35,893 nucleotides of DNA from Eledone cirrhosa (Eukaryota): positions 1 to 35,893 of the forward strand of contig CAXHJY010000498.1 of NCBI GenBank assembly GCA_964016885.1. Reading direction: 5' to 3'. The position numbers and the translations under genes were made by a program. How positions within the stretch are numbered: position 1 is the first letter of the stretch; each line of letters begins with the position of its first letter. Below the pieces are notes generated by a model, which was not told the DNA's origin, made no database searches, and saw only the letters and a list, made by a program, of their open reading frames with translations. Positions 1 through 35,893 of this stretch are shown piece after piece.

Positions 1-18880: not shown

Positions 18881-21800
18881 ATATGAATATAGACATAGAA
18901 TATTCGAAAATATTCTGTATGTTTATAATAAACATTTTGAAGACCTAATCGCTATAGAATAGAATACGTCACGTATTACAATTAGATTCTCGATAAAAGC
19001 AAGGGAAGTAATCTACGCGTTTCATTCTTGTTAGAATTCATCAGGACTACATATCCAGTGCTTTTATCGAGAATGACACAGCTAGAGACTTATAGAATAC
19101 TTAGCTGTGTACAGGAACTGGTTTGAAAGAGCGGTTGCCGGTCCGGCAGAAATTAGAAATTGGAATAAATGCTCTGAAATAGCGATATATATATGAATAT
19201 AGACATAGAATATTCGAAAATATTCTGTATGTTTATAATAAACATTTTGAAGACCTAATCGCTATAGAATAGAATACGTCACGTATTACAATTAGATTCT
19301 CGATAAAAGCAAGGGAAGTAATCTACGCGTTTCATTCTTGTTAGAATTCATCAGGACTACATATCCAGTGCTTTTATCGAGAATGACACAGCTAGAGACT
19401 TATAGAATACTTAGCTGTGTACAGGAACTGGTTTGAAAGAGCGGTTGCCGGTCCGGCAGAAATTAGAAATTGGAATAAATGCTCTGAAATAGCGATATAT
19501 ATATGAATATAGACATAGAATATTCGAAAATATTCTGTATGTTTATAATAAACATTTTGAAGACCTAATCGCTATAGAATAGAATACGTCACGTATTACA
19601 ATTAGATTCTCGATAAAAGCAAGGGAAGTAATCTACGCGTTTCATTCTTGTTAGAATTCATCAGGACTACATATCCAGTGCTTTTATCGAGAATGACACA
19701 GCTAGAGACTTATAGAATACTTAGCTGTGTACAGGAACTGGTTTGAAAGAGCGGTTGCCGGTCCGGCAGAAATTAGAAATTGGAATAAATGCTCTGAAAT
19801 AGCGATATATATATGAATATAGACATAGAATATTCGAAAATATTCTGTATGTTTATAATAAACATTTTGAAGACCTAATCGCTATAGAATAGAATACGTC
19901 ACGTATTACAATTAGATTCTCGATAAAAGCAAGGGAAGTAATCTACGCGTTTCATTCTTGTTAGAATTCATCAGGACTACATATCCAGTGCTTTTATCGA
20001 GAATGACACAGCTAGAGACTTATAGAATACTTAGCTGTGTACAGGAACTGGTTTGAAAGAGCGGTTGCCGGTCCGGCAGAAATTAGAAATTGGAATAAAT
20101 GCTCTGAAATAGCGATATATATATGAATATAGACATAGAATATTCGAAAATATTCTGTATGTTTATAATAAACATTTTGAAGACCTAATCGCTATAGAAT
20201 AGAATACGTCACGTATTACAATTAGATTCTCGATAAAAGCAAGGGAAGTAATCTACGCGTTTCATTCTTGTTAGAATTCATCAGGACTACATATCCAGTG
20301 CTTTTATCGAGAATGACACAGCTAGAGACTTATAGAATACTTAGCTGTGTACAGGAACTGGTTTGAAAGAGCGGTTGCCGGTCCGGCAGAAATTAGAAAT
20401 TGGAATAAATGCTCTGAAATAGCGATATATATATGAATATAGACATAGAATATTCGAAAATATTCTGTATGTTTATAATAAACATTTTGAAGACCTAATC
20501 GCTATAGAATAGAATACGTCACGTATTACAATTAGATTCTCGATAAAAGCAAGGGAAGTAATCTACGCGTTTCATTCTTGTTAGAATTCATCAGGACTAC
20601 ATATCCAGTGCTTTTATCGAGAATGACACAGCTAGAGACTTATAGAATACTTAGCTGTGTACAGGAACTGGTTTGAAAGAGCGGTTGCCGGTCCGGCAGA
20701 AATTAGAAATTGGAATAAATGCTCTGAAATAGCGATATATATATGAATATAGACATAGAATATTCGAAAATATTCTGTATGTTTATAATAAACATTTTGA
20801 AGACCTAATCGCTATAGAATAGAATACGTCACGTATTACAATTAGATTCTCGATAAAAGCAAGGGAAGTAATCTACGCGTTTCATTCTTGTTAGAATTCA
20901 TCAGGACTACATATCCAGTGCTTTTATCGAGAATGACACAGCTAGAGACTTATAGAATACTTAGCTGTGTACAGGAACTGGTTTGAAAGAGCGGTTGCCG
21001 GTCCGGCAGAAATTAGAAATTGGAATAAATGCTCTGAAATAGCGATATATATATGAATATAGACATAGAATATTCGAAAATATTCTGTATGTTTATAATA
21101 AACATTTTGAAGACCTAATCGCTATAGAATAGAATACGTCACGTATTACAATTAGATTCTCGATAAAAGCAAGGGAAGTAATCTACGCGTTTCATTCTTG
21201 TTAGAATTCATCAGGACTACATATCCAGTGCTTTTATCGAGAATGACACAGCTAGAGACTTATAGAATACTTAGCTGTGTACAGGAACTGGTTTGAAAGA
21301 GCGGTTGCCGGTCCGGCAGAAATTAGAAATTGGAATAAATGCTCTGAAATAGCGATATATATATGAATATAGACATAGAATATTCGAAAATATTCTGTAT
21401 GTTTATAATAAACATTTTGAAGACCTAATCGCTATAGAATAGAATACGTCACGTATTACAATTAGATTCTCGATAAAAGCAAGGGAAGTAATCTACGCGT
21501 TTCATTCTTGTTAGAATTCATCAGGACTACATATCCAGTGCTTTTATCGAGAATGACACAGCTAGAGACTTATAGAATACTTAGCTGTGTACAGGAACTG
21601 GTTTGAAAGAGCGGTTGCCGGTCCGGCAGAAATTAGAAATTGGAATAAATGCTCTGAAATAGCGATATATATATGAATATAGACATAGAATATTCGAAAA
21701 TATTCTGTATGTTTATAATAAACATTTTGAAGACCTAATCGCTATAGAATAGAATACGTCACGTATTACAATTAGATTCTCGATAAAAGCAAGGGAAGTA

Positions 21801-24800
21801 ATCTACGCGTTTCATTCTTGTTAGAATTCATCAGGACTACATATCCAGTGCTTTTATCGAGAATGACACAGCTAGAGACTTATAGAATACTTAGCTGTGT
21901 ACAGGAACTGGTTTGAAAGAGCGGTTGCCGGTCCGGCAGAAATTAGAAATTGGAATAAATGCTCTGAAATAGCGATATATATATGAATATAGACATAGAA
22001 TATTCGAAAATATTCTGTATGTTTATAATAAACATTTTGAAGACCTAATCGCTATAGAATAGAATACGTCACGTATTACAATTAGATTCTCGATAAAAGC
22101 AAGGGAAGTAATCTACGCGTTTCATTCTTGTTAGAATTCATCAGGACTACATATCCAGTGCTTTTATCGAGAATGACACAGCTAGAGACTTATAGAATAC
22201 TTAGCTGTGTACAGGAACTGGTTTGAAAGAGCGGTTGCCGGTCCGGCAGAAATTAGAAATTGGAATAAATGCTCTGAAATAGCGATATATATATGAATAT
22301 AGACATAGAATATTCGAAAATATTCTGTATGTTTATAATAAACATTTTGAAGACCTAATCGCTATAGAATAGAATACGTCACGTATTACAATTAGATTCT
22401 CGATAAAAGCAAGGGAAGTAATCTACGCGTTTCATTCTTGTTAGAATTCATCAGGACTACATATCCAGTGCTTTTATCGAGAATGACACAGCTAGAGACT
22501 TATAGAATACTTAGCTGTGTACAGGAACTGGTTTGAAAGAGCGGTTGCCGGTCCGGCAGAAATTAGAAATTGGAATAAATGCTCTGAAATAGCGATATAT
22601 ATATGAATATAGACATAGAATATTCGAAAATATTCTGTATGTTTATAATAAACATTTTGAAGACCTAATCGCTATAGAATAGAATACGTCACGTATTACA
22701 ATTAGATTCTCGATAAAAGCAAGGGAAGTAATCTACGCGTTTCATTCTTGTTAGAATTCATCAGGACTACATATCCAGTGCTTTTATCGAGAATGACACA
22801 GCTAGAGACTTATAGAATACTTAGCTGTGTACAGGAACTGGTTTGAAAGAGCGGTTGCCGGTCCGGCAGAAATTAGAAATTGGAATAAATGCTCTGAAAT
22901 AGCGATATATATATGAATATAGACATAGAATATTCGAAAATATTCTGTATGTTTATAATAAACATTTTGAAGACCTAATCGCTATAGAATAGAATACGTC
23001 ACGTATTACAATTAGATTCTCGATAAAAGCAAGGGAAGTAATCTACGCGTTTCATTCTTGTTAGAATTCATCAGGACTACATATCCAGTGCTTTTATCGA
23101 GAATGACACAGCTAGAGACTTATAGAATACTTAGCTGTGTACAGGAACTGGTTTGAAAGAGCGGTTGCCGGTCCGGCAGAAATTAGAAATTGGAATAAAT
23201 GCTCTGAAATAGCGATATATATATGAATATAGACATAGAATATTCGAAAATATTCTGTATGTTTATAATAAACATTTTGAAGACCTAATCGCTATAGAAT
23301 AGAATACGTCACGTATTACAATTAGATTCTCGATAAAAGCAAGGGAAGTAATCTACGCGTTTCATTCTTGTTAGAATTCATCAGGACTACATATCCAGTG
23401 CTTTTATCGAGAATGACACAGCTAGAGACTTATAGAATACTTAGCTGTGTACAGGAACTGGTTTGAAAGAGCGGTTGCCGGTCCGGCAGAAATTAGAAAT
23501 TGGAATAAATGCTCTGAAATAGCGATATATATATGAATATAGACATAGAATATTCGAAAATATTCTGTATGTTTATAATAAACATTTTGAAGACCTAATC
23601 GCTATAGAATAGAATACGTCACGTATTACAATTAGATTCTCGATAAAAGCAAGGGAAGTAATCTACGCGTTTCATTCTTGTTAGAATTCATCAGGACTAC
23701 ATATCCAGTGCTTTTATCGAGAATGACACAGCTAGAGACTTATAGAATACTTAGCTGTGTACAGGAACTGGTTTGAAAGAGCGGTTGCCGGTCCGGCAGA
23801 AATTAGAAATTGGAATAAATGCTCTGAAATAGCGATATATATATGAATATAGACATAGAATATTCGAAAATATTCTGTATGTTTATAATAAACATTTTGA
23901 AGACCTAATCGCTATAGAATAGAATACGTCACGTATTACAATTAGATTCTCGATAAAAGCAAGGGAAGTAATCTACGCGTTTCATTCTTGTTAGAATTCA
24001 TCAGGACTACATATCCAGTGCTTTTATCGAGAATGACACAGCTAGAGACTTATAGAATACTTAGCTGTGTACAGGAACTGGTTTGAAAGAGCGGTTGCCG
24101 GTCCGGCAGAAATTAGAAATTGGAATAAATGCTCTGAAATAGCGATATATATATGAATATAGACATAGAATATTCGAAAATATTCTGTATGTTTATAATA
24201 AACATTTTGAAGACCTAATCGCTATAGAATAGAATACGTCACGTATTACAATTAGATTCTCGATAAAAGCAAGGGAAGTAATCTACGCGTTTCATTCTTG
24301 TTAGAATTCATCAGGACTACATATCCAGTGCTTTTATCGAGAATGACACAGCTAGAGACTTATAGAATACTTAGCTGTGTACAGGAACTGGTTTGAAAGA
24401 GCGGTTGCCGGTCCGGCAGAAATTAGAAATTGGAATAAATGCTCTGAAATAGCGATATATATATGAATATAGACATAGAATATTCGAAAATATTCTGTAT
24501 GTTTATAATAAACATTTTGAAGACCTAATCGCTATAGAATAGAATACGTCACGTATTACAATTAGATTCTCGATAAAAGCAAGGGAAGTAATCTACGCGT
24601 TTCATTCTTGTTAGAATTCATCAGGACTACATATCCAGTGCTTTTATCGAGAATGACACAGCTAGAGACTTATAGAATACTTAGCTGTGTACAGGAACTG
24701 GTTTGAAAGAGCGGTTGCCGGTCCGGCAGAAATTAGAAATTGGAATAAATGCTCTGAAATAGCGATATATATATGAATATAGACATAGAATATTCGAAAA

Positions 24801-25423
24801 TATTCTGTATGTTTATAATAAACATTTTGAAGACCTAATCGCTATAGAATAGAATACGTCACGTATTACAATTAGATTCTCGATAAAAGCAAGGGAAGTA
24901 ATCTACGCGTTTCATTCTTGTTAGAATTCATCAGGACTACATATCCAGTGCTTTTATCGAGAATGACACAGCTAGAGACTTATAGAATACTTAGCTGTGT
25001 ACAGGAACTGGTTTGAAAGAGCGGTTGCCGGTCCGGCAGAAATTAGAAATTGGAATAAATGCTCTGAAATAGCGATATATATATGAATATAGACATAGAA
25101 TATTCGAAAATATTCTGTATGTTTATAATAAACATTTTGAAGACCTAATCGCTATAGAATAGAATACGTCACGTATTACAATTAGATTCTCGATAAAAGC
25201 AAGGGAAGTAATCTACGCGTTTCATTCTTGTTAGAATTCATCAGGACTACATATCCAGTGCTTTTATCGAGAATAACACAGCTAGAGACTTATAGAATAC
25301 TTAGCTGTGTACAGGAACTGGTTTGAAAGAGCGGTTGCCGGTCCGGCAGAAATTAGAAATTGGAATAAATGCTCTGAAATAGCGATATATATATGAATAT
25401 AGACATAGAATATTCGAAAATAT
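18881..25423 (-). mobile_element. Tandem array of 310-bp hammerhead-containing units (non-LTR retrozyme-like), left arm: 21 full units plus 33 bp, ribozyme on the minus strand
   Basis: ATATGAATATAGACATAG recurs every 310 bp from 18881 to 25391; the only difference I saw is G>A at 25275. Confidence 0.9.
18986..19074 (-). ncRNA. Type-I hammerhead ribozyme (first of 21 minus-strand copies, period 310)
   Basis: Reverse complement of the motif described at 25554-25642. Confidence 0.9.
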
Positions 25424-28400
25424 GTCTATATTCATATATATATCGCTATTTCAGAGCATTTATTCCAATTTCTAATTTCTGCCGGACCGGCAACCGCTCT
25501 TTCAAACCAGTTCCTGTACACAGCTAAGTATTCTATAAGTCTCTAGCTGTGTCATTCTCGATAAAAGCACTGGATATGTAGTCCTGATGAATTCTAACAA
25601 GAATGAAACGCGTAGATTACTTCCCTTGCTTTTATCGAGAATCTAATTGTAATACGTGACGTATTCTATTCTATAGCGATTAGGTCTTCAAAATGTTTAT
25701 TATAAACATACAGAATATTTTCGAATATTCTATGTCTATATTCATATATATATCGCTATTTCAGAGCATTTATTCCAATTTCTAATTTCTGCCGGACCGG
25801 CAACCGCTCTTTCAAACCAGTTCCTGTACACAGCTAAGTATTCTATAAGTCTCTAGCTGTGTCATTCTCGATAAAAGCACTGGATATGTAGTCCTGATGA
25901 ATTCTAACAAGAATGAAACGCGTAGATTACTTCCCTTGCTTTTATCGAGAATCTAATTGTAATACGTGACGTATTCTATTCTATAGCGATTAGGTCTTCA
26001 AAATGTTTATTATAAACATACAGAATATTTTCGAATATTCTATGTCTATATTCATATATATATCGCTATTTCAGAGCATTTATTCCAATTTCTAATTTCT
26101 GCCGGACCGGCAACCGCTCTTTCAAACCAGTTCCTGTACACAGCTAAGTATTCTATAAGTCTCTAGCTGTGTCATTCTCGATAAAAGCACTGGATATGTA
26201 GTCCTGATGAATTCTAACAAGAATGAAACGCGTAGATTACTTCCCTTGCTTTTATCGAGAATCTAATTGTAATACGTGACGTATTCTATTCTATAGCGAT
26301 TAGGTCTTCAAAATGTTTATTATAAACATACAGAATATTTTCGAATATTCTATGTCTATATTCATATATATATCGCTATTTCAGAGCATTTATTCCAATT
26401 TCTAATTTCTGCCGGACCGGCAACCGCTCTTTCAAACCAGTTCCTGTACACAGCTAAGTATTCTATAAGTCTCTAGCTGTGTCATTCTCGATAAAAGCAC
26501 TGGATATGTAGTCCTGATGAATTCTAACAAGAATGAAACGCGTAGATTACTTCCCTTGCTTTTATCGAGAATCTAATTGTAATACGTGACGTATTCTATT
26601 CTATAGCGATTAGGTCTTCAAAATGTTTATTATAAACATACAGAATATTTTCGAATATTCTATGTCTATATTCATATATATATCGCTATTTCAGAGCATT
26701 TATTCCAATTTCTAATTTCTGCCGGACCGGCAACCGCTCTTTCAAACCAGTTCCTGTACACAGCTAAGTATTCTATAAGTCTCTAGCTGTGTCATTCTCG
26801 ATAAAAGCACTGGATATGTAGTCCTGATGAATTCTAACAAGAATGAAACGCGTAGATTACTTCCCTTGCTTTTATCGAGAATCTAATTGTAATACGTGAC
26901 GTATTCTATTCTATAGCGATTAGGTCTTCAAAATGTTTATTATAAACATACAGAATATTTTCGAATATTCTATGTCTATATTCATATATATATCGCTATT
27001 TCAGAGCATTTATTCCAATTTCTAATTTCTGCCGGACCGGCAACCGCTCTTTCAAACCAGTTCCTGTACACAGCTAAGTATTCTATAAGTCTCTAGCTGT
27101 GTCATTCTCGATAAAAGCACTGGATATGTAGTCCTGATGAATTCTAACAAGAATGAAACGCGTAGATTACTTCCCTTGCTTTTATCGAGAATCTAATTGT
27201 AATACGTGACGTATTCTATTCTATAGCGATTAGGTCTTCAAAATGTTTATTATAAACATACAGAATATTTTCGAATATTCTATGTCTATATTCATATATA
27301 TATCGCTATTTCAGAGCATTTATTCCAATTTCTAATTTCTGCCGGACCGGCAACCGCTCTTTCAAACCAGTTCCTGTACACAGCTAAGTATTCTATAAGT
27401 CTCTAGCTGTGTCATTCTCGATAAAAGCACTGGATATGTAGTCCTGATGAATTCTAACAAGAATGAAACGCGTAGATTACTTCCCTTGCTTTTATCGAGA
27501 ATCTAATTGTAATACGTGACGTATTCTATTCTATAGCGATTAGGTCTTCAAAATGTTTATTATAAACATACAGAATATTTTCGAATATTCTATGTCTATA
27601 TTCATATATATATCGCTATTTCAGAGCATTTATTCCAATTTCTAATTTCTGCCGGACCGGCAACCGCTCTTTCAAACCAGTTCCTGTACACAGCTAAGTA
27701 TTCTATAAGTCTCTAGCTGTGTCATTCTCGATAAAAGCACTGGATATGTAGTCCTGATGAATTCTAACAAGAATGAAACGCGTAGATTACTTCCCTTGCT
27801 TTTATCGAGAATCTAATTGTAATACGTGACGTATTCTATTCTATAGCGATTAGGTCTTCAAAATGTTTATTATAAACATACAGAATATTTTCGAATATTC
27901 TATGTCTATATTCATATATATATCGCTATTTCAGAGCATTTATTCCAATTTCTAATTTCTGCCGGACCGGCAACCGCTCTTTCAAACCAGTTCCTGTACA
28001 CAGCTAAGTATTCTATAAGTCTCTAGCTGTGTCATTCTCGATAAAAGCACTGGATATGTAGTCCTGATGAATTCTAACAAGAATGAAACGCGTAGATTAC
28101 TTCCCTTGCTTTTATCGAGAATCTAATTGTAATACGTGACGTATTCTATTCTATAGCGATTAGGTCTTCAAAATGTTTATTATAAACATACAGAATATTT
28201 TCGAATATTCTATGTCTATATTCATATATATATCGCTATTTCAGAGCATTTATTCCAATTTCTAATTTCTGCCGGACCGGCAACCGCTCTTTCAAACCAG
28301 TTCCTGTACACAGCTAAGTATTCTATAAGTCTCTAGCTGTGTCATTCTCGATAAAAGCACTGGATATGTAGTCCTGATGAATTCTAACAAGAATGAAACG

Positions 28401-29809
28401 CGTAGATTACTTCCCTTGCTTTTATCGAGAATCTAATTGTAATACGTGACGTATTCTATTCTATAGCGATTAGGTCTTCAAAATGTTTATTATAAACATA
28501 CAGAATATTTTCGAATATTCTATGTCTATATTCATATATATATCGCTATTTCAGAGCATTTATTCCAATTTCTAATTTCTGCCGGACCGGCAACCGCTCT
28601 TTCAAACCAGTTCCTGTACACAGCTAAGTATTCTATAAGTCTCTAGCTGTGTCATTCTCGATAAAAGCACTGGATATGTAGTCCTGATGAATTCTAACAA
28701 GAATGAAACGCGTAGATTACTTCCCTTGCTTTTATCGAGAATCTAATTGTAATACGTGACGTATTCTATTCTATAGCGATTAGGTCTTCAAAATGTTTAT
28801 TATAAACATACAGAATATTTTCGAATATTCTATGTCTATATTCATATATATATCGCTATTTCAGAGCATTTATTCCAATTTCTAATTTCTGCCGGACCGG
28901 CAACCGCTCTTTCAAACCAGTTCCTGTACACAGCTAAGTATTCTATAAGTCTCTAGCTGTGTCATTCTCGATAAAAGCACTGGATATGTAGTCCTGATGA
29001 ATTCTAACAAGAATGAAACGCGTAGATTACTTCCCTTGCTTTTATCGAGAATCTAATTGTAATACGTGACGTATTCTATTCTATAGCGATTAGGTCTTCA
29101 AAATGTTTATTATAAACATACAGAATATTTTCGAATATTCTATGTCTATATTCATATATATATCGCTATTTCAGAGCATTTATTCCAATTTCTAATTTCT
29201 GCCGGACCGGCAACCGCTCTTTCAAACCAGTTCCTGTACACAGCTAAGTATTCTATAAGTCTCTAGCTGTGTCATTCTCGATAAAAGCACTGGATATGTA
29301 GTCCTGATGAATTCTAACAAGAATGAAACGCGTAGATTACTTCCCTTGCTTTTATCGAGAATCTAATTGTAATACGTGACGTATTCTATTCTATAGCGAT
29401 TAGGTCTTCAAAATGTTTATTATAAACATACAGAATATTTTCGAATATTCTATGTCTATATTCATATATATATCGCTATTTCAGAGCATTTATTCCAATT
29501 TCTAATTTCTGCCGGACCGGCAACCGCTCTTTCAAACCAGTTCCTGTACACAGCTAAGTATTCTATAAGTCTCTAGCTGTGTCATTCTCGATAAAAGCAC
29601 TGGATATGTAGTCCTGATGAATTCTAACAAGAATGAAACGCGTAGATTACTTCCCTTGCTTTTATCGAGAATCTAATTGTAATACGTGACGTATTCTATT
29701 CTATAGCGATTAGGTCTTCAAAATGTTTATTATAAACATACAGAATATTTTCGAATATTCTATGTCTATATTCATATATATATCGCTATTTCAGAGCATT
29801 TATTCCAAT
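25421..29809 (+). mobile_element. Same 310-bp retrozyme-like array, inverted right arm: 14 full units plus 49 bp, ribozyme on the plus strand
   Basis: TATGTCTATATTCAT recurs every 310 bp from 25421 to 29761; ends ...TATTCCAAT then (TA)n. Confidence 0.9.
25554..25642 (+). ncRNA. Type-I hammerhead ribozyme (first of 14 plus-strand copies, period 310)
   Basis: ATTCTCGATAAAAGCA ctggatat GTAGTC CTGATGA ATTCT aaca AGAAT GAAA CGCG TA GATTAC ttccct TGCTTTTATCGAGAAT: perfect core, stem III palindrome ACGCGT, 16-bp distal stem I; predicted GUA cleavage after A25614. Confidence 0.92.
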
Positions 29810-30386
<577 letters not shown>

Positions 30387-30423
30387 CAATATTAAATAAA
30401 TGGAAAACTATATTTATAAAACC

Positions 30424-30500
30424 ATATTTATTTCATTATATATATTTCGGGGATATCATATTAACAATATGCTATGCCTTCATCAGACAAAATACAATAT
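30424..30500 (-). ncRNA. Putative type-I hammerhead in PLE-B inverted pLTR
   Basis: Reverse complement: AUAUU-g-UAUUUUGU-CUGAUGA-aGGcAUAgCAUAUU(guu)AAUAUGaUAUccCC-GAAA-UAUAUA-UA-AUGAAAUA-AAUAU; stem III is the palindrome AUAUAUAU. Confidence 0.65.
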
Positions 30501-31216
30501 AAACAGTTTTATAGACAAATAGGTTCGACATACCGTTATAACACCGACTTCATTTGAAGAGGTTTACTCTGGCTGTGAACAAATTTTACACAGAGAGAAA
30601 GAAAAAGAGAGAAAACAGAAAGAAAGACAGAAAACGAAGAAAAGGAAGAAAAAGAAGAGAAAGAGGAAATGCATGGAACAAAATAGAGAGATGGAAAGAT
30701 AGATAAAGCGAAGAACTTCATGTAAAGAAACAGAAAGAGATATATATATATAGAGAGAGAGAGGAAATAGATAGATATATATATATATATAGAAAATTAG
30801 GTAGTGGGAGGTCATTTTGAGTAAATGTATCAATGATACGTTTATTTATTTATTTATTTATTTAGCTCAAGTATTAATGTAAGGGAGATATATATAGAGA
30901 GAAAAAAAAATATAGGGAGAGGAGAGGAAAACAATAGAGAGAGGAAAAAATAGCGAGAGAAAAAAATTTAAAATAGCCAGATATATTCGAGGCGTAAAAA
31001 TCCTATGTTTTAATGTATTAATATTTATAAAACTTACACTATATTGTAAAATCAGTATTCCTGAATGAGACAAGTATCTATAATGTGTGAAATATTACTA
31101 CATTTTCGTCTGTATTAGATTTATCAAAGTGGAATGCACGCCACCTGATTCTCCTTATAAAAGAGTCAGATTTATCTATTAATTGTTTTATAAAGTCTTT
31201 GTTTCTAGGTAGAGGT

Positions 31217-33421
31217 ATGTCTTTTAGAGAGGAAGTAATCTTAAAGAATTCCATTTTTCCAGTTATAATATGAAGCGCTCAACAGTATTGGAGCAAGATA
31301 CATGGAAAGTTATATTTAAAATTGTTGGGTTACAACTAGATAAATCTAATACAGACGAAAATGTCTCGGACTTAAACAAAGTTTTCAAATCTAAAAGAAA
31401 TCCACCCCCTAACAAACTTTTATCTGACTTTGAAAACGATATAATTTCTATCATACAAGGGGTCAAATTCAAGAGAAATTTTAAAGGCCAGGAATATCTG
31501 AAAGGCATTAAGGATAAAATTGAGAGCTTAGAGAAAACTGAGAAGATCTTGGTGAAATCTGACAAGACCAACAACCTCTATGGAGTGCGGAAAGACATGT
31601 ATAATGGCCTCATACTGAAAGAGCTGAGGAAAAAGTACAAGGTAGCAGATAAGGCCGAACTTGAGAAAATGAATGTCGAAGCATCTTGTATAATGCACTA
31701 GTTGGAAATTGAGAACAGAACACAACCTTTCGTGCCCAGGAAACCGAAGATCAATATGAAGGACCACAAGAGGAATTTTGAAAATGACCTGTCAGTTAGA
31801 TTGATCGCACCTTCAAAATCGGACCTGGGCAAATTAAGCAAAAACATTCTTGACAGGGTGATACAGCAAATTAAGAACTTGGATTGTGTATCTAACCTGA
31901 GCTTGTGGAAGGGAACTGGAGAGGTTGTGGAGTGGTTTAGGCAAATTAAATATAACAATAATAATAGGTTTATTCAACTTGATATAGCTAACTATTATTC
32001 TTCTATTACCCCTAGTCTACTAAATAAGGCACTAAATTACGCATTCAAACATACCGCCCTAACTAGCAAAGAAATGCATATTATATTATCGGCTAGGAAA
32101 ACTTTGATAGAATTTAATGACAAATTATGGACCAGAGCAGATAGAGACAGCAATTTTGACATAACTATGGGATCTTCCGACTCAGCTCAGGTAACTGACC
32201 TTGTGGGCTTATTTTAATCAATTCGCTACATAGGAAAATACCTGGTACTACCGGAGGTTTATATAGGGATGACATGCTTTTACTTATTAATAATAATAAC
32301 CCTGAACTAAATAGAAAATGTAAACAAATTACAAAATTTTTTAATTACTTTAACCTTAAAATAGAAATTGAGAACAACCATAGAATAGTCAATTTCCTAG
32401 ATATAACGTTAAATCTCAACACATGTCTCCACTATCCTTTTCACAAGTTGAATGAAAACTTAAACTATGTCAACTTTAACTCTAACCACCCCAGATCTGT
32501 CAAAAACACCATAGTAAACTCAGTTCAAAAACGTATCTCTAGGATCTCGTCGAATAGATTGATTTTCGACGAAAAGGCCCAATACTATAATGAAGCACTA
32601 GCTCGGGCAGGATATGCTGATAAGATTGTGTACATAGATAATGATAGACAAACTAAACAAAGTAACAACTTTTTTAATTACGGCAACAACATTAACAACT
32701 ATAATAGAAAGCATTACAATAATTCCAAAGGACAAAAAAGAAATAGAACTAGGAACATAATTTGGTTTGCCGCCCCTTTCTCACTAAACATTAGAACCCA
32801 CATCGCTAAATTATTTTTCAAAGCTCTTGATAATCGCTTCCCTAGAACACATAGGTATCACTCAATTTTCAATAGGCATACAATTAAATTAACCTACTCA
32901 TCCACTAAAAATTTAGCACAAAATATTAATAGAATAAATAATAGGAACTTAAAACCTACTGATAATAGCATAAATAATATACAAGTTAACAAATGTAACT
33001 GTAGAGATAGATCTAAATGTCCGTTAAATAACAACTGCTTAGTTAAAAATATAGTATACAATTGTAATGTTAATACTGACTCTAATTCTTTTAACTACGT
33101 CGGTTCCACATCGACGGAATTTAAACTTCGCTATAATAACCACAAGAATTCTTTCACAGATCCAAATAAAAATCTTCAACGGCACTATCAGGCGTACTCT
33201 GGCAACTTAAGCTAGATAACGTTAGATATTCGACGGCTTGGAATATAGTCTCAAGAGGGATTCCTTTTAATTCATCCTCTGAGACATGTGACCTCTGCGC
33301 AGAGGAGATATTCTTTATACTAAAATCTAAAAATTCCCTTAACCTACGGACAAATTTATTCAGTTGTTGCAAACATAGATTAAACTCAACGTTTAAATAT
33401 AAATTTAAATTTAAAATGTAG
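31217..33421 (+). pseudogene. Disrupted PLE RT-GIY-YIG ORF (Naiad-like)
   Basis: KSDKTNNLY, KDHKRNF, RLIAPSKSDLGKLSK, DIANYYSSI, FDITMGSSDSAQVTDLVG, GLYRDD, NFLDITLNL, SNHP, CNCRDRSKCPLNNNC linker, NIVY...YVGST...FKLRYNNH and C-terminal CDLC...CCKH. TAG at 31699, TAA/frameshift at ~32215, frameshift at ~33170. The start position is uncertain. Confidence 0.88.
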
Positions 33422-33810
33422 TATATTTAGTTTGATTTATATTTATATTTATATTTATATGGGAAACTAGCCGATAAATTTTTGATTGCTAAATCTTTGA
33501 TTCCTTCTTTTTACTCTCTTTTTATTGTTTATTTTTATTTTATTTTATTTTTATCTAAACATTCCTCATGAAAAATTAAGCTACCCTAAAAGCTGATGCT
33601 CCAAATTTTTGAATAAACCTTACACTAGATAAACTTCTATATTAAATATAAGAACATATATAGACCTAATTGGACATCATAATCTTTTTGAAATGATCTT
33701 TGCTAGATGTGATTTGATGGATAATTTTTGGCTTTGTCTTGTAAAGAACTTGGCAATATATTGTCAATTAACTTTGAAGGGTTGATCTTTGTGGTGTATT
33801 TTTATTTTTA

Positions 33811-33841
<31 letters not shown>

Positions 33842-34666
33842 TTTATTTTTATTATTGTAGTATTCTATAATATTTTCTATAATATTTTTTATTTTTATTG
33901 TATTTTTAATATCTTTAATATGTAAATTTTTAATACGTAATATTTTTAATACGTAGTATGCTTAATATATAATATTTTTATTATGTAATATTCTTTCGTA
34001 ATATTTTTATTTTTTTATTTTTTAGTGTTCTATTCTATATTTTTATTTATTATTATTATTGTTATCTTTTTATTTTTAGTTTTGTTTAAGATATATATTT
34101 TTATTAGTATATTGAAATCTGCTCTCTACTTCTGCTTGATAGATAATCTGGTAGAGTAATGACATGAATAATAATACACATATTTGTATGCTCAAATTTT
34201 TATACCACATTGAGAACGTTTTCCGTGAACTTAGAGTTTTGCAGAGTGAATCAGTTAGATTCGCATGGATGTTTGTAGCTGTCACATAAACATATGAATT
34301 TTTTTTAAAACTAAACATAAGATAATTAATTTTCACACATTATAGATACTTGTCTCATTCAGGAATACTGATTTTACAAAATAGTGTAAGTTTTATAAAT
34401 ATTAATACATTAAAACATAGGATTTTTACGCCTCGAATATATCTGGCTATTTTTAAATTTTTTTCTCTCGCTATTTTTTCCTCTCTCTATTGTTTTCCTC
34501 TCCTCTCCCTATATTTTTTTCTCTCTATATATATATCTCCCTTACATTAATACTTGAGCTAAATAAATAAATAAATAAATAAACGTATCATTGATACATT
34601 TACTCAAAATGACCTCCCACTACCTAATTTTCTATATATATATATATATATATATGTATCTATTTC

Positions 34667-35893
<1,227 letters not shown>

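Follow-up and report, generated by a model that had tools for sequence, protein, structure and literature searches.

A head-to-head array of 310-bp hammerhead units in Eledone cirrhosa and its probable origin by two-ended Penelope-like copying

The inverted array in the window

The window, by which we mean the whole stretch of 35,893 nucleotides analysed here, is an entire 35.9-kb contig and contains a 310-bp period that period analysis traces from 18875 to 29809. The array is an inverted pair of two head-to-head arms (21.1 and 14.2 units) inside (TA)n; the target tracts, recognised from the sequence, occupy 18225..18874 on the left and 29810..30386 on the right. Arm S (18875..25423) contains 21.13 tandem 310-bp units with 21 hammerheads and has its RNA sense on the minus strand; its 5' end falls at unit position 101 and its 3' end at position 139, where the internal (AT)5 of the unit fuses with the flanking (TA)n. 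Arm T (25421..29809, RNA sense on the plus strand) contains 14.16 tandem units with 14 hammerheads, and runs from unit position 117 at its 5' end to position 165 at its 3' end. The arms meet 5' to 5' in a 3-nt microhomology, TAT (25421..25423), within the hairpin GAAUAUU-UUCG-AAUAUUC and 16 positions off symmetry. Only the T end carries a 26-nt tail (29784..29809, plus strand; unit positions 140–165).

In total the array has 35 hammerheads, 35.3 units and a single substitution: 34 of the 35 whole units are identical, and the remaining one differs by a G>A change on the plus strand at 25275, which has no mirror in the other arm. The window insertion is a very young copy. The original prediction had described a 35-copy array of a 310-nt unit, integrated as a single giant tandem multimer. 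The period and the 35 hammerhead units stand, but the inversion, with its 5'-to-5' joint, had been overlooked. No ORF of at least 80 aa was found within the array; the unit is non-coding, and lacks the RT and GIY-YIG ORF of an autonomous Penelope-like element (PLE).

The hammerhead and predicted fold of the unit

Each unit contains a type-I hammerhead (GUAGUC-CUGAUGA-AUUC(UAACAA)GAAU-GAAA-CGCG-UA/GAUUAC, with the slash at the cut), and inspection of the core and helices together with folding confirmed the type-I form with a GUA site that had been claimed for every unit. In the example at 25578..25620 (plus strand), helix I has 6 bp and is extended by a long stem, helix II has 4 bp, and helix III is the palindrome ACGCGU. 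Helix III is weak, with one or two base pairs formed within the palindrome, and cleavage is accordingly predicted to require a dimer. Self-cleavage is predicted after A25614, and the monomer between two successive cut sites (25615..25924, plus strand; unit positions 1–310) is the predicted circular RNA. The comparison with Rfam hammerhead models gave a mixed result: no match for the unit at the gathering score, and a sub-threshold match of the hammerhead to Hammerhead_HH9 (23 bits versus 52, E 0.0033). The hammerhead region folds better than 200 of 200 shuffles (z -5.14) and the monomer better than 100 of 100 (z -4.73). All six hairpin pairs named earlier are exact reverse complements, although AUAGCGAU/AUCGCUAU competes with an alternative pairing in the minimum-energy fold. 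The hairpin cluster at unit positions 79–145 (25693..25759, plus strand), just 5' of the first fixed end described below, is conserved among sister families, in which 3 of its pairs show compensatory changes, and is a candidate RT-binding and start module.

It had also been proposed that any read-through transcript would be cut into monomers. This does not follow, because read-through from either flank would make antisense RNA first and could then give a hairpin of up to 4.4 kb; helix III is weak as well, and in the available part of a study of Xenopus retrozymes only one of nine was cleaved in vitro (bioRxiv 10.64898/2026.07.22.740005).

A dispersed two-armed family

Genome copies were counted by sequence patterns. 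Exact 30-mer matches across the whole genome gave at least 15,842 units, or about 0.16% of the genome (15,842 units of 310 bp in 3.0 Gb), and (TA)n directly follows 995 tail ends and 1,160 short ends; the number of loci is estimated at 1,600–1,750. The arms pass directly into their flanks without LTRs, as a dispersed multicopy family. The dispersed copies, whose absence would have spoken for a static satellite, are therefore present, and together with the hammerhead units and the non-LTR layout they support the retrozyme reading.

Measuring arm extents with a tracer, we found 100 of 108 sampled loci to be two-armed (two of these with one end outside the DNA examined), and 98 of the 108 to be two-armed with ends at 125–139 and 154–170. 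Since 92 of the 108 loci had been selected by their tail end, less biased sets were added: 9 of 10 loci selected by hammerhead, 4 of 6 selected by internal word, and 14 of 20 selected by the short end and without the exact tail pattern were two-armed. Single-armed or nearly single-armed loci made up 8/108 and 6/20. The longer arm can be either one (41 versus 56 of 97 loci). Median arm lengths are 3.1 and 4.4 units across loci, compared with 21 and 14 in the window, and the multimers of the family reach up to 45 units. The head-to-head layout is also found on the chromosome-scale sequence C1.

The loci share two fixed ends, one arm ending near unit position 139 and the other at 165–172, which leaves a one-sided tail whose length is 26 to about 37 nt, according to the treatment of the (AT) overlap. 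Pure TA alternation of at least 8 nt is present on one side at 90 of 98 loci. Target duplications are unreadable at most (TA)n sites, including the window; they measure 12 bp at L034 and 11–15 bp at L094, and L090 and L171 are supportive. Joints are formed by microhomology or a few added bases, with microhomology of at least 2 nt in 30 of 52 insert-free joints (18.6% expected). The offset between the 5' ends of the two arms is uniform (Rayleigh p 0.54, 79 loci); an impression from 9 loci of local fold-back with neighbouring 5' ends was gone at 79 loci. Passage through the cut site leaves no trace. Of 194 5' ends, 10 fall near it (13 expected), as do 5 of the 147 single-copy changes (4.7 expected), counted over 1,051 passes.

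These loci carry a PLE-type footprint, namely an inverted 5'-truncated copy, a one-sided tail between fixed ends and a microsatellite target, and the fixed ends, tail and target duplications support the earlier suggestion of PLE mobilisation. A Hydra-type PLE in the E. cirrhosa genome shares this two-ended arrangement in 8 of 10 pairs, and forms near-perfect 4,011-bp tandems. The suggestion that nearby PLE families supply the enzymes fared less well: the tail of this adjacent family is about 87–95 nt, and BLAST of the unit against it returned only a 27-nt low-complexity match (E 5e-5). We likewise rejected the unit as a derivative of this PLE, as no homologous pseudo-LTR was found and the tail differs. 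A profile of three sister families had no PLE-linked match within the loci examined, the TA-flanked inverted elements in about 1.3 Mb of genome included no PLE whose end is homologous or whose tail measures 26–37 nt, and Pfam gave no match for the intact 737-aa Hydra-type ORF.

Proposed insertion route, alternative readings and known systems

We consider it probable, from the combined analysis, that the array is a recent insertion of a non-LTR retrozyme, written by a PLE enzyme that worked from both DNA ends and for the most part used a monomer circle as template. Sense transcripts of an array would self-cleave after GUA, probably as dimers via the ACGCGU palindrome, and the monomers would be ligated to 310-nt circles, as suggested by the anatomy and by published retrozymes. 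A PLE protein, the presumed enzyme, may then bind the hairpin module at positions 79–145 and make a staggered cut in (TA)n, a step of which the target preference and the 12–15-bp duplications are the observed part. Each free 3' DNA end would prime cDNA, one near 139 and one at 165–172, in line with PLE biochemistry: the PLE protein of the anole cuts both strands and extends them from two start sites on the RNA, between which the tail lies (PMC11167929). Each polymerase would circle the template a variable number of times, and the two cDNAs would be joined by microhomology or a few added bases, as seen in the joints. A minority of events may use multimer templates, and a few long arrays may later be lengthened by DNA duplication. 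More tentatively, and with slightly less than even confidence, the arrays could be a genomic record of two-ended rolling-circle reverse transcription, in which a PLE dimer cuts (TA)n, both subunits circle one ribozyme-made RNA, and A-to-I edits in stems are written back. If that two-ended rolling-circle reading is true, it would also account for the way in which PLEs themselves come to be tandem, inverted and tailed, e.g. in the Hydra-type tandems.

The template can be characterised from the variants. There are 31 haplotypes among 74 loci; both arms usually share a single haplotype (those of L060 are discordant), 19 of 20 rare array-wide variants are found on both arms, and each locus reflects a single template sequence. 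Where array-wide substitutions fall on paired positions, pairing is preserved in 8 of 9 cases, compared with 14 of 52 single-copy changes (p 7e-4), which suggests an RNA-level filter on the structure predicted from the window unit; of the 8 changes that preserve pairing, 7 are A>G, and editing would give the same. In the catalytic core, array-wide changes number 0 and single-copy changes 5 of 147, numbers too small to weigh. The usual template might instead have been an uncut linear multimer transcript of a parent array, with PLE priming of both ends on the same unit and circles rare or incidental. At three loci (L067, L099 and L196) a variant is mirrored in the outermost unit(s) of both arms, counted from the 3' ends, which points to multimer templates and is not expected from a pure monomer circle. 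The weak helix III predicts slow cleavage, only one in nine of the Xenopus retrozymes in the available account was cleaved, ribozyme cleavage was unnecessary and unprocessed RNA was the main substrate in the anole assay in vitro (PMC11167929), and traceless reading through the cut site fits a linear template equally well. We nevertheless regard it as unlikely as the usual route, since 34 distinct variants fixed throughout whole loci and the 31 haplotypes demand repeated monomer bottlenecks, each with re-expansion to as many as 18–24 nearly unchanged units (L036, L105, L110, L116), and 58 single-copy changes in the zone common to both arms have no mirror. It is quite improbable that the array began as a short PLE-type insertion, with about one unit in each arm, and was subsequently amplified and homogenised at DNA level by unequal exchange and gene conversion into what is essentially a retroposition-seeded satellite. 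Repeated blocks in three long arrays (L052, L071/L097, L096/L051) do mean that array length can grow after insertion, the 35.3 units of the window are the second largest total of 97, and local amplification is proposed in the available part of bioRxiv 10.64898/2026.07.22.740005. However, both arms are multimeric at most loci, about 1,064 units hold 147 single-copy changes, partially spread variants occur at only 8 of 108 loci, and the near-exponential arm lengths (KS p 0.059) are those of random polymerase stopping.

Two further readings concern the inversion and the RNA. The position of the window joint in a hairpin, so close to symmetry, and the nearly identical units of a small unplaced contig could suggest a cDNA snapping back at the joint hairpin, or a palindromic read or assembly artefact. 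This is very improbable and already largely refuted: the flanks are unmirrored, the arms are unequal, the far ends have distinct fixed positions, the pair of arms lies between target duplications, joints vary between loci with uniform offsets, and C1 shows the same layout. A viroid-like RNA with RNA-level replication and movement between species is scarcely credible, although at least 66% of the unit's words are present in 20 of 24 listed runs (16 studies, 17 organisms) and each of the three contig runs examined contains a single 340-nt contig that closes on itself. A closed contig is not proof of a circle, because a tandem DNA array assembles likewise. Two of these runs (X5 and X6) also contain fragments of the host Hydra-type PLE at a depth of about 2–5, compared with 26–34 for the unit, roughly the genomic copy ratio of 11:1, and raw reads from another sample of one listed organism (X23) contain no unit. 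Among the listed matches there is no RNA run, so that they are uninformative on expression. The matches are probably trace DNA (of the three examined among the 20 runs, two are trace-like and one is too shallow), and we rejected horizontal spread across 17 organisms on the same grounds (three of 20 other-organism runs, one own-type and one raw run). The "viroid-like circRNA element" of the original prediction finds no support as RNA-to-RNA replication.

The animal retrozyme class is already known, and the two-armed layout was not found described for retrozymes in the available text of the published accounts. Genomic entry of animal retrozymes has so far been a model, with a published case of co-occurrence and pseudo-LTR homology, and PMC8557442 lists the mechanism behind tandem and inverted PLE insertions as an open question. 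With its nucleotide-exact start sites, its 310-nt substrate and over 1,000 independent events, the present family makes both questions testable in vitro. It consists mostly of long palindromes, which might give rise to hairpin RNA or to unstable DNA.

Viroids and viroid-like satellite RNAs have a similar size, a strong fold and a hammerhead; the present family differs in having its hammerhead in one polarity only, thousands of genomic DNA copies and a retroposition footprint, with no sign of RNA-to-RNA replication. In L1 twin priming, two DNA ends prime on one RNA to give an inversion joined by microhomology, with the second primer at a variable internal site and a poly(A) tail as the 3' end, whereas in the 310-bp family the two start sites are fixed and the arms are copies of one and the same repeated sequence. 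The closest class is that of the animal non-LTR retrozymes (coral, mussel, axolotl: Cervera and de la Pena 2020, PMC7229834; Xenopus and others: bioRxiv 10.64898/2026.07.22.740005). As far as the available text of these sources goes, they share a non-coding, low-GC tandem unit of 150–450 bp with a type-I hammerhead in each unit, arrays of up to tens of units, target duplications >4 bp when present, and, in axolotl HHR_Amex1, a weak palindromic helix III; the present family likewise combines a tandem unit, hammerheads in consecutive units, dispersed non-LTR copies and target duplications >4 bp. PLEs are proposed as mobilisers in both sources, which, in the same text, describe only direct tandems (the word "inverted" is absent from the former and occurs once, in a reference, in the latter), whereas we see mostly head-to-head pairs with two fixed ends. 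Circle expression is shown for the published retrozymes and predicted for the 310-nt unit, and, in the text available, 24 of 57 Xenopus families have PLE pseudo-LTR homology against Repbase, which was not found for our unit. PLE insertions (Craig et al. 2021, PMC8557442; Frangieh et al. 2024, PMC11167929) likewise have an inverted 5'-truncated copy, a 30–40-bp tail at one end only, and microsatellite or AT-rich targets, and the two RT start sites with both strands cut and extended would be shared by the 310-bp family. PLE insertions are partial tandems of a 3–4-kb element, whereas here there is no ORF and both arms are multimers of a 310-nt unit.

The window array and its hammerhead

Using Tandem Repeats Finder, we were able to resolve two arrays of the 310-bp unit in opposite orientation (18875-25431 and 25421-29809). 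The original prediction of a 35-copy hammerhead array holds for the number of whole units (34 identical copies plus one with G>A at 25275), but the single run is replaced by two arms. With unit positions counted from the predicted hammerhead cut (position 1 being 25615), the left arm extends from position 101 to 139 (21.13 units, hammerhead on the minus strand) and the right arm from 117 to 165 (14.16 units, plus strand), so the arms abut at their 5' ends, joined at TAT, and both run outwards into (TA)n. The window array is genuinely one of the animal non-LTR retrozymes, and a very young one; insertions of its 310-bp family carry the footprint of Penelope-like elements (PLEs) on two multimer arms.

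The hammerhead is of type I with an intact core: helix I (GUAGUC/GAUUAC) is prolonged by a long stem, helix II has 4 bp, and helix III is cut down to the palindrome ACGCGU. Short palindromic helices are described as typical of metazoan type-I motifs, with a dimer required for cleavage, in passages of PMC4209133. The Rfam search of the array, proposed as a check, gave no match at the gathering score, although HH9 matched the hammerhead below it (E 0.0033). All six hairpin pairs listed earlier are exact complements (6/6), and the predicted fold of the 310-nt monomer beats 100/100 shuffles (z -4.73).

At confidently paired sites of the predicted fold, 8 of 9 array-wide substitutions preserved pairing, as compared to 14 of 52 single-copy changes (p 7e-4). 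Seven of these eight changes are A>G (polarity is uncertain at some sites), so pair keeping is explicable by RNA-fold selection or by A-to-I editing, either of which would imply passage through folded RNA. Array-wide A>G changes cluster in predicted stems (unit positions 216, 218, 259, 260 and 276; L060, L074, L108, L116 and other loci fetched from the genome), where they have no C>T counterpart; from this clustering, A-to-I editing written back into DNA is possible.

Copies in the genome and sister families

The window is an entire contig of a 3.0-Gb genome. The dispersed copies to which the original prediction had looked were found: exact patterns recovered 15,842 units, with 995 ends at unit position 165 and 1,160 at about 139, and the hammerhead variant seen in the window matched 2,528 times. 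We estimate ~1,700-1,750 loci from the overlap of both end lists on C1 (one chromosome-scale sequence), and ~1,570 from units divided by mean array size. We traced 108 loci, all on C1 except the window, chosen by the 165 end (92), the hammerhead (10, including the window) or an internal word (6). Ninety-eight are two-armed with ends at 125-139 and 154-170, two more are two-armed with one end outside the fetched DNA, and eight are single-armed, gap-interrupted or reduced to a stub. As a check for bias, we took from the short-end list 20 loci without a match to the exact tail pattern: 14 have two arms (far end 166-172), and six are single or carry a stub. Together, these counts indicate that the inversion is the family's usual form and not an artefact of the window contig.

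Sister retrozyme families with units of about 316-333 nt, found in the window as one copy (11521-12032) and at L073, L081-L088, L092, L094, L108 and L179, have the same two-armed layout with a tail of about 35 nt, and share ~75% identity with the unit across positions about 69 to 212. Close to the first fixed end, on its 5' side, two hairpins show three pairs changed on both sides (six sequences), modest evidence for a candidate binding module. The core of two sister families is UUGAUAA, the U3-A8 covariant of C3-G8 according to a portion of PMC4209133. More unrelated type-I hammerhead repeats, tandem or inverted, lie in the flanks of L079 and L104. A short fragment at window 6888-7277 resembles a LINE RT region (GPDG motif); Pfam gave no match to this fragment.

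Template of copying and origin of the inversion

Single loci are nearly uniform yet differ from each other, with 31 haplotypes in 74 loci; of 20 rare array-wide variants, 19 occur on both arms. The 34 distinct variants fixed through whole arrays favour a monomer bottleneck, and hence a monomer circle as template. The cut site left no trace, either in 5' ends (10/194 within 10 nt, 13 expected) or in single-copy changes (5/147 within 5 nt, 4.7 expected; 1,051 passes), which argues against template switching from one cleaved linear monomer to the next, so that the remaining candidates are a circle and an uncut multimer. A pure circle model is at odds with variants confined to the outermost unit(s) of both arms at L067, L099 and L196, with discordant arms at L060, and with block duplication in three long arrays. 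At L071/L097, variants recur 27 units apart in a 45-unit arm, a sign of later block duplication.

If the inversion had arisen as a fold-back copy, the copy could not outgrow its template, yet neither arm is consistently the longer (41 vs 56 among 97 resolved pairs; median lengths 3.1 and 4.4 units, the window being second largest in total units), and such a copy would not stop at a fixed site. Offsets between the two 5' ends of paired arms are uniform. The joints show microhomology of at least 2 nt (39), 1 nt (16), none (9) or added bases (33); of the 52 joints lacking inserts at the first 79 loci, 30 have at least 2 nt, as compared to 18.6% expected. Target duplications, legible where the target departs from pure (TA)n, span 12-15 bp and frame both arms at L034 and L094 (less cleanly at L090 and L171), so both arms represent one event. 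L041 contains a nested duplicate of the central joint (4443-4620) within a single locus.

PLE families and comparison with known systems

A Hydra-type PLE with Hydra-clade motifs (RWR, DKT, CxCX5C) lies at 30396-34690. Its family is young, with 4,011-bp units repeated in near-perfect tandem and copies 99.9% alike (L150-L161). The genome has 1,456 exact 30-mer matches to this family; its pseudo-LTR carries a hammerhead-like motif, and 8 of 10 pairs show the same two-ended layout as the 310-bp family. Intact 737-aa ORFs are found elsewhere in the genome; the copy in the window is disrupted by a stop and frameshifts, and an internal (AT)n marks the end of its right arm. Partnership with an adjacent PLE, as originally suggested, was not borne out for this family, which has a tail of about 87-95 nt and only low-complexity sequence in common with the 310-bp unit. 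A second PLE family is present as two broken copies (1-2646 and 16285-18225; RT and GIY-YIG, Pfam below cut-off); its pseudo-LTR includes a minimal hammerhead, and its tail measures about 60 nt. Another Hydra-like family, represented by 3' ends at 2958-3310 and 10348-11276, has a tail of about 90-95 nt and a hammerhead in which helix II is long and helix III is the palindrome AUGCGCAU. Many other TA-flanked elements of the genome share the layout with different tail lengths.

Most of the unit is also present in 20 of 24 listed sequencing runs of other organisms. Each of three runs examined contains one closed 340-nt contig (depth 18-34), and two of them also contain the Hydra-type ORF in pieces (depth about 2-5), at unit/ORF depths near the genomic 11:1 copy ratio. 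The unit is absent from raw reads of another sample from one listed organism. Trace DNA is the simplest reading.

The animal non-LTR retrozyme class has been defined, and PLE mobilisation through a circle proposed, in the portions consulted of PMC7229834, bioRxiv 10.64898/2026.07.22.740005 and PMC7761336. Inverted arrays are not described in the text portions of these three sources (figures, e.g. the PMC7229834 model, may bear on the point), and the two-armed layout is not reported in the titles or abstract openings of the openly available literature searched. The class is known, and the two-armed layout apparently undescribed; the mechanism of such insertion is testable. As described in parts of PMC8557442, PLEs insert into microsatellite targets and feature a 5'-truncated copy in inverted orientation as well as a one-sided tail of 30-40 bp, and sections of PMC11167929 describe a PLE protein, a predicted dimer, that cuts and extends both strands from two tail-bounding RNA start sites. 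The two-armed ends, tail and (TA)n targets closely match these published insertions, and we infer, with strong support, that the 310-bp family is mobilised by a PLE, as the original prediction had proposed.

Follow-up and report, generated by a model that had tools for sequence, protein, structure and literature searches.

The window, meaning here the whole 35,893-nucleotide stretch of DNA from Eledone cirrhosa, carries a 310-bp unit that is repeated with a period of 310 in two opposed arms, a result with which TRF concurs. Both arms together measure 10,935 bp and lie inside a TA microsatellite. The features of the array are as follows.

18225 to 18874, unstranded: left flank, an interrupted (TA)n tract that is the target
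18875 to 25423, minus strand: left arm of 6,549 bp, with 21.13 tandem 310-bp retrozyme units and 21 of 21 ribozyme cut sites intact
18875 to 18884, plus strand: start site A, a 10-nt AT tract of the unit that merges into the (TA)n target, at RNA positions 129-139 from the ribozyme cut
25275, plus strand: sole variant, G>A, confined to the last full left-arm unit and 146 bp from the junction
25408 to 25423, unstranded: inversion junction, a 13-nt spacer plus a 3-bp overlap (25421-25423), within the unit's strongest short hairpin, which has an 8-bp stem
25421 to 29809, plus strand: right arm, inverted, of 4,389 bp, with 14.16 units and 14 of 14 cut sites intact
29599 to 29664, plus strand: type I hammerhead, one example of the one per unit, with its core at 29614 and a predicted cut after 29644
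29774 to 29809, plus strand: 'tail' of 24-36 nt that the left end lacks, with start site B (RNA positions 163-165) as its end
29810 to 30386, unstranded: right flank, an interrupted (TA)n tract that matches the left flank in strand polarity and in the style of its interruptions, and is not the reverse complement of that flank

In the left arm, the ribozyme (RNA) sense is the minus strand, and the plus strand is that of the cDNA, with its start at the left flank. The right arm has its RNA sense on the plus strand and its cDNA on the minus strand, starting at the right flank. The arms are head-to-head, and because this orientation puts the RNA 3' sides outermost, both outer ends of the array are cDNA starts in (TA)n. 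Each arm has a terminal redundancy of 39-49 bp, and the inner ends of the two arms lie 16 nt apart in phase. Interruptions of the TA tracts are TT rather than AA at a ratio of 17:0 in the left flank and 15:1 in the right; with (TA)n on both sides, a target-site duplication is unreadable. A preliminary description had placed the array at 18881-29809 and divided its copies as 21 + 14. The division and the right edge agree with the arms as measured here, but 18881 falls inside a left edge that is ambiguous over 18875-18884, where the 10-nt AT tract is common to unit and flank.

The unit is a non-LTR retrozyme. Metazoan non-LTR retrozymes are tandem units of 150-450 bp with one type I hammerhead each, described as dimers to 62-mers in coral and with up to 300 units elsewhere (PMC7229834, PMC7761336; bioRxiv 10.64898/2026.07.22.740005). 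At 310 bp in 21.1 + 14.2 copies, the array falls within this class of tandem repeats of about 150-450 bp. It shares with these elements a low GC content (0.33-0.35, about 34%), the absence of coding capacity (no reading frame of 60 amino acids or more lies wholly within the array), one type I hammerhead per unit and a monomer that is predicted to fold as a strongly self-paired circle (against shuffles, linear z -4.73 and circular z -4.57, with 0 of 100 shuffles reaching the value in either case). By motif scan, the hammerhead has a stem I of 6 bp plus an extension, a stem II of 5 bp and a very short palindromic stem III, and its cut-site junctions are intact in all 35 units. Rfam HH9 matches it with 23 bits (E 0.0049), below the gathering score of 52, and at gathering thresholds Rfam gives 0 matches in the window. 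There is no LTR layout around the array, and no match to the unit among 72,556 plasmid and 50,697 phage records. As far as the description in the relevant part of PMC7229834 goes, the newt and axolotl satellite is similar, with a unit of about 330 bp and a very short palindromic stem III; its hammerhead is dimer-dependent there and is expected to cut as a dimer. Unlike those amphibians, the carrier of the present array is probably an invertebrate, to judge by the Hydra-type PLE in the window. The array is unlike described metazoan retrozymes in being two-armed and head-to-head, with a tail of the Penelope-like-element (PLE) type, and essentially unmutated. The retrozyme papers cited here describe head-to-tail repeats without analysis of array ends, and the word 'inverted' occurs 0 times in PMC7229834.

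The neighbouring PLE copies are listed here.

1 to 2648, minus strand: broken PLE with RT, C-terminal GIY-YIG and a CX4CXXC linker, with weak Pfam matches below cut-offs
16286 to 18224, minus strand: second, 5'-truncated copy of the PLE at 1-2648, abutting the left TA flank of the array
30740 to 34690, plus strand: broken PLE of Hydra type, TA-rich on both flanks, with inverted ends, DKT and CxCX5C motifs and 125 homologues

The PLE reading frames in the window are interrupted by stops and frameshifts. Pfam gives any match for 4 of 11 frames, with the RT and GIY-YIG of the copies at 1-2648 and 16286-18224 below threshold, and 0 families for the four frames of the copy at 30740-34690. In protein searches the best named match was a coral protein at 39% identity, with three unnamed matches at 45-48%. 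The copy at 30740-34690 has the Hydra-clade DKT motif, the CxCX5C linker and the (TA)n insertion described for such elements (PMC8557442), and is a candidate for the type of helper that may have mobilised the array. Its only hammerhead-like match is loose, at 31061 and 34362; the copy at 1-2648 has an inverted pLTR with a minimal hammerhead-like motif. An autonomous PLE has its own RT and GIY-YIG, and the array is non-coding; it behaves like PLE cargo and is not a PLE. By sequence comparison, kinship of the unit with the local PLE pLTR appears marginal, with no convincing homology: alignments to 10 of 11 non-retrozyme regions, local PLE ends included, are no better than shuffles, and for the left end of the Hydra-type copy, the sole region above its shuffles, the alignment is gappy and AT-rich and its score was reached by 1 of 500 shuffles on retest.

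The ends of the array can be compared with those of another insertion in the window.

11521 to 12035, unstranded: older related retrozyme insertion, head-to-head in (TA)n, with an altered hammerhead core

This older relative is identical to the unit at 224 of 318 ungapped columns (70%), a score that 0 of 500 shuffles reach, and the head-to-head layout is found in both. Its long arm (11521-11854) comprises 1.06 periods of 316 bp with an 18-bp terminal redundancy and starts at site B, and its short arm (about 11854-12035) starts at site A. Since the long arm begins at A in the array and at B in the older relative, both sites act as starts. All four outer ends of the two insertions fall on these two sites, one of each per insertion. 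In both insertions the end of site B lies 21 nt beyond a shared anchor, on one homologous base, a coincidence of about 1 in 39 if every AT-ending position were acceptable. Outer ends at two internal sites 24-36 nt apart are the signature of the PLE 'tail', and the upper part of this offset overlaps the published PLE range of 30-40 bp.

Inverted copies, tails and a (TA)n bias are hallmarks of PLE (PMC8557442), and with a purified PLE protein, nicking and extension are seen on either target strand, AT-rich DNA is the preferred target, and synthesis begins at a pair of internal sites that bound a tail of 30-40 bp (PMC11167929). The array likewise has an inverted, truncated copy joined at its 5' end, a tail at one end, two internal RT start sites, apparent extension of both target strands and a (TA)n microsatellite target, as in PLE insertions (PMC8557442) and in the Poseidon reactions in vitro (PMC11167929). 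It differs from PLE insertions in having no RT or endonuclease gene, and each of its arms repeats a 310-nt unit 14-21 times, where PLE insertions have partial tandems of a 3-kb element. In L1 twin priming, joining occurs at a short overlap, as it does here. L1 twin priming, a model of Ostertag and Kazazian from 2001, is also similar in that, as PMC2246262 describes it, both sides of the break prime cDNA to give an inversion. The array is unlike it in its (TA)n target, in the absence of poly(A) and in having one sequence copied many times over in both arms, a product that cannot come from a linear mRNA.

These ends, together with the ribozyme and the older relative, carry the reading of the array as a single insertion. 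It is proposed, with a probability of roughly 0.45, that a PLE protein supplied in trans inserted this non-LTR retrozyme recently and in one event, with a circle as template and with both target strands primed. By analogy with the family, a donor array elsewhere would be transcribed, cut by the hammerhead to 310-nt monomers and ligated into circles. The PLE endonuclease would nick both strands of the (TA)n tract, and each target 3' end, at the end positions that are observed, would prime RT at internal site A or B. Each RT would then circle the template, for 21 and 14 laps, displacing its own product, with all laps presumably made by the RT itself. The resulting same-sense cDNAs of 6.5 and 4.4 kb would be joined head-to-head at 3 bp and filled in, giving a 4.4-kb palindrome.

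In both arms the sequence runs cleanly through the ribozyme cut site again and again. A linear monomer template is disfavoured, because starts 129-165 nt from the cut would run out after 165 nt, and because 35 of 35 cut-site junctions are perfect and the long arm of the older relative also exceeds one period. Template jumping between linear monomers was judged unlikely as well: such jumps usually add or lose bases at junctions, and all 35 cut-site junctions are exact. The preliminary description had argued from unit identity for one recent RT event on a circular template, with about 11 kb of processive synthesis. A single event on circular or multimeric RNA is still the best reading, although identity is not its support. 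The figure of 11 kb has to be given up: because the arms are opposed, the longest RNA-templated run is 6.5 kb, and the second arm would be either a fold-back templated by DNA or a separately primed cDNA of 4.4 kb.

The retrozyme class and the rolling-circle idea are already in print, as a model. Multi-lap PLE reverse transcription of a circle was proposed for metazoan retrozymes in 2020 from the existence of circles (PMC7229834, PMC7761336), and a 2026 preprint states that the mechanism of mobilisation has yet to be elucidated (bioRxiv 10.64898/2026.07.22.740005). Several points count against the two-end circle model. The PLE papers cited here contain no demonstration of a PLE RT rolling round a circle, the RNA used by the PLE protein in vitro was for the most part uncleaved (PMC11167929), and de novo PLE insertions in Chlamydomonas are mostly very short, with a median of 128 bp (PMC9977147). 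The Rfam score below the family threshold and the lack of convincing pLTR homology are further such points, and the 10-nt complementarity to (TA)n also accounts for site A. That unprocessed RNA is the main substrate in vitro (PMC11167929) favours a two-end PLE insertion templated by a long read-through transcript that a homogeneous donor array had produced and that stayed uncleaved. Such a template accounts equally well for the ends and for the perfect cut-site junctions, stem III is weak and 8 of 9 Xenopus dimers were uncleaved (bioRxiv 2026.07.22.740005). This version is unlikely, given that it requires a transcript of at least 21 units to escape 21 ribozymes, as well as a uniform donor, and that retrozyme RNAs are reported mainly as monomers, with dimers and trimers (PMC7229834).

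In the assembled sequence, the near-total identity of the 35 units is as the preliminary description had it. When all full units were compared (21 left, 14 right), 34 were identical and one differed at a single base, the G>A at 25275 in the last full left-arm unit by the inversion, with no indels among the units or elsewhere in the 10,935 bp. The substitution rate is 1 in 10,625 (95% CI 2.4e-6 to 5.2e-4). Paired copies elsewhere in the window differ by 6/446, 10/378, 3/179, 3/204, 80/1,787 and 57/281 substitutions (1.35-20%), and the divergence between the arms, 1/4,389, is lower than in each of three inverted pairs compared with it (Fisher p 2e-4, 4e-6 and 9e-11). With the PLE frames broken as well, the earlier statement that every other element is decayed holds relative to the array, and is made here in relative terms only.

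Near-identity dates the array as recent but does not fix the mechanism, because fast local duplication yields the same outcome in simulation; slow unequal exchange is the only route that identity alone excludes. A satellite formed by slow exchange is marked by variants shared between neighbours and by divergence among units, and the array has one private variant in 35 units (slow-model P 0.003 or less). In a toy model, the probability of at most one variant is 0.78, 0.27, 0.067 and 0.003 for 0.01, 0.03, 0.05 and 0.1 mutations per unit between duplications, respectively. Therefore duplication every ~30,000 generations or faster, with an assumed 3e-9 per site, fits too, and the earlier preference for RT over unequal crossing-over is sound for slow exchange but not for fast local expansion.

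That fast expansion gives a like identity is a point against the two-end circle model. It would start from a short head-to-head insertion of about 1.13 + 1.16 units, similar to the older relative, and enlarge it on the spot through fast unequal exchange, slippage or break-induced replication. The 39-49 bp redundancy of each arm could seed it, the simulated probability of at most one variant is 0.27-0.78 at duplications every 0.03-0.01 mutations per unit, and local amplification with unequal crossover is invoked in the 2026 preprint (bioRxiv 10.64898/2026.07.22.740005). Such an origin is nonetheless quite unlikely: both arms would need independent recent expansion and yet be mutually identical, slow rates are excluded (P 0.003 at 0.1), and the older relative, with 18 bp of redundancy, never expanded.

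One variant also fits, by analogy, the error rates measured for rolling-circle RT, at which 1.2-3.0 errors are expected and at most one has a probability of 0.19-0.65, the enzymes measured including no PLE RT (PMC11331410). As here, Roll-Seq in vitro gives a concatemer whose RT errors each occur in a single unit, at about 1-3 per 10 kb over 3-10 passes of a 1-kb circle; unlike here, the enzymes are those of a group II intron, R2 and L1 in a tube, with no integration (PMC11331410). The G>A at 25275 may have arisen as an error of the RT, by mutation at a later time or in the consensus.

At 25553, the mirror position of this variant in the right arm, the base is unchanged. An unmirrored variant is, weakly, to be expected of two independent cDNAs, and it speaks against a single cDNA that rolls 21 laps, snaps back at the unit hairpin and copies its own displaced strand for 14 units, the right flank being attached to the hairpin afterwards, perhaps once a tail sequence had been cut. 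This would still be one rolling-circle event. Inner ends that lie 16 nt apart in the best local hairpin, around a 13-nt spacer, are more simply explained by snap-back than by the two-end circle model, and the observed junction differs from a perfect hairpin product by the loss of 5 nt between a pair of short direct repeats. Tails, for their part, have been ascribed to endonuclease resolution (PMC8557442). Such a position of the inner ends has a chance of roughly 1 in 10, and the 3-bp overlap is weak evidence alone, since 6.9% of random junctions have as much. Snap-back is unlikely given that the short arm ends exactly at the start site of the long arm of the older relative, that the junction of that relative is not a hairpin (spacer of about 120 nt, overlap of 1-2 nt) and that the 3-bp register used is weaker than the hairpin's own. 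One-event rolling-circle synthesis, with two-end priming and snap-back counted together, is somewhat more probable than not.

The element and its layout could also be real and the identity or copy number a product of consensus, polishing, collapse or a mis-join of two arrays through a fold-back read; the preliminary description had already allowed for assembly consensus or collapse, and that caveat stands. The lone variant is close enough to the unique junction for short reads to bridge the two (P about 0.03-0.05 for a uniform distribution). Polishing that had flattened the array interior would leave such a pattern, and this is a caution for the two-end circle model. Fold-back reads make up about 0.55-0.6% of nanopore genomic reads (PMC12870357), tandem repeats are a main source of assembly errors (PMC9977147) and the flanks on both sides are of low complexity. 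An artefact of this kind has a low probability, however: the arms stop at different phases, the right flank shares the polarity of the left and is not its reverse complement, the array ends match those of the 0.5-kb relative, which any read would span, and five further inverted insertions occur in the window. About 600 bp of sequence lie within 300 bp of the junction, and they too hold no more than 1 difference. Either arm, at 6.5 or 4.4 kb, is shorter than a typical long read, which counts against an artefact as well. A pure fold-back read, against which the flank polarity argues, was rejected on this ground and on end phase, and a DNA-level inverted triplication was rejected because there is one junction only.

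The end structures tie the retrozyme to PLE chemistry through the inversion, the tail and start sites that are conserved in insertions about 30% apart, and the array is young enough for testing the one-step birth of satellite-sized arrays. More tentatively, the locus may record double rolling-circle retrotransposition, in which a pair of PLE proteins primes both (TA)n strands at the two sites of a 310-nt ribozyme circle that bound the tail and writes 6.5 + 4.4 kb in one step, leaving a natural genomic record at a site that is possibly still polymorphic. If true, this would define the cis sites used by PLE on a non-coding circle, give an in vivo case of kilobase-scale strand-displacing synthesis by a telomerase-related RT and provide a route to long palindromes, with a satellite array and a 4.4-kb palindrome created de novo; if not, the locus is an ordinary young retrozyme array. 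In the boldest form of double rolling-circle retrotransposition, both enzymes would run on one circle, with the second starting seven laps after the first and following it at a distance of a few tens of nucleotides; the starts lie 24-36 nt apart and the stops 16 nt apart, in the same order.

The array, two opposed arms of 310-bp units inside interrupted (TA)n, is laid out as follows, with RNA positions counted from the predicted ribozyme cut.

18875-25423, ribozyme strand minus: left arm, 6,549 bp, 21.13 units of 310 bp (TRF agrees)
25421-29809, ribozyme strand plus: right arm, inverted, 4,389 bp, 14.16 units
Left outer end, RNA 129-139: site A, a 10-nt AT tract blending into the flank
Right outer end, RNA 163-165: site B
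Inner ends of the arms, RNA 101 and 117: within the best short hairpin of the unit

The arms share a 3-bp overlap at the junction (25421-25423), and 24-36 nt separate sites A and B, the two internal sites of the unit where the outer array ends fall. Comparison of the units finds 34 of the 35 full units identical, with no indels; the lone exception is a G>A at 25275, whose mirror in the right arm, base 25553, is unaltered. The near-total identity noted in the preliminary description, with this as the sole substitution, thus holds for the assembled sequence. The units diverge at a single one of 10,625 informative bases (95% CI 2.4e-6 to 5.2e-4), such that, at an assumed mutation rate of 3e-9 per site and generation, the array could be at most ~175,000 generations old, or of nearly zero age if the variant is an RT (reverse transcriptase) or consensus error. 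The other elements in the window are decayed, as also described earlier: six other paired copies are 1.35-20% diverged, and the reading frames of Penelope-like elements (PLEs) are broken.

By every sequence criterion examined, the unit is a non-LTR retrozyme. Each unit carries a type I hammerhead with an intact core, a stem I of 6 bp plus an extension, a stem II of 5 bp and a stem III that is palindromic and very short, a kind reported usually to require a dimer (PMC7229834, PMC7761336). The Rfam match of the unit to HH9 (23 bits, E 0.0049) does not reach the gathering score of 52, a level at which Rfam gives no match across the window. Taken between successive cut sites, the monomer has a predicted fold much more stable than those of shuffled sequences (z -4.73 linear, -4.57 circular). 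The unit has a GC content of ~34%, contains no internal frame of 60 aa and matches no plasmid or phage record.

Because the left arm has its ribozyme strand on minus and the right arm on plus, both outer ends would be cDNA starts if target DNA served as primer. The cut site is traversed 21 times in the left arm and 14 times in the right with no base altered, and since a linear self-cleaved monomer would be exhausted after at most 165 nt, these crossings argue that the template was a circular or multimeric RNA. The most likely origin of the array, with a probability of roughly 45%, begins with nicks on both (TA)n strands; priming at sites A and B would follow, then rolling-circle synthesis yielding cDNAs of 6.5 and 4.4 kb, after which the two would be joined at 3 bp and filled in, much as in L1 twin priming (PMC2246262). 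The array's geometry, start phases, clean cut-site passage and youth are observed; the enzyme, the circle and an RT making all the laps are presumed.

A single cDNA that folded back and copied itself would better account for the hairpin-centred, nearly co-phased junction, but accounts less well for the short arm ending at site B and for the unmirrored variant at 25275, and is unlikely. A long uncleaved transcript as template would fit all the ends; uncleaved RNA was the chief substrate in vitro (PMC11167929), and a preprint reports no cleavage in eight of nine Xenopus dimers (10.64898/2026.07.22.740005). Its probability is put low.

An internal control is provided by an older relative at 11521-12035, a diverged retrozyme insertion that is likewise head-to-head in (TA)n and identical to the array unit at 224 of 318 ungapped columns, a score equalled by none of 500 shuffles. 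Site B is where its long arm (1.06 periods of 316 bp, 18-bp terminal redundancy) begins and site A where its short arm (~180 bp) does, with 3 of 179 sites differing between the arms. Site B ends 21 nt beyond the common anchor in both insertions; because 39 of the 310 unit positions end in AT and are equally able to merge into the flank, this would occur by chance about once in 39. Site A could be explained by plain complementarity to (TA)n, and the agreement at both sites is a single comparison rather than a survey. Both arms of the relative traverse their own cut site; its hammerhead core is altered, and its stem III is longer than that of the array unit.

The identity of the units had been taken to indicate rolling-circle copying. 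In simulations that started each arm as a single unit and lengthened it by duplicating random blocks (4,000 runs at each setting), at most one variant in 35 units was obtained with probabilities of 0.995, 0.97, 0.78, 0.47, 0.27, 0.067, 0.003 and 0 when each unit gained 0.001, 0.003, 0.01, 0.02, 0.03, 0.05, 0.1 and 0.2 mutations from one duplication to the next; a lone variant, where there was one, was private in about half of cases. Slow unequal exchange alone is therefore excluded, as proposed, but fast local duplication yields the same identity, which is thus no proof of a rolling circle. Rapid expansion in place from a short insertion is itself improbable. In published measurements (PMC11331410), none of them on a PLE RT, cDNA errors totalled 113, 175 and 278 per million; these rates predict 1.2-3.0 errors in the array (P of at most one 0.65, 0.43 and 0.19), so that the identity is compatible with rolling-circle RT. 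The single 11-kb synthesis run first envisaged is needed by none of the readings, whether two cDNAs, fold-back, uncleaved transcript or local expansion.

That assembly produced the identity or copy number is doubtful. Fold-back reads are reported at ~0.55-0.6% in nanopore genomic data and are almost absent from HiFi data (PMC12870357). A pure fold-back read would run back along the left arm and on into the left flank; the right arm instead ends at a different phase. The two flanks agree in strand polarity (TT:AA 17:0 left, 15:1 right) and differ in their interruption pattern, although this polarity is partly window-wide and does not establish a single original tract. On the other side, caution is warranted because the array has just one unique internal anchor and the sole variant sits 146 bp from it (P 0.03-0.05 under a uniform distribution). 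Short-read polishing would leave such a pattern; chance or a mutation linked to the junction could also account for it. Long palindromes are reported to be fragile (PMC7999016, PMC4245961), which fits a young insertion.

Retrozyme arrays of up to 62 units in coral (PMC7229834) and 300 elsewhere have been reported, and the model in print for retrozymes has a PLE copying over multiple laps (PMC7761336). A 2026 preprint links retrozymes to the terminal repeats (pLTRs) of PLEs, mentions unequal crossover and leaves the mechanism open (10.64898/2026.07.22.740005). A head-to-head retrozyme array with ends defined by a tail, the extra stretch between sites A and B, did not turn up in searches of open-access literature. 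The retrozyme class is already known; the value of the array is that the rolling-circle model becomes testable. Its inversion, tail and AT-rich target match the pattern of PLE insertions, whose hallmarks include an inverted copy truncated at its 5' side and, at one end, a tail of 30-40 bp (PMC8557442); purified PLE protein nicks and extends both strands of AT-rich DNA, with two internal start sites delimiting the tail (PMC11167929). De novo PLE insertions reported in Chlamydomonas are mostly short (PMC9977147), and products of several kilobases would thus be unusual.

PLE-type insertions crowd the TA tracts of the window, among them the following.

1-2648 and 16286-18224: PLE with RT and GIY-YIG in two copies, weak Pfam matches, CX4CXXC linker
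30740-34690: broken PLE with Hydra-clade motifs DKT and CxCX5C, inverted ends of 391 bp

The first two appear Neptune- or Nematis-like by their linker; they have hammerhead-like motifs in the pLTR (at 98, 2440 and 16532), and their outer ends differ by a ~57-nt extension. The Hydra clade is reported to insert into (TA)n (PMC8557442). Every local PLE copy is broken. Among 11 local regions compared with the unit, only the left end of the 30740-34690 PLE shows a likeness, a marginal one (1/500 shuffles). Inverted arms occur in five insertions besides the array (1-2648, 3055-3302, 11553-12035, 14618-14735 and 30795-34629). Runs of four or more TA make up ~29% of the window (tracts at 2645-35893), and TG exceeds CA on the plus strand in 15 of the 16 tract segments measured, 9100-10340 being reversed, which suggests one giant polarised microsatellite that may serve as an insertion sink.

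A small family with a hammerhead-like motif lies at 2958-3302, 11118-11289 and 30390-30560 (motifs at 3152 minus, 11186 plus and 30486 minus), and one of its copies (3055-3302) also has the head-to-head layout in (TA)n. A small island amid TA tracts (14541-14735) includes a 118-bp stretch that is 98% self-inverted, and a ~200-bp direct repeat (4474-4670 and 5001-5197, 98.5%) flanks another island in TA tracts. An old inverted pair (7230-7458 and 10553-10864, 79-82%) encloses 2.5 kb of TA microsatellite, and a GC-richer island at 12214-12531 loosely resembles a hammerhead at 12444 (minus strand).
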